Program-made: the position numbers and the translations under genes | The notes under the pieces: generated by a model | What the model was told of the DNA's origin: nothing | Database searches by the model: none | What the model saw: the letters and a program-made list of their open reading frames with translations, nothing else | In this document: positions 1 to 64,000 of the stretch, in pieces | Layout of the letters: every line of letters starts with the position of its first letter | Numbering within the stretch: position 1 is the stretch's first letter | Source of the DNA: a virus | Taxonomy: Duplodnaviria > Caudoviricetes | Virus record (IMG/VR): IMGVR_UViG_3300019872_000002 | Location: 13,186-77,185 of that record | DNA length: 64,000 nt | Strand: one strand, 5' to 3'

Positions 1-93
1 CGCATGATGCAATGGTCGATGTTAGTGCATGTGCTGAATCATTTTTTGAATTAGTAAAGAGAGGTGTTATTGTTTTACCGCAAGAAATATAAT
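1..93 (+). CDS. 3' end of a hypothetical protein truncated by the window edge
   Basis: Open frame from base 1 to TAA at 91-93, next ATG at 95. Confidence 0.5.
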
Positions 94-94
94 C

Positions 95-508
95 ATGAGT
101 AAATTAGAGATAACAGAAGACTACTGGAAAGAACTTGACCCTTCATTATTCAATGATAATGTAAAACAGACACATTGTGACACAAGAGATTTTTATTGCA
201 CTTTTAATACTACAGACCTTTTTATTGTAAAAGACTTGTCTGTACTTTTAAAGTATAAAAATCAATTCTTCTTTACTATAGAAGAGGTATATGAACTTTT
301 AAAAAGATTGTACATCGAAAGTGGTGGAAAAAATAAATGGCGTATGCTTTCTTTTAAGCATGATGGTAGCTGGTTTAAATATTTCCGAATATATAGAACT
401 GATCACGGATATGTAGTAGGTACAAGCTTTAGGGAAAATCATAAGTTTTATAGAAAACCTTTCTTTGAAGGTGCCATTGTAGAACAAGAATATTTATCAG
501 CACATTAA
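95..508 (+). CDS. hypothetical phage protein
   Basis: 137-aa ORF, tightly packed with neighbours. Confidence 0.7.
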   Translation: MSKLEITEDYWKELDPSLFNDNVKQTHCDTRDFYCTFNTTDLFIVKDLSVLLKYKNQFFFTIEEVYELLKRLYIESGGKNKWRMLSFKHDGSWFKYFRIYRTDHGYVVGTSFRENHKFYRKPFFEGAIVEQEYLSAH

Positions 509-510
509 TT

Positions 511-1632
511 ATGGATCTATTTAGCCAATTCGCAAGCCAGTTCAAGCCGAAGGAGGAACCCAAGGCTGAACCAAAAGAAAAGACCACGCAAGAGATACGC
601 GACCGTAATGATCGATATGAGGCGTATAGGAAGGCTTACAAGGAGCCAATTTCTATGAAAGCGTTCATAGCCTTAGAGGAAAGAGAAAATGCAGTAGAAG
701 GTTTAGAATCAATGAGCCAATTTGAGAAGAAGCAACGTAGGCTTGCTGACAAACAAAGACTACCAACAGACATTGAAAAATTTGAGATAGTTATTGATTC
801 TATTGATGAGCAAGGAAACGCCCTAACAGAGCGTATGGAACCAATTAAAGAACATATAGCTTTCCACCCTGCTATATCTCACGTTAATTGTTCGCCTAAT
901 ATTACCCCCGAGACTGTTCAAGCCATCAATCAAATTGCAGAGAAGGTAATTGAGTATTCAAACATGCCAGAGGGCTTAAAAGACCTTCAAAAGCTAAACG
1001 GTATAAATAACCATGATGACTTGGTTGTTGAGCCCTTGCTCGATGAACCTGTAACCTTTGAACAGTTGGACGAACCAATTGTAAAAGAGAAAAAGATAAG
1101 GGTGTTCAAGAAAGACTTTCCTACACCTGAGCGTACACAAACGGTAAAGCAACGAGCGTATGTTGGCATTGATAACGGGGTGTCAGGATCAGTGGGAATT
1201 ATCTATGAGGACGGAACTTACGAGTTCTTTGTTACTCCAGTTAAAAAGGAACAGGACTACACCAAAGCAAAAAAGCTAATCAATCGTGTACAGCCTTTGG
1301 AACTAGCTGAGTTATTTAAATACGTTGGTGAAGGATCAATGGTTATGATTGAACGTCCAATGATCAATTCTACAAGGTTTAATGCCTCTATGAGTGCAAT
1401 ACGCTGCTTTGAGGCGACTATTACCATTCTTGAAACGTTAGGACTACCCTATCAGGTAGAAGACTCTAAAGCCTGGCAAAAAGCCTTATTGCCAATAGGC
1501 ATTAGCGGAGACGACTTAAAGAAAGCCTCGAAAGATGTTGGCAATCGCTTATTCCCAAATACTAAGTTAATTCTGCATCCTGATTGTGATGGGATGTTGA
1601 TAGCAAATTATTGCAAATCTAAACACAGATAA
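511..1632 (+). CDS. RuvC-like Holliday junction resolvase domain with long N-terminal extension
   Basis: C-terminal YVGIDNG...VMIERP...CDGMLIA has the RuvC D/E/D acidic pattern. Confidence 0.75.
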   Translation: MDLFSQFASQFKPKEEPKAEPKEKTTQEIRDRNDRYEAYRKAYKEPISMKAFIALEERENAVEGLESMSQFEKKQRRLADKQRLPTDIEKFEIVIDSIDEQGNALTERMEPIKEHIAFHPAISHVNCSPNITPETVQAINQIAEKVIEYSNMPEGLKDLQKLNGINNHDDLVVEPLLDEPVTFEQLDEPIVKEKKIRVFKKDFPTPERTQTVKQRAYVGIDNGVSGSVGIIYEDGTYEFFVTPVKKEQDYTKAKKLINRVQPLELAELFKYVGEGSMVMIERPMINSTRFNASMSAIRCFEATITILETLGLPYQVEDSKAWQKALLPIGISGDDLKKASKDVGNRLFPNTKLILHPDCDGMLIANYCKSKHR

Positions 1633-1634
1633 CC

Positions 1635-1925
1635 ATGGACAGAAAAACAAAAGTTAAATTAAAATTTATCAATTGGTTCTTCAATTTATTTCCTGATAAA
1701 TATTGTTGGGCTGACTGCGTATCTTGGGCTTATTCAAATCGCATCAATCCTTTTAAAATATCCTCATCATTGCCGTGCAAAATAGAGAGTAAAGAGCATG
1801 AACACAATCTATGCTATTGCGGTGGATGGACTAATGGCAAATGTTATCACACTTTGCCTAAAATTGAAAAAGATAGAATACAAGCTGAAATTGATGCCCA
1901 ACCCGATCATCCTTTGCCTTTTTAA
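1635..1925 (+). CDS. Cys-rich hypothetical protein
   Basis: 96-aa ORF in tandem array. Confidence 0.65.
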   Translation: MDRKTKVKLKFINWFFNLFPDKYCWADCVSWAYSNRINPFKISSSLPCKIESKEHEHNLCYCGGWTNGKCYHTLPKIEKDRIQAEIDAQPDHPLPF

Positions 1926-1927
1926 TC

Positions 1928-2101
1928 ATGACCGACAACAAAGAACTCCGACCAGAAGCAAAGTACAACATGGAAAGCTTCTACCAGCCTCTTTTCAATC
2001 TGATGAATGAAGAGTATGGCCTACTACTTCTTAACGAAGAAATGCGAGAGATAATCGATGTGGTAAACAAAATGCAAGGCTATGTACCACCTCAAAACTA
2101 A
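1928..2101 (+). CDS. small hypothetical protein (57 aa, not in ORF track)
   Basis: ATG 1928 to TAA 2101, MTDNKELRPEAKYNMESFYQPLF..., fills the gap exactly. Confidence 0.6.
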   Translation: MTDNKELRPEAKYNMESFYQPLFNLMNEEYGLLLLNEEMREIIDVVNKMQGYVPPQN

Positions 2102-2106
2102 ACGAT

Positions 2107-2469
2107 ATGAAAGCAGTAAAAGTTAAAGTACTCGCAATAGAGACATCCAATAAGCCTGTATTGGTTGATGAAACAAAACCTGACAAACGTTATACTTTAG
2201 GCTATCGGAAAACAGGGAACAAAATAGCCAGAATAGTAGTCAATACTACACTGATCACTTCCTATAGTCCTGAGTTAAGATTAGGCGCTATAGTTCTAGT
2301 GAGTGGCTTTGGAAAAATGAGAGTTATTGATATACAAAAAGATGGGGATATCAGGCTAATCAATATTGAACGGTCTTTTGTGGAAACGTACAAAATATCA
2401 CTAAAATTAGATGAATATGTTGATGTAGCTCCGTTGGGTTTTATGTATTCGGAAGGGTCAAGCAGATGA
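2107..2469 (+). CDS. hypothetical protein
   Basis: 120-aa ORF. Confidence 0.65.
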   Translation: MKAVKVKVLAIETSNKPVLVDETKPDKRYTLGYRKTGNKIARIVVNTTLITSYSPELRLGAIVLVSGFGKMRVIDIQKDGDIRLINIERSFVETYKISLKLDEYVDVAPLGFMYSEGSSR

Positions 2470-2627
2470 CATACAAACCCAAAAATCGGCCATATACGCC
2501 CCTTTTAGCTTTGCAAATAGCCAAGCAGGAGGAAAGAATCAAAGCGTGTACATTGAACGCGTACATAACCAGACTATGCAAGCCGGATAAAGTCGGAACC
2601 TTTTACTCTAACCACTTCAAGAAATGA
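2466..2627 (+). CDS. small hypothetical protein (53 aa, not in ORF track)
   Basis: ATGA overlaps with both neighbours. Confidence 0.55.
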   Translation: MTYKPKNRPYTPLLALQIAKQEERIKACTLNAYITRLCKPDKVGTFYSNHFKK

Positions 2628-2866
2628 AAACAGCTATTATAATAATGACGATTAACGTATTTGTATTAGGCTTTGCTTGTGGTGTATTCTTAGAAAGACG
2701 AAGTACTAATCATAATCCCATCAAGCTTAATTTAAGACTCAACCGGGGAGTTTTATATCTGAACGGTAAACTTATACTCCCGGATAGTATCGACACGCTA
2801 CAGCCCATCAAAAACCAGCCTACCAAGAGAGAAATAACTTATTATTCAACCTTAATTTATAGATAA
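2624..2866 (+). CDS. small membrane-anchored protein
   Basis: Hydrophobic N-terminus MKTAIIIMTINVFVLGFACGVFL. Confidence 0.6.
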   Translation: MKTAIIIMTINVFVLGFACGVFLERRSTNHNPIKLNLRLNRGVLYLNGKLILPDSIDTLQPIKNQPTKREITYYSTLIYR

Positions 2867-2867
2867 C

Positions 2868-3077
2868 ATGGGACTACAAAGAGAGAAGAAATACATCATC
2901 GAAAGAAGTATTGATCAGATACATTGGAAACACATTGCTTCGTTTGAGGAAGGTCAGCCGTCTAGGTGGGGTAATCCTTTTGATCAAGATACGGCCTTAG
3001 CTGAGGCTATTGGTTACAGAGATAGAAAAAGAGAATCCCAACAAAAAGAATTTGTAAGAGTAATTATAGAACTATAA
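2868..3077 (+). CDS. hypothetical protein
   Basis: 69-aa ORF, tight packing. Confidence 0.6.
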   Translation: MGLQREKKYIIERSIDQIHWKHIASFEEGQPSRWGNPFDQDTALAEAIGYRDRKRESQQKEFVRVIIEL

Positions 3078-3081
3078 GGCT

Positions 3082-3357
3082 ATGACAGAAGAAGATTTAA
3101 AAAAGCTACATCAAGCTACGAAAATAAAAGGCTCTCAATCTAAAATTAAAGCCCAAATAGAAGGCATCAAAAAATGTTATCTTCTGCAGCTAGTCGGTCG
3201 AGATGAAGATAATAGCCGTTTCCAATTCGATATCCAGGCAAAGGAGTTCAATGGTTCAAATATCATGGAATGGGAAGCTAAACAGTTTATCGACAAATAC
3301 ATCAACCATTTGGAGTGCAGGTTAATTGAATTACAATCACAATTTGACAACTTATGA
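3082..3357 (+). CDS. hypothetical protein
   Basis: 91-aa ORF. Confidence 0.6.
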   Translation: MTEEDLKKLHQATKIKGSQSKIKAQIEGIKKCYLLQLVGRDEDNSRFQFDIQAKEFNGSNIMEWEAKQFIDKYINHLECRLIELQSQFDNL

Positions 3358-3611
3358 AAACATTTGAAGTAGCCTACGTAGGCATTAAAACAGTACTGTC
3401 GCAGGATTTGCAGACGCTCAAAGAGAGTTATTCTTACGAGAACTATCCTAACAGGGATGAACTACCGGAAGCCTTTATAGACGAGGAAACCGATGAAGAA
3501 TTTGAGGTCATTGGTTTTGACGAAGGAACAGGTATCCCTATCGTTGAAGGTGATGCCTACTCTGTTGACGAAGAAGGTTGTTATTCACTTAAAACAGATG
3601 AAGATGCCTAA
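3354..3611 (+). CDS. acidic hypothetical protein
   Basis: 85-aa ORF, ATGA overlap with upstream gene. Confidence 0.6.
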   Translation: MKTFEVAYVGIKTVLSQDLQTLKESYSYENYPNRDELPEAFIDEETDEEFEVIGFDEGTGIPIVEGDAYSVDEEGCYSLKTDEDA

Positions 3612-3816
3612 ATGTAGAAAATGTAGTTCAGTACGCTGGACTGTAATAAGCAAAACAAAATTCGGTCAAGGAGATAGCTCTACCGACACTTATGTTCAAT
3701 GTGACGACTGTGACAATACTTCGGTACATGTCACTATTCACGGTTTCCCAACGACTTATGATATCGTGAGAGAGGTTCAAGATGATTATACTAAAGATAA
3801 TAGTTATGATATGTAA
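3604..3816 (+). CDS. small zinc-ribbon protein
   Basis: MPKCRKC...QCDDC has two CxxC pairs; start placed at ATG 3604. Confidence 0.6.
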   Translation: MPKCRKCSSVRWTVISKTKFGQGDSSTDTYVQCDDCDNTSVHVTIHGFPTTYDIVREVQDDYTKDNSYDM

Positions 3817-4189
3817 ATATTACGACTCTAAAACCAATACTTACAATCTGATGCAGCAGTTGCAGGATATGGCTGATGCAAGAGACAGGAATCCTGACCG
3901 TAAGCCTCCTAAAATGTATTATAACTATGCTCAACAAAAATGTTATGAGGAAGCATCGGTTATCCCTCCTCTTAAAGTATTTCTTGGCTGGACTCCAATG
4001 AAGGAGTGGATAGGTAAGTGTGAGCCATTCATACCTTCTCCAAAAATAAGATGGATATATCCAGTATCATACATTACATCAGAGGTAGATAGGTATCTAA
4101 GCGAAATGAATTTATCTTATGTTGAATTTAGAAAAAGATGTCATGAAATTTTAGGAATACCAAAAGGAAAGGAAGGCGATGAAATTTAA
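3806..4189 (+). CDS. hypothetical protein
   Basis: ORF 3782-4189 of the track, start shifted to ATG 3806. Confidence 0.6.
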   Translation: MICKYYDSKTNTYNLMQQLQDMADARDRNPDRKPPKMYYNYAQQKCYEEASVIPPLKVFLGWTPMKEWIGKCEPFIPSPKIRWIYPVSYITSEVDRYLSEMNLSYVEFRKRCHEILGIPKGKEGDEI

Positions 4190-4424
4190 TACTATCCCTA
4201 TAACTCATACTCAAATATTATTTTTCTCAGAGTATATAACGGAACTTAAAAAGCTTGGGAATAAAAAAGAATTCGCCTCTGTAATAGTTCCTCATCCTAT
4301 GAAACAACGAGCTTATATTATGGAGACACCCAGTGAATCTTCTATGTTTTTTGGCATTAAGATAACGTTCAGATACGATATGCATTTACAAGACTATGTA
4401 CTTTATAAAATGGAGGAAATGTAG
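4179..4424 (+). CDS. hypothetical protein
   Basis: 81-aa ORF. Confidence 0.55.
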   Translation: MKFNTIPITHTQILFFSEYITELKKLGNKKEFASVIVPHPMKQRAYIMETPSESSMFFGIKITFRYDMHLQDYVLYKMEEM

Positions 4425-4425
4425 T

Positions 4426-4914
4426 ATGGAACGTAAATTAAAGATATGTGGCCTGTGTGGCCTTGAAAAATTAATCTGGAAAGCCAAGACAAGAGACTCG
4501 CCGATGATGTGCAAGGAATGCTACCAGAACCAGCCTAAATCAAACAACGCTGTTCTTGCCGGTTTGGAATCTCTGCGTGAAGCACAACGATTAAAAGATT
4601 CTAATCCACGTCCTACGTTCGATTTAAAGCAGTCAAAACAAAAACCTATAGCAAAGGTCAGCTCCAAACAGTTAGAACGTTTAAAGGTGTATAGTACGGC
4701 TAAAAAGGAATACTTCGCTGATCACCCACGTTGCGAGTTCCCAGGATGTTCATCATTAGAAAAAACACTACACCATATGTGCGGGCGTAACGGAGATTTA
4801 CTATTCAACAAAACATTCTTTAAAACACTATGTCCACGACATCATGAATGGGTTGAGCAACATCCCACATCCGCGAAAGAAATAGGTCTATCAGGCGACA
4901 GGTTGGATAAATAA
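4426..4914 (+). CDS. HNH-like endonuclease with N-terminal Zn finger
   Basis: CGLC..CKEC at N-terminus; CEFPGC...HH..GR...LCPRHH at C-terminus. Confidence 0.65.
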   Translation: MERKLKICGLCGLEKLIWKAKTRDSPMMCKECYQNQPKSNNAVLAGLESLREAQRLKDSNPRPTFDLKQSKQKPIAKVSSKQLERLKVYSTAKKEYFADHPRCEFPGCSSLEKTLHHMCGRNGDLLFNKTFFKTLCPRHHEWVEQHPTSAKEIGLSGDRLDK

Positions 4915-4923
4915 TATAACACC

Positions 4924-5379
4924 ATGAAAAATAAAAACGATAAAGGAATTGGCGTTTCTCAAAAAAATGCAGAAATACCCACTATAGTTGTCTTCGTAAA
5001 GATGATGGCGGTGATGGATCAGCCGATAGGATATGAAATGTACAGAAAAGCTTTGGATGAACATCCTGAGTATTTTCCAGAGGAAGTAGAGGAAGAGCGA
5101 AAATGGGCGGCTATCCCTCAAGATGTCAAAGATGCTTATTACGCAGAGAGTGATATTTGGGGATTATTCATGAAAGACCAGGAAATATTAGCCATAGTAG
5201 GTGAAGACCCGTATCCCAATCGCGGAGGCATCATAGACCGAGTAACCCATCAAGACGAAGAAAAAGGACGTTTGTATGCTTTACATGATGAATGGTCTAA
5301 AAAGTACTTTAAGCTTCAAGGAGAAAAACAAGACAAGCTTTACAACAAATATTTCAGTCAATACGGATTAACCAAATGA
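4924..5379 (+). CDS. hypothetical protein
   Basis: 151-aa ORF. Confidence 0.65.
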   Translation: MKNKNDKGIGVSQKNAEIPTIVVFVKMMAVMDQPIGYEMYRKALDEHPEYFPEEVEEERKWAAIPQDVKDAYYAESDIWGLFMKDQEILAIVGEDPYPNRGGIIDRVTHQDEEKGRLYALHDEWSKKYFKLQGEKQDKLYNKYFSQYGLTK

Positions 5380-5383
5380 TAAG

Positions 5384-5761
5384 ATGACCCCACGAGAAGA
5401 AAAAATAGACCGCATCATCAGGCATTGCCAGAACATAGCTGTCTTATGCGATGTGATGGACATAGAGCTTAGCCACGACTTAAGTGACTACCAATTCAAT
5501 GACCCTCGCTTAGGCAACCACAATCGCAGGATAAAGGAGAGCATAAACCAAATCAAGCTATCTTTGGCATCAAAGGTCAAGTCGCTTTCGTACGAGGACA
5601 CGAAATACAATCACGGAACCCAATTATGGCGTGTGTTCCGGTTCTTTAGTACGATGGAAACGAGTCAAGTGTCGCTTGTGATGGATGGCTACGAAGAGAT
5701 TGAAAGAAAAGCCAGGGAAGAAGCTAAACTTAATCAACATGCAGATAACATTCGGATATAA
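5384..5761 (+). CDS. hypothetical protein
   Basis: 125-aa ORF. Confidence 0.65.
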   Translation: MTPREEKIDRIIRHCQNIAVLCDVMDIELSHDLSDYQFNDPRLGNHNRRIKESINQIKLSLASKVKSLSYEDTKYNHGTQLWRVFRFFSTMETSQVSLVMDGYEEIERKAREEAKLNQHADNIRI

Positions 5762-6281
5762 ATTCACGCATAAAGACCTTATCCCTATTGCTTATCGTTG
5801 GGTACTTAAAAATGGTTCATGCGGTGTGGCTTTTAAAGAGCTTAATACGAACTGCATCAATGGGGAGTATCCTGATGTAATAGGCTTTGGTGCATGGGGT
5901 CACAGCGTCCTTATAGAGGTTAAAGTTAGTCGGTCTGACTTCTTATGTGACAAAAAGAAAACGTTCCGTAAACATCCTGAAAAAGGCATGGGTAGTGAAA
6001 GATTCTACATGTGTCCCTCTGGCCTCATAAAAAAAGAAGAACTACCTCTAGGATGGGGATTGATCTATGTTAATCCTGATGGGAAAGCCAAAGTTGTTGT
6101 CAAAAATGGAATTATGGTGCCTTACGGAATTAAAGCTGAACGTTTTATTGTTCACATACACGAGAAGAATATAAAGGCTGAACACGGGCTAATGTACTCA
6201 GCTCTTCGTAGACTCCATATTAAAGGCCATATCGACTCCATTTACGACAAGCAGTATAATTATAATCATAAGGAGGAATAA
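5739..6281 (+). CDS. PD-(D/E)XK nuclease-fold protein, MmcB-like
   Basis: PDVIGF...IEVKVSRSDFLCD motif followed by RFYMCP..LI...ELP.GWGL. Confidence 0.65.
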   Translation: MQITFGYKFTHKDLIPIAYRWVLKNGSCGVAFKELNTNCINGEYPDVIGFGAWGHSVLIEVKVSRSDFLCDKKKTFRKHPEKGMGSERFYMCPSGLIKKEELPLGWGLIYVNPDGKAKVVVKNGIMVPYGIKAERFIVHIHEKNIKAEHGLMYSALRRLHIKGHIDSIYDKQYNYNHKEE

Positions 6282-6282
6282 C

Positions 6283-6475
6283 ATGCAACCAATTAAAAAA
6301 AAAACTCACAGACGAATCCTTAATGCCTTACGGAGTGCATAAAGGAATCAAGATGGCTAATGTGCCTGCAAGCTATTTACTTTGGCTCTTCGACAACAAC
6401 AAGTCGTCCGGCCAAGTAACGGTCTACATTCATGAGAACATGGATGCTTTAAGAAAAGAAGCGAGACAGAAATAA
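6283..6475 (+). pseudogene. DUF3820-like small protein, frameshifted in an A10 tract (or intact from ATG 6323)
   Basis: ...LTDESLMPYGVHKG..MANVPASYLLWL is out of frame with ATG 6283 by one A in the run 6295-6304. Confidence 0.55.
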
Positions 6476-6502
6476 ATTCACAAACAACATAATCAAAATA
6501 CA

Positions 6503-6874
6503 ATGAGCAACTCAAGACTTTCAGTGAAACTGAACCTTGCTACACTAAAGTGCGTAGTCAAGCCACAAACAAATAAAGCAGGACAACAGGTAGACTGCCT
6601 TATCATTCCTATCGATGTGAATAACATATTCAGAGGTGAGAAAGGAGGAATGTACCTAGACCTAACAGCCTTTCCTATTGACCCTACTAAACGTCATGCA
6701 GATAGCAAAGATAGTCACTTGGTAAAACAGATCTTTCCCAAGGAGGTTTACGAAAAATGGACTGAGGAAGAGAAAAAAGCACAGCCTATAGTAGGTAATG
6801 TAATCACTTGGGATGGCGCACCTGCAGAAGTTGCGGCAACAGTTCTTAAAGAAGAGGACGATCTTCCTTGGTAA
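6503..6874 (+). CDS. putative single-stranded DNA-binding protein
   Basis: Beta-rich body and acidic C-terminal tail EEDDLPW typical of SSBs. Confidence 0.6.
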   Translation: MSNSRLSVKLNLATLKCVVKPQTNKAGQQVDCLIIPIDVNNIFRGEKGGMYLDLTAFPIDPTKRHADSKDSHLVKQIFPKEVYEKWTEEEKKAQPIVGNVITWDGAPAEVAATVLKEEDDLPW

Positions 6875-6883
6875 ATTCACCCG

Positions 6884-6915
6884 CACTCTATCAATCGGTA
6901 GGGTGCTTAACTTTT
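6884..6915 (+). terminator. putative intrinsic terminator after SSB-like gene
   Basis: GCACTCTA/TAGGGTGC stem followed by TTAACTTTT. Confidence 0.4.
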
Positions 6916-6920
6916 AAATT

Positions 6921-7154
6921 ATGAAGTATTCAAAGCCAAAAGTAACAATAGACTTAGATGAATATAACGAGCTAAAAAAGATACAACATTCTATTCGTGA
7001 TAAAGGGCTTGACATCTTAACTAGATGGATTGTATATAATCATCAAGATATTATTAAAGAAGTCACTGAGGAGCTTTACAAATATAACCTTGAGATTTAT
7101 ATGGATGCCCAATCTGACCGTTATTCAATAAGATCACCTAAAGATAAACCATAA
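6921..7154 (+). CDS. hypothetical protein
   Basis: 77-aa ORF. Confidence 0.6.
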   Translation: MKYSKPKVTIDLDEYNELKKIQHSIRDKGLDILTRWIVYNHQDIIKEVTEELYKYNLEIYMDAQSDRYSIRSPKDKP

Positions 7155-7417
7155 TGAAATTTGATATCCCTAAAAGAGGCAATAAGCCCTCACACTTAAG
7201 CGAAACAGCAAAGCAAGTCGCTTTACACTCAAAACTAAAACAACTCAGCATAGCGGATATAAAGGCTCTTCTTGACGAAAGCCAAGCGGCCATGGCTGAT
7301 GCAGAGGCTATAACATATGATCCTATTGAATATGAGAAGTGGTACACGCGCTTTAACCATCTGCAAGATGAGATAAAAAGCAGAGCTACTCATCTGTTTT
7401 ACGAATATGAAAGCTAA
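7154..7417 (+). CDS. hypothetical protein
   Basis: 87-aa ORF. Confidence 0.6.
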   Translation: MKFDIPKRGNKPSHLSETAKQVALHSKLKQLSIADIKALLDESQAAMADAEAITYDPIEYEKWYTRFNHLQDEIKSRATHLFYEYES

Positions 7418-7721
7418 TGAAATGGAAAAGGACATGTACATCCCTGAAGCACTTGATTGGGTTACCTGGCTATTGATTGCCATTACCCTTGCGATATTAA
7501 TTAACAGAATCTATTTACACTTTAAAACATACGGAATGAGCAGACTTCCCCGACACGAGAGGCACACTCACTTTTGGATACAGGATAAGGTATTGCATGA
7601 ATCTTACACAACAGAAAGAGGAATGAGGAGCATGCCTATCATGTCAGTGCCTGATTTTGAGGATACGGATGATTGTGATGCAGAATGCCTAGCCAAAATC
7701 GAAGAGATATGTCACAAATAA
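7407..7721 (+). CDS. membrane-anchored hypothetical protein
   Basis: TM segment WVTWLLIAITLAILI. Confidence 0.6.
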   Translation: MKANEMEKDMYIPEALDWVTWLLIAITLAILINRIYLHFKTYGMSRLPRHERHTHFWIQDKVLHESYTTERGMRSMPIMSVPDFEDTDDCDAECLAKIEEICHK

Positions 7722-7999
7722 AAGCTACCGACTTAGTTGAAAATCAAAGAAGCATTACAGAGGTATACAGTAGGCTTTGCACGGTCAGCAACAACATACC
7801 CGATTACGACCCGGACAAGAAAGGATTTGACATGTGTTTAATGCTCTTGAAGGAAGAATTAGCCGACTGTTGGTATGTTAACCAGCTTCATCAAATTAAA
7901 CGCTTAGAACTCAAGAATGACAAGCTGAAATTGGAAAACAACGATCTCAAAGAAGACAAAGCGGTATTGCTAAGAAGAATCAAATTATTAACAACTTAA
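7709..7999 (+). CDS. coiled-coil hypothetical protein
   Basis: Heptad-like C-terminus; start shifted to ATG 7709. Confidence 0.6.
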   Translation: MSQIKATDLVENQRSITEVYSRLCTVSNNIPDYDPDKKGFDMCLMLLKEELADCWYVNQLHQIKRLELKNDKLKLENNDLKEDKAVLLRRIKLLTT

Positions 8000-8002
8000 A
8001 AT

Positions 8003-8200
8003 ATGAAAACAGGAACAGAATTAATGGCGCTAGACCATAACTCGCTAGTAGAACATGCTTTAGATTTGCAGGACAGACTATTAAAAGCTACTCAGAACTT
8101 AGGTCATCCGGCTTATGGTTTGAGTTCATCCACAACATTTGGCATTGATGAACTCAGAGAAGAGTTGTTTGACTTTCTTGAAGTACCTAAAAAAGATTAG
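8003..8200 (+). CDS. hypothetical protein
   Basis: 65-aa ORF. Confidence 0.55.
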   Translation: MKTGTELMALDHNSLVEHALDLQDRLLKATQNLGHPAYGLSSSTTFGIDELREELFDFLEVPKKD

Positions 8201-8202
8201 TT

Positions 8203-8403
8203 ATGAACCCAGCAGCAGGATTAGTACAAACATTTATTATCATCATTGCATTAGCGTGTGTTTTGGTTGGCGCAGTCACATTTGGTATTACTAAACTTTC
8301 ACAACCAAAAGAATTGGTAGTTAAGAAAAAATTAGTACCAGATATACGTCTTACTACTGACGGTAAAAAAGTGGATACAGTATTCGTTTACAAAATTAGA
8401 TAA
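8203..8403 (+). CDS. small membrane protein
   Basis: N-terminal TM helix then KKLVPDIRL..DGKKVDTVFVY. Confidence 0.6.
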   Translation: MNPAAGLVQTFIIIIALACVLVGAVTFGITKLSQPKELVVKKKLVPDIRLTTDGKKVDTVFVYKIR

Positions 8404-8404
8404 A

Positions 8405-8608
8405 ATGGAAAAGGCTAAAGATTTAATACAAGAAATGCAAACTACTTATGAAAATAGTTCTATTACTAACGACGTAGATAGTTTAAAGTCGGATATCAAT
8501 AATACTCTTGTTACTTATCTCCCCGGTGATTTAACTGTTAACCAGTTTGAAGCAATAGCGGTTACAATAGTTCATATCATCACAAATCCAAAAGAATACT
8601 TAAAATAA
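8405..8608 (+). CDS. hypothetical protein
   Basis: 67-aa ORF. Confidence 0.55.
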   Translation: MEKAKDLIQEMQTTYENSSITNDVDSLKSDINNTLVTYLPGDLTVNQFEAIAVTIVHIITNPKEYLK

Positions 8609-8653
8609 TCACAATTAAAACCTTTCGGTAGTAGGTAAACCGTACAAACAATT

Positions 8654-8950
8654 ATGAGTAATATGAATTTAGATTTAGGCAAAGTCCCCACGATAGAGTC
8701 TACCACATTCTTTAACGATTTCCTAAATGCAATAGGAATAGAGCATGATGACATTAGAATGTCAATTAACCGTTTGGAATCTTTATTGAACCGAGTTCAA
8801 GATACTTCTGTACCTAAAGATGTTCAAAAAGAAAGCGAATATTCAAATGGGAATGACCTTATGAGTGCTTTAAAGAGACAATTAGAAACATCAACTGAAT
8901 TAAGACGTGATCTCCGTTCATTAGTAACTAAATCAGAAACACTTTTTTAA
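8654..8950 (+). CDS. coiled-coil hypothetical protein
   Basis: 98-aa ORF. Confidence 0.6.
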   Translation: MSNMNLDLGKVPTIESTTFFNDFLNAIGIEHDDIRMSINRLESLLNRVQDTSVPKDVQKESEYSNGNDLMSALKRQLETSTELRRDLRSLVTKSETLF

Positions 8951-8960
8951 ATAAACAACA

Positions 8961-9137
8961 ATGGAAAATTACAACAAGCTAAAACAACTGGTCAACGACA
9001 TTGAGATTGACGTAAACAAATTTGAAAGAGGTTCACGCGCTCCGGGAGCAAGAATCAGAAAGGCTATGCAGGAAGCTAAGGTACTAGCCCAGCAGATTAG
9101 GATTGAAGTGACTACCGCGATTAATAGTAAAAAATAG
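8961..9137 (+). CDS. histone H1-like (Hc1-type) nucleoid protein, 58 aa, not in ORF track
   Basis: MENYNKLKQLVNDIEIDVNKFERGSRAPGARIRKAMQEAKVLAQQIRIEV matches the recalled G..A.G.R.RK.MQ..K.LAQ..R pattern. Confidence 0.7.
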   Translation: MENYNKLKQLVNDIEIDVNKFERGSRAPGARIRKAMQEAKVLAQQIRIEVTTAINSKK

Positions 9138-9138
9138 A

Positions 9139-9405
9139 ATGCCGTTTTACATCAAGAAAAACGTTACGCCCATAGAAGCTAAGGAGCTAACGCAAACTAA
9201 TCGTGAAGAATTAATGGAATGGTGCTGTGGGAAGAAAGGATTAGATGGTTCTATTAGATTAAAAACTCCTGAAAGTGGAGAAGGCACTCAAAATGTTGTA
9301 ACCGGAGACTTTATTTTAAAAGGCTATAGTGAAGAAGAAGGATGGCACTTTTGGCCTGTAAAACCTAGTTACTTTCATGATAACTATAAAAAAGTAAACG
9401 AATAA
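9139..9405 (+). CDS. conserved hypothetical phage protein
   Basis: IEAKEL...LKTPE...GDFILKG...FWPVKP..F pattern often seen in phages. Confidence 0.65.
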   Translation: MPFYIKKNVTPIEAKELTQTNREELMEWCCGKKGLDGSIRLKTPESGEGTQNVVTGDFILKGYSEEEGWHFWPVKPSYFHDNYKKVNE

Positions 9406-9428
9406 TTTATCAATAAGATGTTTAACAG

Positions 9429-9461
9429 AACGCTTGGGAGGTAAGGTGCCCAAGCGTTTTT
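9429..9461. terminator. terminator between converging gene blocks
   Basis: Perfect 10-bp stem AACGCTTGGG/CCCAAGCGTT plus T-run. Confidence 0.75.
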
Positions 9462-9490
9462 AATTGTGGCAAATTCGCCATAGTTAGAAT

Positions 9491-10291
9491 TTACACGACG
9501 TTTTCATTAGGAAAATCATCCCCGGTCTTCGCTATGTTGTTCATTAACCAGATGTAGTTTGCTTTCTTCCTATCCTGTGGGAATTGGCTAATGATCTGTT
9601 TGAAATTAATATCCTCCCTAACCTCTTTATTCTTTAAAAGGTTATCATAGTCCTTCCCGGTGAAGTTAGTCTTCCCTGCATCGAATATGCCATATTTATT
9701 CCCTAAGTACCGTACTGCATCCAACCTAGCCTTAACCTCTGTAGGCTTTTGGATTTCTCCCTCAAAACGACTATTAGTAGGAGGAATAAAGATCTTCCTC
9801 AGATAACGCTCATCAAACGCTGGCGAGTAAGGTTGCCTACTATCGTTTAGCCCGTGTGAAGTCTCATGAGCCATAGTTGTAGGTGCTTGGTTTGCTACCA
9901 AGTCCTCTCTCAATCTGATATCTCCAATAGAACTATCGTAAGCTCCGGCTACACTCCTTCCTAAGTCAACATCCCCTACACTTGTTTTCCCTGCTATACG
10001 GCCTAGAGACTCGTTATTTGCTGCCAATACCTTATCTACAACTTGGTTAGTCGGGTCAGTAGTCTGAGATTGAGCCATCACCTCATTATTGAATCTCCCC
10101 GGGTTAGTTGTGTTCTGCAGCATCCGTTCAGTATTTACCATCCTCCCTAATCTTTCTTTATACTTATCAGAATTGGTGTAGTCCCGAATAAACTCAAACT
10201 GTTTCCTAATCTCAGGCAAGAGAGAAACCCCTACTTTAGTCGCTTTGGTCGTATCAACCTTGACAACTGGTTTTTTGTCTTCATCTGGCAT
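9491..10291 (-). CDS. zincin-like (HExxH) metallopeptidase-domain protein
   Basis: AHETSHGLND and a downstream E in PTEVKARL; start placed at MPDEDKK. Confidence 0.55.
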   Translation of the reverse strand: MPDEDKKPVVKVDTTKATKVGVSLLPEIRKQFEFIRDYTNSDKYKERLGRMVNTERMLQNTTNPGRFNNEVMAQSQTTDPTNQVVDKVLAANNESLGRIAGKTSVGDVDLGRSVAGAYDSSIGDIRLREDLVANQAPTTMAHETSHGLNDSRQPYSPAFDERYLRKIFIPPTNSRFEGEIQKPTEVKARLDAVRYLGNKYGIFDAGKTNFTGKDYDNLLKNKEVREDINFKQIISQFPQDRKKANYIWLMNNIAKTGDDFPNENVV

Positions 10292-10295
10292 AGTC

Positions 10296-10847
10296 TTAAG
10301 CTTTAGGTACAATGAGCCATTTGTAAACGAAGAAGGCAGCAATAGCAAACACACCAAGGCCGAACAGAGACCAGTATAGCGCGTTATTGTTTGCATCCGT
10401 TTTCTTGTCTTTCGTATGGATAGTAATTGTACGGGTAATATAATGTGTATTGTTAAAATTGGAATCCACCCGTAAATAAAGCCATTTAACAGACTTTTGT
10501 TGCGAGTATGAATTATCGGTAGACTTGCTATTCAAAAGCTCTGTAATGCGCTGTTTTAATGTTCCATTTTCATTGAACAATTCAGTGATCTTGCTCTCCT
10601 GCTTCTCATCAACTTTAGCTGTCTGCGTTTTGGTTACTGTACTATCCCCTTTACTCGTTTGAGAAGACACATTCCCTACGCTGGTAGATTTGTCTGACTG
10701 CTCATCTTTAGAGTTCACGACACTGCTTTGCGCTTTCCTTGCTCCGCAGCTACTTGCAACCATAGCTAAAATAATATACAGGAAGATGAGAAATATAATT
10801 CCCAATACAGTCTTCCATACGGGTGACTTAACTTGTGGCTGTTCCAT
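10296..10847 (-). CDS. putative unimolecular spanin / lysis lipoprotein
   Basis: N-terminal hydrophobic segment, lipobox-like VASSC, C-terminal TM helix; adjacent to endolysin. Confidence 0.6.
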   Translation of the reverse strand: MEQPQVKSPVWKTVLGIIFLIFLYIILAMVASSCGARKAQSSVVNSKDEQSDKSTSVGNVSSQTSKGDSTVTKTQTAKVDEKQESKITELFNENGTLKQRITELLNSKSTDNSYSQQKSVKWLYLRVDSNFNNTHYITRTITIHTKDKKTDANNNALYWSLFGLGVFAIAAFFVYKWLIVPKA

Positions 10848-11154
10848 TGTCTTCTGGTTTAGGTGTGATTGCTGGTTCTGTTGTAACGGTTGCTGATCCA
10901 TCAGGGGAAACCTCTGTTGTTACCTTCTGATCATTCTTTTTGCCTGGTGTTATGATGTTACCCGATAGAAGGAAGCCTACTGCAGACATGATCAATGACC
11001 CCTGTAAGAAGCCTTGACAGTTGCTAACCAAATCCCGGTGCTCAACAGGCGTATTGAAAAAAATAAGCGACATCATAGCGATAAAGCTCAGCAGGAAAAC
11101 CCCTGTACAAAACCAGAAGAGGTAGATAAACTTTTCGTGTTCAAAATCTTTCAT
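10828..11154 (-). CDS. putative holin
   Basis: Two TM helices with hydrophilic tail, directly downstream of endolysin. Confidence 0.55.
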   Translation of the reverse strand: MKDFEHEKFIYLFWFCTGVFLLSFIAMMSLIFFNTPVEHRDLVSNCQGFLQGSLIMSAVGFLLSGNIITPGKKNDQKVTTEVSPDGSATVTTEPAITPKPEDNGTATS

Positions 11155-11156
11155 AA

Positions 11157-11577
11157 TTATTTCTTTAATTCAAAATGTGGGTAATCTTTGAAACTTTTCC
11201 ACCCCCCCGCCCCAATCAACCTTAATACCCATACATTTAGCCGTAGCCAATATATGAGCCGATATCACCCGGAGGTTGGCTACATCATTATATTGGACCT
11301 TTCCATCTACATAAGGGTACAAATCTACAGCCCAACCGTAGCCATCACTTTTAACTTGATGATTTGACTTATTTTTAACCCCGTCAGCGTTAGTTACAAT
11401 CTCTCCGGGCTTAGTTCTACCCTTAGCATATAAAGATTGTTGATATGCCGTTGTACGAGTCCCCTGATCAATTGTAAAGTCTACGGGTGTATCTTTAATT
11501 GCTTCTTTCATCACCTTGACTAAGTCAGGATGAACACCTTCTAGCTTTGCTAAGCTTCCTTTTCCGAATACTGCCAT
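11157..11577 (-). CDS. M15-family (L-Ala-D-Glu peptidase-like) endolysin, frameshifted near the 3' end as sequenced
   Basis: R...Q..LYAKGRT.PG.IVTNA...SNH....G.AVD motif; removing one G from the G7 run restores WGGGWKSFKDYPHFELKK ending at 11157. Confidence 0.8.
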
Positions 11578-11594
11578 AATATTGTTTTTTATTT

Positions 11595-11623
11595 CAAAGG
11601 TAGACATACACCCCCAAAACAAA
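11595..11623 (-). promoter_or_regulatory. Bacteroidota-type promoter upstream of endolysin
   Basis: TACCTTTG at 11595-11602, TTTG 17 nt upstream. Confidence 0.5.
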
Positions 11624-11671
11624 AAATGGCTACCCTTCTCAAGATAGCCACACACATTAAAGCAAAGCAGA

Positions 11672-12034
11672 TTACTGTTTATTCATTAACTTCTTTATTC
11701 TACTTGAATTCATCCTGATCAGAGCCAGTACGCACCCCCAAGCTAAGGGAGATAATAACAAAATGAATATTGGCCTGCTTAATATCTTGTTCTCCATTAA
11801 CTGCCCTATAAGGGTCATATTGATAAAGAACAACACGACAATGAACAACATGTACAGCAGATAGGCCGGATTACGACTGATATACTTAACTCCCCTGCGA
11901 TCACCAAACCGAATAGCCCTTACCACACTCCAATACAAACCGTACTTCATATCGTGAATAATTAAGATAAGAGTACACATTAACGCCAGTATGACAAGTA
12001 TGTTGATTATGTATAATGCAGTAAGTAAGATCAT
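11672..12034 (-). CDS. multi-pass membrane protein (lysis cassette)
   Basis: Three hydrophobic segments. Confidence 0.65.
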   Translation of the reverse strand: MILLTALYIINILVILALMCTLILIIHDMKYGLYWSVVRAIRFGDRRGVKYISRNPAYLLYMLFIVVLFFINMTLIGQLMENKILSRPIFILLLSPLAWGCVLALIRMNSSRIKKLMNKQ

Positions 12035-12462
12035 TTCGTTTCCTCCTGTTCTGATTTATGGTCACTAGGCTTCGGATCGTCGGCCATGACCTTTCTAAGC
12101 AAAAACCGGGCATAAGATGTTAAACCCATTTTCATCGTCTTCTCCAACAACCCAACTATAAACACCGAAAAGCAAGAACAAAAGAACAAATACCACTCTA
12201 TCTTGAATCGCAACCCAAAATCCCTATAGCCAAGAGCGCACAAGTAACATAGGCACAAGCTCATTACAGCCTGTATAAAAGAGTTTCTCCACGTGAAGGT
12301 ATGATTCTTCAACTCAATCATTACACGCAGCAGAAAGCCCATAGCCACAGCTATAACAGCCCCAATATAGAAAGTAGCGTCCTGTGGATCTGCAGCTATC
12401 AATATAGCATTGACCACTATGAAGTTTAAAGTTGATTTTGCTAAGCTCACCACAATGTTCAT
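12031..12462 (-). CDS. multi-pass membrane protein, holin-like
   Basis: Three to four TM segments, charged C-terminus. Confidence 0.6.
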   Translation of the reverse strand: MNIVVSLAKSTLNFIVVNAILIAADPQDATFYIGAVIAVAMGFLLRVMIELKNHTFTWRNSFIQAVMSLCLCYLCALGYRDFGLRFKIEWYLFFCSCFSVFIVGLLEKTMKMGLTSYARFLLRKVMADDPKPSDHKSEQEETK

Positions 12463-12806
12463 TTATTTAAAGATTTATAATTCATAGCGCAGTAGGTAAG
12501 GAATATCGCAAACGTAGCACATAGCACAAAAAGAAATACGTCTATGTTATAAATCCTCAACGATGTATCAATTACCACGCAAAGAACCGTGTAAGCTACT
12601 CGTAATAACGTAATAAAAACAATGTATTCTAAAAATAGCTGCTCCATCCGTGTATTCTTCTTAGGGTGTAGAATAAAGCCACACAATGTTGTCATAAACA
12701 GCAACTGTGTAATGATATGCACCCCACCCCAAAAATAAGTATCCCCACCAAATTGTAGGTAAATGATGAATGTAAACAAGTACACAAGAGAAGCAGCTAC
12801 TTTCAT
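12459..12806 (-). CDS. multi-pass membrane protein (lysis cassette)
   Basis: Four hydrophobic segments. Confidence 0.65.
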   Translation of the reverse strand: MKVAASLVYLFTFIIYLQFGGDTYFWGGVHIITQLLFMTTLCGFILHPKKNTRMEQLFLEYIVFITLLRVAYTVLCVVIDTSLRIYNIDVFLFVLCATFAIFLTYCAMNYKSLNK

Positions 12807-12807
12807 A

Positions 12808-12927
12808 CTAACCTTTTTTAGTAGGGTCTTTAGGAACTAAATCCCCGGTGTCGTCGGCTTCTGATTGAAGGCTCTCGGTTTGCTCAGGAAGTTCTTCTTC
12901 CTCGTTCTCTTTTGGATCTGTGTTCAT
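12808..12927 (-). CDS. acidic 39-aa microprotein, not in ORF track
   Basis: MNTDPKENEEEELPEQTESLQSEADDTGDLVPKDPTKKG; TAG ends 1 nt before the next ATG; promoter just upstream. Confidence 0.55.
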   Translation of the reverse strand: MNTDPKENEEEELPEQTESLQSEADDTGDLVPKDPTKKG

Positions 12928-12943
12928 AGCTTTTAATTTTCAA

Positions 12944-12974
12944 TAAAGGTACTACGATTTAGCACTTAAACAAA
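12944..12974 (-). promoter_or_regulatory. Bacteroidota-type promoter for lysis cassette
   Basis: TACCTTTA (-7 variant) with TTTG 19 nt upstream. Confidence 0.55.
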
Positions 12975-13006
12975 AAGCCTAGTACCACTTAAGATACTAG
13001 GCTTTT
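12972..13006 (-). terminator. intrinsic terminator after tail-fibre gene
   Basis: 12-bp stem AAAAGCCTAGTA/TACTAGGCTTTT. Confidence 0.75.
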
Positions 13007-13024
13007 AAAGCGTTTGTAATCATA

Positions 13025-14992
13025 TTACTTGAATACAGCTCCTTCAAAAGATACCAGTCCGGTTATACCAGTTAAATAAACCACGTCAAAGGTTGTTGTT
13101 GTTTTGTTTGACACATAAAACACTGCGGCAGCCAGCATACTTGTAGGTGTTACAGATACTTTATATGTCGTATTAGCCATTGTCTGACCTATAGTAACCG
13201 TAAAAACTGTCTGTGCAGTCCCTGTTACTGAAAATGAATAAGGTATAGGTAAGTTGCTAGTTGTTGCAATTACCCCTGTTACTCCGGTTGGATAGGATAA
13301 ATAATTTGAATCTGCAAAAACAATCCTATCACTATCATAAGCTATTCCTTTTACAATTAATGGGTTATTAAATGTTTGAGTAGCTGACCACGTATGAGAA
13401 GTTGAGTAAATAGAAGATATATCAGAAGTATAAGCTACTGTTCCATCTAAAGCCCTCCATGTAGCGACATTCACAGAGCTATTAGTAGGTAAAGCAAAAC
13501 CTAATGTACCCACAGTATTCTTCATCAATAATTGGCTTGAACCCGCTGCAATATTCACCTCTCCAGCAGCAGGAGCTGAAATTCCAGAATTTGTTAAATT
13601 AACTGCCGCTGTATAAATATACCCCAATTGATTATCTATATAGTTACTTGCTATTCCTCCTGTAAATGTTTTTCTTCCTGCTGCTGATTGCGCAGTTGTA
13701 AGATTCATATAACCTGCTAAGTTAGCAGCTAAACGCCACTTACTTACAACTCCATTAACACCTGCGCTATCTACAGCATTTAATATACTTGGTGTTGTAG
13801 TGCTATTGGTAACAACAGGAGTAAGCAATCCATAACCAGATGTTGCAGCTACAGAGGTAACAGTGCCACTCCCTCCTGGTGCATAATTAGGTATATTTAA
13901 AGCTCCTGTACTTTGATTAAAAATTGCAGCACCAGAAGTTCCTGTAGTTGTTATTGTAATTAAATTTTGTTTTGAATCTAACTCCATCTTTCTTACTACA
14001 TCAGTAGAATTTGTTGGGGCAGTTGCTGCGGTAATTTTACCATTTACTTGTAACTTTTCTCCATTGTCCGTTGTAGTCCCAATAAGCGTATTACCATTCA
14101 GATAATTCTTGGCAGTCCCATTTGAATAGATATTATACTTATTTGTGCTCGAAGATAATGATAATCCTATTCCGTAATTAGTAGCTCCATTTGTCAAATC
14201 ATCTACCAATAATCCGTATTGTCTTGTAATGGCTGATCCAGCTCCAAGAGTCCCCTGTGTAGCTCTATAATGTATCACATCTGCTACTGTAAACGCAGCG
14301 GCAGCAGTCCCTAATACGCTCCTATACCCACTGGCAGAAGTCGTAACATCAGATTGTATAAAGTTAGAACTATAATTTCCAGTGGCACTGACGGCACCAA
14401 ATAAATTTCTATTATTATAATAATTTATTCCAGCAACTAAAGTTCCAGCTAAAGATAACTGGCCTCCTATAACTCCATTACCACTAATATTGAAATTAGC
14501 TGTTTGTTGTGAAGTATTATTAAATATATATAGAGGATCAGTCCCTGATTTAATGACACTAAAAGCTGATAATGTTTTAGCATAAGAAGGAACATTTGGA
14601 TCTGTTTCTACCGTCAGAAAACTACTAGGATTACCAGTTAATGGATACGCATCTGTAATACCATAACCTAAAATTGTTGTTGGTTTAGAGCCTATCTGAG
14701 CAAAATTATAATCATTAGATTGCGCAGTAACAACTCCTGTTCTTCCAAAAATAGAGCTTACGACACTACCACTAATACTTGAAAAAGTTATCCAACTGCT
14801 TCCATCATAATATTTCATTTGATTAGCAATAGTATCATACCATATAGATCCCTTTCCTATGAAAGGAGAGGTGCTTCTAACCGGAGGTAATAACCCATTC
14901 GTAAATTGAGTGGATGCGGGATTAATAGTTTGACTAAATGATGATGATATATATACAACCATCATTAAAAATGATATAATTATCCGTTTCAT
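13025..14992 (-). CDS. tail-fibre-like protein with N-terminal signal-peptide-like sequence
   Basis: G/T/S/N-rich beta repeats, IGTTTDNGEKLQVNG, C-terminal TTYKVSVTP..FYVSNKTTTTFDV module; N-terminus MKRIIISFLMMVVYISSSFSQ. Confidence 0.7.
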   Translation of the reverse strand: MKRIIISFLMMVVYISSSFSQTINPASTQFTNGLLPPVRSTSPFIGKGSIWYDTIANQMKYYDGSSWITFSSISGSVVSSIFGRTGVVTAQSNDYNFAQIGSKPTTILGYGITDAYPLTGNPSSFLTVETDPNVPSYAKTLSAFSVIKSGTDPLYIFNNTSQQTANFNISGNGVIGGQLSLAGTLVAGINYYNNRNLFGAVSATGNYSSNFIQSDVTTSASGYRSVLGTAAAAFTVADVIHYRATQGTLGAGSAITRQYGLLVDDLTNGATNYGIGLSLSSSTNKYNIYSNGTAKNYLNGNTLIGTTTDNGEKLQVNGKITAATAPTNSTDVVRKMELDSKQNLITITTTGTSGAAIFNQSTGALNIPNYAPGGSGTVTSVAATSGYGLLTPVVTNSTTTPSILNAVDSAGVNGVVSKWRLAANLAGYMNLTTAQSAAGRKTFTGGIASNYIDNQLGYIYTAAVNLTNSGISAPAAGEVNIAAGSSQLLMKNTVGTLGFALPTNSSVNVATWRALDGTVAYTSDISSIYSTSHTWSATQTFNNPLIVKGIAYDSDRIVFADSNYLSYPTGVTGVIATTSNLPIPYSFSVTGTAQTVFTVTIGQTMANTTYKVSVTPTSMLAAAVFYVSNKTTTTFDVVYLTGITGLVSFEGAVFK

Positions 14993-16143
14993 TATGATCT
15001 ATTTTTATCGATAAAAGGAATTAAATCCAACACGGTATATGCGCCATTAGCAATTAATCCATGAGCTAACCCTGATGGGTGCAATCTTTGTCCAGCAGCT
15101 CTTTCAATATCCCTAATATTAATATCGGTGGATGGGGTTGAACTAAGTGTAAATGCCGTGCTTTGATCATAAAACCATACATTATTAATACTACCCCCTC
15201 CATTTGCTGTATTAGTGGCAACATCTTGACAGGCATCTCTGTAAGTCTGTATATTACCAGCGATAGATGATAGATCTGTTGGTGAAGGGGCAAAGAAAAT
15301 AACAGGAGCATGTGGACGATGATTATTTCTATGTGTAATAGCCGCAATAAGATTGGATTTATATTCTGAGATTGAAATTATTGCACCATAAGTATTCCCA
15401 ACATTAGCATCATTTAACCCATAACTAACATTGAAAACATCATATTCTACATCATAGTAACCTGCTTGTAAAGCTTGAAAAAACTGCCTGGATGTTTCAC
15501 TTGACTTACCCTTATTAACCAATCTGCAATCAAAACCTGATGCCCTTAATTTATTTGTGATTCTAAATGCATATAAATCTTGACCTATATAATTGGCTCC
15601 ATTAACATCTGTACCCATACTTCCTACTGTAGTACTATCTCCTGCTAATAAGTATATATATTTTGCTTTAAAATGAAAATCAGCAGTAATATTAATAGCG
15701 TTAAAACCAGCAGCTACATATGGCTTAGCTGTACTACCAGAATAAACCTTTAATCTACATCCTCCCTTTTCGTATACAATAAATCTTGAATTAGAAAAAT
15801 CAGAACCCCCATTCGGGCCTAATATTCCCTCTTCTGAGGATATTGACCCTTGGATATTACTAAATCTACCTTGATCTGTGGCAAGTAGCCAAGCTACAGA
15901 AGAGTCTCCAGAAATATGAAATCCGTATACTAACAAAGCTCTACCATAATCTGGAACTGCATCTAAAGACAATATCTGACTCCATAGAGTCACCGTTGGT
16001 CTCGTTGTTGGAAATGTTGATGTTGTAAATGAAGACCCATACCTAAATAATTCACCTTCCTGTGAAAGCTGTTCTATAGAAGGGAATCCATTTATTGATA
16101 CATCAATATTTTTTCCAAATTCATTTCTTATTGCTAAACTCAT
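14992..16143 (-). CDS. SGNH/GDSL hydrolase, tail-associated
   Basis: Blocks GDSTT, NKGKSS, YGLND, RLHPS..H. Confidence 0.8.
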   Translation of the reverse strand: MSLAIRNEFGKNIDVSINGFPSIEQLSQEGELFRYGSSFTTSTFPTTRPTVTLWSQILSLDAVPDYGRALLVYGFHISGDSSVAWLLATDQGRFSNIQGSISSEEGILGPNGGSDFSNSRFIVYEKGGCRLKVYSGSTAKPYVAAGFNAINITADFHFKAKYIYLLAGDSTTVGSMGTDVNGANYIGQDLYAFRITNKLRASGFDCRLVNKGKSSETSRQFFQALQAGYYDVEYDVFNVSYGLNDANVGNTYGAIISISEYKSNLIAAITHRNNHRPHAPVIFFAPSPTDLSSIAGNIQTYRDACQDVATNTANGGGSINNVWFYDQSTAFTLSSTPSTDINIRDIERAAGQRLHPSGLAHGLIANGAYTVLDLIPFIDKNRS

Positions 16144-18032
16144 ATTTTATAATTAAAATCTATTCCTAAATAAGCTTCCCCTTTACCAGGGAAGTATGTA
16201 AAAAAATCCTTTCCACCTGCATCATTATAAGCAGAAGCTTGGTTGACAAATATAGTCTTTACTTTACTGCCTATTGCAGCTGACAACATCTGATCATAAG
16301 TATCTACGATTAGTATATCATCTTGAACTGATGAGCCTGTAACATTCTGATATACCCCCCAAATAAATTCTCCATCATAAAATGCAATCTCGCTTGTCAC
16401 TAAACCTGCTGAATTAACACTTACAATTTTATTTGTCTCACTTGGAGTAGAGCCTACCCTATAAATAATACTTCCTGATCTTACTATATATAAAACAAAC
16501 TTATTTGCTAACTCAGGTATAGATTGCGTAAAGCTTCCTGTTGTAGTTGTGTATTGGGCTGACTGTCTTGTTATTGAATTTCCAATAGCATTATCAACTT
16601 CTTCTTTATTGTAGTAATTAGATAAATTTGATGGTATTCCTCTTTCAACAATATATGTATTGTCTTGAAGTATATCAAAAAATTTGTCAGTTGTTTTATT
16701 ATAAAGCCTCTCTCCAACTAAAAATTCATTAAAAATATTTCTATCCGAGTCAATAAAATAGTTACCCGTACTATCAGCAATCCATACAGATCCATCTCTT
16801 AAATCATATATTTCATTTAATCCATCATTTATTTCAATATCCTTATAAAAAGATAAAGCCTGACTTTGAGCCATATAACCATAGCTACAAGACCCCTTAA
16901 ATTTAGATAATAAAGAATTTGAATTTAGATCTATTTCTATAGGAAATCTAAGTGAGCCTTTTCCTGTTGGAGAATCAGACATTTCTGATGTTCTCACAGT
17001 AATGATATCACCATCTCTAACAACTTCTATATCTACTTCTCTTGAAGTAGGAGAAACAAACCAATTACTAAAAGCAGGATCAGTCCATACAGCAGAACTA
17101 TTATCACTAATAACAGTCTGATCCACCTTTCCAAAGTTATAAATAACATAATATTTAAGAGAAATATTATCTCTATTTCTTACTACAGATAGTGTATGCT
17201 GATTAGGAATAGTTGGTGAAGTAGTATCAATATCCCAGTTATAATCTGCTGGATCAAGGCCAAATGCAGCATTTGGAACTAAATCATTTATATCTTCAAA
17301 AAAAGCTATTACTAAACCTACTCTATCATTATCAACTGCTGATGCCCCAACAGTGGCTTTATGTCTATATTTTTTAAGTTTTACTTTAGATACTAAACCA
17401 ATTGCTGGTCCAGTATTATATGTTGAAGAAAACAAATCATTTATCGAATCATAAGACCATGAATTTGTATGTGGTGGATAACCTGGTATAATATTACTTA
17501 ATGTAAGCGAATCAGGAAGATCACTAGTGGTATATCCATGAGCAAACCTACCAAAAGTATTAAATACATCCTGCTGGCTAACAAATGTATTTAAAGCATT
17601 AGCTAAGTCAATATCATTATCAACAAATGCACCTATACGTAGTGAAGGACGTGTATCAAAAGTATTTGTCCCTTCTGTTATAACTCGGATAATATCACCT
17701 ACATTTCCTACAGGTAAATTATTTGGAATTTTAAGGACTAAGTTTTCATTTTCATAGCCATCTTTCCACCAGTATTCTTGATTATTACCACCTTCAATAT
17801 ATCCATTTGGTAAAAGTGTTCCTCCTGTATTGATTACAAGCGGCTCATGACCTCTCCTATCATCTTCTAAAGGCAAGCTTAAACAAGCCTCTTCTATACT
17901 TAAAAACTGTCTCCATCTGAATGTACCGCCTGTTTTATCGTAGTAATATCTACGCCCTACACTAGGCTTCCCCCGTAAGCTATAAGGCTTATTTGAAGAC
18001 GTACCATCAGAAGGATTATATATATCTGCCAT
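16140..18032 (-). CDS. tail fibre / receptor-binding protein with probable lectin-like (ConA-type) domain
   Basis: Position; central DNDRVGLVIAF segment resembles TSP-C/L-type lectin domains. Confidence 0.55.
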   Translation of the reverse strand: MADIYNPSDGTSSNKPYSLRGKPSVGRRYYYDKTGGTFRWRQFLSIEEACLSLPLEDDRRGHEPLVINTGGTLLPNGYIEGGNNQEYWWKDGYENENLVLKIPNNLPVGNVGDIIRVITEGTNTFDTRPSLRIGAFVDNDIDLANALNTFVSQQDVFNTFGRFAHGYTTSDLPDSLTLSNIIPGYPPHTNSWSYDSINDLFSSTYNTGPAIGLVSKVKLKKYRHKATVGASAVDNDRVGLVIAFFEDINDLVPNAAFGLDPADYNWDIDTTSPTIPNQHTLSVVRNRDNISLKYYVIYNFGKVDQTVISDNSSAVWTDPAFSNWFVSPTSREVDIEVVRDGDIITVRTSEMSDSPTGKGSLRFPIEIDLNSNSLLSKFKGSCSYGYMAQSQALSFYKDIEINDGLNEIYDLRDGSVWIADSTGNYFIDSDRNIFNEFLVGERLYNKTTDKFFDILQDNTYIVERGIPSNLSNYYNKEEVDNAIGNSITRQSAQYTTTTGSFTQSIPELANKFVLYIVRSGSIIYRVGSTPSETNKIVSVNSAGLVTSEIAFYDGEFIWGVYQNVTGSSVQDDILIVDTYDQMLSAAIGSKVKTIFVNQASAYNDAGGKDFFTYFPGKGEAYLGIDFNYKI

Positions 18033-18862
18033 TATACGGTGAATTGAAGTGAGTAATTAGCTGAATCAAATGAAAATATATCCCTACTACCGATGATGTC
18101 TCTGCCTCCTGCAATAACTTGGGCTTTCATAGCCCCATCTGGAACAGTTCCGTAATTAAATATAGAGTTAAACCAATTGGTTTTATCAGGTTCAGTAGAA
18201 GGTTGTGACCATACAATATATTTATTGTTAGAGGCTATTCCGAAAGGTACATTGATTTCTGTAGCCCCTTGAGTTACATTGAAAGTGTTAGGTAATACCG
18301 CAGTAGCCAAATCAGGTTCGGTATCAAAAGCACCCCATCTGATCTGAACTGTTTGTGCTAAACCTGTTAATGTAACCGTATCGCTTGCAGTAAGTCCGTT
18401 CTGATCAGTTACAGTTACTTTTAGAACAAAGTTACCTACCCCGAAGCTTGAAGCCGTTACAGAAGCTGTAGTCGTGTTTGCCAGTGTAATTGATCCACCT
18501 GATACCTTCTCCCATAAATAGCCAACAATAGGCGAAGAACCCGGTGTAGCAACAGCTGTAAAAATAGCTGTACCGTCAACCGTTACGCTTTGATTTGCAC
18601 CTGCATCTACCGTAGGTGGGGTAGCCTGTTGGTTTCCAATGATCAAAAGCATAGACTGATAATTAGCCTCAGCAATGTCGCTAACAGTCGGTTTGGTTAT
18701 TTCCCATTCCAAGCTCTTTATAAGGTCGCCAAGGAATAAATAGTTTGCAGGAGTACAAGTATAGCATCCGCGCTTTAAGTCGGCTATATGCTCTGCATTT
18801 AGGCCAGAGTAATAAGCTTTACCCCTGATCAGGTCTGCTGTTATTTCGGCTACAGTACTCAT
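18032..18862 (-). CDS. virion protein with PKD/Ig-like domain
   Basis: PPTVDAGANQSV...YLWEKVSG...LKVTVTDQNGLTASDTVTLT. Confidence 0.75.
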   Translation of the reverse strand: MSTVAEITADLIRGKAYYSGLNAEHIADLKRGCYTCTPANYLFLGDLIKSLEWEITKPTVSDIAEANYQSMLLIIGNQQATPPTVDAGANQSVTVDGTAIFTAVATPGSSPIVGYLWEKVSGGSITLANTTTASVTASSFGVGNFVLKVTVTDQNGLTASDTVTLTGLAQTVQIRWGAFDTEPDLATAVLPNTFNVTQGATEINVPFGIASNNKYIVWSQPSTEPDKTNWFNSIFNYGTVPDGAMKAQVIAGGRDIIGSRDIFSFDSANYSLQFTV

Positions 18863-19113
18863 GCGCTTAAAAAGGTGTAAAGTATGATGTAAACTGATTT
18901 GACTCCATCCTTGTAGCGAGTAGTATTACCGTTAGCTTCATCGATTACAATGCTTGTCATGAGCGGAGTAACCTGAGCCTTGATATCTTTCTCCTTAGCA
19001 TTTCCACAGCAACCACACTGATACACCAAGTCGCTGAACATATCGTTGTTTGTGTCGTTAACCTGAGTATAATCCAAGGTAGTCGAATCGAAGTCGTATT
19101 TCGGATAGGTCAT
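18859..19113 (-). CDS. small virion-associated hypothetical protein
   Basis: 84-aa ORF, ATGA overlap. Confidence 0.6.
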   Translation of the reverse strand: MTYPKYDFDSTTLDYTQVNDTNNDMFSDLVYQCGCCGNAKEKDIKAQVTPLMTSIVIDEANGNTTRYKDGVKSVYIILYTFLSA

Positions 19114-19154
19114 GGCGTTTTATTTTTACCAAATGTAGCTATTTGCTGTACAAT

Positions 19155-19181
19155 AAAAAAGGATGGCCGTTTTGACCATCC
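19155..19181 (-). terminator. intrinsic terminator after large internal virion protein
   Basis: GGATGG/CCATCC stem with T6 on - strand; TACATTTG at 19130-19137 follows. Confidence 0.65.
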
Positions 19182-19187
19182 TGTACT

Positions 19188-22100
19188 TTATTCATTTTTC
19201 TCATTCATCTTCTTGACTGCATCATCTATGATCTTGTCCATTTCAGCTGGACTAAGCTTTCTATTCTGTGTACCCTCCGGCCTAAGCCCTAAATAATCGA
19301 TCAACCCACCTTTATAAAATCCATTGAAGAATCCTGAAGTATTATAGTCAAATGTCAATGTTTTCTTTCCTTGGAGTCCTCGTCCTATGTTTTGTAAATC
19401 CCTTGTAAACCTCCATGGCACAATAGGTGTAGACAGTCTGCTACCAATCAAATCTCCCATAACACCAGTCCCTTTGTTAATTCCAGACTCTTTACCAGAA
19501 GAAAGCTCTTTTACGCCACCCACTAATTTCTTGCCTTCATCAAAAGCTCCTACTTTAATGTTAAGTAGTTGAGCAAAATAATCTGACATTTTCTTATTCT
19601 TAATAGACAGCATTAAAACTAACATTTGTGGTGATACGGTATTGAAATATTTCCTAGCCCATTCATTCTTCTTAAGCCACTTGTTAAGTGTCTCATCAGA
19701 GTTTGTACTTTTTACCGCAGCAAATGTTAGCAATGAAGCCATAGCCCCAACCATAACACGAGTGTTTGAATTTTTAGACTTCAAATTGACCATTAACGAT
19801 TTCTCAATATTTCTTACTCCTTCCTCAGTAGTTAAATCCAATTTGTTGTCTCTTTTCTTAGCGTAATCAGCTAAAGGAGAAATAAAATCAACACCACTCT
19901 TTTGCATTGTCAATATGATCCAGTTTGTTCCACCTCCAACAAAAGGATTCAAAACATTCCTAGATATAATTGAAGTAAACGTGTAAGCTGCAGCTTCATT
20001 CCATTTCTTTTCCTTAATGGCTTTTTGAATTTTTGTTTCTACAGCCGAACTAGCATTGGATACCATAGAAGAAATAGGATTGTTAGCCTCATGCCCCATA
20101 TCAAAACCTGCTGCTGTATACGCTGCTTCATATGATGCTTCTATTTCCTCAATTGTAAGCTTTTTATCTTGCAATAGCCCGTCTTTAACCAAATCTGACG
20201 CTAACCTCGTAACAGATTGCTTATTGTCAGGAATTATAGCCTTACCTGCTTGAAGATTAGCCTTCTTGATAATATCCTCTGCTGTCCCTTGAGCCTGCTC
20301 AAATTTAGTTCCTGTCAATTGTTCTGAAACATATTTGATAGCTTCTTCTTTGCTCATGCGGTTAGGATTATTTCGATCAGTCAAAACCTTAATCAAATTG
20401 TAAGTAAAGTATTTCTCCGTCAAAGCCGATTTGTGCATACTATCAGCCCCTTCCAAATATGACTTACCTAATGCTGCAGAAAGTATCGTATGATATACCT
20501 TACTTGTGGACTGCCTATTTAACCATTCCTCAGTTCTACTTCTGGTAATGAAAGGAGTAGTTATATCACCATACGCTAATCCACCGTTCCTAACGGCATC
20601 TTCGTAAATAGCCCTGGCAATTTCAGAACGATTAGCATTTAAAGCTTTCGTATCAACCTTATCAAACGAAAATCCTATTTTAGTGAACGTACGTTGTATT
20701 GCTCCTGATAGCGGATTCTCAATAAACTGCTTTACTGATTGCAACATCCCTCTTTGAGCCATACCCATATACTCTTTAACCATGGTAGCAGCCTTGAATA
20801 TCCCATTTGATTGATTCCATGCAACTTCACTTAGTAGAGCTTCTATTTGGAAATTTAAATTCCTGATAGCATGTTTCAACCCAAGCTCACTGACCTTACG
20901 CCCATCAACATTAGTCATATACAAATCTGACAAGGCATTTGCTAACGTCTTAGCCTTAAAGAAAGCCGACTGACCAATATCATTTAAGCCAAGTGCGTTA
21001 TTCATCAGATAATCATAAGTATCCGATTCTTTATCAAACAAGCCATAATTATACAATTCAGCCAATCTTCTTGCACTTGTTTTAGTCTCAGCCGGAGCTT
21101 TAGGTGTATTACGCTGATTAAGCTCATTTAAGGACTTTTCTATAACCGAAGCACGCAAAGCATTGTACTCCTTTACAAACGCGTCCTGCATCCTTAAAAT
21201 GTCAGATTCAGAGTATCCTTTATCTCTCAATGCCTCTTCAACATTTTTTTGAATATTTTCAACACTACCTTCTTCTCCAGCTAGTTTCTTCCAGTCTACA
21301 ATAGCTACTTTTTCTTTTACCTTATTAGGAATGCCATCAGCATCCATAACCTCTTTACCATTAGCATCTACCTCATTTTTAGTAACTGTAATTTCCCTTC
21401 CATACCCCTTGTCAATCAAAGCCTGTTTAATAAATTCTTTAGGAGTTGGGTCAATATTCTCAAGTAATTCCAACCTAGCCTTCTTTTCAGCTTTGAGTTT
21501 ATTTATTTCAACACTGTCGTAAGGATCTTTATTATCTGCACGAGCATCTTTTTCCCCCTGATTAATTTGGCGATTGATATCCTCTATATCCGTCATTAGC
21601 TTCTTCGTGATTGCAGCCATCTTCTTAGCGTCTGTGAACGGATCAGCTTGTTTAGGTAGGTACTTATCCCTCAGTTCTGAAATAGCTCTTTCCTCGGCCT
21701 GTAATGAGGCCATTTCAGCATCTATCTCAAGGGGTTTACCCTGCGCTTTCATTTGTCGCTTCTTATCTACAATCTCCTGCTTGATATCAGCTATCCTAGC
21801 TCTGATCCTTTCTTTTGCATCAGCTAACCTCTCTGCATTTGTTTTAGGCTCTCTTTCCTTAGTTGCTCTTTTTGATCCTGTATTTACGTCAACATTTTCC
21901 TCTCTAAAACCGTCCAACATATCCTTACGGAAAGCATCTTCTTTAGCCCAATTCTTACCATAAGCCTCTTTGATTTTACTTATTCCCAATTCAATAGCAT
22001 CAGCAACGCTCACTCCTGCCCTTATCGCCCCTTTAATAGTCGTAATACCAGCATCAATAATAGCTACCGGCACACCGATAGAAGCATCATAAGTCCTACT

Positions 22101-25100
22101 CCTAAGTTTCTTTTGAATCTTTGTTAGGGCTTCAATAGCTTTGTCGGCCTGCTGTCTTCTTTTTGATGGCAACTTATCATATATATTTTTAAGCTCAGCC
22201 TCGACACCTTTTTGGATTGCCACTTCAATGTCTGGAGTAATTGTGTCCGCAGAATCTTTCTCAATATTTTCAGCTTCCTTATTAATCGAGTCAGCATCAG
22301 ATTCTATTGCTTTTTGTAAATCCTTTTTTGACTGCCTTTCGGCAGATGAGAAGAACTCATTGGTAACCTGGCTAACATCGTACCCTACCCTAGCCAATTG
22401 ACGAAGGATACCGTAACCAGTCGCTATAGCAGCACTTCTCTGTTGTCTGGTAGAAATGTCCCTAACTAATTTAAGCTGCTTGTTAAGCGTTAATGCGTTC
22501 TCAGGCTCATTAAGTATTCTACGTTCCAAATCTAATTCTAGCGAAATCGTTATCAACGATCTATTCTCGACAGAGACTCCTTTATTCTCATCAAGATATT
22601 TAATAAGCTTATTCGCGTAATCATCACCAAACTCTTCTTTTGCTTTTTCTACTACATCAGCTCCATGTTGAATTGCTTCTAAACGCTTTGTCCTTTGGTA
22701 CTCTTTTTCTTTAGCATCTAAAGTTCTTCCGGTCTCACGTTCAATATTGTTTAAGGTATTACTCACCTCTTCACTCTGAATATTCTTGTTAACTAACTTC
22801 TCGAAATCATCACTTGTTGTTTGTCGTTCAGATTTGGGAGTTACGGTTTCTTTTGCTCCTTCCTGTGGTACTGTCTCCGCAGCCACATTCTTTTGTACAG
22901 GTACAGGTTGTTCAACTTCATTTGTTTCTGGTTTAGGTATTACGTCTTGTGGTACTTTTTCTTCTTTCGGAGTAACCTTCTCCCCTTTGATCGTATATCT
23001 TGGTTTTTTAGGTTTAGCTGTATCTGTATACTTTTTGTTTATTTCATCAATTAACTTTAATCTTTCTTTTGCACTATTAAAAGCCTCTTCACTTGCATTC
23101 TTCACTGTATTCTGATATGTTTTTTGGATTTCAGCTAAAGCTTTAACATTTTTATTTTCGTTTATAGCATGCAAGTTATTAATGAATAAAACCTTATCCA
23201 TTACAGGACTAGATTCATCAAAAGGTATCTCAAGCACGTCGCCTGTTTCAAACTTTATTCTTGTCGAATGTGGCCCTTTTGATATACTAACAACCTTACT
23301 TGTTTCTGTTTGTGATACGTTACCTATTTCGCCAACGGTATATTTTTTTAAAACTTCTGCACCAGTGGCTTTCTCCCTACTTTTGCCTGAGCCTAAATCT
23401 TCTATGCTTTTGTCTCTGACTTTTTTTGCCTCACTTATTATTTCTGATTCTTGCTTAGCTTTCGGTACAGACTCTATTTCTGATTCTTTAGTTACCGTAT
23501 TTTTAGAACTACTTGTATCTAATAAGGGTGTCTCCACCTCTACACTTCGAAGTGGGATTGCATTGTCACCAAAATATTTCTCCTTATAATTTTCAAGTAA
23601 GGTGATATCCTCTTCAATCTGGCTTTGAATCTTGTTTATCTGATCAATGGTAAGCTTTCTGGAATTAGCTTCTTTCATAGCCGTTAACTTCTTGTATTTA
23701 TCATACAAGTAATCACTAGCATCATTAACATCCTTCACGTCTATAGGTTTATCACCTTCAACACTCTCAAATGTTTTACCGACACTTGAGGGCATATCTT
23801 CCATCACATCTACATCCTGCTCAGGGAAACGTTCTTGAAAACGAAGTACTGATTGGTCAATCTGATCTTGTAATTCCTTTTTAGCATCATCACTCAGTTT
23901 TTTAGATTGATTAGCTACTTGTTCAAGTTCTGCTTTTTCGGCAGGATCAGTTTCACGTTCAGCTTCTCTAGCATGCTGTTCGTATACCTGATCAGCCTGT
24001 TCTATATAACCATTCAATTCATCGATGTTGTCTCTGTTTTCAGCTATGTCACGGGCTTCTTGTTCGGCTTCTTCCAATTCAAATCTATCTTTTGTGATAG
24101 GCTCTTTCTTACCGTCAACCCCCAATTGTTTAAAATACTCGCCTGTCTCAGGGTCTTGGCTGAACTTAACCTTTTTGTTGGTTACAATTTCTCTCAACTT
24201 GTCGTCACTTTGCTCAAGCTTAGCGGTAAGTGTTCTTTCCTCAGGAGTACCCACCTCTGCCAATGCAGGGTCTAATGTGGCGTTCAATTCTTTTGTCCTG
24301 GCTAATTGCTCCTGCAAGTTTTCTTTACCCATTATAATATCAAGAGCATTATCATATTTCTCCTGAGAAAGTGTTTGTGGTATCTTCTTTACCGCACTGG
24401 CTACTTTGTCAATCCCAGCAATAGTTCCTTGAACATCGTCAGGAGTCCATTCTCTTTCGACTGCTAGCTGTTGAACATCCTGCTTTATTCTCTCAATATT
24501 CTGCGGCGAAGGGTCAGCTTTTACAGCCTCTACAACCTCGTTTTTAAACGGAGACTTGTCGAACATCACCCCCAAGTTATTACGCGCTCCTACGGCTGCA
24601 AATAAGGGTGCATCAACGGTTAGGATATTAGCTATGTTTTCACCAACACTACCGTCAGGAATTTGGAAGTTCTCTTCACCAGCAAGCTTATTACTAGCTT
24701 TTTTCAACAGCGCATCAGATAAAGTAAGTGCAGTTAAATCGCCAGACGTTTTAGCATATCCTTTAGCCAAATCTTTTAAAAATGGAACCCCTTTATTTTT
24801 GATGTTATCTGACATTTTAACTGCAGAATCTTTAAATGCCGCTACCAATGATTCAGAAGTTAATGGTTCCCCGGATTTTGTTAGTGTTTTTATCGCATCT
24901 ATTGAGGCTTCGCGTGAAGCAACATTTCTTAATCCGGATGGAAGAGTAGGAAATAAACTATGAGCATTTAGCTTTGTCATTAACACGTAGTCAGTAATCC
25001 CTTTTCCTTGAATAAATAAATCTTCAGCACCTCTATCAAAACTAGCTCCTTCTTTTTTTAATTGCTGCACTTCTTTATAAGCATTTCCTACCCCATTCAA

Positions 25101-25991
25101 GTAAAAAGAAATACCACCTGTAGACTCTGCGGCTATTGCAGCAGGAGCAAACTCCAACAACCCACCCACAGCAGTCATAGCCTTATCTGAACCCTGATAG
25201 TCTTCATTTAATCCTAATCTCGCAGCTTCTTTGGTAGAATCTATCAAATAATTCTTCTCTTCATCGCTAAGTAATGGTTGCCCTGTTAAAGCTTTATTTA
25301 TTCTATCACTTGCATAGACTAACGCAGGAACAATATTTGAAGCCCCTGATAAAATTTTAGAAAACCCGTATGTGATCCCCAATCCCATTCCATTTGAAAA
25401 TCCATCACCATATTTAGCCTTCCAATCTGATTCTTGCCTTTTGATAGCCTCATCAGCCAAACTTTTCCTATACGCTTTTCCTTCGTTATATAGTTCAGCT
25501 TCTTCTACCGCTCTCTGTGGACTAGCATTTGTTACTTCTCTTCTTTTTTTCTCACTGAATGAATCCTCAAAGCTTTTAACTGCTTTATCAAAGTCTATTT
25601 TTCTTGCTGGCTGCTTCTTTTTAATTAACTCTGTAGGCTGAATTGTAAATGACCCACTTTGATTAAGTAGGTCATTCGGTTTAGTAATTTGGGAAGGAGG
25701 CAAGCCAACTCTTGAATCTTGACCACCAGTTGATGAATCTTGATTTTGACCAGAGTTTTTTTTTTCACTACCGAAGTTATCAGTATAAAAGCTATCGAAA
25801 TCTTTTGTCGTTAGCTCATTATCTGAGAAGAATTTATGTAACTCCTTAGCTTTTTCTGGATTTGAGTACTCTTTAACAAAAGAACTCTCATCTTTAGTTG
25901 TCAACTTATTCTTTTTCAAGAAGTCATAAATTGGGGTTTTACTCACGTCAACCGTAGTTGATTCTATTGTTGCTGTATTTAAATCTTCCAT
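19188..25991 (-). CDS. large internal virion (ejection/cargo) protein, 2267 aa
   Basis: Helical, charge-rich giant ORF after tail genes, in the usual podovirus ejection-protein position; no RNAP motif seen. Confidence 0.7.
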   Translation of the reverse strand: MEDLNTATIESTTVDVSKTPIYDFLKKNKLTTKDESSFVKEYSNPEKAKELHKFFSDNELTTKDFDSFYTDNFGSEKKNSGQNQDSSTGGQDSRVGLPPSQITKPNDLLNQSGSFTIQPTELIKKKQPARKIDFDKAVKSFEDSFSEKKRREVTNASPQRAVEEAELYNEGKAYRKSLADEAIKRQESDWKAKYGDGFSNGMGLGITYGFSKILSGASNIVPALVYASDRINKALTGQPLLSDEEKNYLIDSTKEAARLGLNEDYQGSDKAMTAVGGLLEFAPAAIAAESTGGISFYLNGVGNAYKEVQQLKKEGASFDRGAEDLFIQGKGITDYVLMTKLNAHSLFPTLPSGLRNVASREASIDAIKTLTKSGEPLTSESLVAAFKDSAVKMSDNIKNKGVPFLKDLAKGYAKTSGDLTALTLSDALLKKASNKLAGEENFQIPDGSVGENIANILTVDAPLFAAVGARNNLGVMFDKSPFKNEVVEAVKADPSPQNIERIKQDVQQLAVEREWTPDDVQGTIAGIDKVASAVKKIPQTLSQEKYDNALDIIMGKENLQEQLARTKELNATLDPALAEVGTPEERTLTAKLEQSDDKLREIVTNKKVKFSQDPETGEYFKQLGVDGKKEPITKDRFELEEAEQEARDIAENRDNIDELNGYIEQADQVYEQHAREAERETDPAEKAELEQVANQSKKLSDDAKKELQDQIDQSVLRFQERFPEQDVDVMEDMPSSVGKTFESVEGDKPIDVKDVNDASDYLYDKYKKLTAMKEANSRKLTIDQINKIQSQIEEDITLLENYKEKYFGDNAIPLRSVEVETPLLDTSSSKNTVTKESEIESVPKAKQESEIISEAKKVRDKSIEDLGSGKSREKATGAEVLKKYTVGEIGNVSQTETSKVVSISKGPHSTRIKFETGDVLEIPFDESSPVMDKVLFINNLHAINENKNVKALAEIQKTYQNTVKNASEEAFNSAKERLKLIDEINKKYTDTAKPKKPRYTIKGEKVTPKEEKVPQDVIPKPETNEVEQPVPVQKNVAAETVPQEGAKETVTPKSERQTTSDDFEKLVNKNIQSEEVSNTLNNIERETGRTLDAKEKEYQRTKRLEAIQHGADVVEKAKEEFGDDYANKLIKYLDENKGVSVENRSLITISLELDLERRILNEPENALTLNKQLKLVRDISTRQQRSAAIATGYGILRQLARVGYDVSQVTNEFFSSAERQSKKDLQKAIESDADSINKEAENIEKDSADTITPDIEVAIQKGVEAELKNIYDKLPSKRRQQADKAIEALTKIQKKLRSRTYDASIGVPVAIIDAGITTIKGAIRAGVSVADAIELGISKIKEAYGKNWAKEDAFRKDMLDGFREENVDVNTGSKRATKEREPKTNAERLADAKERIRARIADIKQEIVDKKRQMKAQGKPLEIDAEMASLQAEERAISELRDKYLPKQADPFTDAKKMAAITKKLMTDIEDINRQINQGEKDARADNKDPYDSVEINKLKAEKKARLELLENIDPTPKEFIKQALIDKGYGREITVTKNEVDANGKEVMDADGIPNKVKEKVAIVDWKKLAGEEGSVENIQKNVEEALRDKGYSESDILRMQDAFVKEYNALRASVIEKSLNELNQRNTPKAPAETKTSARRLAELYNYGLFDKESDTYDYLMNNALGLNDIGQSAFFKAKTLANALSDLYMTNVDGRKVSELGLKHAIRNLNFQIEALLSEVAWNQSNGIFKAATMVKEYMGMAQRGMLQSVKQFIENPLSGAIQRTFTKIGFSFDKVDTKALNANRSEIARAIYEDAVRNGGLAYGDITTPFITRSRTEEWLNRQSTSKVYHTILSAALGKSYLEGADSMHKSALTEKYFTYNLIKVLTDRNNPNRMSKEEAIKYVSEQLTGTKFEQAQGTAEDIIKKANLQAGKAIIPDNKQSVTRLASDLVKDGLLQDKKLTIEEIEASYEAAYTAAGFDMGHEANNPISSMVSNASSAVETKIQKAIKEKKWNEAAAYTFTSIISRNVLNPFVGGGTNWIILTMQKSGVDFISPLADYAKKRDNKLDLTTEEGVRNIEKSLMVNLKSKNSNTRVMVGAMASLLTFAAVKSTNSDETLNKWLKKNEWARKYFNTVSPQMLVLMLSIKNKKMSDYFAQLLNIKVGAFDEGKKLVGGVKELSSGKESGINKGTGVMGDLIGSRLSTPIVPWRFTRDLQNIGRGLQGKKTLTFDYNTSGFFNGFYKGGLIDYLGLRPEGTQNRKLSPAEMDKIIDDAVKKMNEKNE

Positions 25992-25993
25992 TT

Positions 25994-27484
25994 TTAAAAT
26001 CCTCCTTTAGGAATACCTACAAATGTAGCCTTCTTTGTAATTGTTTGGGGTGCTGATTGTGGCTTCTTTATTTTGCCTGCTGCATTTCCGGTTTTGAATT
26101 TTGACGGGCTTATGTTCTCCTTGCTTATTTCACTTATAACCGAATTTAATTTTAAGGCGTCTGCTGGGTTATTAGGATCAAAAGTTTCTTTTCGACCTTC
26201 AATTATTTTGGCCTTAAACTCTCCGTCTTGATTAAATGACGTTACTTGGCGAGAAGGAATGTTTAATGTTATTTTCCCATCCGGAGCAACCAAAATACCT
26301 AATGGCTTTTGATAATCTGATCTTGCGGCTGCTAAAGCTTTCAATTCTTCTCCGCTACCTGGGACTTGGTTAAACATTCTATTGATTAAGTCTTGTCTAT
26401 ATGTTTCTGCACCAGTTCCCGTACCCCTTGCTTTTTCAAGATTTAACCTTTGTTGTTCCATCGACAACCTTTGGCGTTGCATGTCCTGATCTTCATCGCT
26501 ATAATCCCTGCTAACCTTACGGTATGGATCAGCTTTAGATTTAGCTATATTATAATATTGATTAATTACTGAATTATACTTTTGTTTAGCTAAAGTTATT
26601 TGTTCTGCCTGTTGATCTAATAAATCATTTAATTGCTGCCCTTCTCCGGTTATTCCATAGTCTCTTGCTATGGCTTCCCTCATTCCCTTATCTCCTTTGT
26701 ATCTTTTTAACAAATCTTCTTTGTTACCATCAAAAGTGTCTTTTACTTTTTTAGCTTCTGAAATAGTTAGTCCCGTAGACTGCTTTAAATATCTTTCGCC
26801 CCCATTTGCTGACTTAAATAATGTTTCTATATTTTGCTTTGTTGGCTCTTCTAAAACAGTTTTTTCTTCTATTTTATTATTTCCCACAATTGAACTAGAC
26901 TGATAGGTGGACGGGTCTAGCTTAGGAATAATCTCTTTAATTGGATCAAAGCGCTTTCTTAATTGAGGTATCATTCCCTTACTAGCTTGTGAATAAGGTT
27001 TATTTATATAATCATTTAATTCTTGAAATGATTCTGGTTCATAAGCATCTGGATCAGCTCTAAAAGCCTTAAATTGATCTGCAACATTCGCTTCTGTAGC
27101 TTTTCTTGTATCCGTATCAGAAAGTATAGATTGCCTTTCTAATAAATAATTTTGTGCTGCTTCTGATTGTACTGGATCATTGGCATTGTAATTAAATGGG
27201 TTTATACCAAGTTGCCTAAGTTCAATCCCATCTTGTAAGTGCTGCTGATACCTCTTTTTAAACTCCGGTTGCCAATAAAGACCTCCATCTACCTTTAAAG
27301 CATTCTTTTCCCAATCAGATGCTGTCTGTTGGGCTTGCTTTTGCTTAAGTAATTCATTTTGCTGAGCAATTTTTCGATTGTAATCAATCGTTTCAATTAC
27401 ACTATCTGCCGCTTTACTTCTGCCTAAAACAAATGCTGATCCTGTGCCAGCTTGTCCCAAAGGGACTGTATTAATATCTGCCAT
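25994..27484 (-). CDS. internal virion (ejection) protein
   Basis: Q/A-rich helical ORF between small and large ejection-like genes. Confidence 0.6.
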   Translation of the reverse strand: MADINTVPLGQAGTGSAFVLGRSKAADSVIETIDYNRKIAQQNELLKQKQAQQTASDWEKNALKVDGGLYWQPEFKKRYQQHLQDGIELRQLGINPFNYNANDPVQSEAAQNYLLERQSILSDTDTRKATEANVADQFKAFRADPDAYEPESFQELNDYINKPYSQASKGMIPQLRKRFDPIKEIIPKLDPSTYQSSSIVGNNKIEEKTVLEEPTKQNIETLFKSANGGERYLKQSTGLTISEAKKVKDTFDGNKEDLLKRYKGDKGMREAIARDYGITGEGQQLNDLLDQQAEQITLAKQKYNSVINQYYNIAKSKADPYRKVSRDYSDEDQDMQRQRLSMEQQRLNLEKARGTGTGAETYRQDLINRMFNQVPGSGEELKALAAARSDYQKPLGILVAPDGKITLNIPSRQVTSFNQDGEFKAKIIEGRKETFDPNNPADALKLNSVISEISKENISPSKFKTGNAAGKIKKPQSAPQTITKKATFVGIPKGGF

Positions 27485-27486
27485 AC

Positions 27487-28161
27487 CTATGCTATTGAAC
27501 CTGTGGAAGAGCCTAATGATTGTGTTGAAAGACCTTGCCTAGCCTTCCATAAATAATATTCTTTTACCTGATTATCCGAAAGTGTCGGGTTGCTTTGTGC
27601 TAACGTTGCCTTTGGCGTGATAAGATTCGTACCTACCTGAGCAGCTTGATCTAAAGCTCCATAAATATTCTCATTACCCGATTGTGTCAATGCAGCCTTT
27701 TCTCTCAATTTACCTTGGTAAATATCTCTATCGTAAGCATTTTTATTAGTGTACTCCTGACCTGCTGCTGCATTGGCATTTAAAGACTGTGTAAGCGCGT
27801 TGTCAGCTCCCTGAGCATTTTGTACAGCCAGATTATTAAGTTGCTGAGATTGCCCGTATGCTATCTTAGTTGCCAAGTCAAGAACATCGCCCCCTGAGCT
27901 TGCGCCCTGCACTCCTGCATTGAAAGCTCCTGCATTAGCAGCTCCAATTTGAGATACAGCTTGTCCATAGCCCGGCATTGAGTAATTACCTGCTCGGTCA
28001 CCTAAAACCCTAGCATTATCAATAACCCCATTGTTGACCTGATACCCTGGGTCGGTTGGATTTAAAGCATTAGCCTTCCTTAACTGACGCGCACCCGATA
28101 TGGCTTTAAATAGGCTAGGCACGAGTCCTATACCTGCTGCTGCTAATAGTGGTAATGGCAT
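27487..28161 (-). CDS. internal virion (ejection) protein, Ala/Gly/Gln-rich
   Basis: MPLPLLAAAGIGLVPSLF hydrophobic N-terminus and A/Q-rich body. Confidence 0.65.
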   Translation of the reverse strand: MPLPLLAAAGIGLVPSLFKAISGARQLRKANALNPTDPGYQVNNGVIDNARVLGDRAGNYSMPGYGQAVSQIGAANAGAFNAGVQGASSGGDVLDLATKIAYGQSQQLNNLAVQNAQGADNALTQSLNANAAAGQEYTNKNAYDRDIYQGKLREKAALTQSGNENIYGALDQAAQVGTNLITPKATLAQSNPTLSDNQVKEYYLWKARQGLSTQSLGSSTGSIA

Positions 28162-28229
28162 AATTTTTAATATTTAATGTGCATAAAGATACAACTATAC
28201 GATTAATTTTATTTTTATCAGTCTTATTG

Positions 28230-29129
28230 TCAATAGGTATATTGAGATAATGATACAATCACGTCTAGACTTGACAACCTTACCTCATTTGTATCGTCGT
28301 TTTGAATAGTGATTTTCATGACTGTACCCTGTAATTCCGCGCCTTTCATCAGCGCATCTAAATCCGTTACAAATCTGTTGTCATTCATATCTCTCAAGAA
28401 ATCAGAGAACCAATCACCTTGTATGGATTTGAATCTACCTTTTTTTAACCTTGATCGCTGACCTTCTGGCTTACCGTAATAAGGAGGTATTTCCAAATCT
28501 GTGACACTCCATGCTCTATTGGACTTCTGCCTCATGCTCCAATATTTTTTAACCTCTGTTGGGCTTAAATTGCAGTAAAAAGTAATGATACTTGAATATT
28601 GTACGCCAAAGAAATTATTCCTAGTCTCATTTGTATTCTGTTCCCATAGCCTTCCGTTTTCAAAAGCAAAGAAGCTATTCACAAACTTATTCATGAACTC
28701 TGGTATATATGAGTAGTAAGTAACCCACTTGTCTGCATCCTCATTGAAAGCCAATGTTGTTCCAATTCTTGCCTGTGCCGGAGGAAAAACCTGTAATAGC
28801 TGTAATGAACTTACTCCTGTAGCATAGAATTGAATTAAAGCCGCTGGATTACTTGTTGTGAATTGCTCAGTGTATATACCTGGTTGCGTTCTTAATACCC
28901 CTTGTTCTCCGTCAACAATAATATTTACTGTCCCTGATTCCAAAGTTAGTATCGTATATCTGAACGTCCATAGAGCGGCACTTGACAAGTCCAATGTTTG
29001 ATTGATATATCCTGAGTTACATCCGCTATGGTAAGCTATGCTACCAGACACAATCCATCCTTGATCTGAAAAATCCCCCGGTAGATTAATTACCAGAGGC
29101 TGATTTTTTAAAATTGAATAGCTTCCCAT
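28230..29129 (-). CDS. C-terminal part of tail nozzle/stabilisation protein with an added N-terminal beta-sandwich
   Basis: TLAFNEDADKWVTYYSYIPE...NNFFGVQY, normally the C-terminal part of crAss-like/P22 gp10-like proteins. Confidence 0.6.
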   Translation of the reverse strand: MGSYSILKNQPLVINLPGDFSDQGWIVSGSIAYHSGCNSGYINQTLDLSSAALWTFRYTILTLESGTVNIIVDGEQGVLRTQPGIYTEQFTTSNPAALIQFYATGVSSLQLLQVFPPAQARIGTTLAFNEDADKWVTYYSYIPEFMNKFVNSFFAFENGRLWEQNTNETRNNFFGVQYSSIITFYCNLSPTEVKKYWSMRQKSNRAWSVTDLEIPPYYGKPEGQRSRLKKGRFKSIQGDWFSDFLRDMNDNRFVTDLDALMKGAELQGTVMKITIQNDDTNEVRLSSLDVIVSLSQYTY

Positions 29130-29131
29130 TT

Positions 29132-32100
29132 TTATGTTGTTATGGTTATAGTCCCTTTAGGTATATCATTTTCTATAATAGTTCCGCTTACAGGTATAGT
29201 TCCTGATTCAGAGTAAGCAAATTCTCCTGTTATCGTTTCGGGAATACCTACACTAATATTATTCGTCAAAGTTGCTGTTAATAAATTAGCATCTGTCAGG
29301 TAATTGAATGGATAAAATGAATTTCCATTTTTAGGGTTCACATTCAGAATAAAATTACCAGTTGTGTTATCATCAAGCTTAACTCCGTAATCTCCTTCAT
29401 TTAGTGAATTAACAGTTGACAGTGTTTTTGTAGTATATCCTACAGCTGTACTTGATCCGGTAGATACAATATCAACAGAAGTAGCCCCAACAGGGATAAC
29501 ATATTCAAAATACTGCAATTCTATCGCTTGAGTTGTTACATCGTTATTATACAAACTGGTCACATTATTCAGCTTAATCCCCAAATTTGCTTTTGATGAT
29601 GGTGCCCATGGATAAACATCAGGAAAGGAGAATTGTATTATTTTTATAGTATCCCCCTCGTAATATGTCCCGGATATGGTGCCTGCCCCTGCAAAAGCTA
29701 ATCTATCAGTTTCTACCCCGTTTCTTTGAACTATTAAAGCGTTCCAAGTAAATGGATCTGCCCCATATATAATCTGCCAGTTTATAGGTACTGTTAAGGC
29801 TATAGAACATGCTGTTGTATCGAATATTGGAGCAACATAATCAGGATCAGTAACATCGTTAGGTTTTTCTTCTCCAGTAAGCGAGTTGTCATAAACCAGA
29901 TATTCTTCAAGAGTAGCCCAACCTTTGTAGCCAGTGTTCAATCCGTCTTCTGTGACGCAGAAGTATGATAATTCCTTTTGTCTCCAAGCTTTTTCTTGAG
30001 GCACATCTACGACCGTAATACAGGCTTTCTTAGGCAGTGACCATGCACCATCAATGAAAGCCCTGTATGTAAAGCTATCGTTGCCTACAAAGTCTGTATT
30101 TGGCTGATACGTAATTTCAAAGCCGCTAGTTAAAGTGGCTGTGCCGTTTACCGATGGTGCAACAATTTCAAAAGTAGTTGAATCAGGTAAAAGCGGAGTC
30201 GATATAACCCATCCATTAAAACCATCGAAGTATATGTACTTATTATAGCCCTCAATGGTAACCACATAGACCCCATTCTTACGGTCAAATCCCCCAAATA
30301 TCCTTGCTTTGTTATTAACCGCCTGGGTTAGCAACTCTCGGACTTCATTGTCCAAGAAATATGTTTTGCTAATAGGTTCTTCACCATTACCTCCCAAACG
30401 AATAATAACCCCTGAGTTGGGGCTTATGAAATATTTTTGAGTTGCATTAGCCGCATAGCTCTCCGGACTATTACCAATCCCTCCCTCCCATGCAAAATAC
30501 TGTATTGGGTTCAATAATTTGGCTGAGCCAACGTTCAAAGCAACTCCGCTATTATCTTGTGTGATCCTTGCATCTACCGGAACATAAGATGTTTTCAATT
30601 GCTTGAAGGTATATATCAGGTTGGTATCAAACTTAGTCAGCATGATATCTCCGTATTTATCATTGTAATCCTCTCTGTCAAGGTTGTCAAAGTCATTTAG
30701 ACCATTTATACGCGTATCCTCAATAAAGTTGTTAGAGAAACGCATACGGCTTCCGAAATGAACTTCTCCATCACCATTATCCTCTGCATTAACTCTTCCG
30801 TTATCATTCATTAAACTTTCGTAAAAGTCAGAGTAACTTTGGTCTTCTACAGGTTGAATGGTCATTTGAGTTCCTGGAAATTGATTGTTTAATGGCTGCT
30901 CTCTGTTGCGTACATAAGCCGTTCCTTCGCTGATTTCAACCAAAGCAGGTAATACGGCTGTTTGATTTTGTTTGTTGCCCCCGTGGTAAGCGTTTTCCGT
31001 GCCTGCATTAATGATTGCAAATTTCTTTTGGAACTCAAAGAACTGTTGCGTAGACAATGGATTTGAAATACTTGATGGCTTATATATTTCAACCATACTG
31101 TTGTCTTCCAATGTAATACCAGACGGCTTACGTATCCTTACTGTACCTCTTCTGTCGATTAATTTGTAAGATAGATAAGTAGCAGGATCTGTGCCGCCTA
31201 CAGTATTGTTCAGCAAATAGGTAGTTGATGTTGGAGCATCTGTAATTTCCCTTTCGTTACCATCTATTAGCATAAACTTCCCGATGTTACTGGCTTTCGC
31301 CTCTCCAACTGTAACTGTAGCTGAGCCATTAGTTGTAACATTTGAAAATATGTCATCAGTTAAAGTCGCACTGTAGGAAATGATCTCAGTTTCAAAGGAT
31401 GGGTAATATGTTCCGTCACTTGTTTTTCTAATAGCACGTAGACGATCTCCTTTGGCAAATTCATAAACCAGTGGGGTATTAGGATGAATCTTTTGGTAGG
31501 TATATAAACTGCCAACTACTAAATCTAAGTAGTCTTGAGCTTCATCATCATTTACAGCAACCACTTTCTGAATTAGCATTTGAATATAAGTCCCATACAC
31601 CAAATCAGAAGATCTGACAATCTGATAGTACTTAGCCCATATAGGAGCCTTATGGTTGATTTGTACCGTTATTTTAGAAGCTTTATAGCCTCCTAATTCA
31701 TTTATGGTACTAATGTTCACAATCAGTGCATCAACAGTGTATACAAGCGATTTACGTCCGTCAAAGTCTTCATACTCTATACCTAGTTTAATGCTGCTTC
31801 CAAGCTTAATATTTCTTATAGATTGTCCGGTATCTTTCAAAGTATTGAACTGTACAGGCTGTACGGATGCTGATCCGCTTATATCATTCTGGTTTCTGGT
31901 CGCCTTTATGATGTAGGAGAAGGTGACCATATCCGGTGTGACCGTATTGTTGTAAATATTAGTCTCCGGTAGTTCTTCTGTTTTCCTAAATATTCTGCCT
32001 GTTCCAATCAAAAACTGTTTTACTTTATTAGCTACGGTAAGGTAAGTATCAGTATTTATCGCGGTGTAAGTGTAATTAAAGTTGTCTGACTGCCCATTGG

Positions 32101-33400
32101 AAAGAATAAGCTTAAATTGATTACCAGCCTTTACATCACTACCGATCTTTATCGTATGTATAACAAACCTAGAAGGAGACTCTTTGGCTGAGAGGAAAGT
32201 ATTGACCCCATCTACAGTTGTAATGTCCTCATGAGAAGAAACGTAGTCAGCTGTTCCTTTTGTTAAATTGAAATATGGATCGTTAAATTCATTATCTACC
32301 CCATCTTCTATGAATAAATCAGAATAGGTAACGCTTGTAGATACATCAATATCAACGACTGGAAACCCTTCATAAGCATTACTATACACAAGGGCATTCT
32401 TAACGAAAGCTTGGCATAATGGCCTCTTTGGGAGAAAGCTATATGGCCTTATAATTTTTGTCTGATCCAGGCTAGCTGCAGCAATATCATTATAAAAAGT
32501 ATAAGTGTATTGCGTATTATCACTCAATCCAAGCCTCTTCTTATTTACAGTAGTAATCAGAACCCAATTAAGTAGAGAAGTATCATTTACTGCTGCAGAA
32601 GTATCTTGCATAGCTACCTCAATTTTAATAACAGTTTTATCTCCTGTACCAAAACTTATCTGCAACGCATTATTATCCGTTGGTATTGCATTCACACCTG
32701 TAAATGGCTCGTATGCTGGCAAAGGAACAGCACTAAAGTCGCTCCAATTACTTACTTCTCCATCGTCATATAGAAATCTTACAGCAAACTTATACAACGC
32801 GCCATACAGCCTATTGAACTTCTTAGTAGTATCAGAAAAGTAGATAGCAGTAGGAGCAAATGGGTCTGTCTGTTTATACGCATTTATATAAGATTCTAGC
32901 ACTGTCCCGTATCCAGTGGCAGATTTATCTATCAACTTAGAGATATTCGTTTTACGGGCATTTTCTTTGCCGTCAACCCAATATAACCGCCCTTTTATTA
33001 CGTCAGCGTGTAGGATAAGATACTCTGGACTAAATCTCAATATTTGAATACCTCCTGTATCCTCTTTGTCGTGAAGGATATTTATAACTGTTTTGGTCAG
33101 TGCATCATATTGAAATATACTATCGTTACCATTGTCGTTGTATACCATGAAGTAAAACTTATTGTTCTCTTCATCGTTAGCCACTCCCATACATCTGTTG
33201 AATCCAGATGGCAAAGCAAAAGCAATTTCTGTATTGCCCTTCACATTGGTAATTATACCAACGTTACCTTCCCCCTGAGAATGAATATTGCAATTTAATA
33301 TGTACGTGGCCGCTGTAGGAGGGAGCAACTCCCTGGCTATCGTAGTAATTATCCCATCAGTGAATGTATGGGTATCGACTTGTTTCAGATTTGATGGCAT
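29132..33400 (-). CDS. tail nozzle/muzzle (P22 gp10-like stabilisation) protein with C-terminal Ig-like domains
   Basis: GNVGIITNVKGN N-terminus, YGDI..., GGFD, then NGTATL...YQPNTDFVGNDSFTY cadherin/Big-like repeat. Confidence 0.7.
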   Translation of the reverse strand: MPSNLKQVDTHTFTDGIITTIARELLPPTAATYILNCNIHSQGEGNVGIITNVKGNTEIAFALPSGFNRCMGVANDEENNKFYFMVYNDNGNDSIFQYDALTKTVINILHDKEDTGGIQILRFSPEYLILHADVIKGRLYWVDGKENARKTNISKLIDKSATGYGTVLESYINAYKQTDPFAPTAIYFSDTTKKFNRLYGALYKFAVRFLYDDGEVSNWSDFSAVPLPAYEPFTGVNAIPTDNNALQISFGTGDKTVIKIEVAMQDTSAAVNDTSLLNWVLITTVNKKRLGLSDNTQYTYTFYNDIAAASLDQTKIIRPYSFLPKRPLCQAFVKNALVYSNAYEGFPVVDIDVSTSVTYSDLFIEDGVDNEFNDPYFNLTKGTADYVSSHEDITTVDGVNTFLSAKESPSRFVIHTIKIGSDVKAGNQFKLILSNGQSDNFNYTYTAINTDTYLTVANKVKQFLIGTGRIFRKTEELPETNIYNNTVTPDMVTFSYIIKATRNQNDISGSASVQPVQFNTLKDTGQSIRNIKLGSSIKLGIEYEDFDGRKSLVYTVDALIVNISTINELGGYKASKITVQINHKAPIWAKYYQIVRSSDLVYGTYIQMLIQKVVAVNDDEAQDYLDLVVGSLYTYQKIHPNTPLVYEFAKGDRLRAIRKTSDGTYYPSFETEIISYSATLTDDIFSNVTTNGSATVTVGEAKASNIGKFMLIDGNEREITDAPTSTTYLLNNTVGGTDPATYLSYKLIDRRGTVRIRKPSGITLEDNSMVEIYKPSSISNPLSTQQFFEFQKKFAIINAGTENAYHGGNKQNQTAVLPALVEISEGTAYVRNREQPLNNQFPGTQMTIQPVEDQSYSDFYESLMNDNGRVNAEDNGDGEVHFGSRMRFSNNFIEDTRINGLNDFDNLDREDYNDKYGDIMLTKFDTNLIYTFKQLKTSYVPVDARITQDNSGVALNVGSAKLLNPIQYFAWEGGIGNSPESYAANATQKYFISPNSGVIIRLGGNGEEPISKTYFLDNEVRELLTQAVNNKARIFGGFDRKNGVYVVTIEGYNKYIYFDGFNGWVISTPLLPDSTTFEIVAPSVNGTATLTSGFEITYQPNTDFVGNDSFTYRAFIDGAWSLPKKACITVVDVPQEKAWRQKELSYFCVTEDGLNTGYKGWATLEEYLVYDNSLTGEEKPNDVTDPDYVAPIFDTTACSIALTVPINWQIIYGADPFTWNALIVQRNGVETDRLAFAGAGTISGTYYEGDTIKIIQFSFPDVYPWAPSSKANLGIKLNNVTSLYNNDVTTQAIELQYFEYVIPVGATSVDIVSTGSSTAVGYTTKTLSTVNSLNEGDYGVKLDDNTTGNFILNVNPKNGNSFYPFNYLTDANLLTATLTNNISVGIPETITGEFAYSESGTIPVSGTIIENDIPKGTITITT

Positions 33401-33451
33401 ATTAAACTCAATTAATTATACCTCAAATGTAAATATTATTTAAAGGAGTCT

Positions 33452-34198
33452 TTAATAGTTACTTGGCGAGAAGGATTTGTTCAGTTCTGCTGATGCGTAA
33501 AGCGCATTCTGGAAGTTGTACAGTCGCTGCAACTTATTGAAGTGACGTTCATATTCAGAGTTGTTGTATATGGCCATATTTAAATCACCCCTCTCTTCGT
33601 AGAACCTTGCTTTAGCCCAATAAGAGATACACATTTCAGCCTCTGTAGGAATTAATTTAAGGCCGTCTGATATACCGTCTGACTTATTCAATTACTCTAT
33701 TTCAGCATCTTTAGGCACCAAGCTACCTATTTGTATCTCCCCAGTTTTCTTATCTATGTTATAATATCCAGGAGCATACACGCCTCTACCAAAACCGTAC
33801 AGTTCCCCAAGGAAATTATTCCCTCTAAAACAATTGTAGAATGGGAACATTTGGCCTACATATTCTCCACAAAATATATCATTCACCATTTGTTCAGATT
33901 GTGATTGATTTAATCGTTCTCGTTGAACACTCTTGTCGAGACTCAAAACAGCTAAGTGTCCGTTACGCAAGATTCCTACTTTGGTTTCATAAACAAAGTC
34001 ACTCGGCATTGAAATTACATTATCAAATTCAAGAATTGCAGTTTTAACACTGAAATCCTGATTCAAAAACAGGTTCATTTCTCTCCATCCGGAAAGTAAA
34101 TGACGTGAAAAAGTAAACTCATATTTCCCAGTACTATCACCGATTCCTGAGGATAGATTAGAAGCGATTGTTTTTATTGAAACCAGAGCTTTTGACAT
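33452..34198 (-). CDS. head-tail adaptor/ring protein interrupted by an in-frame TAA at 33692-33694
   Basis: Track ORFs 33692-34198 and 33452-33691 share a frame and are separated only by TAA. Confidence 0.6.
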
Positions 34199-34201
34199 TG
34201 C

Positions 34202-34828
34202 TTATCTTTTTAAAGTATTGGTATCGTCTACCTTATTGTTAATTAAATCTGCTGGCTTAGCTTTTTGTCCTGTGAACCATTGAATACAAACGTCTAAAGC
34301 GATTACCTCTGTGGAGGCTATAAGAGGTAATTCATCATCGTCATCCAAGTCTTCTACCCGAACAATATACTCCCCATTCAAAAACTCTGAAAGTACGCCT
34401 GTTGGGTACACTTCCATACCATACTGTCCAAGAGGATAGTAAAATCCTTGCCCAAGTAACAAGTCTTTATAATGATGTATTGTACGCCTGTCAGCGTCCA
34501 TCAGAGGCGAGTAATAGTTGTTACAGTTATCGAATACTGCTCTTACCCCTTCGTTTCCGTACAGAGGTACATAGCCTTTTGGGAGGGTAATACTCGCAAC
34601 CGGAGTAGTCCTGTCAATAGGAATATTTTTAAACACCCCGTAGAACATGGAAGGTAAATCCCTATTACCCTCCTGCTTTAAAGATATGTTTCTTCCAGAG
34701 GTAAGCGCATAGTTAACAGCAGCAGGAATGTAAGCCTCAATATCCTCTCGCTGTACATTCATTTCATCTGTCAGAACACCTCCTGATACAGCTAATAACA
34801 CACTCTCCTTAAAAACGCCCTTTGTCAT
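34202..34828 (-). CDS. head-tail adaptor/ring protein
   Basis: Position between capsid and nozzle genes; 208 aa. Confidence 0.55.
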   Translation of the reverse strand: MTKGVFKESVLLAVSGGVLTDEMNVQREDIEAYIPAAVNYALTSGRNISLKQEGNRDLPSMFYGVFKNIPIDRTTPVASITLPKGYVPLYGNEGVRAVFDNCNNYYSPLMDADRRTIHHYKDLLLGQGFYYPLGQYGMEVYPTGVLSEFLNGEYIVRVEDLDDDDELPLIASTEVIALDVCIQWFTGQKAKPADLINNKVDDTNTLKR

Positions 34829-34831
34829 CGC

Positions 34832-35038
34832 TTAACCTTTTGCACCCACGTAAATAGTCTGTCCTTTTTTGTTTGTCCTGGTTCCGAATATAGTTCTAAA
34901 TTCTTTGGATACAAGACCTTCTGTTGCTCCTGCACCTGCTACCGGGCTTAGTTCATCCACCGGAATAACTTGAATGTTTTCTGCGTAGAGATCAGTAATC
35001 TTTGCTACTACCTCTGCTTTTTTTTCTGTTAATGTCAT
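34832..35038 (-). CDS. small structural-module hypothetical protein
   Basis: 68-aa ORF with tight junctions. Confidence 0.6.
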   Translation of the reverse strand: MTLTEKKAEVVAKITDLYAENIQVIPVDELSPVAGAGATEGLVSKEFRTIFGTRTNKKGQTIYVGAKG

Positions 35039-35045
35039 AGTATTT

Positions 35046-35738
35046 TTATTTTACGTCTGTTTGCACTGTTCTGTTAATTGCTAGCTCAGAGAAAGACTGT
35101 GCTAAATTTTCCCGCTGTTCTATACCCATACTTTCTAACATGAAGTAAACAAATAAGTTGAATAAACCTTCTGGAAATTCAATATCAATAGTATTTTCTA
35201 TATCTAATACCAAGTAATCATTGTCGTCATCTTCTGCGGTAGTAAAAGCTATCTTGGCCTCAGAAGGTTTTTTGCAGTAAATGAAATTAACCGGAATATT
35301 GCTTTGTTTCGGTAGCATGGTTATATTCCCATCTGTAAAATAGTATAACGTCTTATTCTTGGTCAAGTTAGGCTTACGTATAGGGCTGCTTAACGTCATT
35401 CCGATAGCGTTTACCGTTATTTTATGAGCAGCATACTCTTCGTTCACATTTGGTCTATAATTGATAGCTAACGTCCTGTAATAATCTTCATAAGTTTCTA
35501 TTATTGATGAAGCGAACAATTTACCTCCGGTAGTAGATACGACTGCTTCTGAAATTATATGATTTATCAAAGCGTCTGTTACCTTCTGATTGTTCTCATA
35601 GTTATCGCAAAGCAATGATAATATAGCATACTGTACAGAATACAAATTACTGTTAAACTCAGCAGCAGTAAAGTATCCGGAGGTGCCTGTTTTAGTCAGT
35701 ACGCTCAGCCTTTCCCAAAGTGTTTCGACTTTTATCAT
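35046..35738 (-). CDS. head-tail adaptor/ring protein
   Basis: GYFTAAEFN...YCKKP pattern typical of Bacteroidota podovirus adaptors; start placed at MIKVETL. Confidence 0.6.
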   Translation of the reverse strand: MIKVETLWERLSVLTKTGTSGYFTAAEFNSNLYSVQYAILSLLCDNYENNQKVTDALINHIISEAVVSTTGGKLFASSIIETYEDYYRTLAINYRPNVNEEYAAHKITVNAIGMTLSSPIRKPNLTKNKTLYYFTDGNITMLPKQSNIPVNFIYCKKPSEAKIAFTTAEDDDNDYLVLDIENTIDIEFPEGLFNLFVYFMLESMGIEQRENLAQSFSELAINRTVQTDVK

Positions 35739-35761
35739 AAACAAATGTACATAAAAAAACA

Positions 35762-35793
35762 AAAGCCAAGAATCAACTAAGACCCTTGGCTTT
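35762..35793 (-). terminator. intrinsic terminator
   Basis: AAAGCCAAG/CTTGGCTTT stem plus T-rich tail; TACATTTG at 35742-35749 follows. Confidence 0.65.
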
Positions 35794-35817
35794 AAATCAT
35801 AACTCAACTCTGTATTC

Positions 35818-36951
35818 CTATTCTTCGTTCTTACGTCTCAGCCACGCTTTAATCTTATTGAAGTGAGGCATTTCATCATTTCCAGCTTCCTCTTGTAAAG
35901 CAGTAATTGCATCGTCACTGGTGTATACTTTCTTAGGAGTAGTTTGCGGTACGTCGCTACCAAAGTTTTTTAAATGATCAGGGAGTTCATCACCTACAAC
36001 CCTTTCAGTAGAAATAACTTGTGCTGGCTGGTTGGCGGCTTCCATATATCTCAAATCACGCTCAGCCTTTTCCATTGCGCTCAGGTCATTAGTGATACTG
36101 GTCAAGATATTCATGTGTTTATTAATATCACTAAAGAAATAGTTCTTTAAAGCCTGTTTAGCATCTTGAGTTACATTTTGAATATCAAGGATGTGTTCTC
36201 CCTCGCGTTCTCCACTTACCCATGACCAACGTCTAACATTCCCAATCGTCTGCAGTTTAACAACACCTTTATCGATAAGATTAGTGATCCTTCCATCAAT
36301 GTATGTAAGCTCCGTATTAGACTTCTCATTGTAAGCCTTAGGATATTTGCTGGCATACTCCATTACATCAGCACGAACGTCGCTAGGGTCTTTCTTATCA
36401 ACTCCTTTAATACCCAAACCTTTTGCCAGGATAACCAGTCTTTCTTCGTTTAGGTTCTTAGCATGAGACAGCGCATCTGTTAACGCATCAATTGAAGCAA
36501 TTTTAGCTTGTGAACGTTTTTTAGTATCAATAAATTCGTACTTGGCTTTACCGTTTTTAGTCTTTAACGGAGACAGCGCATTGTTAGGGTTCAGATAAAT
36601 GAATACCCCTAAGTCAATATTATTTTGGAAAGCAAACGTTGCACCGGTAGTGTTTACGTATCTAGGCTCAAATTGGTCAATAACCCGATCTCCTACAATT
36701 TTTGGATTACTACTGTCGGCATATCTAATTTCAGTCTTTAACCCTGTCTTAGGATCTGTAGCCATGAAGTGTGACCGCATACCGCTTGCTTTAGGAACCT
36801 TGATCAATCCCCCATTGATATTGTCAACTCGCCTACGGCTTTTCTCTACCTCAAATGAAGGCTTTTTAACTAGCTTATTGTAATCCTCCTTGCTTGCGTA
36901 TTTCAGCATCAATTCCTCAGCTGATACCTGTTTTCTGTTTTCAAATAGCAT
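35818..36951 (-). CDS. structural-module hypothetical protein
   Basis: 377-aa ORF downstream of capsid gene. Confidence 0.65.
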   Translation of the reverse strand: MLFENRKQVSAEELMLKYASKEDYNKLVKKPSFEVEKSRRRVDNINGGLIKVPKASGMRSHFMATDPKTGLKTEIRYADSSNPKIVGDRVIDQFEPRYVNTTGATFAFQNNIDLGVFIYLNPNNALSPLKTKNGKAKYEFIDTKKRSQAKIASIDALTDALSHAKNLNEERLVILAKGLGIKGVDKKDPSDVRADVMEYASKYPKAYNEKSNTELTYIDGRITNLIDKGVVKLQTIGNVRRWSWVSGEREGEHILDIQNVTQDAKQALKNYFFSDINKHMNILTSITNDLSAMEKAERDLRYMEAANQPAQVISTERVVGDELPDHLKNFGSDVPQTTPKKVYTSDDAITALQEEAGNDEMPHFNKIKAWLRRKNEE

Positions 36952-36952
36952 A

Positions 36953-37129
36953 TTATAATTCTTTTAGTTGTTGTTTGATTTTAATCTCTTGAATCCTGTT
37001 CTGTACAGACTTTTCTACAAACCACTGGATACTTGATCCATGAGTAGCCTTATAGTCGTTCATAAAGTCTACATCTTCCTGATCTAGCTCTATTCTATAC
37101 GAAGGTCTTTTTGTTTTATCAGTTGCCAT
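36953..37129 (-). CDS. small ribbon-helix-helix-like DNA-binding protein
   Basis: RPSYRIELDQEDVDFMNDY..THGSSIQWFVEKSV fits the beta-alpha-alpha pattern; 58 aa. Confidence 0.5.
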   Translation of the reverse strand: MATDKTKRPSYRIELDQEDVDFMNDYKATHGSSIQWFVEKSVQNRIQEIKIKQQLKEL

Positions 37130-37133
37130 ACGC

Positions 37134-37166
37134 CAAATATAATACAAAAAATTGGTTACACACAAA
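37134..37166 (-). promoter_or_regulatory. Bacteroidota-type promoter
   Basis: TATATTTG with TTTG 21 nt upstream, 4 nt before ATG 37129. Confidence 0.6.
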
Positions 37167-37206
37167 TGTGCCTGTTTCCGAAAGTTGTAGGTTTGACTAA
37201 AAATAG

Positions 37207-37239
37207 AAAAGCCCTGCAAGAATTACTCCTACAGGGCTT
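37207..37239 (-). terminator. intrinsic terminator after major capsid gene
   Basis: AAGCCCTG/CAGGGCTT stem with T-run. Confidence 0.7.
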
Positions 37240-37258
37240 AGAATTATGAAAAGCTGAA

Positions 37259-38722
37259 TTATGAGGCTGATGTTCCTGCCGGATGGATAACGGCAAATTG
37301 CTCTCCTAAAGCAAAGTGAGGCGCAATCTCTGACCTCATGTAAGTGTTCTGAACGTCAAATTCAGATGATTTGGTAACTAACCTGTCGTTACCAGCACCA
37401 CCATTCACCCAAAGCTCATTCTCACGTGAGTAACCTGCTGTTCCTCTCCATTCATAACCTACATATGGGCGGTATTCTGCAGACTCACCGGCAAATCCGA
37501 AAGGAACTGCAACAGCCCAATCTTTTCCACCAATTTGTCCAGCTCCACCGATGTAGTCCAACTCAGGGGCATTTGTTTGTAAGAACGTGAAGTTACCCAA
37601 GCCGAAACCTGTAATACCCATGTTCACAAACATACCTTCTTCCGTGAAGCTGCTGTCAAATTTACGTGCATTACGTACACCCTCAGCAATATAACGGTCA
37701 GATACACCGATAACCCAATTGTAGTTATAACGGCTTGAGAAGAATTTCTCAATTTTCTGATTGAAATTATATCCCTCAATCAATAGGATTTCCGATGTAC
37801 CTACACGGATGTCGTGGAAGTAGTTTGATAAAGCGTACAAATCCGCATCATCAAAGTCGGAAGTGTCATACTCCATATCGTAACCGTTTTCCAAAGCGTA
37901 GTCAAGTAGACCCTGAGTACCTGGAATTGGAACCTCTGATTTTAATGGATCAGAATAATCAGTCCATCCAGTCGCCTTTTGACCGAACATCCAGATGTGA
38001 CCTTTTTGTTGCTCCATACGCATTTCAGCGTCTTTCAAGCCTTCTTTGTACATCAGGTTAGTACCAGGCACAACTTGGAATGGTGCGGTGGTAGTTAAGT
38101 GAGTACCAGAAGTGATATCTGTTTCTTTCGCAATCCAGAACGTGTTCTGATATTTGTAAGACAATGGACGTAAAGGCTCCGGTTGTCCAGTTCCTTCACC
38201 ACTCAAAGTGGAGATCCATGATGCTACTGATCCTTCGACAATCTCATCTTCTGGATCAATATCCCTATTGGCCTCTAAAGTGATTTGGTGAGGGTTAACA
38301 CTACGGTCTTTTTCAATCACACGATACTGAGTACCTTGTATTGCAAATTGATAAACCTCAGTTACACGAGGGCGTGACCAGATGGTCGTTCCTATTACGT
38401 TCACAGAAGTATACATGTCGTCTTCCGCTAGAGCAACAACTATCTCTCTACCTGTCGATGAAATTATTTCTCCAACAGTAAATAGGTCTTTAGGACGTGG
38501 TTTCTCGTAGTGACCTGTAATAGGGCCTTCTACTCCTTTTTTTACAGGTGTTCCCATACCAAACATCTTTAATTTACTTAAAGTCGTTGGTGGATAACCT
38601 GATTGTTTGAAGTAGGTGGATAACAGCTGAGGGTTATCGGCTAATAGTGTTGAACCTAGTACAAATACGTCTCCCTGTGCAGATTCAATGTGCGAAGGGG
38701 CGGTGCTGTCGATAGTTGGCAT
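37259..38722 (-). CDS. major capsid protein
   Basis: 487 aa after portal and scaffold-like genes; YKYQNTFWIAKETDITSG...MEQQKGHIWMFG HK97-like backbone; strong terminator after it. Confidence 0.75.
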   Translation of the reverse strand: MPTIDSTAPSHIESAQGDVFVLGSTLLADNPQLLSTYFKQSGYPPTTLSKLKMFGMGTPVKKGVEGPITGHYEKPRPKDLFTVGEIISSTGREIVVALAEDDMYTSVNVIGTTIWSRPRVTEVYQFAIQGTQYRVIEKDRSVNPHQITLEANRDIDPEDEIVEGSVASWISTLSGEGTGQPEPLRPLSYKYQNTFWIAKETDITSGTHLTTTAPFQVVPGTNLMYKEGLKDAEMRMEQQKGHIWMFGQKATGWTDYSDPLKSEVPIPGTQGLLDYALENGYDMEYDTSDFDDADLYALSNYFHDIRVGTSEILLIEGYNFNQKIEKFFSSRYNYNWVIGVSDRYIAEGVRNARKFDSSFTEEGMFVNMGITGFGLGNFTFLQTNAPELDYIGGAGQIGGKDWAVAVPFGFAGESAEYRPYVGYEWRGTAGYSRENELWVNGGAGNDRLVTKSSEFDVQNTYMRSEIAPHFALGEQFAVIHPAGTSAS

Positions 38723-38759
38723 ATTGTTTATAAGTTTTGATTTCTTGTGAATAATTTAA

Positions 38760-39899
38760 TTATCTGCCTGTGGCAACTTTAGTCAAGAAATCGCTGTATT
38801 CTTTTTGAGAGTTATCGACAATAACATTGGTTGATTCCGGTGGAAGACCTGTTCTGTTCTCATACTTATTGACCATTCTTTCTTCTGTTAATGCCTCAGC
38901 ATGTTTAAAGATAGATTGAGCAATGGTATCGAAGTTCTTTTCCAAATAGTCTGCCCTGATATACTTCTCTGCCAGAGCAACATTTTCGTCATTTACTTCC
39001 ATACGCCCATCTAAGAAAAATGATTCAAGTTTTACAGGCAATTGAGACTTAAACTCTGCATTGTAATCAAAGTTAAGTTTGACTGCTTGGTCGCCTTCTT
39101 TACCGTTTAGATTTTTCTCACCTAAACCGGATATTTTTTCTGATATGGTTGGTATGATCTGCTTTACAGATTTTTTATGGTTCTCAGCATCTGCAATCAA
39201 TTGGAGCCTGTTAGTCTCTGCTTGTACTGCTGCTGAATTATCAACTGTTGTTAAATCTTTTTTAAACTCTTTCAGAATCTTGCGATCCTCTAACGAACTT
39301 ACCCGGAGCTTTTCTTCAAGCCTTGCTCTTTCTGGTGTGCCTGGTTCGTAATCTTCAATAGGAAAATCTTCCTCTACGATCTCTTTAGCAATTTTTGCAT
39401 CGTAACCGTTTTTAACCATGACCATTACTTTAGCGTCTACTGGCGAAAGCTCATCAATGTTTAAACGGCTGATCTTAGTGAAGTTTTCAATTTCATCTGC
39501 AGATTTACCAGTTCTTACCATTTCGTTAAGAGTCTTCACATAGTCGTTAGCGAAAGGGTCTACCTTAAGCTTTTCTTCCAGTTCAGTTTTGGTAGTTAAT
39601 AGCGTGTCGTATTCTTTGATCTTAGGAAGGGCTAGTTTAAAACTATCCACATCTGTAAATAATCCTTCTGAGGTATCACTCAGAAATTTAGAATAGTCAA
39701 CCGCCACTTCTGCAGTTGGGATAACTGTTTCTGCTGCTACATTGGTTTTGTCATCAACTATTGCAGTTGAATCTGGTGTTTCAGTACTCGTGTCGGCAGG
39801 TTTATCAGCAACTATTTCAGCTGCTGGCGTTTCTGTCGGAGTCTCCGTAGCAAACCTTTGTGCTGCATACTCCATTACATTGTCTCCTTCTTGGCTCAT
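38760..39899 (-). CDS. putative scaffolding protein
   Basis: Acidic T/P/E-rich N-terminus, helical body, between portal and capsid. Confidence 0.55.
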   Translation of the reverse strand: MSQEGDNVMEYAAQRFATETPTETPAAEIVADKPADTSTETPDSTAIVDDKTNVAAETVIPTAEVAVDYSKFLSDTSEGLFTDVDSFKLALPKIKEYDTLLTTKTELEEKLKVDPFANDYVKTLNEMVRTGKSADEIENFTKISRLNIDELSPVDAKVMVMVKNGYDAKIAKEIVEEDFPIEDYEPGTPERARLEEKLRVSSLEDRKILKEFKKDLTTVDNSAAVQAETNRLQLIADAENHKKSVKQIIPTISEKISGLGEKNLNGKEGDQAVKLNFDYNAEFKSQLPVKLESFFLDGRMEVNDENVALAEKYIRADYLEKNFDTIAQSIFKHAEALTEERMVNKYENRTGLPPESTNVIVDNSQKEYSDFLTKVATGR

Positions 39900-39919
39900 A
39901 TCTTTTCAATTTTCTTGAT

Positions 39920-39951
39920 CAAAAGTATAAGCTTTTTATTTAATAACCAAA
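39920..39951 (-). promoter_or_regulatory. Bacteroidota-type promoter for scaffold-capsid unit
   Basis: TACTTTTG with TTTG 20 nt upstream. Confidence 0.65.
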
Positions 39952-42444
39952 TTAGGCCATTTGAGGCTGTTGTTGCTCTAACGGCATCTGACCTTGCTCT
40001 TGAGGATTTTGTTGCTGCTCAGGGCTTGGTTGTGGCTGTGATTGCTGAGGACTGACTATCTGTTGAACCTGTTGGTTGTTACTTGCTATTACATCTGGAG
40101 CTATGCTTACATTGCTAATCTCATCAGGTTTCTTTGGAGCTATCAAAGCAGACAACAACATTTCATTTTGTTTCAGTAAAGCAGCAAGTAACGTATTCTG
40201 ATTTGTAGCATCAGCTTTTGCAGCAAGAGCTTCCTGATCCATTTGACCTTTCATCTGAGCAGACTGTTGCTGTACCTGAGCATTAGCTTGTATATCGGCT
40301 TGTTTAGCTGCTTGTGCTGCTTGTTGTTTCTTAGCCTCAATCTGAGCCATCACGTACATAGCTTCATCAATATTACCAGCCATCACTTTACGATAAACAT
40401 AGAGGTACTCACTCATCGTTAATCCTTGTGAGCCGCCTGTCTGATCCCCTAATGCTTTTTGGTTAGTGATGTTTTGCATTAGATTTTGTTTTTCCTCCTG
40501 AGAAGCTGCAATCTCAATTTCTAAGTTGAAGTCCCAATTGTCAAAATCCTTACCGAGATTAAACACGGCCATGTTCTTGCTACCTAATAATGAGTAACTC
40601 ACTTTAACATCCTTGTCTTTGGAAACTATCTGCCATTTCTTAATGATATCATCAAATGCAGCTTTAAATACATAGTTGTACGCGTTGAAAGTAGGATACA
40701 ATGAAGCATTGGCTGCTTGGAAAGCTAGTTTTGTTTGACCCAGCCCTTGGTAAGCCGAAGTACCTCCTGCATCTGCACCGTTTTGCATACCTAATACTTC
40801 GCGAAGCTCATTTACTTTCTCTGCGATTTGATTACCATATACAGCCAGAATACCTGCTATTTTAGATACATCTATGTAATCAATAGGTTTCTGGCCTCCG
40901 GCCATATACAGCGGCTTACCATGCGTATCTAGCGCATTATAGTAAAGTATACCTCTCTCCTGTAGACCCTGTAAAATATCTTCTGGTTGCTGCAGAATCC
41001 CATTCAGAAATACATTCTCCAATAGATCTTTTTGAATAGCAAGTCCTGGGGCTGCAGGTATCGTAGCAAGGGCATTTCTTTGTTTGACAATCGCCATATC
41101 AATATCATCAACAATAGCTATTGCTCTTTCAACAAGAGAAGCATTTCCTGTTTTAGCAAAGAAGAAGTCTAACCTCGGAGTTTTGTTACCGTCCTCGCCA
41201 TAATACACAACATCTTTGCATATTCCATAGTCAAGAAACATATCAGTCCCAATAATCCAGCTTGAATAGTATTTACGGATTACATTTTTCTGAATCTTTT
41301 TGTCTCCGCTTTTCTCAGCCTTTTTATCGATGTTGTAGTTGTAAGGAACTGATTTGAATCTTACCTGACCTGTACCAGTTACATTTTTAATATTCGTTTC
41401 TATATCTGTACTGAGCCACTGAGAATCAAGTACCATGATTTTAACCCGGCTAATTGGGTCAACATCTATATTGGAGATATAGTTAGGATTTACGTTTGTT
41501 TTGTAGTAACCTCCATTGATAGCCGCTGTGTATTGGGGGTTCATCCATGAGAATGATTTAGCTAAGTACATCAAATCAACAGAGGTAAGGCTAGGATTTT
41601 CTTTCCTTATTTCAGCTATACTCATGATTCTTATTTCTGCAGCTCTGGTAATATCGTTGAAGTCGTTGTGTTCAGAATAAGGGATCAATGCACGGTCTAA
41701 AATAACTCTCCTAATTTTAGGAAGCATAGTTGATTTCTCAATGTATGTTTTCCATCCACATAAGCTAGTGACAATCAAATCATCAAATGTGGCATCCTGT
41801 AAAACTTTATAATTTGAAACCAACTTAGTCTTCTGGCAGGCAGCTTGACATGCTATCTCCCGGTGCATTGTATAGCCGCCAATCTCAAAGTATGTCTTCA
41901 CATCTTGAGCTGTACGTAGACCCATTTCCTCCGGGTTGATAGGTGTATTTGGAGTAAATCCCACCTGCCTCATGAAATTCTTGTTGTTTTCATCGATAAG
42001 GAACAGCAGCATTTCCTTATCGGCTTCTTTAGCTGCAATACTGTCGTCGTCGATACAAGTAACAGATACATCGTATTCCTGGCTCATGTTCTTCTCCCTC
42101 ATTACGTCAAACATTTGAGGAAGCTTATAGTAAGTATCAAATGAGATATTCATCTTAGTGATGAACTTACCGTCTCTATTTTTACGTTTAGCACCGATTA
42201 GATTTTCCTTTACCTTGTTGGATGATTGCTGTCCTGTTGCGTAAGCCCTGAGTTCTTGGAACGTTCTTTTTGAGCCAAACTCAAACGGCACATAACAATA
42301 GTTGTTCGCATAGTCTGAGAAAAACGCATTGTTGAATGCCAAAAAATAATCCTTTTCAAGCTTAAGTTTGGGGTCTATGTCTTGGGATGGATAAGGATTC
42401 TTGAATTGGCATTCAACATACTGATCTGGCTTAAGATATTTCAT
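39952..42444 (-). CDS. portal protein
   Basis: 831 aa downstream of terminase; crAss-like layout (LREVLG.Q.G.D, Q-rich tail). Confidence 0.75.
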   Translation of the reverse strand: MKYLKPDQYVECQFKNPYPSQDIDPKLKLEKDYFLAFNNAFFSDYANNYCYVPFEFGSKRTFQELRAYATGQQSSNKVKENLIGAKRKNRDGKFITKMNISFDTYYKLPQMFDVMREKNMSQEYDVSVTCIDDDSIAAKEADKEMLLFLIDENNKNFMRQVGFTPNTPINPEEMGLRTAQDVKTYFEIGGYTMHREIACQAACQKTKLVSNYKVLQDATFDDLIVTSLCGWKTYIEKSTMLPKIRRVILDRALIPYSEHNDFNDITRAAEIRIMSIAEIRKENPSLTSVDLMYLAKSFSWMNPQYTAAINGGYYKTNVNPNYISNIDVDPISRVKIMVLDSQWLSTDIETNIKNVTGTGQVRFKSVPYNYNIDKKAEKSGDKKIQKNVIRKYYSSWIIGTDMFLDYGICKDVVYYGEDGNKTPRLDFFFAKTGNASLVERAIAIVDDIDMAIVKQRNALATIPAAPGLAIQKDLLENVFLNGILQQPEDILQGLQERGILYYNALDTHGKPLYMAGGQKPIDYIDVSKIAGILAVYGNQIAEKVNELREVLGMQNGADAGGTSAYQGLGQTKLAFQAANASLYPTFNAYNYVFKAAFDDIIKKWQIVSKDKDVKVSYSLLGSKNMAVFNLGKDFDNWDFNLEIEIAASQEEKQNLMQNITNQKALGDQTGGSQGLTMSEYLYVYRKVMAGNIDEAMYVMAQIEAKKQQAAQAAKQADIQANAQVQQQSAQMKGQMDQEALAAKADATNQNTLLAALLKQNEMLLSALIAPKKPDEISNVSIAPDVIASNNQQVQQIVSPQQSQPQPSPEQQQNPQEQGQMPLEQQQPQMA

Positions 42445-42489
42445 ATTCAACTAAAGTTTAGTCAAATATCATTAATTTTTATTTAAAAC

Positions 42490-43854
42490 CTATTTGTGAC
42501 GAAAGAAGGATGTATTGTTCCTGATGTCGTATTTTTTAAATTCAGTGTTTATTTTGGAACCATGTCTAAGTTTTTTACCAAAATCAGTATAAGCAATATA
42601 ATTGAAAATAGGCATGTCTGTATAAACATTACTTTCTTTATGATCACTATACCATTCTGCCATTAACATAGCGAAATGTTCCACTATTGACGCTTTTCCT
42701 CCCACTATTCCCGCATTTAATAACGTTTTGTTTTTATATCGTTCATAAAAGGAATGATAGCTTGGGTCAATAATATCATTGTTATGATTTTCTTTAAGCC
42801 ATTTGCATCCTACTATTTGCTTTTCATCCCCTACATATAGATAATCACTCAAATCACATAAAAATGGGTTATTTAGCATCACTACGTCTGTTGAGTCAAC
42901 CATAAACACCTGATCGTATCTGTTTTCACTCAAAAAGTAGTATAAGCTGATCCATCGTTGAAAATACGGATTATGATTAGATTTCACTTTTACATATTCA
43001 ACTTCCTTTGTGTTATCTATATCAAAACAATCATTAATAATAATCAACTTTTGTCCCTTCATCGATTTTATTAATTTTTCAAGCTTAGTATGGTCTGCCT
43101 CCCAATTACTTTCCAGTTGAGGATCTTTAATCCCGGTGAAGAATGTAGTTATTATAGCCGTTCTTAATGGCTTATATGGATAATATTTCTTGCTCTTTTT
43201 GTTTTCAGCCAGTAGCCTGTCATTTATTTTTATTCTAGCTCTTTTAGCTTTAACTGTACTCACAACCTCCTTAGCCCAATCCATACTGTGAAATAAATCC
43301 GAACTGTTATATATATCTTGGTATGGATGCTCCGTCAATCCTGCGTTATAAGTCCTATTGGAGAAGTCAACATGCTCGTGTGAATATTTTCCGTATCTAA
43401 CATCGAATCCCCCTATTACATCTAATACTCTACTTCGTATGTACAGCATGCACCCACATGGGTGAGAATACCTTGCTATACCAGAAACTACATTGATTAA
43501 TTTATGTCCATTGTATTCCCCTGATTTAAGCTGATCGAAGGTGAACATTAAGTGATTGATACCTGATTCAATATAAGGCGTATACCAGTCCTCAGCAATA
43601 GGATATATATCATCATCAGATAGAAATATATGCTCGCAATCGTCCAGTAACTCTAAACATTTATTTTTTACAACAGCTATACCGGCATTTTTTTCAAATC
43701 TATAATGTGAATCTGGAATAGGAGTATCACTGGCATCGTCAACAATTACCAGTTTACTATTTTCCGGCATTTTTGATTTCCATTTGTGTATGGTAGGTAA
43801 CGCAACTTCATTCCTATTGTGGCAACTTATTGCTACTCCTATTTTATACTGCAT
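42490..43854 (-). CDS. two-domain glycosyltransferase (GT2-like plus second GT-A-like domain)
   Basis: N-domain IVDDASD, NAGIAVVKN, LSDDDIY, GGFD..YGKY..EH.DF; C-domain VDSTDV, LLNAGIVGG, DMPIFN. Confidence 0.8.
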   Translation of the reverse strand: MQYKIGVAISCHNRNEVALPTIHKWKSKMPENSKLVIVDDASDTPIPDSHYRFEKNAGIAVVKNKCLELLDDCEHIFLSDDDIYPIAEDWYTPYIESGINHLMFTFDQLKSGEYNGHKLINVVSGIARYSHPCGCMLYIRSRVLDVIGGFDVRYGKYSHEHVDFSNRTYNAGLTEHPYQDIYNSSDLFHSMDWAKEVVSTVKAKRARIKINDRLLAENKKSKKYYPYKPLRTAIITTFFTGIKDPQLESNWEADHTKLEKLIKSMKGQKLIIINDCFDIDNTKEVEYVKVKSNHNPYFQRWISLYYFLSENRYDQVFMVDSTDVVMLNNPFLCDLSDYLYVGDEKQIVGCKWLKENHNNDIIDPSYHSFYERYKNKTLLNAGIVGGKASIVEHFAMLMAEWYSDHKESNVYTDMPIFNYIAYTDFGKKLRHGSKINTEFKKYDIRNNTSFFRHK

Positions 43855-46024
43855 ATTCTTGATGATGTACAATGGTTGATTGAGCTTGCGCTTTATATGT
43901 TGATCGTGGTTGATTAGCTGCAAACTCACACCAGCCTGTACTTACACCTAAATCTTTCTTACCCCTATTAGCCCAATTCATACTTAAAAGCTGTTCTAAT
44001 ACTCTTGGATGATCTATAGTCCCAGCCCATTTAGCTGATAATGTCGTGAGGAAACTAAAATAAGTGTCTATGTTCCCTATTGTCGCACTTACCCCTTCTT
44101 TTTCCTGTTGCCCTTTAGAATTTCTCTTATCAGTTGGCTTGTCCATAAGATATAACTCATATCCCCTCATCTTTAAATAACTATGACACGCCCCAAATCT
44201 ATCTTTCTCCGGTAGAAAATCAGTACCATAATATACCATTGTCAAGATTACATCTTCAAAAAAATCATTAGGATCATTCTCTCTGTTTAAGTAATCACAA
44301 ACAATTCTGTTAGTAATGAAATTTGCCCCTCCATCTACAGGGTCACCTATCCTCCATTTTCCATCTGGATCATTGGATTGATAATAATTTACTTCACTAC
44401 CATCTATGTACTCATCAAGCATTCTTTTTACTGTTATAGCACCCTGAGAAGGATCAGATTCTAATGTTGACTGTTGTTCATAAGGATCTAATCCAGATTT
44501 AAAATAGTTAACGTTCCCTGGTTTATGGGCAATAACGCCTTTCACCTTACAATTAGCCTCTAATCCGAAATCACTTGGATGTTTTGATATCATCCATTTA
44601 CCATTAGAATTTGGTTCCCATATCACTTGAGTGTCCCTTTTTTCGTCCATCCACTTCAGATTACCTCTTACACATAAGCTTTTTGGCGCATCATGAAGAA
44701 CATACTGTTGTCTTCTAGCCAACTTCTCTATATCAAATTGGCTTCCCTCATTAGTGTTTTGGAATACATCCTCTATGGTCTCAGCGTTCATACGCATATA
44801 TTCAATCTTTCCCTTGATATCTCCTTGTTGAATACGCATGGCAATCTCACTTCTATTTCTCTCTTTAGCCTCCTCACTTTTAGGGAATCCCCATTTATCT
44901 ATAGGAGCGGCATCTAAACTTCCCCTAAATATCCTATATAGTCCTGTAAGAGTTTCTCCATTACTCTTTCTGTTTGCAGGATCACTCTGCGCCCACATTT
45001 GTTTAGCCACCCTTAATGTTTCTCCACCTTTAAGCTCCTCTACGGTCGAAGTAAACAATGCTTTACCTAGTATTTCATTTGTGATCTTATTATACATTGC
45101 TTGCTTAACAACTCCCCAAGCATACAATGGATTCATCTGTTCCATTTTACCCCATTCGTCCATATAATATCTCCCAAATGTTCCTGTACCAAAAACATGT
45201 GGTTTAGTAGCCCCGTAAACTATAGAGCTATCCAGCGGTGGGTATTCATAATCCTCATTTATAATTGCAGCTGCACCATGCTCAATTTGATTCTTCATCA
45301 TCTTCTCTTTGGATAGAGTTTCTCTTTGATAATCAAAAAATAACCCATCCTTAGGGTCAACACTTCCTCTATTTGTAGCCCTCATGAAAAACACCATTTC
45401 GTTATGAGCATGAAGAATTCTTTTGTATGCATTTTCATAAATATCAGTCTCGTTTATCGACTGCATTGGGCACTTAACCTTCTGAACCCTAGTTGCATAC
45501 TCATATAAGCAGCATATTGCCTTTTCTGTCTCGCCTACTTGGCGACATTTAGCTATAAGCAATCCGTAACACTTGGGATCATGTACAGCCAAAAACCACA
45601 TTATAAAAAAATCTAAATCAAGCTTTCTAAACATCATTTTACTTGCCGATGTTGATGACCAGTAATTCAAAAAAAAATAGAACACACCTGTTATATAATA
45701 TTTCTTACCTTTAATAAACATCCATATACCGTTAGTCCTTCTTGAGTATTCTCCATCTATAAAAGCATCCCTTTCTTTTATAGGCCATTTTTTTAAATCA
45801 GGAGGTATATATGTATAGCGAAAAACCTGCCTTTCTATGGGCAGGTCATGATTTAAAATAAGTTCATCTATAGGTGGTTCTGGCAGAATGGCTTCATACC
45901 CATAGACAGGATATATTGGAGACATATTTGTGAACTTCATTTCGTAATTAGGCAATCCATACAAATCAATTGTATTTTCTGTTTTTATTATATTATCCCA
46001 TTTACTTTTATTCTCTATCCTCAT
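43844..46024 (-). CDS. terL: terminase large subunit
   Basis: KCRQVGET (Walker A variant), YYMDEWGK (Walker B), GLDPYE nuclease motif. Confidence 0.85.
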   Translation of the reverse strand: MRIENKSKWDNIIKTENTIDLYGLPNYEMKFTNMSPIYPVYGYEAILPEPPIDELILNHDLPIERQVFRYTYIPPDLKKWPIKERDAFIDGEYSRRTNGIWMFIKGKKYYITGVFYFFLNYWSSTSASKMMFRKLDLDFFIMWFLAVHDPKCYGLLIAKCRQVGETEKAICCLYEYATRVQKVKCPMQSINETDIYENAYKRILHAHNEMVFFMRATNRGSVDPKDGLFFDYQRETLSKEKMMKNQIEHGAAAIINEDYEYPPLDSSIVYGATKPHVFGTGTFGRYYMDEWGKMEQMNPLYAWGVVKQAMYNKITNEILGKALFTSTVEELKGGETLRVAKQMWAQSDPANRKSNGETLTGLYRIFRGSLDAAPIDKWGFPKSEEAKERNRSEIAMRIQQGDIKGKIEYMRMNAETIEDVFQNTNEGSQFDIEKLARRQQYVLHDAPKSLCVRGNLKWMDEKRDTQVIWEPNSNGKWMISKHPSDFGLEANCKVKGVIAHKPGNVNYFKSGLDPYEQQSTLESDPSQGAITVKRMLDEYIDGSEVNYYQSNDPDGKWRIGDPVDGGANFITNRIVCDYLNRENDPNDFFEDVILTMVYYGTDFLPEKDRFGACHSYLKMRGYELYLMDKPTDKRNSKGQQEKEGVSATIGNIDTYFSFLTTLSAKWAGTIDHPRVLEQLLSMNWANRGKKDLGVSTGWCEFAANQPRSTYKAQAQSTIVHHQEYAV

Positions 46025-46902
46025 AATGGTAAATGAATTTGTGTAGGTAAAATTTTATTATTCTTTTTTAGATTATCCAGCTTCCATAAAGGTTGTAAAT
46101 TACGATAATGACAAAGATGTTTTACTTCTTCCACATTTTTTGCAGAATGTATTGGTATTTTATGGTCTATATGTATTTCTGAACCTATTTTTTCCCAAGA
46201 CATTCCTTCTGTAAACTGCCTCTCAATATGAGCTTTTGCTGTTTTAAAGTCACATCCTAATATTTCAAATGATTTACCTGTTTTTCCCCATCCCTTTGAC
46301 TGAAATGCCCTATAAACCCCTGATCTAAGTAATTCTTTAAATCTATGTAATGGATCAGATTCCCTTCTTTGTTTGGAAATCTCCCTCCGCCTCTCTTTGT
46401 AATCTTGAAGATATTCTTTTCTCCTTCTTGAATTTTCAGGATCTAAGCTGTATTCCTTTGATTTTTTGTTTAACCTTTCCTTATTTTCCTTTTGCCACTT
46501 TTGCTTATATAATCGCTGTTGTTCTCTGACCTCTGATTTTTCTCTTTGTTTTTTGGAGTAAATTCGTTTTTTTTCCATAGACTCAGGATTTACTTTACCT
46601 TCTCTACGTCTTTGCTTTGCTTTTTCTTTTAAAACCTCTTTATTTTTATCATATAATTCTTTGAATATGTTTGGGTTTTTAGATTTTTTATTCTCATAAC
46701 TCTTCTTGGTTATTGCTTTAACTTTATCTGGATTATGATCTCTCCAATTTTTTGCTCTAGCATTTGCTTCTTCCCTCGTTGGCTTCTTTAAATGTTTTTT
46801 ATGACACTCTTTGCAATCTGACTTACATCCGTCTGCCACTCTATTTTCTTTATAATAATCTTCTTTTGGTTTAGCTATACCGCATTTTGAACATACTCTC
46901 AT
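46021..46902 (-). CDS. HNH endonuclease with N-terminal Zn finger and basic linker
   Basis: CSKC..CKEC; IHIDHKIP...CHYRNLQPLW..DNLKK. Confidence 0.8.
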   Translation of the reverse strand: MRVCSKCGIAKPKEDYYKENRVADGCKSDCKECHKKHLKKPTREEANARAKNWRDHNPDKVKAITKKSYENKKSKNPNIFKELYDKNKEVLKEKAKQRRREGKVNPESMEKKRIYSKKQREKSEVREQQRLYKQKWQKENKERLNKKSKEYSLDPENSRRRKEYLQDYKERRREISKQRRESDPLHRFKELLRSGVYRAFQSKGWGKTGKSFEILGCDFKTAKAHIERQFTEGMSWEKIGSEIHIDHKIPIHSAKNVEEVKHLCHYRNLQPLWKLDNLKKNNKILPTQIHLPL

Positions 46903-47504
46903 ATAACCTGTCTTTTTACTGAATACTTTTCAGGGTAACTAATGATACGTTTTGACTCAACTAAAGCTGCTTCCCTAGCACTTTTAGAATCAGGGAATAT
47001 GATAGCCTCAAGCTCTTTCAAATCTCTTCCTACAGCCCTTAAATCCTGTTTAATTTTAACTCTTTTTTTTAGATAAGCATCATCAGTCTCCCCCTCTTTT
47101 TGTGGTTTAACGGACTCAAATGTTAGGAATGTAAAAGTGTCATTTGCCGTAACCCATTCAGTCCAATCAGTATTATGAAGCATTTGTAAGTACCTGGCCT
47201 TACACATAGCTACTCTTTCATGTTTGTAATAGAAAACTTCTATAAAGAAGTCTTTTTGTTCGGGTGTTTTAACGGGTATATCTAAAAAATCAAATAGAGA
47301 AGTTAGCATAGCCTCCCTATCGTTTATTTTAATCATAGGACTTTCAACATCACTTATAGCTATTGCAATTTTTATCTCGTTATCATCGGTAATTAATTTA
47401 AATTCTGGAAATGCTGACAATTCCGGGAATTTATTAAGCATAGATTCTTCTTTACTACATTTAGTAAAATCTATAAGACATTTGCTAAAATCAAAATTAT
47501 ACAT
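46899..47504 (-). CDS. hypothetical protein (possible terminase small subunit)
   Basis: Helical 201-aa ORF upstream of HNH-terL; position only. Confidence 0.45.
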   Translation of the reverse strand: MYNFDFSKCLIDFTKCSKEESMLNKFPELSAFPEFKLITDDNEIKIAIAISDVESPMIKINDREAMLTSLFDFLDIPVKTPEQKDFFIEVFYYKHERVAMCKARYLQMLHNTDWTEWVTANDTFTFLTFESVKPQKEGETDDAYLKKRVKIKQDLRAVGRDLKELEAIIFPDSKSAREAALVESKRIISYPEKYSVKRQVI

Positions 47505-48402
47505 TTACCAATCTCCTTTTCTCCAAGCTTAGTTGCTTAAAATCGAATCCCTCTTCGCAGATGAAGTGAATATCTTTCCGTTGAATGAGATGTAGTATTT
47601 TGTCGCTGATGATTTGATGGGTTTCAAATTCAAGTTTTTGGCATAACCTGGGATCATAAACTATTTTTTCATTCAGATTTAACACCTGCGTACAATCTGT
47701 TTTTTCTTTGTGCTGGAGATATCCCCTGCATCTTGTTCCTGCCAGTAATATTTTACCGATCTGATTTTTCTTTGTCTTCTTTAATTTAAACTTTGGAGCG
47801 ATTGTTACCAATCCTGATGAATGCTCTATAAATTCCTTACCGTCTTCTCTGAGGATATCAATTTCTTCCGGTTCAACCAATAGATATCCGTTAAGCATTT
47901 TCTTTGGCTTATTTTCTTCCCCCAATACCATCTGAAGCATGTCGTATTTAATGAGGTACATTTCACCAAAATCAGTTTCGACAACCATACGTTCGTCTTT
48001 AGCTTTTTTATGAGCTAAGTAAGTAAACATAACCCTGTCTCCCTTCTCAACTTCCATGTCTACATCATAAAGCACTGAGTCCGCTGTCTCCTGAGCTATA
48101 TGCCTATGAATGCTGATATTTATTGGCACTGCTGTTCCATCTATAATAGCGAAACATGAGTTCTTTTTTAAGCTATCTATCTCTGTCAGGTTAAATCTTA
48201 AAGAATCAGGCACTGAGTATACGGTTCCCATTACGCTTAAATTACGCTCTTTTATGGAAATCTTCTCTCCTTTTTCGTATTTAAAGTCAGGAGCAATAAG
48301 TCCAAGCTCTTTTCCAGCGATTTGATAGGTTTCTACTTGCGGATCAGGAAGGACAAGGACGAAGTTGCTCATGCACTTAAACGTTTTCAAATTTATTTTC
48401 AT
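47497..48402 (-). CDS. GroES-like co-chaperonin with two tandem domains
   Basis: NFVLVLPD...VEKGDRVMF and NGYLLVEPE..SSGLVTI..GKILLAG..KIVY. Confidence 0.65.
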   Translation of the reverse strand: MKINLKTFKCMSNFVLVLPDPQVETYQIAGKELGLIAPDFKYEKGEKISIKERNLSVMGTVYSVPDSLRFNLTEIDSLKKNSCFAIIDGTAVPINISIHRHIAQETADSVLYDVDMEVEKGDRVMFTYLAHKKAKDERMVVETDFGEMYLIKYDMLQMVLGEENKPKKMLNGYLLVEPEEIDILREDGKEFIEHSSGLVTIAPKFKLKKTKKNQIGKILLAGTRCRGYLQHKEKTDCTQVLNLNEKIVYDPRLCQKLEFETHQIISDKILHLIQRKDIHFICEEGFDFKQLSLEKRRLVNV

Positions 48403-48695
48403 CGTACAGCTACTCCTTTCAATTCTCTTAATGTAAATCCTTCCGGGTGAACATCATAAATTTTTCCGTCTTCAAAAAATAAAGCATGGACAAATATTTT
48501 GTCTATTTTAATCACCCGGCTTTTTATTTTTGATTTGAAAATCTTAGAATAAACTTCTTTCTTTTCAACTTTGGTATAATTCTCCAATTCATCTTCATAA
48601 ACCTCAAAAGTAACAGGGACAATTAGCCCACCTTCTGATCTTGTAAAACTTTTAGCCTTGTTCCTCATAACTGCTTGGTCTTCCATATAATTCAT
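48399..48695 (-). CDS. hypothetical protein
   Basis: 98-aa ORF. Confidence 0.55.
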   Translation of the reverse strand: MNYMEDQAVMRNKAKSFTRSEGGLIVPVTFEVYEDELENYTKVEKKEVYSKIFKSKIKSRVIKIDKIFVHALFFEDGKIYDVHPEGFTLRELKGVAVR

Positions 48696-49368
48696 TTAAT
48701 AATTTAATCATGTCAGTATTCATAACTCCATCTGCTGTACTAAAAAACTTTTTGTTCTTTAGCCTTTCTTTTAGCTGATGGTATTTCATTGGCACATGTA
48801 TCTTGTAATCGCCTCCATATTCTCCTGGTACTCCATTAATATTGCAATAAATACTTTTTATCACGTATCCGAATGGAACTTCCCAATTCATACACACAAA
48901 TGTAGCAGAAAATTTGCGCTTGTTGTAGATGATCGGAAAATGGGTATCGTAGTCCAGTGTGGGCTTGCCTTGTGATAGCAAATACTTCCGGCTATGATTA
49001 AGCGAACGTCTATAGTCAACGTTCGCCTTTTTCATCGTATCCATCAGCTCACCTTTGTGCAAATAGGGAATTGTTTCAAGTTCCTCAAGAAGATAGTGGT
49101 CATCATTCATGAAGATAAAGTTCTCTGATACCCGGTCATCATTGCAAGCAGCAAGTATCTTTCGATATATATTCCTCTCCTTCCATTCTTTTCCTTTTTC
49201 ATCTTTGCAATGGATGTATTTTAAGCCTTGTAACGAGTTTATTTTTTCTCCACATATAAACACTTCACTTTCAAGTTTTAATTTATCTTGCAAGCTCCTA
49301 AGTGCGTATACCAGCTCTGTATTACCATACTTTGATTCTGACTTTATTGGAATAACTACTGAGATCAT
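48652..49368 (-). CDS. Stealth-like sugar-phosphotransferase / GT-A protein
   Basis: ELVYALRSL, VSENFIFMNDDHY, THFPIIYNK resemble Stealth CR2 (ELRYSLRS..FIYFNDD..HxP). Confidence 0.6.
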   Translation of the reverse strand: MISVVIPIKSESKYGNTELVYALRSLQDKLKLESEVFICGEKINSLQGLKYIHCKDEKGKEWKERNIYRKILAACNDDRVSENFIFMNDDHYLLEELETIPYLHKGELMDTMKKANVDYRRSLNHSRKYLLSQGKPTLDYDTHFPIIYNKRKFSATFVCMNWEVPFGYVIKSIYCNINGVPGEYGGDYKIHVPMKYHQLKERLKNKKFFSTADGVMNTDMIKLLNELYGRPSSYEEQG

Positions 49369-49372
49369 GATT

Positions 49373-50083
49373 TTAGAATAATACTTGTTGAATATTGTTA
49401 TAGTGTGTTGGTTCATTTGTCCATATTCCTTCTGTGGTTTTATTTAAGCTACCATGACAAATACCTATAGGCACAAAGTTCATCCATGTTGCTTTCATAT
49501 TCTCACATACTATTACTTGTCCTTCTCTGGATTTGCACCAATTAGCTAAAGATATAAAATCTATTTTTTTGTTATTCATCACATATGACTGTCCTCCATA
49601 TTGGTATGGAGGGTCAATAAAGTGAGTTGCAATTTTATTCTCGAGCTCGAGATAATCTGTGCAGACAAATTTCCAATGTTTTATTTTCCATATATTTTCA
49701 GCTATCCTCTGTAAATTGAATTTTATATGATTATGTCTATCTGTAGTTTTTCTGTATCCGGCCGTAAGGCGAGGACGTTCAGCACCACACCCAATTATAA
49801 AACCAAATAAATCTTTAGCTTCTTGACAATCAAATTTTATGTCCTTCAATAAATCTCCATGCTTAAGTTTATGTGGCATTTTCATTATATCATTTGAAGA
49901 GCAGCTTTGTAACCATTTCCAAATATTTATAATTACCGGATACTTATCTACTAAAATTACCTCCTTTTCAAAATATTTTAAAGAATATCTAGCAGTGCCG
50001 GCAAATGGTTCTATAATTAAGTCATGTTTAGGCTTAGGATATAAGTCAACTAGATTTGTTTTTGCTCCATAATAACTCCACAT
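49373..50083 (-). CDS. DNA adenine methyltransferase (Dam/D12-like)
   Basis: YYGAK...IEPFAG (motif I) and FIDPPY (motif IV). Confidence 0.85.
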   Translation of the reverse strand: MWSYYGAKTNLVDLYPKPKHDLIIEPFAGTARYSLKYFEKEVILVDKYPVIINIWKWLQSCSSNDIMKMPHKLKHGDLLKDIKFDCQEAKDLFGFIIGCGAERPRLTAGYRKTTDRHNHIKFNLQRIAENIWKIKHWKFVCTDYLELENKIATHFIDPPYQYGGQSYVMNNKKIDFISLANWCKSREGQVIVCENMKATWMNFVPIGICHGSLNKTTEGIWTNEPTHYNNIQQVLF

Positions 50084-50085
50084 GC

Positions 50086-50430
50086 TTATTGTCTCCTTTT
50101 AATCTGTTTGTTTGCTGGGGTGAATACCGGGGGAGGAAGATAACTGTAGTCTATGTTTAATTCTTCTGAACTATAGCACTCTATCTTGTAGCTTATTCCT
50201 CCTGGATTATTTAATGTTTGTATAAACTTTGAAAATGGAATTACTTTTTTGAATTTTGTATAGTCATCACTGAATAGGAAATCATCAAAATTATCTATCC
50301 TTTTCTTTAGCATCACGTAGAATTTATACAAATCTTCTCTGTCATGCCGAATAGTGTAATAAGTGTTGAAATCCAAAGAACATAGCTTATTAAACATTTC
50401 CTTTTCATACTCATCATACACGCCTTTCAT
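50086..50430 (-). CDS. hypothetical protein
   Basis: 114-aa ORF. Confidence 0.6.
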   Translation of the reverse strand: MKGVYDEYEKEMFNKLCSLDFNTYYTIRHDREDLYKFYVMLKKRIDNFDDFLFSDDYTKFKKVIPFSKFIQTLNNPGGISYKIECYSSEELNIDYSYLPPPVFTPANKQIKRRQ

Positions 50431-50819
50431 TTGCTATCAATAATTTTATTCAACAATATTTTTTCATTCTTTAGCTCCTCAATCTCTTTTTTTAGAACCA
50501 AATTCTCTCTTGCAGATTTCCTGAGTAGTAATTTCATTTGATTATTATTGGATGCTATTCTGCTAAAATAATCAAAGGATGAATTTAATACCTTCAAACG
50601 CTCATGTTGCTGGGTTGATCTTTCTGTTGGAGGATTTTTTTCTAAGTGAATAAGTAAATCGCTCTCCATTTCTGCAACAACCCCTTTGGCTATCATGATC
50701 TTCATCCAATTATCAACATGATCGTCAAGTTCTGCTAAATAAACCTCAGAAAGCCCTAAGTAATAAATTTCTGTTGGAGTCAGCTTCTGTTCTCTCCATT
50801 CGTCTTGTTCGTGTGCCAT
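50427..50819 (-). CDS. coiled-coil hypothetical protein
   Basis: 130-aa ORF. Confidence 0.6.
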   Translation of the reverse strand: MAHEQDEWREQKLTPTEIYYLGLSEVYLAELDDHVDNWMKIMIAKGVVAEMESDLLIHLEKNPPTERSTQQHERLKVLNSSFDYFSRIASNNNQMKLLLRKSARENLVLKKEIEELKNEKILLNKIIDSK

Positions 50820-50820
50820 A

Positions 50821-51861
50821 TCAAAAAGGAATTTCTGCTCCAGTCATTTCGGATGTTGTAAAATCTATCTCCTGCAATACAGGGATATCTTGCCATTTAT
50901 AGGAGAAATAATTTTCAATGCCAATAGTCTCATAATATCTGCCTTTTCTGAAATCTAATTTTATCTTCCCTTGAATAGCTCCGATCTTACCTACATCTTC
51001 TGGTTTAACTTTATTGATGTATAAATCTACTCCTGTTTTGTTTTTATCCGGCCAGTCAACTGTGATAATTGACTTCCCATTGGCATTCCATGCGCCACCT
51101 CCTTTTATCTCATCAGCGGTAGGTACTTTTCTCTTTGGTGTTTCGCCTTTTCCTAACGCAGGAATGTGTGCCGGTTTCACTGCATGGGCTATAGTATGAA
51201 AATGAACCTGATTATCTTCTGAAAGCTCATTTCTTATACTCAGCATCTCATCTAAATAAGAATCTTCCCGTCCAGAATACAAATGTTTAAAATTCTTCCA
51301 GCTATCAGCAAGTCCTGTGTCAAGCTTATGTCCATCCGGTGTACGAAACTCAATTACCTTCTCCCAAAATGCTAATGGAGTAATCCCTTGCTTGAAATCT
51401 TTCTTTTTAAAAATATAGAAATGCTCAAGTATCCAATTCAAGTGTGTACTAAACTCAGCCTCCGTTATTTTATTCTGGTATTTGTTACTGAAATCTTTAC
51501 CACATCTCATCTTGATTAACTTCTGCATAGTCTCCTTGTCTGAACCTAAATCTGGCACGTATAGGCCGTGTCTCTTGCCGTATCTTTCTGAAAGACCCAT
51601 GAGTACCTCTAAAGCAAAGTAAGTCTTTCCAGAGGCAGGAAAACCTGTCCAATCGGTAACTCCTCCTTGCTTGTGTGTATAGTGTTCATTAAGCGACCTA
51701 AAACACGTTGGTAATCCTGGATATCCATCATGCTCCAAATAATCAGTCATTGGAGCGTAGAAATCATCATATCCTAAAACTTTTATAGAATCAGATGCCT
51801 TTTCTGCTGCTTCTGCCATTATGGATTCCAAACCGCTCCTGTCGGGTTTCTTATTGACCAA
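50821..51861 (-). CDS. SF4 (DnaB/T7 gp4/Twinkle-like) replicative helicase, no primase domain
   Basis: TGFPASGKT Walker A, ADSWK, IAHAVK, IKGGGAW. Confidence 0.8.
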   Translation of the reverse strand: MVNKKPDRSGLESIMAEAAEKASDSIKVLGYDDFYAPMTDYLEHDGYPGLPTCFRSLNEHYTHKQGGVTDWTGFPASGKTYFALEVLMGLSERYGKRHGLYVPDLGSDKETMQKLIKMRCGKDFSNKYQNKITEAEFSTHLNWILEHFYIFKKKDFKQGITPLAFWEKVIEFRTPDGHKLDTGLADSWKNFKHLYSGREDSYLDEMLSIRNELSEDNQVHFHTIAHAVKPAHIPALGKGETPKRKVPTADEIKGGGAWNANGKSIITVDWPDKNKTGVDLYINKVKPEDVGKIGAIQGKIKLDFRKGRYYETIGIENYFSYKWQDIPVLQEIDFTTSEMTGAEIPF

Positions 51862-52130
51862 ATGATATTAGCTATTCCTTTGTCTTTGTCAAAATCCCAC
51901 TCGCCAGTAAGAAATTTATCAACTATCTCAGATACTCTTTCTGCTGTTACATCAGGACATAGTCTTAAAATATGCTTCGACCACGTCTCTATTTGCGATT
52001 CATCTAAAGGATACGATAAAACCATATCTAGCCTCCATACCATTTTAGCTATCTCAAATTCTTTCTCCTTAAGAGCTAAATTTTGCTGCTGTTGTTGCTC
52101 TAATGCTTTGTTTTCCTGTTGGTTTTCCAT
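51819..52130 (-). CDS. hypothetical protein (helicase-loader position)
   Basis: Between initiator and helicase. Confidence 0.55.
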   Translation of the reverse strand: MENQQENKALEQQQQQNLALKEKEFEIAKMVWRLDMVLSYPLDESQIETWSKHILRLCPDVTAERVSEIVDKFLTGEWDFDKDKGIANIIWSIRNPTGAVWNP

Positions 52131-52857
52131 CGTTTTTATTTTTTATTTCTAAAATTATCTCATTGAATTTTGATTCCAACATGGATAAATCTTTATCCTT
52201 ATAAAAATCAGGTAAGTGTAAGCACATGTATTTAAAAGCATTCACTACAGATTCATCAGAGACAGCGCGACCTTCATTTTTTAATAAAGTTTTGAATTTA
52301 CTGATGATTGATATTACTTTTTTCCCAGATGTAGCATTAAAAGTAAATCCAATATGAAATTCTTTAAGCCAAAAATCTATAATCTGTCTATAAGATTCAT
52401 TTTCTGGTTTAGCTGTAGATACATTCTTTGATTTAGAAGATTTTTTTTGTGCAACAGAACCTTCCAAAGGAAGTTCTGTAATAAAAGAATTATCTATTGT
52501 ATTATTAACTGTATTACTATGTATAAAGGAATCTTTAATAGGGTCTTCAACTTTTGTTTTATAGGGTCTTAAAGAAAAGTTTGCGAGGGTCTTTAATATT
52601 CTTTTATTACCTTCTTCTGAATTTATCACACTTGAGATATACCCTTTCCTAACTAAGGAGTTTATCACCTCACTAACTCTCACTTTAGATACTCCAAAAA
52701 AATCAGAAAAATACTCATTGTTTGCAAAACATCCATCTTCATTATCTAGGCTAAATATCTCTACATAGAAAACTTTCTCCTGTAAAGTCATATCCTTACT
52801 TAACCAAACTTCTCTATCTATCCATATACCCTTGAAATCTCTTTTTTGATTTGCCAT
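52069..52857 (-). CDS. phage replication initiator with N-terminal winged HTH
   Basis: FKGIWI..EVW....LQEK...EI.SLD...GCFANNEYFS.FFGVS..RVSEVI.SL..KGYI; internal iterons. Confidence 0.8.
   Translation of the reverse strand: MANQKRDFKGIWIDREVWLSKDMTLQEKVFYVEIFSLDNEDGCFANNEYFSDFFGVSKVRVSEVINSLVRKGYISSVINSEEGNKRILKTLANFSLRPYKTKVEDPIKDSFIHSNTVNNTIDNSFITELPLEGSVAQKKSSKSKNVSTAKPENESYRQIIDFWLKEFHIGFTFNATSGKKVISIISKFKTLLKNEGRAVSDESVVNAFKYMCLHLPDFYKDKDLSMLESKFNEIILEIKNKNDGKPTGKQSIRATTAAKFSS
52540..52593. repeat. three AGGGTCTT direct repeats at a 23-bp period (putative origin iterons)
   Basis: Copies at 52540, 52563 and 52586 inside the initiator gene, next to an AT-rich tract at about 52480-52540. 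Confidence 0.7.
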
Positions 52858-52862
52858 TTTCT

Positions 52863-53075
52863 TTAATTTACTAAAGATTCTATTCTTGTTTCTAATTGGG
52901 TTTCGATAGCAAAAATCATAACCTCGTATCTTGCAATATCATTATGCTTCCCTTGAATTATCGATATCCCCAGTATTTCTGAGAACTGATGATTATAACA
53001 TTCTGATAGCTTTTTTAAAAAGAAATCTCTTAAATATATTAGCGTTTCAATTTTTAATTCGTTTAAATTTTCCAT
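52863..53075 (-). CDS. hypothetical protein
   Basis: 70-aa ORF. Confidence 0.55.
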   Translation of the reverse strand: MENLNELKIETLIYLRDFFLKKLSECYNHQFSEILGISIIQGKHNDIARYEVMIFAIETQLETRIESLVN

Positions 53076-53113
53076 CTGTTATTGTTTTTAAAACCGTTTC
53101 TTGATAAGAAACC

Positions 53114-53275
53114 CTATTTTAGGATTTCCCTAAGCTTTTTCTGTTTATCTTCCGATAGATTCCTAGTGCCCTTTAGACACATGTAAAAATAATTTGGCTG
53201 TACTCCGATCTTCTCGGCAAGGAAGGATTTCTTAAACCCTGACCCTTTTACTTTTTCTCTTAAAATTCCTGTCAT
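53114..53275 (-). CDS. small Cro/XRE-like HTH regulator (53 aa, not in ORF track)
   Basis: KKSFLAEKIGVQPNYFYMCLKGTRNLS helix-turn-helix; promoter 4 nt upstream. Confidence 0.7.
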   Translation of the reverse strand: MTGILREKVKGSGFKKSFLAEKIGVQPNYFYMCLKGTRNLSEDKQKKLREILK

Positions 53276-53279
53276 GAAG

Positions 53280-53310
53280 CAAATGTAGTGTAATTATTTA
53301 TAATCACAAA
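53280..53310 (-). promoter_or_regulatory. Bacteroidota-type promoter for HTH-replication operon
   Basis: TACATTTG with TTTG exactly 19 nt upstream. Confidence 0.75.
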
Positions 53311-53322
53311 TATTTTTCAAAT

Positions 53323-53354
53323 AAAAACCCCGACTATCTCACGACTGCCGGGGT
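53323..53354 (-). terminator. intrinsic terminator
   Basis: ACCCCG/CGGGGT stem followed by T-run. Confidence 0.65.
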
Positions 53355-53375
53355 CAGACTACTGTTTAACGTTTC

Positions 53376-53636
53376 TTAAAATCTGTTTGTGAGGTTTGCA
53401 AAGGTATTCCCTGTATCTGTCATCATGTAGTAAGTTGACTTCTTATACAGCGGTATTATGCGTTCTCCTGCATCGTAAAAGATAAAGGCGTATATTTCAT
53501 CGGAATCGTACCGTGATGCCTCTAAAGCCCTTAAAAACTCTTGTGAATGATGTACGTTGTGTACAAAGTTGTAATCCTGACCAAGACAAGAGTTATTCTC
53601 ATTGCCTTCACTGGTAATTCTTCTTAAAATGAACAT
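53376..53636 (-). CDS. hypothetical protein in its own transcription unit
   Basis: 86-aa ORF; TATCTTTG at 53668-53675 upstream, terminator downstream. Confidence 0.65.
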   Translation of the reverse strand: MFILRRITSEGNENNSCLGQDYNFVHNVHHSQEFLRALEASRYDSDEIYAFIFYDAGERIIPLYKKSTYYMMTDTGNTFANLTNRF

Positions 53637-53691
53637 AATGTATAAATTTATTTATGAATGTATGATTCAAAGATATGTAAAATTACATGAC

Positions 53692-53792
53692 AAAAAAAAG
53701 CCTACCCGAATTAACGAATAGGCTTTAAATCTTGGGCAACAAGCGATATGAGAGTTTTATCAAGCCGAAGTATCTCATATCTACGGCACCAA
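53692..53792 (-). ncRNA. putative ~100-nt small RNA with own promoter and terminator
   Basis: TACATTTG at 53797-53804; hairpin CTTGG/CCAAG plus GATATGAGA/TCTCATATC; 12-bp terminator with T8 at 53692-53726. Confidence 0.5.
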
Positions 53793-53816
53793 GTGACAAA
53801 TGTACAAAAATATCAG

Positions 53817-53888
53817 CGTTCCGAGTAGGGTTCGAACCTACGACCTATCGATTAACAGTCGATTGCACTACCGCTGTGCTACCGGAAC
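53817..53888 (-). tRNA. trnN: tRNA-Asn(GTT)
   Basis: Full cloverleaf: GTTCCGG/TCGGAAC acceptor, ATCGA-CTGTTAA-TCGAT, TTCGAAC T-loop; no encoded CCA. Confidence 0.93.
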
Positions 53889-53891
53889 AAG

Positions 53892-53964
53892 TGTACCCTA
53901 CAGGATTTGAACCTGTGACCGACTCGTTATGAGCGAGCTGCTCTGCCAGCTGAGCTAAGGGTAC
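53892..53964 (-). tRNA. tRNA with CAT anticodon, probably Ile2 (lysidine type) rather than Met
   Basis: GTACCCT/AGGGTAC acceptor with C4:G69 and C5:G68, loop CTCATAA, TTCAAAT T-loop. Confidence 0.85.
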
Positions 53965-53969
53965 GTTTG

Positions 53970-54040
53970 TTTTCCTACATAGATTCGAACTATGATTTTC
54001 AGAACCAAAATCTGACGTGCTACCATTGCACCATAGAAAA
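53970..54040 (-). tRNA. trnQ: tRNA-Gln(TTG)
   Basis: TTTTCTA/TAGGAAA acceptor, TCAGA-TTTTGGT-TCTGA, TTCGAAT. Confidence 0.9.
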
Positions 54041-54046
54041 GTATTG

Positions 54047-54120
54047 TAGCGCAAGCGAGACTCGAACTCGCAACCTCCTGACCCCAAATCAGGTAATCTA
54101 ACCAATTGATATATTGCACT
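54047..54120 (-). tRNA. trnP: tRNA-Pro(TGG)
   Basis: AGTGCAA/TTGCGCT acceptor, CCTGA-TTTGGGG-TCAGG, TTCGAGT. Confidence 0.9.
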
Positions 54121-54125
54121 ATTTG

Positions 54126-54196
54126 CAGGCATAGCTGGATTCGAACCAACACTGTAGCTTTTGGAGGGCTATAGACTACCGTTATCGTATACGCCT
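54126..54196 (-). tRNA. trnW: tRNA-Trp(CCA)
   Basis: AGGCGTA/TATGCCT acceptor, loop CTCCAAA, GTTGG-TTCGAAT-CCAGC. Confidence 0.9.
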
Positions 54197-54201
54197 AAAT
54201 G

Positions 54202-54235
54202 AAAAAAGCCTCTTAGAAATAATCCAAGAGGCTTT
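54202..54235 (-). terminator. intrinsic terminator (attenuator) immediately upstream of the tRNA array
   Basis: 13-bp stem AAAGCCTCTTGGA/TCTAAGAGGCTTT within a T6 run, ending 5 nt before tRNA-Trp. Confidence 0.8.
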
Positions 54236-54254
54236 GATCGTATATTTTTAAAAT

Positions 54255-54323
54255 CTACATACCAGTTCCCCCTAGAATACTATTCCAGTTATTGGGTTGC
54301 TGTTGTATATTTATTGTTCTCAT
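54255..54323 (-). CDS. 22-aa leader peptide MRTINIQQQPNNWNSILGGTGM (putative attenuator sensor)
   Basis: ATG 4 nt after a TATGTTTG -7 box; codons 4-14 use only amino acids of the downstream tRNAs. Confidence 0.75.
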   Translation of the reverse strand: MRTINIQQQPNNWNSILGGTGM

Positions 54324-54327
54324 GTCA

Positions 54328-54335
54328 CAAACATA
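54328..54335 (-). promoter_or_regulatory. -7 promoter element for leader/tRNA operon
   Basis: TATGTTTG; no canonical -33 at the usual spacing. Confidence 0.6.
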
Positions 54336-54376
54336 GAGTAAAAATTCACAATTTTATAATATTATTGTGAAATAAT

Positions 54377-54405
54377 AAAAAAGCCCCACCGTTAAGTGAG
54401 GCTTT
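54377..54405 (-). terminator. intrinsic terminator insulating the tRNA operon from upstream transcription
   Basis: AAAGCCTCAC/GTGGGGCTTT stem plus T-run on - strand. Confidence 0.7.
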
Positions 54406-54462
54406 AGTTCCCTGAGACATTTTCTCATTCAAGGGATCATCTGTCATTTAAAATTGTATATC

Positions 54463-55044
54463 TTAAGCGTCCACTGGCTCACCAGCTTCTTTTTCTTTTA
54501 ATGCTTCAACCTCAGCTTTGCTAAGTGTTGCTCCGGCCATCCATTCTTTAGTCAACACCTGCAGATCGTTGCACATTTCTTCCAGATTGACTACCAGAGG
54601 GAATTTGTTCTCTGCGTGACGATCTAACGCGATAACAGGAGTCTCAAACTTAACCTTGAAAGGCTTGCCGAACTCTTCAATCAGCTTGTAACCATATAAT
54701 TTTACGCTTTCTACGTTTGCATTACCGCCAAACACGGCTTTCGTTACGTTTACTCCATCAAATCGCTCATCTTCGTTGTATTCAAACTCACGGAAGTATT
54801 TGTCGTAGTCCATATTCTCATCCAGATCAATCGAATGGCCGACAAGGGTAGTTCCGTACATCAGCATCGGTATTAAACGATCCCAAGCATCCGAAAGCTG
54901 CTTATTGATCGGCTGGTCGGACTTCTTTGAATGCTCTGCATTGAACATCTGTCTTTCTTTGTTCTGTTCTACAGCGGAATAAGTTACCTTAACATACTGT
55001 TTCTTGCTTTTTACTGTTACCTCTAACGATTTGTAATTCAACAT
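54463..55044 (-). CDS. hypothetical protein
   Basis: 193-aa ORF. Confidence 0.7.
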   Translation of the reverse strand: MLNYKSLEVTVKSKKQYVKVTYSAVEQNKERQMFNAEHSKKSDQPINKQLSDAWDRLIPMLMYGTTLVGHSIDLDENMDYDKYFREFEYNEDERFDGVNVTKAVFGGNANVESVKLYGYKLIEEFGKPFKVKFETPVIALDRHAENKFPLVVNLEEMCNDLQVLTKEWMAGATLSKAEVEALKEKEAGEPVDA

Positions 55045-55079
55045 AATTTTTGCTTTTAATGTGTGATCAAATTTAATTA

Positions 55080-55550
55080 TTATTTTGTGTTATTTTTATT
55101 TCTTTTGCTTTTTTCCGGATCAGGTTCCGGTAAGTCTATTCCTAAGAATTGGCCTGCCCACATCCTTATTTTTTCTGTGTATTCATTGAATTGTATTGTT
55201 GTCAAATCAGCCGTACTCATGACTTTGGTCATTACTTCTCCGGTTTCTGGATCAGCAACAAGACCACCGTCCTTATCCTTTATCTCAGTCTTTAAATACT
55301 TCTTGGCCATTTGATCTTTAACATCTAGCATTTCCATCCCTGTCTCTTCGGCTATAATACTCATATACCAATGCAAGGTGCTGTTCTGATCTACGCTTCT
55401 TTTAGTGTAGTAGGTCTCATAAGTAACCAGCACCCGTACTGACTTACCAAAGTCCTGTAGATTTTGCTTTACAACGCCTCTATTGAGGTGAACTAGCTTC
55501 GGATTGTTTGGATCGCTTAAATCCAGGTCGGCTATTGAGGTGCGTTTCAT
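55080..55550 (-). CDS. NinB/Orf-like recombination mediator
   Basis: RSVDQN..LHW....IAEETG...KDQM...STADL...FNEY.EKI..WA. Confidence 0.7.
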   Translation of the reverse strand: MKRTSIADLDLSDPNNPKLVHLNRGVVKQNLQDFGKSVRVLVTYETYYTKRSVDQNSTLHWYMSIIAEETGMEMLDVKDQMAKKYLKTEIKDKDGGLVADPETGEVMTKVMSTADLTTIQFNEYTEKIRMWAGQFLGIDLPEPDPEKSKRNKNNTK

Positions 55551-55825
55551 AATAGTTTTCGTTTTTTAGCTAACCAATTATCAAGTAATTTTTCATTTAC
55601 TAATTTATCCCCAGTTTCCAATATATAGTTGTCAATACAAATTTTAGCAAAATGTTTATTCAATGAATCCATCATGTCAAACATTTCAACTATACTAAAA
55701 TCATTTGACCCAACTACATCCATGTGCTTATCTGTCGAGTCTGGTGTAAGGGTTATTACACACTTCCTAATTTTTCTTTTACCAAATTCAGGTTTTATTC
55801 CAAAACCAGTGCCTATTCTTGCCAT
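55547..55825 (-). CDS. hypothetical protein
   Basis: 92-aa ORF. Confidence 0.6.
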   Translation of the reverse strand: MARIGTGFGIKPEFGKRKIRKCVITLTPDSTDKHMDVVGSNDFSIVEMFDMMDSLNKHFAKICIDNYILETGDKLVNEKLLDNWLAKKRKLL

Positions 55826-55826
55826 C

Positions 55827-56045
55827 CTACTTAACTTTTAAAGTGAACAATATACCCAGCAACTCCAACGTGAAGAAGCTCTTGTCAAAACCTACCGAAG
55901 TCAAACTCAGATCATCGTACTCCTCCGCTATATCTGCCTCCAGTTCAACTAACTCTTTCTTACTGATCTCTACAGTCACATACTTGTTCCCGGAGAACTC
56001 AAGCAGCTTGTTCGCTACTCTTTCAATGTTGTCTAAAATTCTCAT
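55827..56045 (-). CDS. hypothetical protein
   Basis: 72-aa ORF, tight junctions. Confidence 0.55.
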   Translation of the reverse strand: MRILDNIERVANKLLEFSGNKYVTVEISKKELVELEADIAEEYDDLSLTSVGFDKSFFTLELLGILFTLKVK

Positions 56046-56046
56046 G

Positions 56047-56367
56047 CTATTTGGTTTTAGGTGGTTCTGGAATCATTTTAATGCAGTAGTGAGTGAAATT
56101 TCTACCGAGTACTTTTCTAAGCGTTTCATGGCACCAAATGTTAGCAACTCCATTCCAGTACGCACAATCAACACCTTGTCCATCATCACACCACAAGTAT
56201 ACCATTAACGAATTTGATGGCCAGTTTACAAAAGGTATCAATGGTTCCCATTTAGGCTTGAACTGTTCTGCATAATCTTGCATCATTCTGATAATAATAC
56301 TCTCTACATTCTTGCCCCCAAAATATTGGTGACCATTTTCCTCTATTATTTCTTCTGCTGTTTTCAT
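56047..56367 (-). CDS. hypothetical protein (DUF551-like C-terminus)
   Basis: MKTAEE...MQDYAEQF...FTHYCIKMIPEPP. Confidence 0.6.
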   Translation of the reverse strand: MKTAEEIIEENGHQYFGGKNVESIIIRMMQDYAEQFKPKWEPLIPFVNWPSNSLMVYLWCDDGQGVDCAYWNGVANIWCHETLRKVLGRNFTHYCIKMIPEPPKTK

Positions 56368-56368
56368 T

Positions 56369-56569
56369 TTATTGTATTTTAAAATTTGAAACTTCAATCC
56401 ATTTTGGAAGGTTATCTGGAAGAGTATCTACTTCCATAAAAATGCAATCCGCTATTGGCACACCTTCATAGCCAAAAACTTTACACCCTAACGATTCGAC
56501 ATCCTTTTGCGGGTGAGTCCTAACACCTGCATTATACGCTCCGATTAAATCATATCTGATAGTTATCAT
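56369..56569 (-). CDS. hypothetical protein
   Basis: 66-aa ORF. Confidence 0.55.
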   Translation of the reverse strand: MITIRYDLIGAYNAGVRTHPQKDVESLGCKVFGYEGVPIADCIFMEVDTLPDNLPKWIEVSNFKIQ

Positions 56570-56571
56570 AA

Positions 56572-57084
56572 TTATTTCTTTCCTTTTTTTGTTATTTGAA
56601 AATCCTTCCCATTCGGGATAACCCTAAAATTTGTCTCACTGCTTGCGAACTGAATGTTCATCATGATCTCATTAACCCTGTCCTTATCCGTGCCTCCCCA
56701 ATAATAATTAGGGTTCACCTGATAAACACTCTTACTAACCGGAATAAGAAGCCCTGAGACCTTTAAATCATGAAAGGCAGTATTTACACTGGAATCCTTA
56801 TAGACCCTATTCTCACCATCTATAACAAGCGAGGATACGAAGTCTATAAACAGCTTCCGGTTATACGCCTCATTCCTGATCATATTCCTACTATCCATCT
56901 CCTCACTGATCCAATCCATCAGTATCCTTTGCAGCTTGCTCAACCCAAGGATAAGGTATAAACAGTTATGGAACCGCTTAGTACCCGTCATCATTATCTC
57001 AACATCCTTAATCGTAGGCTTTAAAACCCCTTCCTCAAGATGATGCCCATCAATGTAACTCAATTTCTTACTCTTTCTTTCCAT
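56572..57084 (-). CDS. RepL-like winged-helix protein
   Basis: SVNTAFHDLKVSGLLIPVSKSVYQVNPNYYWGG resembles the RepL-family HTH/wing; start placed at MERKSKK. Confidence 0.55.
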   Translation of the reverse strand: MERKSKKLSYIDGHHLEEGVLKPTIKDVEIMMTGTKRFHNCLYLILGLSKLQRILMDWISEEMDSRNMIRNEAYNRKLFIDFVSSLVIDGENRVYKDSSVNTAFHDLKVSGLLIPVSKSVYQVNPNYYWGGTDKDRVNEIMMNIQFASSETNFRVIPNGKDFQITKKGKK

Positions 57085-57175
57085 TATACTCCGTTTTTGA
57101 ATACTAATAATACTATTATAAACCAAATCTAAATATTTTATAAATAACATCACTAATATTATTTTCAATTTCCGT

Positions 57176-57217
57176 AATACTCACTACCAGTATCAGCTAA
57201 TACTGACCACCAGTATT
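57176..57217. promoter_or_regulatory. tandem palindromic operator pair AATACT-N7-AGTAT(C/T)
   Basis: 19-bp units at 57176-57194 and 57199-57217, just downstream of a TATTTTTG -7 box (57226-57233, - strand). Confidence 0.55.
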
Positions 57218-57740
57218 ATCAAAATCAAAAATACTATCAACTATTGCGCACAGACACTTTAAACCCACTTTTACCGAAAAACACTACCCTTAGTAATCAA
57301 TGAGATTACAGCATCTTTCATAAAACTTTTTATGCTTTACTTGATATTATAGTCGATAGTGGTAGGAAGGTTGCATAACCCCTCCAGAACCGCCCCCTTC
57401 GCCCTGGGTTTCAAAGTGCTTTCATATTGACCGGGTGGGGTCGAAAACCGAATGTGACCTTTGAATACTAAAGGGGCTAATAGCAGGGAGGCTATGTATT
57501 AGGCTATGTGAGGCACTACCTATATGTGCGCTATGCTATCAACCAAAAACAGATACATCATGCTTAATAAGGTGGCTTTATCATTACTTGTCTCCATACG
57601 GTGGACACCATGTATTCACACACCTTTAAACCCTGTTTTTGCAATTCACCTCACAGCCTAATTACCGGCATATTGCACCATATCATTCCAACTCTTTACC
57701 TTTGAACAGCAATATCGCTAAACACCTAATTAAACACCTT

Positions 57741-58217
57741 ATGAACTATGCCTTTTTAGAGCCTTTTAAGGCCTCCGATTTTACAATTAAGCGTAATGAC
57801 CTACCAACTAAAAAAAAACCTCTTAAACAGCCTAAAAACGGGGAAGAACAGGAAAGTAAGGCGGATAATCCCCCATCTTTTCAAATCCCTGCCGTTGGTT
57901 ATCTACATATATGTAATAAGTTGTTTGTTTGGCGAAGGAAACATAAAGTAACGTCTGAGGCTTTAGATGTAATGTTAATGACATATGCTTATTACGCTGA
58001 TAAGGGCTTAGGTGTGACTAGTTGGTCTATAGCAATGCATTGTGCAAGTGCTGTACATAATGTGGAAAGAGAAATGCAAGGCTGTAGAAAGAAGTTAGGC
58101 ACCTTGAGCAGACGTGGTTTAGTAATGAAATTAGGAAAGAGCTCAAGAGGTGCGGACTTGTATTGTCCTACTTTACGGGCTATTGAGGAGTTAAATGAGA
58201 TATTCTCACAAAAATAA
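57741..58217 (+). CDS. putative winged-helix regulator
   Basis: C-terminal CRKKLGTLSRRGLVMKLGKSSRGADLYCPT helix-wing pattern; start placed at ATG 57741. Confidence 0.5.
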   Translation: MNYAFLEPFKASDFTIKRNDLPTKKKPLKQPKNGEEQESKADNPPSFQIPAVGYLHICNKLFVWRRKHKVTSEALDVMLMTYAYYADKGLGVTSWSIAMHCASAVHNVEREMQGCRKKLGTLSRRGLVMKLGKSSRGADLYCPTLRAIEELNEIFSQK

Positions 58218-58292
58218 ATTAAAATAAATAGTGCCTCAGTGGTGCTGAATACGGGGTTTGTAAAGAAATTATTAAAATATGTAAAGTTTTTA

Positions 58293-58349
58293 TTTGCATT
58301 TATAAAAAGTATTATTACCTTTGGAGTGCGGTAACGATGTAGTTACTGC
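58293..58349 (+). promoter_or_regulatory. consensus Bacteroidota promoter for early operon with 5' hairpin
   Basis: TTTG (58293-58296), 19 nt, TACCTTTG (58316-58323); GCGGTAAC/GTTACTGC hairpin just after. Confidence 0.8.
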
Positions 58350-58366
58350 TTAGCGGCTTGCAGGTC

Positions 58367-58585
58367 ATGAAAAATTCAAACACTATTTCAATAACAATTA
58401 AACAATCAACAGGTAACTTATGGTACAAAAACCTAATTGGTCAGACTTTAAACGCAACTAAATACGATGATGACTTTTTGGTTGACGTGGAAGACAATAA
58501 CATTTATATGGACTACATCCCTGTTCGCGGGTTTATGTCTGGCATAGTTGAGGCTAAAGATTGCATTGTTAACTCTAATATCTAA
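58367..58585 (+). CDS. hypothetical protein
   Basis: First ORF after early promoter. Confidence 0.6.
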   Translation: MKNSNTISITIKQSTGNLWYKNLIGQTLNATKYDDDFLVDVEDNNIYMDYIPVRGFMSGIVEAKDCIVNSNI

Positions 58586-58589
58586 GTCC

Positions 58590-58877
58590 ATGAAAAAGGT
58601 AGCATTATACACATTAGAATCAGGCGATTACTTTTATCACGGTGGTGTTCATTTCCAGTTGAAACATAAGCGTCAATTGTTTTGCACTTGTATCATTCAG
58701 CAGCACGACGATAGAATAGAGGACACGTACGGGGTTTATATATCAGGGGATTGTTTGTCATCCCCGATAAACGATAAAAGCATTCCTATTCCTGCAAGCG
58801 TGGGAATCTGTCGCCTCGCCTCCTTAGTTGGTTGCGGGGTTGTGGCAGTAGTAAGCAGGAATAGGCCTTATTATTAG
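58590..58877 (+). CDS. hypothetical protein (3' end uncertain)
   Basis: MKKVALYTLESGDYF; C-terminus runs through a structured RNA motif. Confidence 0.5.
   Translation: MKKVALYTLESGDYFYHGGVHFQLKHKRQLFCTCIIQQHDDRIEDTYGVYISGDCLSSPINDKSIPIPASVGICRLASLVGCGVVAVVSRNRPYY
58785..58865 (+). ncRNA. structured RNA motif, copy 1
   Basis: TTCCTGC/GTGGGAA hairpin, single T, CTGTCGC/GTGGCAG stem, TA. Confidence 0.45.
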
Positions 58878-58889
58878 ATTATCGAGATC

Positions 58890-59162
58890 ATGTTAAACTA
58901 CAACACATTATTAAAAGTACAGCCCTTTAATACACCGGGCACACGTGTAACTAAAGTGGTTAAAAAACCATACGGTTATAGGATACAGATGTTTAATAAT
59001 TATATCACGCTGTATTATATTAAGCTTGTTATTAATGCTAATGGCAGCGCAAAAGCGAGCTACCTAGTACAAAAGAATTATCACCCTGACAATAGATATA
59101 CCGTCTACTTTGGCGTAGATGGTTACGAGATCACGCAAAAGGAATATAAAGCGTTAAATTAA
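58890..59162 (+). CDS. hypothetical protein
   Basis: 90-aa ORF. Confidence 0.6.
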   Translation: MLNYNTLLKVQPFNTPGTRVTKVVKKPYGYRIQMFNNYITLYYIKLVINANGSAKASYLVQKNYHPDNRYTVYFGVDGYEITQKEYKALN

Positions 59163-59168
59163 TTCCCT

Positions 59169-59230
59169 TTCCTCGATAGTCGGGGAATCTGTCAGCGCAA
59201 CACTCTACGGGGTTTGTGCATTTGGCAGTA
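59169..59230 (+). ncRNA. structured RNA motif, copy 2 (intergenic)
   Basis: TTCCTCGA/TCGGGGAA hairpin, single T, CTGTCA/TGGCAG stem with inner stems and TACG loop, TA. Confidence 0.5.
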
Positions 59231-59265
59231 CAGGACAATGGTGTTTTGTACATAAAGCTTGCAGA

Positions 59266-59568
59266 ATGAAAACTTTAAAAATCACAGTACTATTAGTATT
59301 CCTTGCAGTGGCAGGGTATTCACAAAAGAAACAAGCCGTATTAATCGCTGATGAAACTACAATGACACAGTTATCGGCTAGTGTTAAGATAGAGACTAGC
59401 AATGAGCGTATCTTTAAGCTCATTACAGACAAGTTTGGCAGTATACTGACCGGATATAGCGTTAAGTTTAAAAAAGACCGTGCAGGGGCTTATAAAGAGT
59501 ATTCAATTCCATTCAAAAACGAGTATTCAGCCAAAGTATTGGAGTTTGTTAAATCGCTTAATAAATAG
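59266..59568 (+). CDS. secreted (signal-peptide) hypothetical protein
   Basis: MKTLKITVLLVFLAVAGYS-Q signal-peptide pattern. Confidence 0.65.
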   Translation: MKTLKITVLLVFLAVAGYSQKKQAVLIADETTMTQLSASVKIETSNERIFKLITDKFGSILTGYSVKFKKDRAGAYKEYSIPFKNEYSAKVLEFVKSLNK

Positions 59569-59574
59569 TCTAGC

Positions 59575-59715
59575 ATGAAAACCATTGAAAAGATAGAGCG
59601 TATGGGTTACAAGGTGACCTACGCGGCAAGTGGTAGAATGGTCTTTGCAGAGAAAAACGGCACTAAGTCTACCGCTCCTAATATTACTCAATTGTATAAG
59701 TTTCTTAAAAAATAG
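59575..59715 (+). CDS. small hypothetical protein (46 aa, not in ORF track)
   Basis: MKTIEKIERMGYKVTY..., fills gap. Confidence 0.55.
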   Translation: MKTIEKIERMGYKVTYAASGRMVFAEKNGTKSTAPNITQLYKFLKK

Positions 59716-59719
59716 CACC

Positions 59720-60085
59720 ATGAAAGATTTATTTGAATTTACAGAATTGATACCGGCTGAGGTACAGAACATCTTCACTGATGTGAATCCCTTTGATGAA
59801 TATACCTATGAGGAATGTGGGAATATGCTTAAAGCCTGCGAGGCCAAAGGTTATACATTTGAGTATGGTTTAGATGCTGTACCGTTCAACCTAAAAAAGA
59901 TAACACCGTTTTACACACTAGTAGAACAACAATACGATAGTGAAGATAATTATATCATTTGTAGTGATAACAGGCTTTACCAAGTATTAGATGCGGATAT
60001 GATTGATATATGTGGAGAATATGTTACAATGGAAGATGCTTTAATGATGGTAGGTAGTAATCCGTTTAGAATAACAGGAACATAA
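59720..60085 (+). CDS. acidic hypothetical protein
   Basis: MKDLFEFTELIP...GYTFEYGLDAVPFNL; start shifted to 59720. Confidence 0.65.
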   Translation: MKDLFEFTELIPAEVQNIFTDVNPFDEYTYEECGNMLKACEAKGYTFEYGLDAVPFNLKKITPFYTLVEQQYDSEDNYIICSDNRLYQVLDADMIDICGEYVTMEDALMMVGSNPFRITGT

Positions 60086-60089
60086 GGAT

Positions 60090-60239
60090 ATGAAAACGAT
60101 AATAGAATACACGACCTATAACAAGTTAAAAGGCAATAGGATTCAAACTTACTTAAAAGAGGTGGCCAACTTAGCTTTATATAAAGAACTAGAATCGGCT
60201 GGTGTTATATGGGGATTAAAAGTTATTGAGCTGAATTAA
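60090..60239 (+). CDS. small hypothetical protein (49 aa, not in ORF track)
   Basis: ATG 60090 to TAA 60239, fills gap. Confidence 0.5.
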   Translation: MKTIIEYTTYNKLKGNRIQTYLKEVANLALYKELESAGVIWGLKVIELN

Positions 60240-60267
60240 TTAAAAAATACGATCTAAAAAAATTAAA

Positions 60268-60495
60268 ATGACAAAGCAACAATTCTTCTCTGGCTATCCT
60301 TTCATCTTTAAAAAAGACAATAGGGAATATAGATACATTCACAAACACCGGAAGATATATAATAACGACAATGCACTTAGTTATTATTGCGGTGTTGGTG
60401 ATTACGATAGTGTTTCTTTCAATGCACACAAAACACTATTTGGCGTCCTTCATTGTGTAACTGTTTTATATAAAGATTGTAAAATAATAAAGTGA
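60268..60495 (+). CDS. hypothetical protein
   Basis: 75-aa ORF. Confidence 0.55.
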   Translation: MTKQQFFSGYPFIFKKDNREYRYIHKHRKIYNNDNALSYYCGVGDYDSVSFNAHKTLFGVLHCVTVLYKDCKIIK

Positions 60496-61415
60496 TGAAT
60501 TTAAGAAAAATACTTATATCAGTTAGCGGCGGCAGAACATCTGCAATATTAGCCTACCTATTGTGGAATAAATACAAAAATGATCCCACTGTACAATTGG
60601 TTTTTGTGTTCGCTAATACTTCAAGAGAGGACGAAAAAACACTAATTTTTGTTAAAAATTTAGAGGCTTATTTCGGCTTTCCTATCGTATGGGTTGAAGC
60701 AGTAGTACATCACGGTACACGTAAAGGAAGTACGCATAAAGTAGTCACGTTTGAAACAGCCAAACGTAATGGCGAGGTTTTCGAGGATATTATAAGCAAA
60801 TATGGCATTCCTAATAAAGCTTTCCTACACTGCACTAGAGAGCTTAAAACAAACGCTATTAGGTCTTATATGAAGTCAATAGGATGGGGAGGTTATAAGA
60901 AGTACACCACTGTAATAGGGATGCGAGCTGACGAAATAAAAAGAATAGATAAGGATTACAAACCCGGTATGCCATTTTCTGATTACGAGTTTAACGACAT
61001 TAAATGTCAATGGTATCCTTTAATTGCATGGGGTATAACTAAAGCAGATGTAGCTGTATTCTGGAAGAAACAACTGTTTGACCTTGGATTAGCAGATTAT
61101 GAAGGTAATTGTAAAAAGTGTTATAAAAAGACAGACACTAAGATTATTACTCAGGTTGTTTTAGACCCGACAGATGACTGGATAGAAAGGATGGAAAAGA
61201 AATACGGGTTTTTCTCTGGCAATAGAAATATAGATAAATGTCCGCCTCCTTACACCTTCTTTAGACACAACAGGACATTAGCGGAGGTAATGGAAGGTTA
61301 TGTACCGGGGTTTAGATTAGCTATTGACAAGTCTATGATTACAGATGGTGCAGAATACCAATTTATCGATGATCAGGATCAATGTGCAGAAGGCGAATGT
61401 TCACCGTTTCAATAA
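60492..61415 (+). CDS. PAPS-reductase-like (adenine nucleotide alpha-hydrolase) protein
   Basis: SVSGGRTS PP-loop, FANT.RE, CTRELK, GMRADE..R, YPL, GNCKKC. Confidence 0.8.
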   Translation: MMNLRKILISVSGGRTSAILAYLLWNKYKNDPTVQLVFVFANTSREDEKTLIFVKNLEAYFGFPIVWVEAVVHHGTRKGSTHKVVTFETAKRNGEVFEDIISKYGIPNKAFLHCTRELKTNAIRSYMKSIGWGGYKKYTTVIGMRADEIKRIDKDYKPGMPFSDYEFNDIKCQWYPLIAWGITKADVAVFWKKQLFDLGLADYEGNCKKCYKKTDTKIITQVVLDPTDDWIERMEKKYGFFSGNRNIDKCPPPYTFFRHNRTLAEVMEGYVPGFRLAIDKSMITDGAEYQFIDDQDQCAEGECSPFQ

Positions 61416-61424
61416 AATAGGGAT

Positions 61425-61583
61425 ATGGAAAAACCACCAATTTACCTGGAAAATCAGGTTTCTGAAAAACAGGCTCAGTTTATCGCAGACTTGGACGCAA
61501 TTTATCAGCAACTAGCAAAGCACACAGAGGACAATAAACAATTAATCGCAAACGCTAAGATGTTTTTAGCACAATTTAAATAA
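61425..61583 (+). CDS. small hypothetical protein (52 aa, not in ORF track)
   Basis: ATG 61425 to TAA 61583, next ATG at 61586. Confidence 0.55.
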   Translation: MEKPPIYLENQVSEKQAQFIADLDAIYQQLAKHTEDNKQLIANAKMFLAQFK

Positions 61584-61585
61584 CC

Positions 61586-61846
61586 ATGAGAACATTCAGC
61601 ACAATAACAGGAGCTTTTAATTACATCAAAAAGCATTTGAATACTGGAAATGAATTGACCTTAAATGACAGTATCCATTTTGGAGTTGGGAAAACGGTTT
61701 ACATCTGGTTTAAGGATGCGGAAAATCTTAACATAGGTTTAGTACCAAACGAACGTAATCAGCTCTTTACCGACCTTAAAACTGACGAACAAATAAAGAG
61801 GGCAATCTCTTATATATTTCAAACAGACGGCTATCTAGTACTTTAA
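61586..61846 (+). CDS. hypothetical protein
   Basis: 86-aa ORF. Confidence 0.6.
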   Translation: MRTFSTITGAFNYIKKHLNTGNELTLNDSIHFGVGKTVYIWFKDAENLNIGLVPNERNQLFTDLKTDEQIKRAISYIFQTDGYLVL

Positions 61847-61889
61847 ATCAACCAATTACTAATAGGCATAAGCCACAACATAAAGCATT

Positions 61890-62360
61890 ATGAATACTCT
61901 TTCAAACTACAACAAAATAGCACTAGGCAAAGTAGATGGTAAAAATATATTCCTTTCACCACCATCATGGGACTGTAATTGGTATTGGGGATTTGGATAC
62001 TTAGGCAATAGAGATTGTCATTATCATATTGATGGTCTTAAAAAGATAGAGACTTATAACATTGAAAAATCAACTTGGGAATACGAGTTTGTAAACCTTT
62101 TTGACGGCTTAAAAAAACATTTCGGTGAGACATTTATTGTAAAGGAAGATGGCGACATATGGACCTTAGCGGAGTTGTTTCAAACTTTCTACGCTTTAAA
62201 AGAAACAGCAGAGGTGTTAGGACGTGGCGGTTCACATTACACAAATAACCCTTGTAAAGATTTAATCATCAATAAGTACGAGGTAACACGTATAAACAAC
62301 GTTGTATTACCGCAAGTATTCGAGGAGATTTATAAAATCCTAAATAAATATTCAAAATAA
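61890..62360 (+). CDS. hypothetical phage protein
   Basis: 156-aa ORF with PSWDCNWYWGFGYL. Confidence 0.7.
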   Translation: MNTLSNYNKIALGKVDGKNIFLSPPSWDCNWYWGFGYLGNRDCHYHIDGLKKIETYNIEKSTWEYEFVNLFDGLKKHFGETFIVKEDGDIWTLAELFQTFYALKETAEVLGRGGSHYTNNPCKDLIINKYEVTRINNVVLPQVFEEIYKILNKYSK

Positions 62361-62365
62361 AAACA

Positions 62366-62720
62366 CCCCCTTGATTGTTGGCAGACACTTAATAAGAAGT
62401 GTAACGGATCATTCCCGTGTCAAGGGCTAACACCTGATAAGTGCTTAAACTATCCGCATTGTAATGTTGCGTCATTACAGCCGATTTAAGACACGGCAAA
62501 TTGTCGAGGGTATAATCTACCATACAGATTGCTTTGAGCCTTACCGAGGGCTTTAAACTCCGGTGTAGGGATAAAGAATCTACTTACAACCCGAAGCAAT
62601 AAGAGGTAGCGCAATTAAGCCGTAACGGGTTTAAAAAAGGGAGACTAACAATTTCCGCAATTGCAAGATGTATGCAAGTGTAAGCGATAAAGGCATGTTA
62701 GGGAGTTATCCCGTGCTGAG
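62366..62720 (+). ncRNA. putative large multi-stem non-coding RNA
   Basis: ORF-free, with many stems (CCCTTGA/TCAAGGG, TGTAATG/CATTACA, ATTGCTT/AAGCAAT, TTGCA/TGCAA, GGGA-GTTA-TCCC). Confidence 0.4.
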
Positions 62721-62727
62721 AAGTAAA

Positions 62728-62777
62728 ATGTATACAGGTGTGTATCCTGTACTGACGAGTTGAAAACAACGAAACAT
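62728..62777 (+). ncRNA. type III hammerhead ribozyme
   Basis: ATG-TA / stem I TACAGG..CCTGTA / CTGACGA / stem II GTTG-AAAA-CAAC / GAAA-CAT; predicted cut after A62732. Confidence 0.85.
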
Positions 62778-62785
62778 AAAAGCTT

Positions 62786-62974
62786 ATGATAACTAAAGTA
62801 TATATAGGTGGTGAACAAGCATCTATTACAATCAAATATGAGATAGCCAGAAAAGACTATGTAATATGGTTAGGATTTAGGTTTGTTGGTATAGTTAAAA
62901 CTATTGATGAAGCTAAAGAGATAGTGACCTCTAGTCTTTTGGAGTACTGGAAAACAGATATATCATTTCAATAA
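62786..62974 (+). CDS. hypothetical protein
   Basis: 62-aa ORF 8 nt after hammerhead. Confidence 0.55.
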   Translation: MITKVYIGGEQASITIKYEIARKDYVIWLGFRFVGIVKTIDEAKEIVTSSLLEYWKTDISFQ

Positions 62975-62986
62975 ATAACTGATTAG

Positions 62987-63226
62987 ATGGTAACTAAAAC
63001 AGTAAAGTCTAAAGTTTTTTGCCCAAAATGTAATTGTAAAGACTTGTATCTTATTGAGATATGGCAAGGTCATACAATTGAATGGGAGCAATTAAACGGT
63101 AAACTAGACCGTAATGACGGCGTACTTGAACATGGCTCACCTTACCGACTGGAAGGCAAATGCAAAAACTGTCAACATACTTGGAAAGTTAAAAAAGCCA
63201 CAAGTATTGATGATGCTCTAATTTAA
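62987..63226 (+). CDS. zinc-ribbon protein
   Basis: CPKC...CKNC. Confidence 0.65.
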   Translation: MVTKTVKSKVFCPKCNCKDLYLIEIWQGHTIEWEQLNGKLDRNDGVLEHGSPYRLEGKCKNCQHTWKVKKATSIDDALI

Positions 63227-63234
63227 ACAACAAA

Positions 63235-63495
63235 ATGAACCAAAATTAGGCAATAGCAACAGCAGAGGAAATAAGCATAGGCATTCTACATTCTGTAGGG
63301 AATTACTATGTATCTAATGAGGGTACGAAAAACAATCCTAACTATCATGTATGGGTGCCGGGTATTACACATGCAACATGTGACAGTGCTTACAATGATC
63401 TATCATTAGCGGTAGTAAGGTGCAATTTTTTGGCTAAGCAGAGGACACCACCTTTATACCCGCCCAATAGGGATACGGATATTCAAAAGAAATAA
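63235..63495 (+). pseudogene. hypothetical gene with in-frame TAG at codon 5
   Basis: ATG AAC CAA AAT TAG followed by 81 open codons filling the gap to the next gene. Confidence 0.5.
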
Positions 63496-63525
63496 CATAA
63501 ACATAAATCATATAATTAAAGCAAA

Positions 63526-63825
63526 ATGAAAAAAGAAAAGTTCTACATCGTACGTACTTACTCGGCAGGGGTTTGGTTTGGTAACATTAAAAAATTAGAG
63601 GGTACCGTGGCTATCCTTACAAACGCTCGTCGTTTATGGTCTTGGAGCGGAGCGGCTTCATTGAGTCAATTGGCCGTTGAAGGCTCTAAAAAACCTACAG
63701 CGTGTAAATTCACTGTCACAATCACAGATGAAGATGGCGTTTACTTACCTCAAGTAATTGAAGCTTTGCCATGCACAGAGGCAGCAGTTTTGAACATTAA
63801 TTCAGTACCGGAATGGAAAATGTAA
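63526..63825 (+). CDS. DUF6948-like protein
   Basis: YIVRTYSAGVWFG...ARRLWSWSGAASLSQLAVEG. Confidence 0.7.
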   Translation: MKKEKFYIVRTYSAGVWFGNIKKLEGTVAILTNARRLWSWSGAASLSQLAVEGSKKPTACKFTVTITDEDGVYLPQVIEALPCTEAAVLNINSVPEWKM

Positions 63826-64000
63826 TTAAAGAATTTCTAAACATAAAGCCTATAAGCTATGGCTCTGGCTATGGCTCTGGCTCTGGCTATGGCGATGGCT
63901 CTGGCGATGGCTCTGGCGATGGCTCTGGCTCTGGCTATGGCTCTGGCTCTGGCTCTGGCTATGGCGATGGCTCTGGCGATGGCTCTGGCTCTGGCTATGG
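63813..64000 (+). CDS. Gly-rich (G-S/Y/D)n repeat protein, truncated by window end
   Basis: MENVIKEFLNIKPISYGSGYGSGSGYGDGSGDG... Confidence 0.7.
   Translation, partial: MENVIKEFLNIKPISYGSGYGSGSGYGDGSGDGSGDGSGSGYGSGSGSGYGDGSGDGSGSGY
63858..64000 (+). repeat. coding hexanucleotide tandem repeat (TAT/TCT/GAT)GGC
   Basis: Uninterrupted from 63858 to window end. Confidence 0.95.

Follow-up and report, generated by a model that had tools for sequence, protein, structure and literature searches.

The window analysed here is a stretch of 64 kb out of a 77-kb phage record from IMG/VR, with the majority of its genes on the minus strand. Shine–Dalgarno sites are almost missing from the window, and boxes of the Bacteroidota −7 type (TA-n-n-TTTG) stand close 5′ of many start codons; judged from these two features, the host of the phage is probably a member of the Bacteroidota. 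The label 'uncultured Clostridium sp.' of one protein relative was set aside as an unreliable bin label. A scan of genome contigs found no relative, and a Pfam search for hints of the host yielded nothing useful. Among the packaging genes, a 479-aa protein (42490–43929, minus strand) that was first presumed to be the terminase matched the glycosyltransferases of many mycobacteriophages instead (about 39% identity), with a weak Pfam GT2 match.

On the minus strand between positions 54700 and 53900, the end of a gene for a 193-aa protein and its terminator are followed by an inverted repeat, a −7 box, 4 nt, an open reading frame (ORF) of 22 codons, a 19-nt spacer, a 13-bp terminator, 5 nt and five tRNA genes (Table 1). 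Promoter, ORF and second terminator are hereafter referred to as the cassette. The first terminator is predicted to shield the cassette from upstream transcription. The inverted repeat, which is kept only in part in L002 (the close relative described below), may be an operator that would add repressor control to the tRNA module. The short distance between the −7 box and the start codon recurs in L002, in one cassette of the Cellulophaga phage phi4:1 and, in both the window and L002, at a small HTH-like gene, and it suggests that the leader mRNA is leaderless or near-leaderless. The leader ORF has no Shine–Dalgarno sequence, and its translation would depend on such a leaderless start. The HTH-like gene itself encodes 53 aa, and its −7 box (window 53275–53290; L002 4822–4841) ends 4 nt before its start codon, as that of the leader ORF does, which suggests that the phage makes leaderless mRNAs from more than one gene.

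Table 1 Features of the locus in the window and of the cassettes compared with it
Feature	Position	Strand	Details
Intrinsic terminator of the upstream 193-aa gene (54463–55044)	54380..54405	−	11 pairs and a T-run
Perfect 8-nt inverted repeat, 11-nt spacer	54345..54371	−	Read from the sequence; overlaps the upstream promoter region of the cassette
Bacteroidota-type −7 promoter box (TA-n-n-TTTG)	54328..54335	−	Ends 4 nt 5′ of the start codon
22-codon leader ORF, stop codon included	54255..54323	−	Same length and frame in L002 and phi4:1 cassette 1
Sensor block, codons 4–14	54282..54314	−	Ile-Asn-Ile-Gln-Gln-Gln-Pro-Asn-Asn-Trp-Asn
Region 2, 3′ strand of the long hairpin (ORF nt 46–67)	54257..54278	−	Only leader block conserved in all three homologous cassettes
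Middle hairpin	54236..54264	−	Extends across the stop codon and the 19-nt spacer; lies between the two strands of 2:3 when the antiterminator forms
Intrinsic terminator, regions 3 and 4	54202..54235	−	5′ arm 54235–54223, loop, 3′ arm 54217–54205, U-run to 54202
tRNA-Trp(CCA), Pro(TGG), Gln(TTG), CAT-anticodon tRNA (Met or Ile2), Asn(GTT)	53816..54196	−	Gaps of 2–5 nt between genes
phi4:1 cassette 1	NC_021788.1, about 87050–87190 (leader, piece L077 366–434)		22 codons, block at codons 4–14, 7 tRNAs downstream; all seven listed in the block
phi4:1 cassette 2	NC_021788.1, piece L076 854–973; overlaps annotated gp075		27 codons, 10 tRNAs; all represented, run of 16
phi4:1 cassette 3	NC_021788.1, piece L076 2636–2734; unannotated		32 codons, 5 tRNAs; all represented, weak run
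L074 cassette (uncultured phage, 25 tRNAs)	L074 5343–5518		39-codon leader, terminator before tRNA-Trp; 21 tRNAs downstream

The five tRNA genes are the only ones in the 77-kb record. The U-run of the terminator stops 5 nt short of tRNA-Trp, the first of them; no promoter fits into this gap, and the array can therefore be expressed only by reading through the terminator. This terminator, described in the initial annotation as the 3:4 helix of an attenuator upstream of tRNA-Trp, is present as a stem-loop of 13 pairs (54235–54205), five of them G–C, with a 5-nt loop and a predicted stability of −21 kcal/mol, and it places an intrinsic terminator between the leader ORF and the genes to be regulated. 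Compared with E. coli genomes, the CAT-anticodon tRNA may be either Ile2 or Met. Directly 3′ of tRNA-Asn, positions 53697–53812 (minus strand) contain two −7-type boxes, a long hairpin and a 12-bp terminator with a T-run, with no ORF spanning them; this stretch looks like a small-RNA unit and is missing from the corresponding place in L002.

The leader ORF is enriched in codons of the tRNAs encoded behind it. When the CAT tRNA is counted as Ile, codons 4–14 specify amino acids of the array only, and a cognate codon is present for each of the five tRNAs (hereafter, the roster). This run of 11 is the longest across the six frames of the window, the runner-up being 6. The set of codons served by the array has a frequency of f = 0.198 in the phage's own codon usage, which gives f^11 = 1.8e-8, and none of 20,000 simulated ORFs contained a roster run of 11. 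The roster includes two AUA codons, which the CAT tRNA would read if it is Ile2 (it would read AUG if Met). The one Pro codon is CCC, whose decoding by the UGG anticodon needs four-way wobble, and with a single codon each for Trp and Pro the sensitivity to these two tRNAs may be low.

In the collections searched we found one close relative, L002. Its upstream promoter region (about 40 nt) is about 97% identical to that of the window and its leader body about 60%, with no indels. The start codon, the 22-codon length, the position of the stop codon, Asn-Trp at codons 12–13 and the tail Gly-Gly-Thr-Gly-Met are all kept, and the terminator is retained, with distal positions that are altered yet still paired. 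What differs is the array and the roster. The array consists of a Trp-like gene, Gln, Ser(GCT), Ser(TGA), CAT and Asn, without Pro; the roster reads Ile-Gln-Ile-Ser-Gln-Ser-Ser-Ser-Asn-Trp-Ser, with five Ser codons drawn from both codon families and no Pro codon. Because array and block both differ from the window between unchanged flanks, the block has been rewritten together with the array. At the tRNA-Trp position (L002 3807–3879), an acceptor stem, a T-arm and a CCA anticodon loop can be made out, without a recognizable D-arm. This gene was called by neither ARAGORN nor Infernal and is either a decaying or an unusual tRNA; the leader still has its Trp codon despite the missing D-arm.

In L044, a more distant relative by its flanking genes, the whole module is missing, so that the module behaves as an insertable unit. 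Protein-guided searches returned relatives without the tRNA module (L044 and L049–L051) or contigs too short to reach it, and, apart from L002 and phi4:1, exact-pattern scans of viral and metagenome contigs picked up only chance matches or a conserved gene unrelated to the cassette. A BLAST search of cultured phages with the leader yielded no match. The route to phi4:1, a cultured phage of Cellulophaga that has three cassettes, was the tRNA-Trp of the uncultured phage L074; phi17:2, being 99% identical to phi4:1, was of no further use for the comparison. Six cassettes were thus available for comparison (window, L002, L074 and phi4:1 cassettes 1, 2 and 3), of which those of the window, L002 and phi4:1 cassette 1 form a homologous set of 22 codons.

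Cassette 1 of phi4:1 repeats the scaffold of the window: a −7 box, 4 nt, the start codon, three spacer codons after the block, the tail Gly-Gly-Thr-Gly-Val and the stop codon. Its terminator, which ends 6 nt before tRNA-Pro, has an 8-nt motif of the 5′ arm in common with the window, and in both phages the G-run of the leader faces this motif and the terminator lies 5–7 nt before the first tRNA. The roster differs, listing Gln, Arg, Leu, His, Glu and Pro for its seven tRNAs, and outside the cassette no other similarity was found between the window phage and phi4:1, a marine phage of 146 kb. All three members of the homologous set have the −7 box, 4 nt and start codon, a block at codons 4–14 that fits the cassette's own array, the tail Gly-Gly-Thr-Gly-Met/Val and a terminator at most 7 nt from the tRNA. 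Cassettes with a CAT tRNA in their array (window, L002 and phi4:1 cassette 2) have AUA codons in the roster block, and the block of phi4:1 cassette 1, whose array lacks such a tRNA, has none. In cassette 2, the annotated coding sequence gp075 begins within the promoter box, and its true start is probably later than annotated; the leaders of cassettes 1 and 3 carry no annotation in the record.

The L074 cassette extends the match to a far larger array. All 38 of its 38 codons are decodable by the tRNAs downstream, and 21 of 21 tRNAs have a cognate codon (p = 0.00015). The peptide uses 19 amino-acid types, precisely the set that the downstream array serves. Glu is the one amino acid that the leader lacks, and it has no AGA/AGG codons either; tRNA-Glu and tRNA-Arg(TCT) sit upstream of the cassette. 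Across the comparison, every array is fully represented in its own leader, and cognate runs outscore non-cognate runs.

These comparisons bear on whether the frame is real. Frames of 22 codons are not rare in A+T-rich DNA, the ORF lacks a Shine–Dalgarno sequence and there are three homologous sequences only, so one could suppose that the frame arose by chance and that the region is a structured 5′ leader of a tRNA precursor, acting for instance in processing or stability. We regard this as extremely improbable, given that start, stop, length and frame are held in three cassettes without indels at about 40% nucleotide divergence, and given the roster run of 11 and the full representation of each array described above.

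A second possibility accepts the frame and takes the cassette as the gene of a small RNA or peptide with a constitutive, leaky terminator, so that the tRNAs would be made by unregulated read-through while the RNA of about 120 nt or the 22-aa peptide would act in trans. The leader has its own promoter and terminator and is strongly structured (below), and the conserved tail of the peptide, in which the Gly codons change synonymously, would suit such a product. In Sinorhizobium, attenuator-derived RNAs and leader peptides are reported to act in trans (PMC6614838, PMC7298713). L002 also provides a tRNA that stands behind a terminator without a mini-ORF: an extra CAT-anticodon tRNA (within L002 4628–4742) follows the terminator of an ordinary 86-aa gene at a distance of about 10 nt; at the equivalent place of the window (53376–53275) there is no tRNA. 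The mere presence of a terminator in front of a tRNA is thus not enough to indicate a leader switch. However, a small-RNA or peptide gene would leave unexplained both the match between block and array and the rewriting of the block with the array while the flanks stay constant, and a function of the leader RNA or peptide in trans could coexist with attenuation. We consider the reading as a small-RNA or peptide gene very improbable.

We then turn to the RNA. The initial annotation had drawn, in addition to the terminator, a region 1 at codons 10–14 and a region 2 at codons 16–19 (54276–54268) that could pair with each other or, in the case of region 2, with the 5′ arm of the terminator, and both regions are located where it had put them. 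The minimum-energy fold of the whole leader in the ribosome-free state consists of 1:2 and 3:4 and is far more stable than shuffled sequences (z = −4.7). The protector hairpin is longer than proposed: ORF nt 14–42 pair with nt 46–67, and the pairing drawn originally is the tip of this hairpin. The sensor block doubles as the 5′ strand of the hairpin, which places the regulatory codons in region 1 and leaves region 2 sequestered by pairing with it. An equivalent hairpin forms in L002 and in phi4:1 cassette 1, with weak covariation: RNAalifold on the three sequences gave a consensus long hairpin with a covariation term of −0.11, from a MAFFT alignment that broke the codon register and with registers of pairing that differ between the sequences.

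The core of region 2 is a G-run that resembles the 3′ arm of the terminator and pairs with the 5′ arm. The proposed 2:3 duplex of 9 bp, three of them G:U, proved to be the best duplex between the leader and the 5′ arm (−12.0 kcal/mol). Before the 3′ arm has been transcribed, the conformer with 2:3 is predicted at −19.2 kcal/mol and the one that keeps 1:2 at −14.2 kcal/mol; 2:3 is therefore competitive, as the initial annotation had asked of the folding. The antiterminator conformer encloses the middle hairpin, and an analogous hairpin is seen in ribosome-masked folds of L002. In the absence of ribosomes, L002 keeps 1:2 before region 4 is made, and in phi4:1 cassette 1 the 1:2 helix is more stable than 2:3. 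As ribosome-free window RNA favours 2:3 at that stage, the default of the window cassette in the absence of translation may be to allow read-through and not to super-attenuate.

The pairing had also been put forward as support for a leader peptide that is independent of codon content, a role for which it is not strong enough in the window alone, where its p value is marginal (0.051–0.06 against 2,000 dinucleotide shuffles). Over the six cassettes the values were 0.051, 0.44 (L002, in which the pairing is 5 bp only and indistinguishable from chance), 0.023, 0.74 (phi4:1 cassette 2), 0.018 and 0.022, and the Fisher-combined value is 0.0017. In alignment A1 of the three 22-codon cassettes, the sole conserved leader block is the G-run with the next 11 nt (invariant columns 74–89), and the best duplex falls on this same G-run in all three (ORF nt 47–57, 51–57 and 50–58). 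One pair of the extended 2:3 helix, between ORF nt 51 and the arm, changes on both sides, from A–U in the window to G–C in phi4:1. The main weight of evidence is carried by the codon roster and the comparison of cassettes, and not by RNA pairing in the window alone.

To relate the folds to the position of a ribosome, its footprint was masked at each A-site codon and the transcript was folded as far as the terminator loop. With the A site at codons 2–12 of the window leader, 2:3 takes up 10 of the 13 bases in the 5′ arm of the terminator. At codons 13, 14 and 15 only 9, 6 and 3 of these bases are still paired in 2:3, and none is once the A site has reached codon 16 or lies beyond it, up to the stop, which bears out the earlier caveat that a ribosome stalled at Trp13 or Asn14 would partly cover region 2. 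A similar step occurs at codons 14–16 in L002 and phi4:1 cassette 1. A stalled ribosome thus begins to occlude region 2 where the roster block ends, and this would account both for the block stopping at codon 14 and for the lack of constraint on the three codons that follow. The stop codon lies 19 nt before the terminator stem in the window and 17–25 nt before it across the six cassettes, a distance at which a terminating ribosome covers region 2 and not the terminator.

The mask profile is also what we weigh against translation-dependent control of another kind, in which the drawn 2:3 helix would have no part and read-through would be set by ribosome–polymerase coupling, in which a ribosome close behind the polymerase suppresses the hairpin, by another antiterminator helix or with reversed polarity (fast decoding giving more read-through). 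The match between codons and array needs translation and not that particular helix, and the pairing does not rise above chance in L002 or in phi4:1 cassette 2. In E. coli, a translating ribosome is reported to repress terminators that follow the stop codon at a distance of a few base pairs (PMC4824070). In all six cassettes, however, the distance between stop codon and stem puts the terminator out of reach of a terminating ribosome; the G-run is found at the same codons in three cassettes, and the step in the mask profile coincides exactly with the end of the block. Reversed polarity would, moreover, amount to positive feedback on tRNA supply, which makes less regulatory sense. We therefore hold control without the 2:3 helix to be unlikely.

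Taken as a whole, the cassette is probably a multivalent leader-peptide attenuator that gives feedback control of the phage's tRNA supply. The attenuator logic of the trp operon, which the initial annotation had invoked, fits in that its parts are present and recur in L002 and phi4:1; specificity for Trp does not, as the block lists the five amino acids of the array. In the proposed mechanism, transcription would start from the Bacteroidota-type promoter at, or a few nucleotides before, the start codon, and a leaderless mRNA would couple the first ribosome to the polymerase as soon as transcription begins. The ribosome would translate the 22-codon leader, meeting at codons 4–14 the roster of amino acids of the downstream tRNAs. 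If any of these codons is slow, the stalled ribosome would keep the long 1:2 hairpin open, the G-rich region 2 would capture the emerging 5′ arm of the terminator, and the polymerase would continue into tRNA-Trp-Pro-Gln-CAT-Asn. If decoding is fast, the ribosome would move beyond codon 15 to the stop and cover region 2, the terminator would form and the array would stay silent. The net effect would be negative feedback that keeps the phage-supplied tRNAs at the level that translation needs. The parts and their positions, the match between codons and array, the co-variation in relatives and the alternative folds come from sequence analysis; where transcription starts, that the ORF is translated, that ribosome and polymerase are coupled and in which direction the switch regulates we infer.

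A broader suggestion, which we put forward tentatively and regard as somewhat doubtful, is that the cassette is a modular sensor that moves between phages, in which a fixed scaffold (promoter, start, tail with G-run, and terminator) surrounds an 11-codon roster rewritten with each array. Beyond homeostasis, such a sensor might notice when particular host tRNAs are lost, as in anticodon-nuclease defence or host shut-off, and boost the phage's own replacements. The conserved tail Gly-Gly-Thr-Gly-Met/Val might, in addition, time the decision at the stop codon.

The leader-peptide attenuators of enterobacterial amino-acid operons include trpL, hisL, thrL and ilvL, those of thr and ilv being multivalent. 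With these the cassette shares a short ORF rich in regulatory codons, a terminator just 5′ of the regulated genes, the location of the regulatory codons in region 1 and a stop codon placed such that the terminating ribosome would cover region 2; mutually exclusive 1:2, 2:3 and 3:4 helices are predicted as well, the 2:3 helix being statistically marginal in the window. By contrast, the genes that the window cassette would regulate encode tRNAs and not biosynthetic enzymes, so that the molecule sensed and the product belong to the same class. Its block enumerates five amino acids, one for each tRNA and mostly with one to four codons each, instead of repeating a single one; its mRNA is probably leaderless and made from a Bacteroidota promoter; and, unlike classical trpL, its ribosome-free RNA favours 2:3 before region 4 exists.

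T-box riboswitches bind uncharged tRNA directly, by means of a specifier codon and the T-box sequence; they work without translation, and the genes under their control are those of synthetases or of amino-acid supply. The cassette would resemble them in reading tRNA status, in switching between terminator and antiterminator and in controlling genes of translation supply; an Rfam scan found no T-box match in the region. The best Rfam match was the trpB ncRNA motif (RF04312), which is alike in having a hairpin, an A/U-rich linker and a terminator. Membership of this family was rejected, as the match reached 28.7 bits against a gathering score of 59, was driven by the terminator and contained several non-standard pairs in the 5′ helix. 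Matches to Phe_leader (21.7–25 bits, cut-off 55), Thr_leader (15.4 bits, cut-off 55) and the PyrR and L10 leaders were likewise below threshold and driven by the terminator, and none of the curated Rfam leader families (Trp, His, Leu, Thr and Phe) was matched at its gathering score. In full-text searches of the literature we found no paper that describes control of tRNA genes or arrays by a leader-peptide attenuator.

Phage tRNA genes are usually viewed as passively expressed cargo. If the proposed mechanism is true, phages gauge decoding speed codon by codon and tune their tRNA supply by feedback, and a textbook mechanism reaches a new class of genes, in which the product itself is sensed. 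The window offers a compact case of one cassette and five tRNAs with nothing else, and L002 a natural swap in which Pro is lost and two Ser are gained in array and leader alike. The homologous cassette in a cultured Cellulophaga phage makes bench work feasible. For annotation, we offer the rule of a mini-ORF and a terminator abutting a tRNA array. Cassettes of this kind would also give a possible read-out of which host tRNAs are limiting or attacked during infection.

Follow-up and report, generated by a model that had tools for sequence, protein, structure and literature searches.

The window, by which we mean the whole 64,000-nt stretch of viral DNA that was analysed (positions 13,186 to 77,185 of the IMG/VR record IMGVR_UViG_3300019872_000002), carries on its minus strand a compact cassette that consists of a promoter box, a short leader open reading frame, an intrinsic terminator and five tRNA genes (Table 1). 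The -7 box TATGTTTG is followed after 4 nt by the leader ATG at 54323, and the leader is followed in turn by an AT-rich spacer and the terminator. Each of the parts named in the original prediction (the -7 box, the 4-nt interval, the 22-codon ORF, the terminator and the five tRNAs) is present at this locus.

Table 1. Features of the leader and tRNA cassette, numbered from the first letter of the window
Feature	Position	Strand	Basis
Intrinsic terminator of the upstream 193-aa gene	54380..54405	-	terminator scan and sequence
-7 box TATGTTTG, Bacteroidota sigma-A type (TAnnTTTG)	54335-54328	-	sequence
Leader ORF MRTINIQQQPNNWNSILGGTGM, 22 codons plus TAG (54257-54255)	54323-54255	-	sequence
Putative sensing run, codons 4-14 (I N I Q Q Q P N N W N)	54282..54314	-	
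Region 2, predicted 3' strand of the leader hairpin	54257..54278	-	MFE and truncated-transcript folds; duplex energy against shuffles
AT-rich spacer, 19 nt	54236..54254	-	folds
Intrinsic terminator (regions 3:4): 13-bp stem, 5-nt loop, T6 run	54235-54202	-	terminator scan
tRNA-Trp (CCA)	54196-54125	-	ARAGORN; Rfam tRNA, 48 bits
tRNA-Pro (UGG)	54120-54046	-	ARAGORN; Rfam
tRNA-Gln (UUG)	54040-53969	-	ARAGORN; Rfam
CAT-anticodon tRNA, probable tRNA-Ile2	53964-53891	-	ARAGORN; Rfam
tRNA-Asn (GUU), final gene of the array	53888-53816	-	ARAGORN; Rfam

Judging by its sequence, the terminator of the upstream gene shields the cassette from transcription arriving from that side. Downstream of the leader ATG, the first -7 box is found 3' of tRNA-Asn, past the whole array, and none of the five homologous cassettes described below has a -7 box that belongs to the array itself. 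Expression of the tRNAs should therefore need read-through of the terminator that lies between them and the leader. This terminator, for which a duplex energy of -18.5 kcal/mol is given, ends 6 nt before tRNA-Trp. No promoter follows it, and the transcription unit opens with the short ORF, an arrangement that at the level of sequence is that of an attenuator.

A second unit of promoter, hairpin and terminator, in this case with no ORF, lies just past the array at 53804-53697. The phage genome as a whole is small (77 kb) and podophage-like, with one cassette, and Pfam searches of the neighbouring genes assigned no function except for one HTH domain.

The tRNA array

The five tRNA genes are separated by gaps of 2-5 nt. 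ARAGORN finds no other tRNA in the 77,185-bp record, and these five thus make up the whole set of the phage. The anticodon arms of several of the array tRNAs are irregular. At an 80% threshold ARAGORN also calls a tRNA-Leu over the leader and terminator, in the window cassette only, which we judged to be spurious.

The AUA decoder tRNA-Ile2 reads its codon by virtue of a lysidine modification. The CAT-anticodon tRNA of the array carries a G1-C72 pair and is therefore not an initiator; it also has the pairs C4-G69/C5-G68, which we take to be the determinants of E. coli TilS. An ATA codon occurs in the leader of every leader-controlled CAT tRNA (4/4), and the leader of the cassette with tRNA-Ile(GAU) holds three ATT/ATC codons together with one unmatched ATA. 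The CAT tRNA is probably an AUA decoder, and its earlier designation as a probable Ile2 gains support from these base pairs, from the ATA codons of the CAT-array leaders and from the ATT/ATC bias that accompanies Ile(GAU).

Host and promoter type

All matches of the 726-aa large terminase, at ~25% identity, are to phages of Flavobacteriia (Flavobacterium, Cellulophaga, Tenacibaculum and Maribacter), which makes a Bacteroidota host and a promoter of the TAnnTTTG type a reasonable inference. In Flavobacterium psychrophilum this sigma-A box spans positions -12 to -5 (PMC9723704). With such a box placed 4 nt before the ATG, the predicted start of transcription is the A of the ATG itself, and the mRNA would be leaderless. 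Leaderless mRNAs are a minority in Bacteroidota, at 5.5% and 3.7% (PMC9723704 and a second study). The same succession of box, 4 nt and ATG also introduces two of the phage's protein ORFs (53275 and 37129).

Leader codons and tRNA content

Codons 4-14 of the leader (ATA AAT ATA CAA CAG CAA CCC AAT AAC TGG AAT) draw only on ATA, AAY, CAR, CCC and TGG, and hold at least one codon for each of the five tRNAs of the array. This cognate set has a frequency of 0.18 in the phage, as estimated from the codon usage of 23 long ORFs. Against that background, the 11 cognate codons among 16 leader codons correspond to a binomial tail of 1.3e-5, which makes chance an unlikely source of the match; leader by leader, the tails range from 1e-5 to 4e-4. 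CCC is the rarest Pro codon of the phage (24/479), and the caveat attached to it from the beginning, that CCC is not the canonical codon for a UGG anticodon, is still valid. In the predicted leader hairpin this CCC pairs with GGG. Some of the sensing codons (CAG, CCC, UGG and CAU) lie within helices too, and hence are subject to a structural constraint as well.

Relatives of the cassette were sought by a neighbour-gene search and by DNA pattern scans, which gave four more distinct cassettes (Table 2). The neighbour-gene search yielded one of these, L002. A pattern scan run without the promoter part returned mostly chance matches, with three real loci after filtering; a stricter pattern gave nothing further in viral contigs, none in genomes and two more in metagenomes, and a relaxed pattern gave nothing new among the matches listed. 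All of the patterns demanded a GGT(G) tail, so that the size of the leader family is a lower bound. In each of the five homologues, the window cassette included, the box, 4 nt and ATG are followed by 22 codons with a GGTGM tail, a terminator and then tRNAs, the conservation of the tail not being independent evidence since the pattern had demanded it.

Five more cassettes come from cultured phages and were found independently of the pattern, by a tRNA scan of terminase relatives after which the upstream sequence was read. Two are in the Tenacibaculum phage Gundel_1, whose description mentions "ten tRNA genes" and says no more on the tRNAs (PMC8776804), and three are in the Maribacter phage Panino. 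In the second Gundel_1 cassette, the leader is separated from the array by an HNH gene that has been inserted there and carries a promoter of its own. No leader was found for the single tRNA-Cys of Cellulophaga phage phi19:3, and a BLAST search of the cassette against INPHARED returned generic tRNA matches only.

Table 2. Leaders and leader-controlled tRNA genes of the ten cassettes
Cassette	Source	Leader	Between leader and tRNAs	tRNAs
WIN	window	MRT INIQQQPNNWN SIL...		W, P, Q, CAT, N
L002		MKA IQISQSSSNWS KDQ...		degenerate W-like, Q, S(GCU), S(UGA), CAT, N
L043		MNK QQLHQQPI LIDTSQ...		P, Q, H, CAT
L087		MNFKSL HRQPQLL DYSR...		P, Q, H, R(ACG), tRNA-like gene with UAG anticodon
L125		MKIQK SYQCSNSWS TDQ...		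W, Q, S, C, S, Y, N
Gundel_1, cassette 1	Tenacibaculum phage, NC_062747.1	MKTKL YSYSCFSSWF KNRAG	terminator	Tyr, Trp, Phe, Ser, Cys, Ser
Gundel_1, cassette 2	Tenacibaculum phage, NC_062747.1	MKT NNLHIQQNNLP VFLEGFLYM	terminator, HNH gene	Pro, Gln, CAT, Asn, Leu(UAG)
Panino, first cassette	Maribacter phage, PP540027.1	MKT QRLHQELEQP ...		Pro, Glu, Gln, His, Leu(UAG), Leu(UAA), Arg(ACG)
Panino, cassette B	Maribacter phage, PP540027.1	MKTKG NTFSWFNYSNCSDCNC GGTG...		Tyr, Ser, Ser, Asn, Trp, Phe, Cys
Panino, third cassette	Maribacter phage, PP540027.1	M RAATGIAIIGRTKDK ...		Ala, Lys, Ile(GAU), Gly

Among the five homologues, the codon content of a leader follows the tRNA content of its array. Codons for Pro, His, Arg(CGN), Leu(CUN), Cys, Trp and Ser(UCN) are found only in leaders whose array has the matching tRNA, and for each of the 27 leader-controlled tRNAs the leader of the same cassette holds at least one cognate codon. 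Of the 120 possible assignments of leaders to arrays, the true one alone scores highest: it gives 50 cognate codons, where the permutations average 35.6. In L087, where the leader has CGC/CGA for Arg and CTT for Leu and is devoid of ATA, a CAT tRNA lies 3' of a T-run, and a -7 box of its own stands 4 nt upstream of the gene's first base. Between the window cassette and L002, identity is 95% over the 40 nt before the ATG and 58% over codons 2-17; the sensing part, as compared here, has changed together with the array.

The leaders also pointed to tRNAs that default ARAGORN had missed. A search of the gaps prompted by the leader codons, with Infernal or relaxed ARAGORN, recovered a Leu(UAG) gene in the L087 array and genes for Cys and Tyr tRNAs in that of L125. 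Three of the homologue tRNAs that support the match are at or under the Rfam threshold, and the marginal genes comprise the Trp-like gene of L002, the Leu of L087 (28.6 bits), the Tyr of L125 (27.8), and the Tyr (27.8) and Trp (25.7) of Gundel_1. Within codons 4-14, L043 and L087 each have four unmatched codons.

When all ten cassettes are pooled, a cognate codon is present in the leader for every leader-controlled tRNA (56/56). Over codons 2-17 the true pairings give 100 cognate codons out of 160; the 200,000 shuffled pairings average 50.7 and reach 97 at most. The box, 4 nt and ATG are found in nine of the ten, and a hairpin with a U-tract precedes the tRNA block in all of them. The check proposed with the original prediction, that leader codons should change when the tRNA content changes, thus came out positive both in the homologous leaders and in the cassettes of cultured phages.

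RNA structure

A single long hairpin is predicted for each of the five homologous leaders, with codons 5-14 as one strand and codons 16-23 as the other; relative to dinucleotide shuffles, the z-scores lie between -1.7 and -4.1. In the window, the sensing run would double as region 1, the 5' strand of this hairpin. With region 1 masked and the terminator's 3' arm left out, the MFE structure pairs region 2 with the 5' arm of the terminator in 5/5 homologues. The predicted antiterminator joins GGNGG (codons 17-19) to CCYCY of the 5' arm, and GGUAUGU to an AUAUAC-like element of the spacer. In the window, the segment of region 2 that would take the 5' arm as its alternative partner is UCUAGGGGG (54276-54268), and the spacer AUAUAC can pair with the GGUAUGU of region 2. 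Alternative 1:2, 2:3 and 3:4 hairpins are predicted in all ten cassettes.

We modelled stall positions with a partition function in which the footprint of the ribosome was forced to be unpaired. In this model the 5' arm of the terminator is sequestered for A-site codons up to 13-14 and free from 14-15 on. The switch boundary coincides with the end of the codon-matched run in the five homologues, and falls within 0-2 codons of it in the five cultured-phage cassettes. The gap between the stop codon and the terminator stem is 18-26 nt in all ten, so that a ribosome terminating at the stop should not melt the terminator.

The 2:3 duplex clearly beats shuffles in three of the five homologous leaders and is no better than shuffles in the other two. 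Nor is this pairing specific to each instance, as duplexes formed across instances are equally stable, a generic pairing of G-rich with C-rich strands. In several cassettes the equilibrium folds favour the antiterminator even when no ribosome is present. From one homologue to the next the 1:2 helix shifts its register, and classical covariation is for that reason not countable; the MAFFT alignment did not place the terminators in structural register.

No Rfam family scores above its gathering threshold over the leader. The matches there are all sub-threshold, namely Phe_leader (RF01859) with 21.7-25 bits against 55, the trpB motif with 28.7 against 59, and L10_leader with 19.8 against 44. A T-box riboswitch (RF00230) was considered and rejected, as cmscan gave no match to it at E values up to 10 over 52500-55500.

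Proposed mechanism

We think it likely that the cassette works by ribosome-mediated attenuation of transcription, in the manner of the trp, his and ilv leaders, and that it would exert negative feedback on the supply of tRNA; the case is built on sequence comparison and modelled folds. Hypothetically, transcription begins at the A of the leader ATG, and a ribosome that engages the leaderless mRNA reads the 22-codon leader while RNA polymerase, coupled to it, approaches the terminator. When the tRNAs that read codons 4-14 (Ile-AUA, Asn, Gln, Pro and Trp) are plentiful, the ribosome would soon arrive at the last codons or the stop. There it would cover region 2 (codons 16-23), the terminator would form, and transcription would stop 6 nt before tRNA-Trp. 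When any one of these tRNAs is scarce, the ribosome would instead stall within codons 4-14, where it would melt the 1:2 hairpin and expose region 2. The exposed strand would then pair with the 5' arm of the terminator, and the resulting 2:3 antiterminator would allow read-through into the five tRNA genes. The net logic would be that of a multi-input OR gate with negative feedback on tRNA supply.

As for the attenuator reading of the original prediction, the part that stands is a codon-reporting leader coupled to a terminator/antiterminator switch, which is backed by the covariation and by the alternative hairpins predicted in every case. The purpose that had been ascribed to the switch, to make good the tRNAs that anticodon nucleases destroy, forms no part of that support. 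In a wider form of the idea, anticodon nucleases or other defences of the host would remove certain host tRNAs, and the ensuing stall in the leader would switch on nuclease-resistant phage copies of them. We regard this counter-defence role as possible and rather doubtful, and a simple homeostasis of tRNA supply accounts for the data equally well. ATA makes up 41% of the Ile codons of the phage, and thus a rationale of supply and demand exists without any host defence. If counter-defence were true, the irregular anticodon arms of several array tRNAs would be explained, and each leader would list the tRNAs that are under attack in the hosts of that phage.

Alternative explanations

The leader may be translated and tuned to the tRNA set, and yet act in some other way or with the polarity reversed. 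It might do so through stall-dependent processing or stability of the tRNA precursor, effects of Rho or of ribosome rescue, or a feed-forward in which efficient translation of the leader raises the output of tRNAs. The covariation says that decoding matters and does not say how, the 2:3 helix has no instance-specific covariation, and the ribosome-free folds that already favour the antiterminator in several cassettes would fit such a route too. However, a canonical hairpin and U-tract stand directly before the first tRNA in ten of ten cassettes, the matched run stops at the predicted masking boundary, and the distance from stop to terminator argues against melting of the terminator by a terminating ribosome. 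We consider another route or polarity improbable.

It is a good deal harder to see the leader as a small protein gene, in which the 22-aa peptide with its GGTGM tail would serve some independent function and constitutive read-through of a leaky terminator would yield the tRNAs. The retention of GGTGM through synonymous changes in L087, and the GGTG of Panino cassette B, are what such a peptide would lead one to expect. The search pattern itself demanded GGTGM, however, so that its conservation is in part a product of selection, and other cassettes end in NRAG, FLYM, VDGY or ISVL. The GGNGG and GGUAUGU nucleotides are also the predicted pairing strands, and a peptide acting in trans gives the variable middle no reason to track the tRNA set. 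To this explanation we assign only a slim chance.

Slimmer still, in our estimate, is the chance that the cassette encodes a structured small RNA (promoter, hairpin and terminator) in which the ORF is incidental. The leader hairpin is stable and conserved, and the ORF-less unit at 53804-53697 has the same build. Against this, 5/5 homologues keep frame 0 open and have 1-3 stops that close frames +1 and +2; the leader stop is TAG, TGA or TAA at an identical position, and the ATG is at the predicted +1. The covariation of codons with tRNAs is beyond the reach of a non-coding RNA. Finally, chance likeness in an AT-rich spacer, which the frequency of Asn, Ile and Gln codons in AT-rich DNA and the fact that the match was noticed while scanning a whole window might suggest, is refuted by the binomial tails of 1e-5 to 4e-4 per leader, by the failure of any of the 200,000 shuffles to reach the observed match and by the coverage of all 56 tRNAs, the rare Trp, Cys and His among them.

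Relation to known systems

Multivalent leader attenuators occur in amino-acid operons of enterobacteria such as ilvGMEDA (Ile/Leu/Val) and thr (Thr/Ile), and the trp and his leaders are the archetypes with one input. The cassettes described here share with all four a short ORF packed with regulatory codons, a terminator before the genes and, as predicted, the 1:2, 2:3 and 3:4 hairpins. With ilv and thr in particular they would share the use of several amino acids in one leader, the position of the ribosome being the predicted read-out. Classical attenuators act on genes for biosynthesis, transport or aminoacyl-tRNA synthetases, whereas the genes downstream of the window's leader are five tRNAs. 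The present cassettes would thus control tRNAs and not enzymes, so that the feedback bears on the decoding molecules themselves. They also differ from the ilv, thr, trp and his leaders in having up to seven inputs, in being borne by phages of Flavobacteriia, in being predicted to be leaderless and in having no relationship to them by sequence or Rfam.

A further parallel is pheST, the phenylalanyl-tRNA synthetase operon of E. coli, in which attenuation through the leader peptide pheM senses charged tRNA. There, as proposed here, a component of the translation apparatus is placed under leader-peptide attenuation with charged tRNA as the read-out, but pheST belongs to the host, responds to Phe alone, and has a synthetase under its control instead of tRNA genes. 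T-boxes bind uncharged tRNA directly via a specifier codon, and translation is not needed. The proposed cassettes resemble them in tying the status of tRNA to terminator read-through via an antiterminator.

For amino-acid operons of flavobacteria, control by leader-peptide attenuation is a published prediction (PMC9723704). In mycobacteria, leaderless polycysteine short ORFs are reported to be Cys-responsive attenuators (bioRxiv 10.1101/834739), and they set a precedent in part. They are alike in that the codon content of a leaderless short ORF sets the downstream response, as is predicted here, but different in that they answer to one amino acid, precede operons of cysteine metabolism, belong to another phylum and concern neither phages nor tRNA genes. 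Full-text literature searches gave no account of leader-peptide attenuation or control of tRNA genes. This agrees with the original prediction, to which no such attenuator of a phage tRNA array was known.

Biological meaning

The cassettes are in effect natural, small and codon-specific sensors of tRNA availability, if the proposed mechanism holds. As an aid to annotation, a leader predicts which odd or low-scoring tRNA genes function and what they decode. Gundel_1 and Panino are cultured and their hosts are known (Tenacibaculum sp. AHE14PA and Maribacter halichondriae, respectively), which makes the idea open to direct test.

The tRNA genes of phages are usually seen as constitutive supplements to codon usage, or as spares against defences that cut tRNAs. 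If our proposal is true, phages would gauge the decoding capacity of the cell and adjust their tRNA output to it, with a textbook mechanism that has been newly wired.

Unusual genes within the arrays

The arrays of related phages contain several tRNA-like genes of unusual form (see table). The Cys-like tRNAs of L125, a relative's leader-tRNA locus, and of L268, a locus of the cultured Tenacibaculum phage Gundel_1, have three non-standard pairs in the anticodon stem; ARAGORN gives them a loop 8 nt long that contains 'ctgc' or 'ttgc'. This odd anticodon arm is common to one uncultured and one cultured phage, and the leaders of both cassettes still contain a Cys codon. The UAG tRNA-like gene of another relative (L087) is unlike bacterial tRNA-Leu in that its D arm carries a 20-nt insertion and its variable arm is short; a T8 run follows it, and the two CTT codons in the L087 leader match it. 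The L125 array also includes a stretch that is not a tRNA, with long inverted repeats (GCGATACCCC ... GGGGTATCG). In the second Gundel_1 locus, L271, an HNH-like gene separates the leader and its terminator from the tRNA block (Pro-Gln-CAT-Asn-Leu). If this gene is a mobile insertion, as it may be, it would leave the block in part uncoupled from its leader.

In the window phage, ARAGORN (80% threshold) called a tRNA-Leu(taa) on the - strand at 54203-54281, spanning the 3' half of the leader and the terminator. Because the homologues have no counterpart at this threshold, the call is probably spurious.

Features in and around the leader-tRNA cassettes
Feature	Location	Strand	Remarks
GCA-anticodon (Cys-like) tRNA	L125:403-476		uncultured phage
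GCA-anticodon (Cys-like) tRNA	L268:1673-1746		Gundel_1, cultured
tRNA-like gene, anticodon UAG	L087:2591-2670		28.6 bits
Inverted-repeat stretch, ~90 nt	L125:575-665		between tRNA-Ser(UGA) and tRNA-Tyr
HNH endonuclease-like gene (by eye)	L271:765-1285		Gundel_1 (NC_062747.1); own -7 box
Stand-alone CAT-anticodon tRNA	L002:5650-5742		-7 box
Stand-alone CAT-anticodon tRNA	L087:2690-2777		-7 box
-7 box, hairpin-forming stretch, terminator	window 53697-53804	-	directly after tRNA-Asn
Two protein ORFs, 53 aa and 58 aa	window 53275 and 37129	-	TAnnTTTG + 4 nt + ATG

Predicted transcription starts outside the leader

The stand-alone CAT tRNAs of L087 and a third relative, L002, are not under the control of a leader, and no ATA codon occurs in the leader of L087. 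In both, a -7 box (TAGATTTG or TACATTTG) sits exactly 4 nt upstream of the first base of the tRNA, a spacing at which the primary transcript would be predicted to begin at the mature 5' end, so that 5' processing by RNase P might be dispensable.

The unit 3' of the window array opens with the -7 box TACATTTG, continues with ~75 nt in which a long hairpin is possible, and ends in a terminator whose 12-bp stem is accompanied by T8. The unit is not spanned by any ORF, and the corresponding place in L002 has no counterpart. By its sequence, it looks like a candidate self-contained small RNA unit.

A TAnnTTTG box at the same 4-nt spacing precedes the ATG of two protein ORFs in the window, the 53-aa one being conserved in L002. 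Judged from this arrangement, several early genes of the window phage may use leaderless expression.

Follow-up and report, generated by a model that had tools for sequence, protein, structure and literature searches.

What does a self-cleaving RNA do when it lies only a few nucleotides ahead of a small phage gene? All three hammerhead topologies were reported in bacterial and phage intergenic regions in 2010–2011 (PMC3088659; PMC6155905), with the phage examples described by Perreault et al. 2011 (PMC3088659) and by de la Pena and Garcia-Robles 2010 (reviewed in PMC6155905), and the role of the phage hammerheads is still regarded as open (PMC6765202). The locus analyzed here lies near the end of a 64,000-nt stretch of viral DNA, hereafter the window, which forms the final 64 kb of a 77,185-bp IMG/VR record rated complete by CheckV. 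An initial annotation, made from the sequence alone, had placed a type III hammerhead 8 nt upstream of an early gene and had described hammerheads between small phage genes as largely unclear in function, a description that agrees with the published accounts (PMC3088659; PMC6765202). Judging from its sequence and its relatives, we consider positions 62728–62777 to be an active, functional type III hammerhead of a recurrent phage subclass, with a probability of roughly 0.8. The sections below describe the motif, its family, and its genomic setting, and then weigh what the ribozyme may do there.

The hammerhead motif at 62728–62777

Direct reading of the window sequence gives a complete type III hammerhead at 62728–62777 on the plus strand, in which stems I, II, and III (6, 4, and 4 bp) surround the core, stems I and II being closed by loops and stem III being open. 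The 5′ strand of stem III is AUGU (62728–62731, positions 16.4–16.1), which ends with U62731 as U16.1 and is followed by H17, the A of a GUA triplet, at 62732; the predicted scissile bond is therefore 62732/62733. Stem I (UACAGG/CCUGUA, 62733–62738 with 62746–62751) forms a hairpin spanning 62733–62751 and carries the 7-nt loop 1 UGUGUAU (62739–62745), which is identical in L050, one of the related loci described below. The core segment C3 U4 G5 A6 C7 G8 A9 (CUGACGA) occupies 62752–62758, and the 4-bp stem II (GUUG/CAAC, 62759–62762 with 62767–62770, including G10.1–C11.1) is capped by loop 2, AAAA (62763–62766). In both the Rfam alignment and that of our subclass model (R2, below), GAAA (G12 A13 A14 A15.1, 62771–62774) is followed by CAU (62775–62777), and the ACAU at 62774–62777 supplies the 3′ strand of stem III, with an A15.1–U16.1 pair plus three further pairs. 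The ribozyme is separated from the ATG at 62786 by the A-rich 8-nt spacer AAAAGCUU (62778–62785).

The core therefore contains each element of the acceptance rule given in the methods of PMC3088659, namely C3 U4 G5 A6 N7 G8 A9 with position 7 free, G12 A13 A14 A15.1, U16.1, and an H17 that is not G. The three core-adjacent pairs (U62733–A62751, G62759–C62770, and A62774–U62731) are all Watson–Crick. The catalytic core, stems, triplet, and GAAA were found exactly where the initial annotation had located them, and its cut position (62732/62733) and 8-nt distance to the ATG are likewise correct on a reading of the sequence.

Several tests excluded a chance origin of the motif. A type III descriptor (CUGANGA, GAAA, and UH, with stem I of at least 4 bp and stems II and III of at least 3 bp each) was applied to both strands of the 77,185-bp genome and matched the window motif alone. 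Any loose match was obtained in 6 of 400 dinucleotide shuffles, or 0.015 expected per shuffled genome, and none of the 400 shuffles gave one as good as that observed (stems of at least 6, 4, and 3 bp). The descriptor likewise had no match in 285 kb of related phage loci.

The Rfam 15 model for type III hammerheads (RF00008, Hammerhead_3) aligned with the motif from end to end (model positions 1–54) at 30.1 bits, corresponding to an E-value of 0.022 when the whole window was compared with all 4227 families and of 6e-6 when this family alone was searched over the genome. Although the type III topology is present, this score falls below the gathering threshold of 48.5 bits, and a default Rfam scan therefore does not report the ribozyme; at the gathering threshold, five tRNAs were the only matches. 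The same model scored the other subclass members that were tested (11 of 11, from L044, L050, L055, and L056) at 27–45 bits, which makes the sub-threshold score of the window copy typical and no sign of a false positive. The window motif has every sequence-level feature of a hammerhead and of the subclass, and it falls short only of the Rfam score threshold. A second ribozyme of any class was not found when the whole window was scanned with Rfam at permissive E-values.

In local folding, pair probabilities were 0.85–0.99 for stems I and II. The AU-rich, 4-bp stem III had a predicted pair probability of 0.03–0.07 and is marginal on nearest-neighbor energies, and enforcing the hammerhead fold cost 1.1 kcal/mol over the minimum-free-energy fold with tertiary contacts not counted. 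In the minimum-free-energy folds of both the 121-nt and the 191-nt contexts, a 6-bp outer helix is predicted between GUAAGC (62680–62685) and GCUUAU (62782–62787) on the plus strand. This predicted helix, which has no covariation support, would enclose the ribozyme and cover the first two bases of the AUG, and it is compatible with the hammerhead fold.

A covarying subclass of phage hammerheads

Relatives were collected with the pattern TGTG-N9-CTGANGAG-N10-CGAAAC, in which the first bases of loop 1, some of the core, and the spacing are set and the stems are left unconstrained. The pattern matched 19 IMG/VR contigs, and in 18 of them the sequence folds into a complete type III hammerhead with the design of the window copy. 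One of these 18 is a 359-nt record with a hairpin ribozyme on the opposite strand, the same arrangement as in the sTRSV satellite. Across the pattern scan of IMG/VR and prokaryote genomes, the subclass has a design of the sTRSV kind, with UGUGUWD as loop 1 and NAAA as loop 2; the phage copies carry UGUGUUG, UGUGUUA, or UGUGUAU in loop 1 and NAAA in loop 2 (examples are L050:3396–3453, L055:1671–1728, and L056:5408–5465). A pattern with the exact loops had no match in metagenome contigs. As the public collections were scanned by exact patterns, the size of the subclass given here is a lower bound.

The pairing is supported by covariation in every stem. Among the 13 distinct sequences selected by the pattern, compensatory changes were found in 13 of the 16 pairs, with 92.8% of the cells paired versus 31–43% when the partners were slid. 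With 44 distinct members, 14 of the 16 base pairs covary, and 92.8% of the cells are paired versus 31–45% with slid partners; the covariation score of the subclass alignment was reached in none of 500 shuffles. Covarying pairs include all six of stem I, three of the four of stem II, and pairs 5–54, 6–53, and 7–52 of stem III, whose pair 8–51 is an invariant U–A. The window sequence adds pair types of its own, such as A–U at pair 5–54.

A covariance model of the subclass, R2, was built from 14 sequences with the window copy excluded. R2 aligned with the window copy over its full length (1–58) at 56.2 bits with an E-value of 1.1e-14, E-values of this model being rough as a result of a shortened calibration, and thereby assigned it to the subclass, near the bottom of the 40–82 bits seen across the family. 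The check with covariance models that the initial annotation had proposed thus came out in two ways, clearly positive with R2 and short of the threshold with Hammerhead_3 (30.1 versus 48.5 bits), and the type III identity that it had proposed is upheld by a covarying subclass present in phage contigs and prokaryote bins. With R2, most of the phage loci that bear hammerheads proved to contain two to five copies, and copies were also detected in 12 loci from prokaryote genomes, the majority of them Patescibacteria bins. At E ≤ 0.01, R2 had no match in 42 viral records (~2.1 Mb) that share the genes neighboring the window ribozyme.

The cleavage triplet is GUC in 28 of the 44 distinct members and GUA, as in the window, in another 12; CUGACGA, with C at position 7, occurs in 5 of the 44 and the loop AAAA in 13. 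Each of the variable features of the window copy (loop 1, loop 2, GUA, and C7) therefore recurs in other members. The U-initial 7-nt loop 1 and the R...A 4-nt loop 2 match those of sTRSV and of 43 other members in length and sequence, a loop pattern that has been described for natural full-length hammerheads (PMC3088659 Fig. S5; PMC6155905), in which a tertiary contact between the two loops would permit activity at physiological Mg2+. The subclass was also observed in bins of Patescibacteria (Saccharibacteria, Nomurabacteria, and Falkowbacteria) and in one Gammaproteobacteria bin (prokaryote-bin loci L063, L075–L079, L084, L090, and L094), with two to three tandem-spaced copies ~800 nt apart in L063 and L079.

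Phage members of the family are located between co-oriented small genes, ~20–35 nt past a stop codon and 12–45 nt before an ATG. Roughly 80% of the copies have a stable hairpin directly abutting the first base of stem III, often with the near-identical sequence GGUGUCUUCAAAGACAC (L044, L045, L046, L049, L054, L055, L056, and L059; for example, L055:1645–1728 and L044:3290–3371), and the resulting unit of ~80 nt, hairpin plus hammerhead, is repeated three to five times between genes within 10 kb. Possible roles of the abutting hairpin are stacking on the short stem III, capping the 3′ end left on the upstream fragment, and marking a recombination boundary. We know of no description of such a composite hairpin-plus-hammerhead module.

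The window copy differs from this pattern in several respects. It is the single copy in its genome, whereas related ribozyme-bearing phages carry two to five within ~10 kb, and the abutting hairpin is missing, the nearest predicted hairpin (GGCAU-GUUA-GGGA-GUUA-UCCC-GUGCU, 62692–62717, plus strand) being separated from stem III by 10 nt. No other member lies so far from the stop codon ahead of it (363 nt, versus ~30 nt elsewhere), and the ATG is nearer, at 8 nt, than in any other of the 48 family copies. With a GC content of 0.33, it is also the most AU-rich member. A separate tie between the window and a ribozyme-bearing locus was noted in L056, which encodes a 61-aa protein on its minus strand (3808–3987) with a subclass hammerhead 43 nt ahead of the gene. 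The putative early protein encoded at 59717–60085 of the window (motif GYTFEYGLDA.PFNL) is 57% identical to this protein, and there is no ribozyme at that place in the window.

The operon around the ribozyme

From ~57.6 kb to the end of the window, all ORFs are on the plus strand, the same strand as the motif. Upstream lies a gene for a 156-aa protein (61890–62360, plus strand), which is a complete natural short form, as its homologs in L102 and L104 end in similar ...YK(V)(L/F)AKY... tails. The family of this protein has no Pfam match and is marked by the conserved motifs WDCNWYWGFGYLG and GRGGSHYT.NPC; it comprises a short form of ~140–160 aa and a long form of ~200–206 aa with an extra C-terminal domain (...KVVEFMNE..I.TDDLK.IEG...). 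The closest relative found is L140, and its DNA similarity to the window stops near the domain boundary (~62338). The 156-aa protein diverges from the long forms exactly after ...EEIYKIL, and an intron or a split upstream gene was considered for this reason. This option was rejected because short forms exist and because the genome has no coding sequence for the C-terminal extension that the long forms carry (L002, L103, and L140); the Rfam scan also gave no group I intron signal.

The first ORF of the block downstream of the ribozyme encodes 62 aa (62786–62974, plus strand). A search of 5.8 billion proteins returned only the ORF itself, and it has no Pfam match; having no relatives, it is a putative gene only, which the initial annotation presumed to be an early one. 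Behind it follow a 79-aa Zn-ribbon-like ORF, a DUF6948 protein (Pfam E-value 4e-22), and an ORF of Gly/Ser/Tyr/Asp repeats, the same Zn-ribbon, DUF6948-like, and Gly-repeat genes that had been named in that annotation. The record ends inside the GSGYGSGSGYGDGSGDGSG repeat ORF (63813–64000), which is cut by the contig end, and the assembly probably broke on this repeat despite the CheckV rating. Between the Zn-ribbon and DUF6948 genes is a 299-nt gap (63227–63525) with only short ORFs of 33 and 46 aa, within which 63264–63354 has 78% identity to the hypothetical gene gp050 of Cellulophaga phage phi46:3 (a 91-nt match); the gap may represent a small or disrupted gene. This match, together with an absence of Shine–Dalgarno sequences, suggests a Bacteroidota host, probably one of the Flavobacteriia.

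Loci with homologous neighborhoods were fetched via the 156-aa, 62-aa, 79-aa, and 99-aa proteins, resulting in 42 viral loci (reached through the 156-aa, 79-aa, and 99-aa proteins) and 39 metagenome loci. None of these 42 viral and 39 metagenome loci has a hammerhead at the same place, and within the 42 viral records Hammerhead_3 had no match at E ≤ 0.1 and nothing resembled 62361–62785 at the DNA level. Since phages with the flanking genes lack the ribozyme, there is no positional conservation that would argue for a locus-specific role. A variant hammerhead was found in L106, a metagenome locus encoding a protein 64% identical to the 156-aa protein, at 223–282, which is 38 nt upstream of that gene. 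This variant, which scores 34 bits, carries an additional A between A9 and G10.1 as well as a 5-nt loop 2 and UGUAUCU as loop 1; the ORF-free sequence ahead of it is at least 220 nt long and, beyond the ribozyme, shows no similarity to the sequence upstream of the window ribozyme. Hammerheads thus sit at different junctions within this early-gene pool, a pattern that fits the varying identity of the genes flanking phage hammerheads (PMC3088659).

The 156-aa gene and the ribozyme are separated by an ORF-free leader of 366 nt (62361–62727, plus strand), a gap wider than any other in this compact operon. Stops occur in all six frames of the leader under any stop reassignment, and an alternative genetic code was rejected because several kinds of stop are present in every frame. 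Its GC content is 0.41–0.43 versus 0.30–0.36 in the flanks, and its fold is modestly better than those of shuffles (z −2.5). Within what the exact-pattern and fetched-locus searches covered, no homolog of the leader was found in INPHARED phages, in the 99 fetched loci (761 kb), or in the 39 flanking-gene metagenome loci, and the leader contained no Rfam family, tRNA-like element, or informative repeats. The "structured RNA" that the initial annotation had placed upstream of the cut is only this ORF-free stretch of raised GC content and modest fold score, for which these searches gave no homolog. There is no plus-strand terminator-like site in 57000–64000 and no Bacteroidota-type −7 box on the plus strand of the intergenic region, and the ribozyme is therefore probably co-transcribed with the 156-aa gene. 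Against this reading, a sigma-70-like site (AAGACA-17-TATAAT, 62488–62516) could start a separate transcript inside the leader, although such sites are fewer than in shuffles.

Probable function and comparison with known systems

Taken from the sequence, the motif is very probably a genuine self-cutting RNA in a phage operon, and the transcript is probably cut just ahead of the small gene. In the course of events that we favor, the ribozyme would be transcribed within a rightward (plus-strand) polycistronic RNA together with the 156-aa gene, would fold co-transcriptionally as stem II and GAAACAU emerge, and would then cut itself after A62732. Hammerhead cleavage leaves a 2′,3′-cyclic phosphate on the upstream RNA and a 5′-OH on the downstream RNA (PMC6155905), and the 5′-OH that the initial annotation had assigned to the downstream mRNA is what this established chemistry leads one to expect. 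The upstream product would consist of the 156-aa gene and a 366-nt ORF-free tail ending in the cyclic phosphate. The downstream product would carry its 5′-OH directly on the stem I hairpin, followed, after a 53-nt leader, by the block of the 62-aa ORF and the Zn-ribbon, DUF6948, and Gly-repeat genes. After the cut, the two RNAs would be held together by the 4-bp stem III and the predicted 6-bp outer helix; since these helices are now intermolecular and short, the fragments should part. Their separation would free 15 A-rich nt before the AUG and would uncouple the stability and translation of the downstream mRNA from the long structured leader. In effect, the ribozyme would then do naturally what RiboJ does as a synthetic insulator. 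We favor this downstream processing or insulation, with lower confidence in its specific consequences than in the ribozyme being active. A more elaborate version, a switch of translation and stability in which the outer helix and stem III shut the AUG before the cut and cleavage both opens it and frees a new functional RNA of ~370 nt ending in a cyclic phosphate, seems unlikely.

Precedents for several of these steps have been published. Clustered prophage hammerheads cut during transcription both in vitro and in E. coli, and in haloviruses HF1/HF2 an early gene has a hammerhead 13 nt ahead of its start codon, the 5′ end mapped for the major early transcript being at most 3 nt from the cut site of this hammerhead (PMC3088659). 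When an sTRSV-derived hammerhead was placed before a ribosome binding site in E. coli, the leader was removed and expression rose 2–10 fold (PMC6206723).

The same arrangement can be read from its other side, with the main job of the ribozyme being to mature the 3′ end of a new phage ncRNA of ~200–370 nt (62361–62732), which would bear a 2′,3′-cyclic phosphate, and with any downstream effects being secondary. We consider this distinctly unlikely, and the release of an upstream ncRNA is the less supported half of what the initial annotation had proposed. The properties of the leader are what speak for an ncRNA: the largest gap in the operon is free of ORFs in all frames under any stop reassignment, exceeds its flanks in GC content, and folds at z −2.5, and the sigma-70-like site at 62488–62516 could start a transcript of ~210 nt. 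ORF-free sequence of at least 220 nt also precedes the L106 hammerhead, but that leader is dissimilar and not significantly structured (z −0.97). As no leader homolog was found in INPHARED, the 99 loci (761 kb), or the 39 metagenome loci, covariation support is lacking, and the leader has no Rfam family or tRNA-like element. A mechanism for forming the 5′ end of such an RNA was not identified, and the other ribozymes of the family follow ordinary stop codons within 20–35 nt.

Loss of activity is a different concern, in that the motif could be a hammerhead by descent that has become slow or inactive, travelling as a relic with a recombined module of genes. Its weak stem III and the lack of a helper hairpin would then keep it from folding efficiently in the cell. 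The observations that count against an active ribozyme are largely those that suit a relic, namely a stem III of only 4 AU-rich bp with a predicted probability of 0.03–0.07, the missing abutting hairpin (the potential helper present in roughly 80% of relatives), and the lack of conservation at this position in phages that share the flanking genes. A single copy, where related ribozyme-bearing phages have two to five within ~10 kb, and an R2 score of 56 bits, near the bottom of the family range of 40–82, point the same way, and the Rfam score of 30.1 bits against the curated 48.5 also weighs against activity. Decay would be expected to alter the core, however, and here the core is unchanged at every position, its three adjacent pairs are all present, and both peripheral loops match the family consensus. 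Other members also have a stem III of 3–5 bp, and a short stem III favors product release; we therefore regard a relic as quite improbable. Hardly credible is a mere likeness by chance or a different element, such as a minus-strand terminator made from the stem I hairpin and a T-run. A terminator scan does list 62752–62732 on the minus strand and the Rfam score is below its gathering threshold, but none of the 400 shuffles produced a motif as good, the independently built family model gave an E-value of 1e-14, and terminator-like sites are fewer than expected from shuffles. The flanking ORFs are all on the plus strand, leaving nothing to terminate on the minus strand.

An active ribozyme at this locus adds one more phage hammerhead to a setting known since 2010–2011 and would not surprise a specialist. 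The subclass has wider implications, as a whole covarying group of phage hammerheads lies under the Rfam Hammerhead_3 threshold. It therefore escapes routine annotation, and with a dedicated model it is retrieved cleanly. With its 8-nt spacer and long non-coding leader, the window copy offers a simple natural test case for the purpose of phage hammerheads, which may be to insulate or activate the downstream gene or to mature the 3′ end of the upstream RNA. The composite hairpin-plus-ribozyme module of the relatives merits a study of its own.

Compared with the known intergenic hammerheads of phages and prophages, the window copy shares a canonical core, a position among co-oriented small genes of varying identity, and a proposed role in processing a polycistronic transcript. 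It differs in being single, whereas phage and prophage hammerheads form clusters flanking genes, and in having a 366-nt ORF-free leader, not a stop codon, ahead of it; its distance to the start codon is 8 nt as opposed to 13 nt in HF1/HF2. Bacterial type II examples commonly have a pseudoknot, whereas the loops of the window copy point to loop–loop contacts of the sTRSV kind. With its own subclass (alignments A1–A3 and model R2), it shares the 6-bp stem I, a loop 1 of 6–7 nt starting with UG(U/A)G, a 4-bp stem II with G10.1–C11.1, loop 2 NAAA, a stem III of 3–6 bp, and an A-rich tail. The sTRSV hammerhead has the same 6-bp stem I and 4-bp stem II, with UGUGCUU in place of UGUGUAU as loop 1 and with a 4-nt loop 2 of the same R..A form (GUGA versus AAAA). 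sTRSV is a rolling-circle satellite RNA with a partner ribozyme of opposite polarity, whereas the window ribozyme is encoded in the DNA of a phage operon and has no partner. RiboJ likewise stands between a variable leader and a translation start, and it carries an added 23-nt hairpin after the ribozyme, which the window copy does without.
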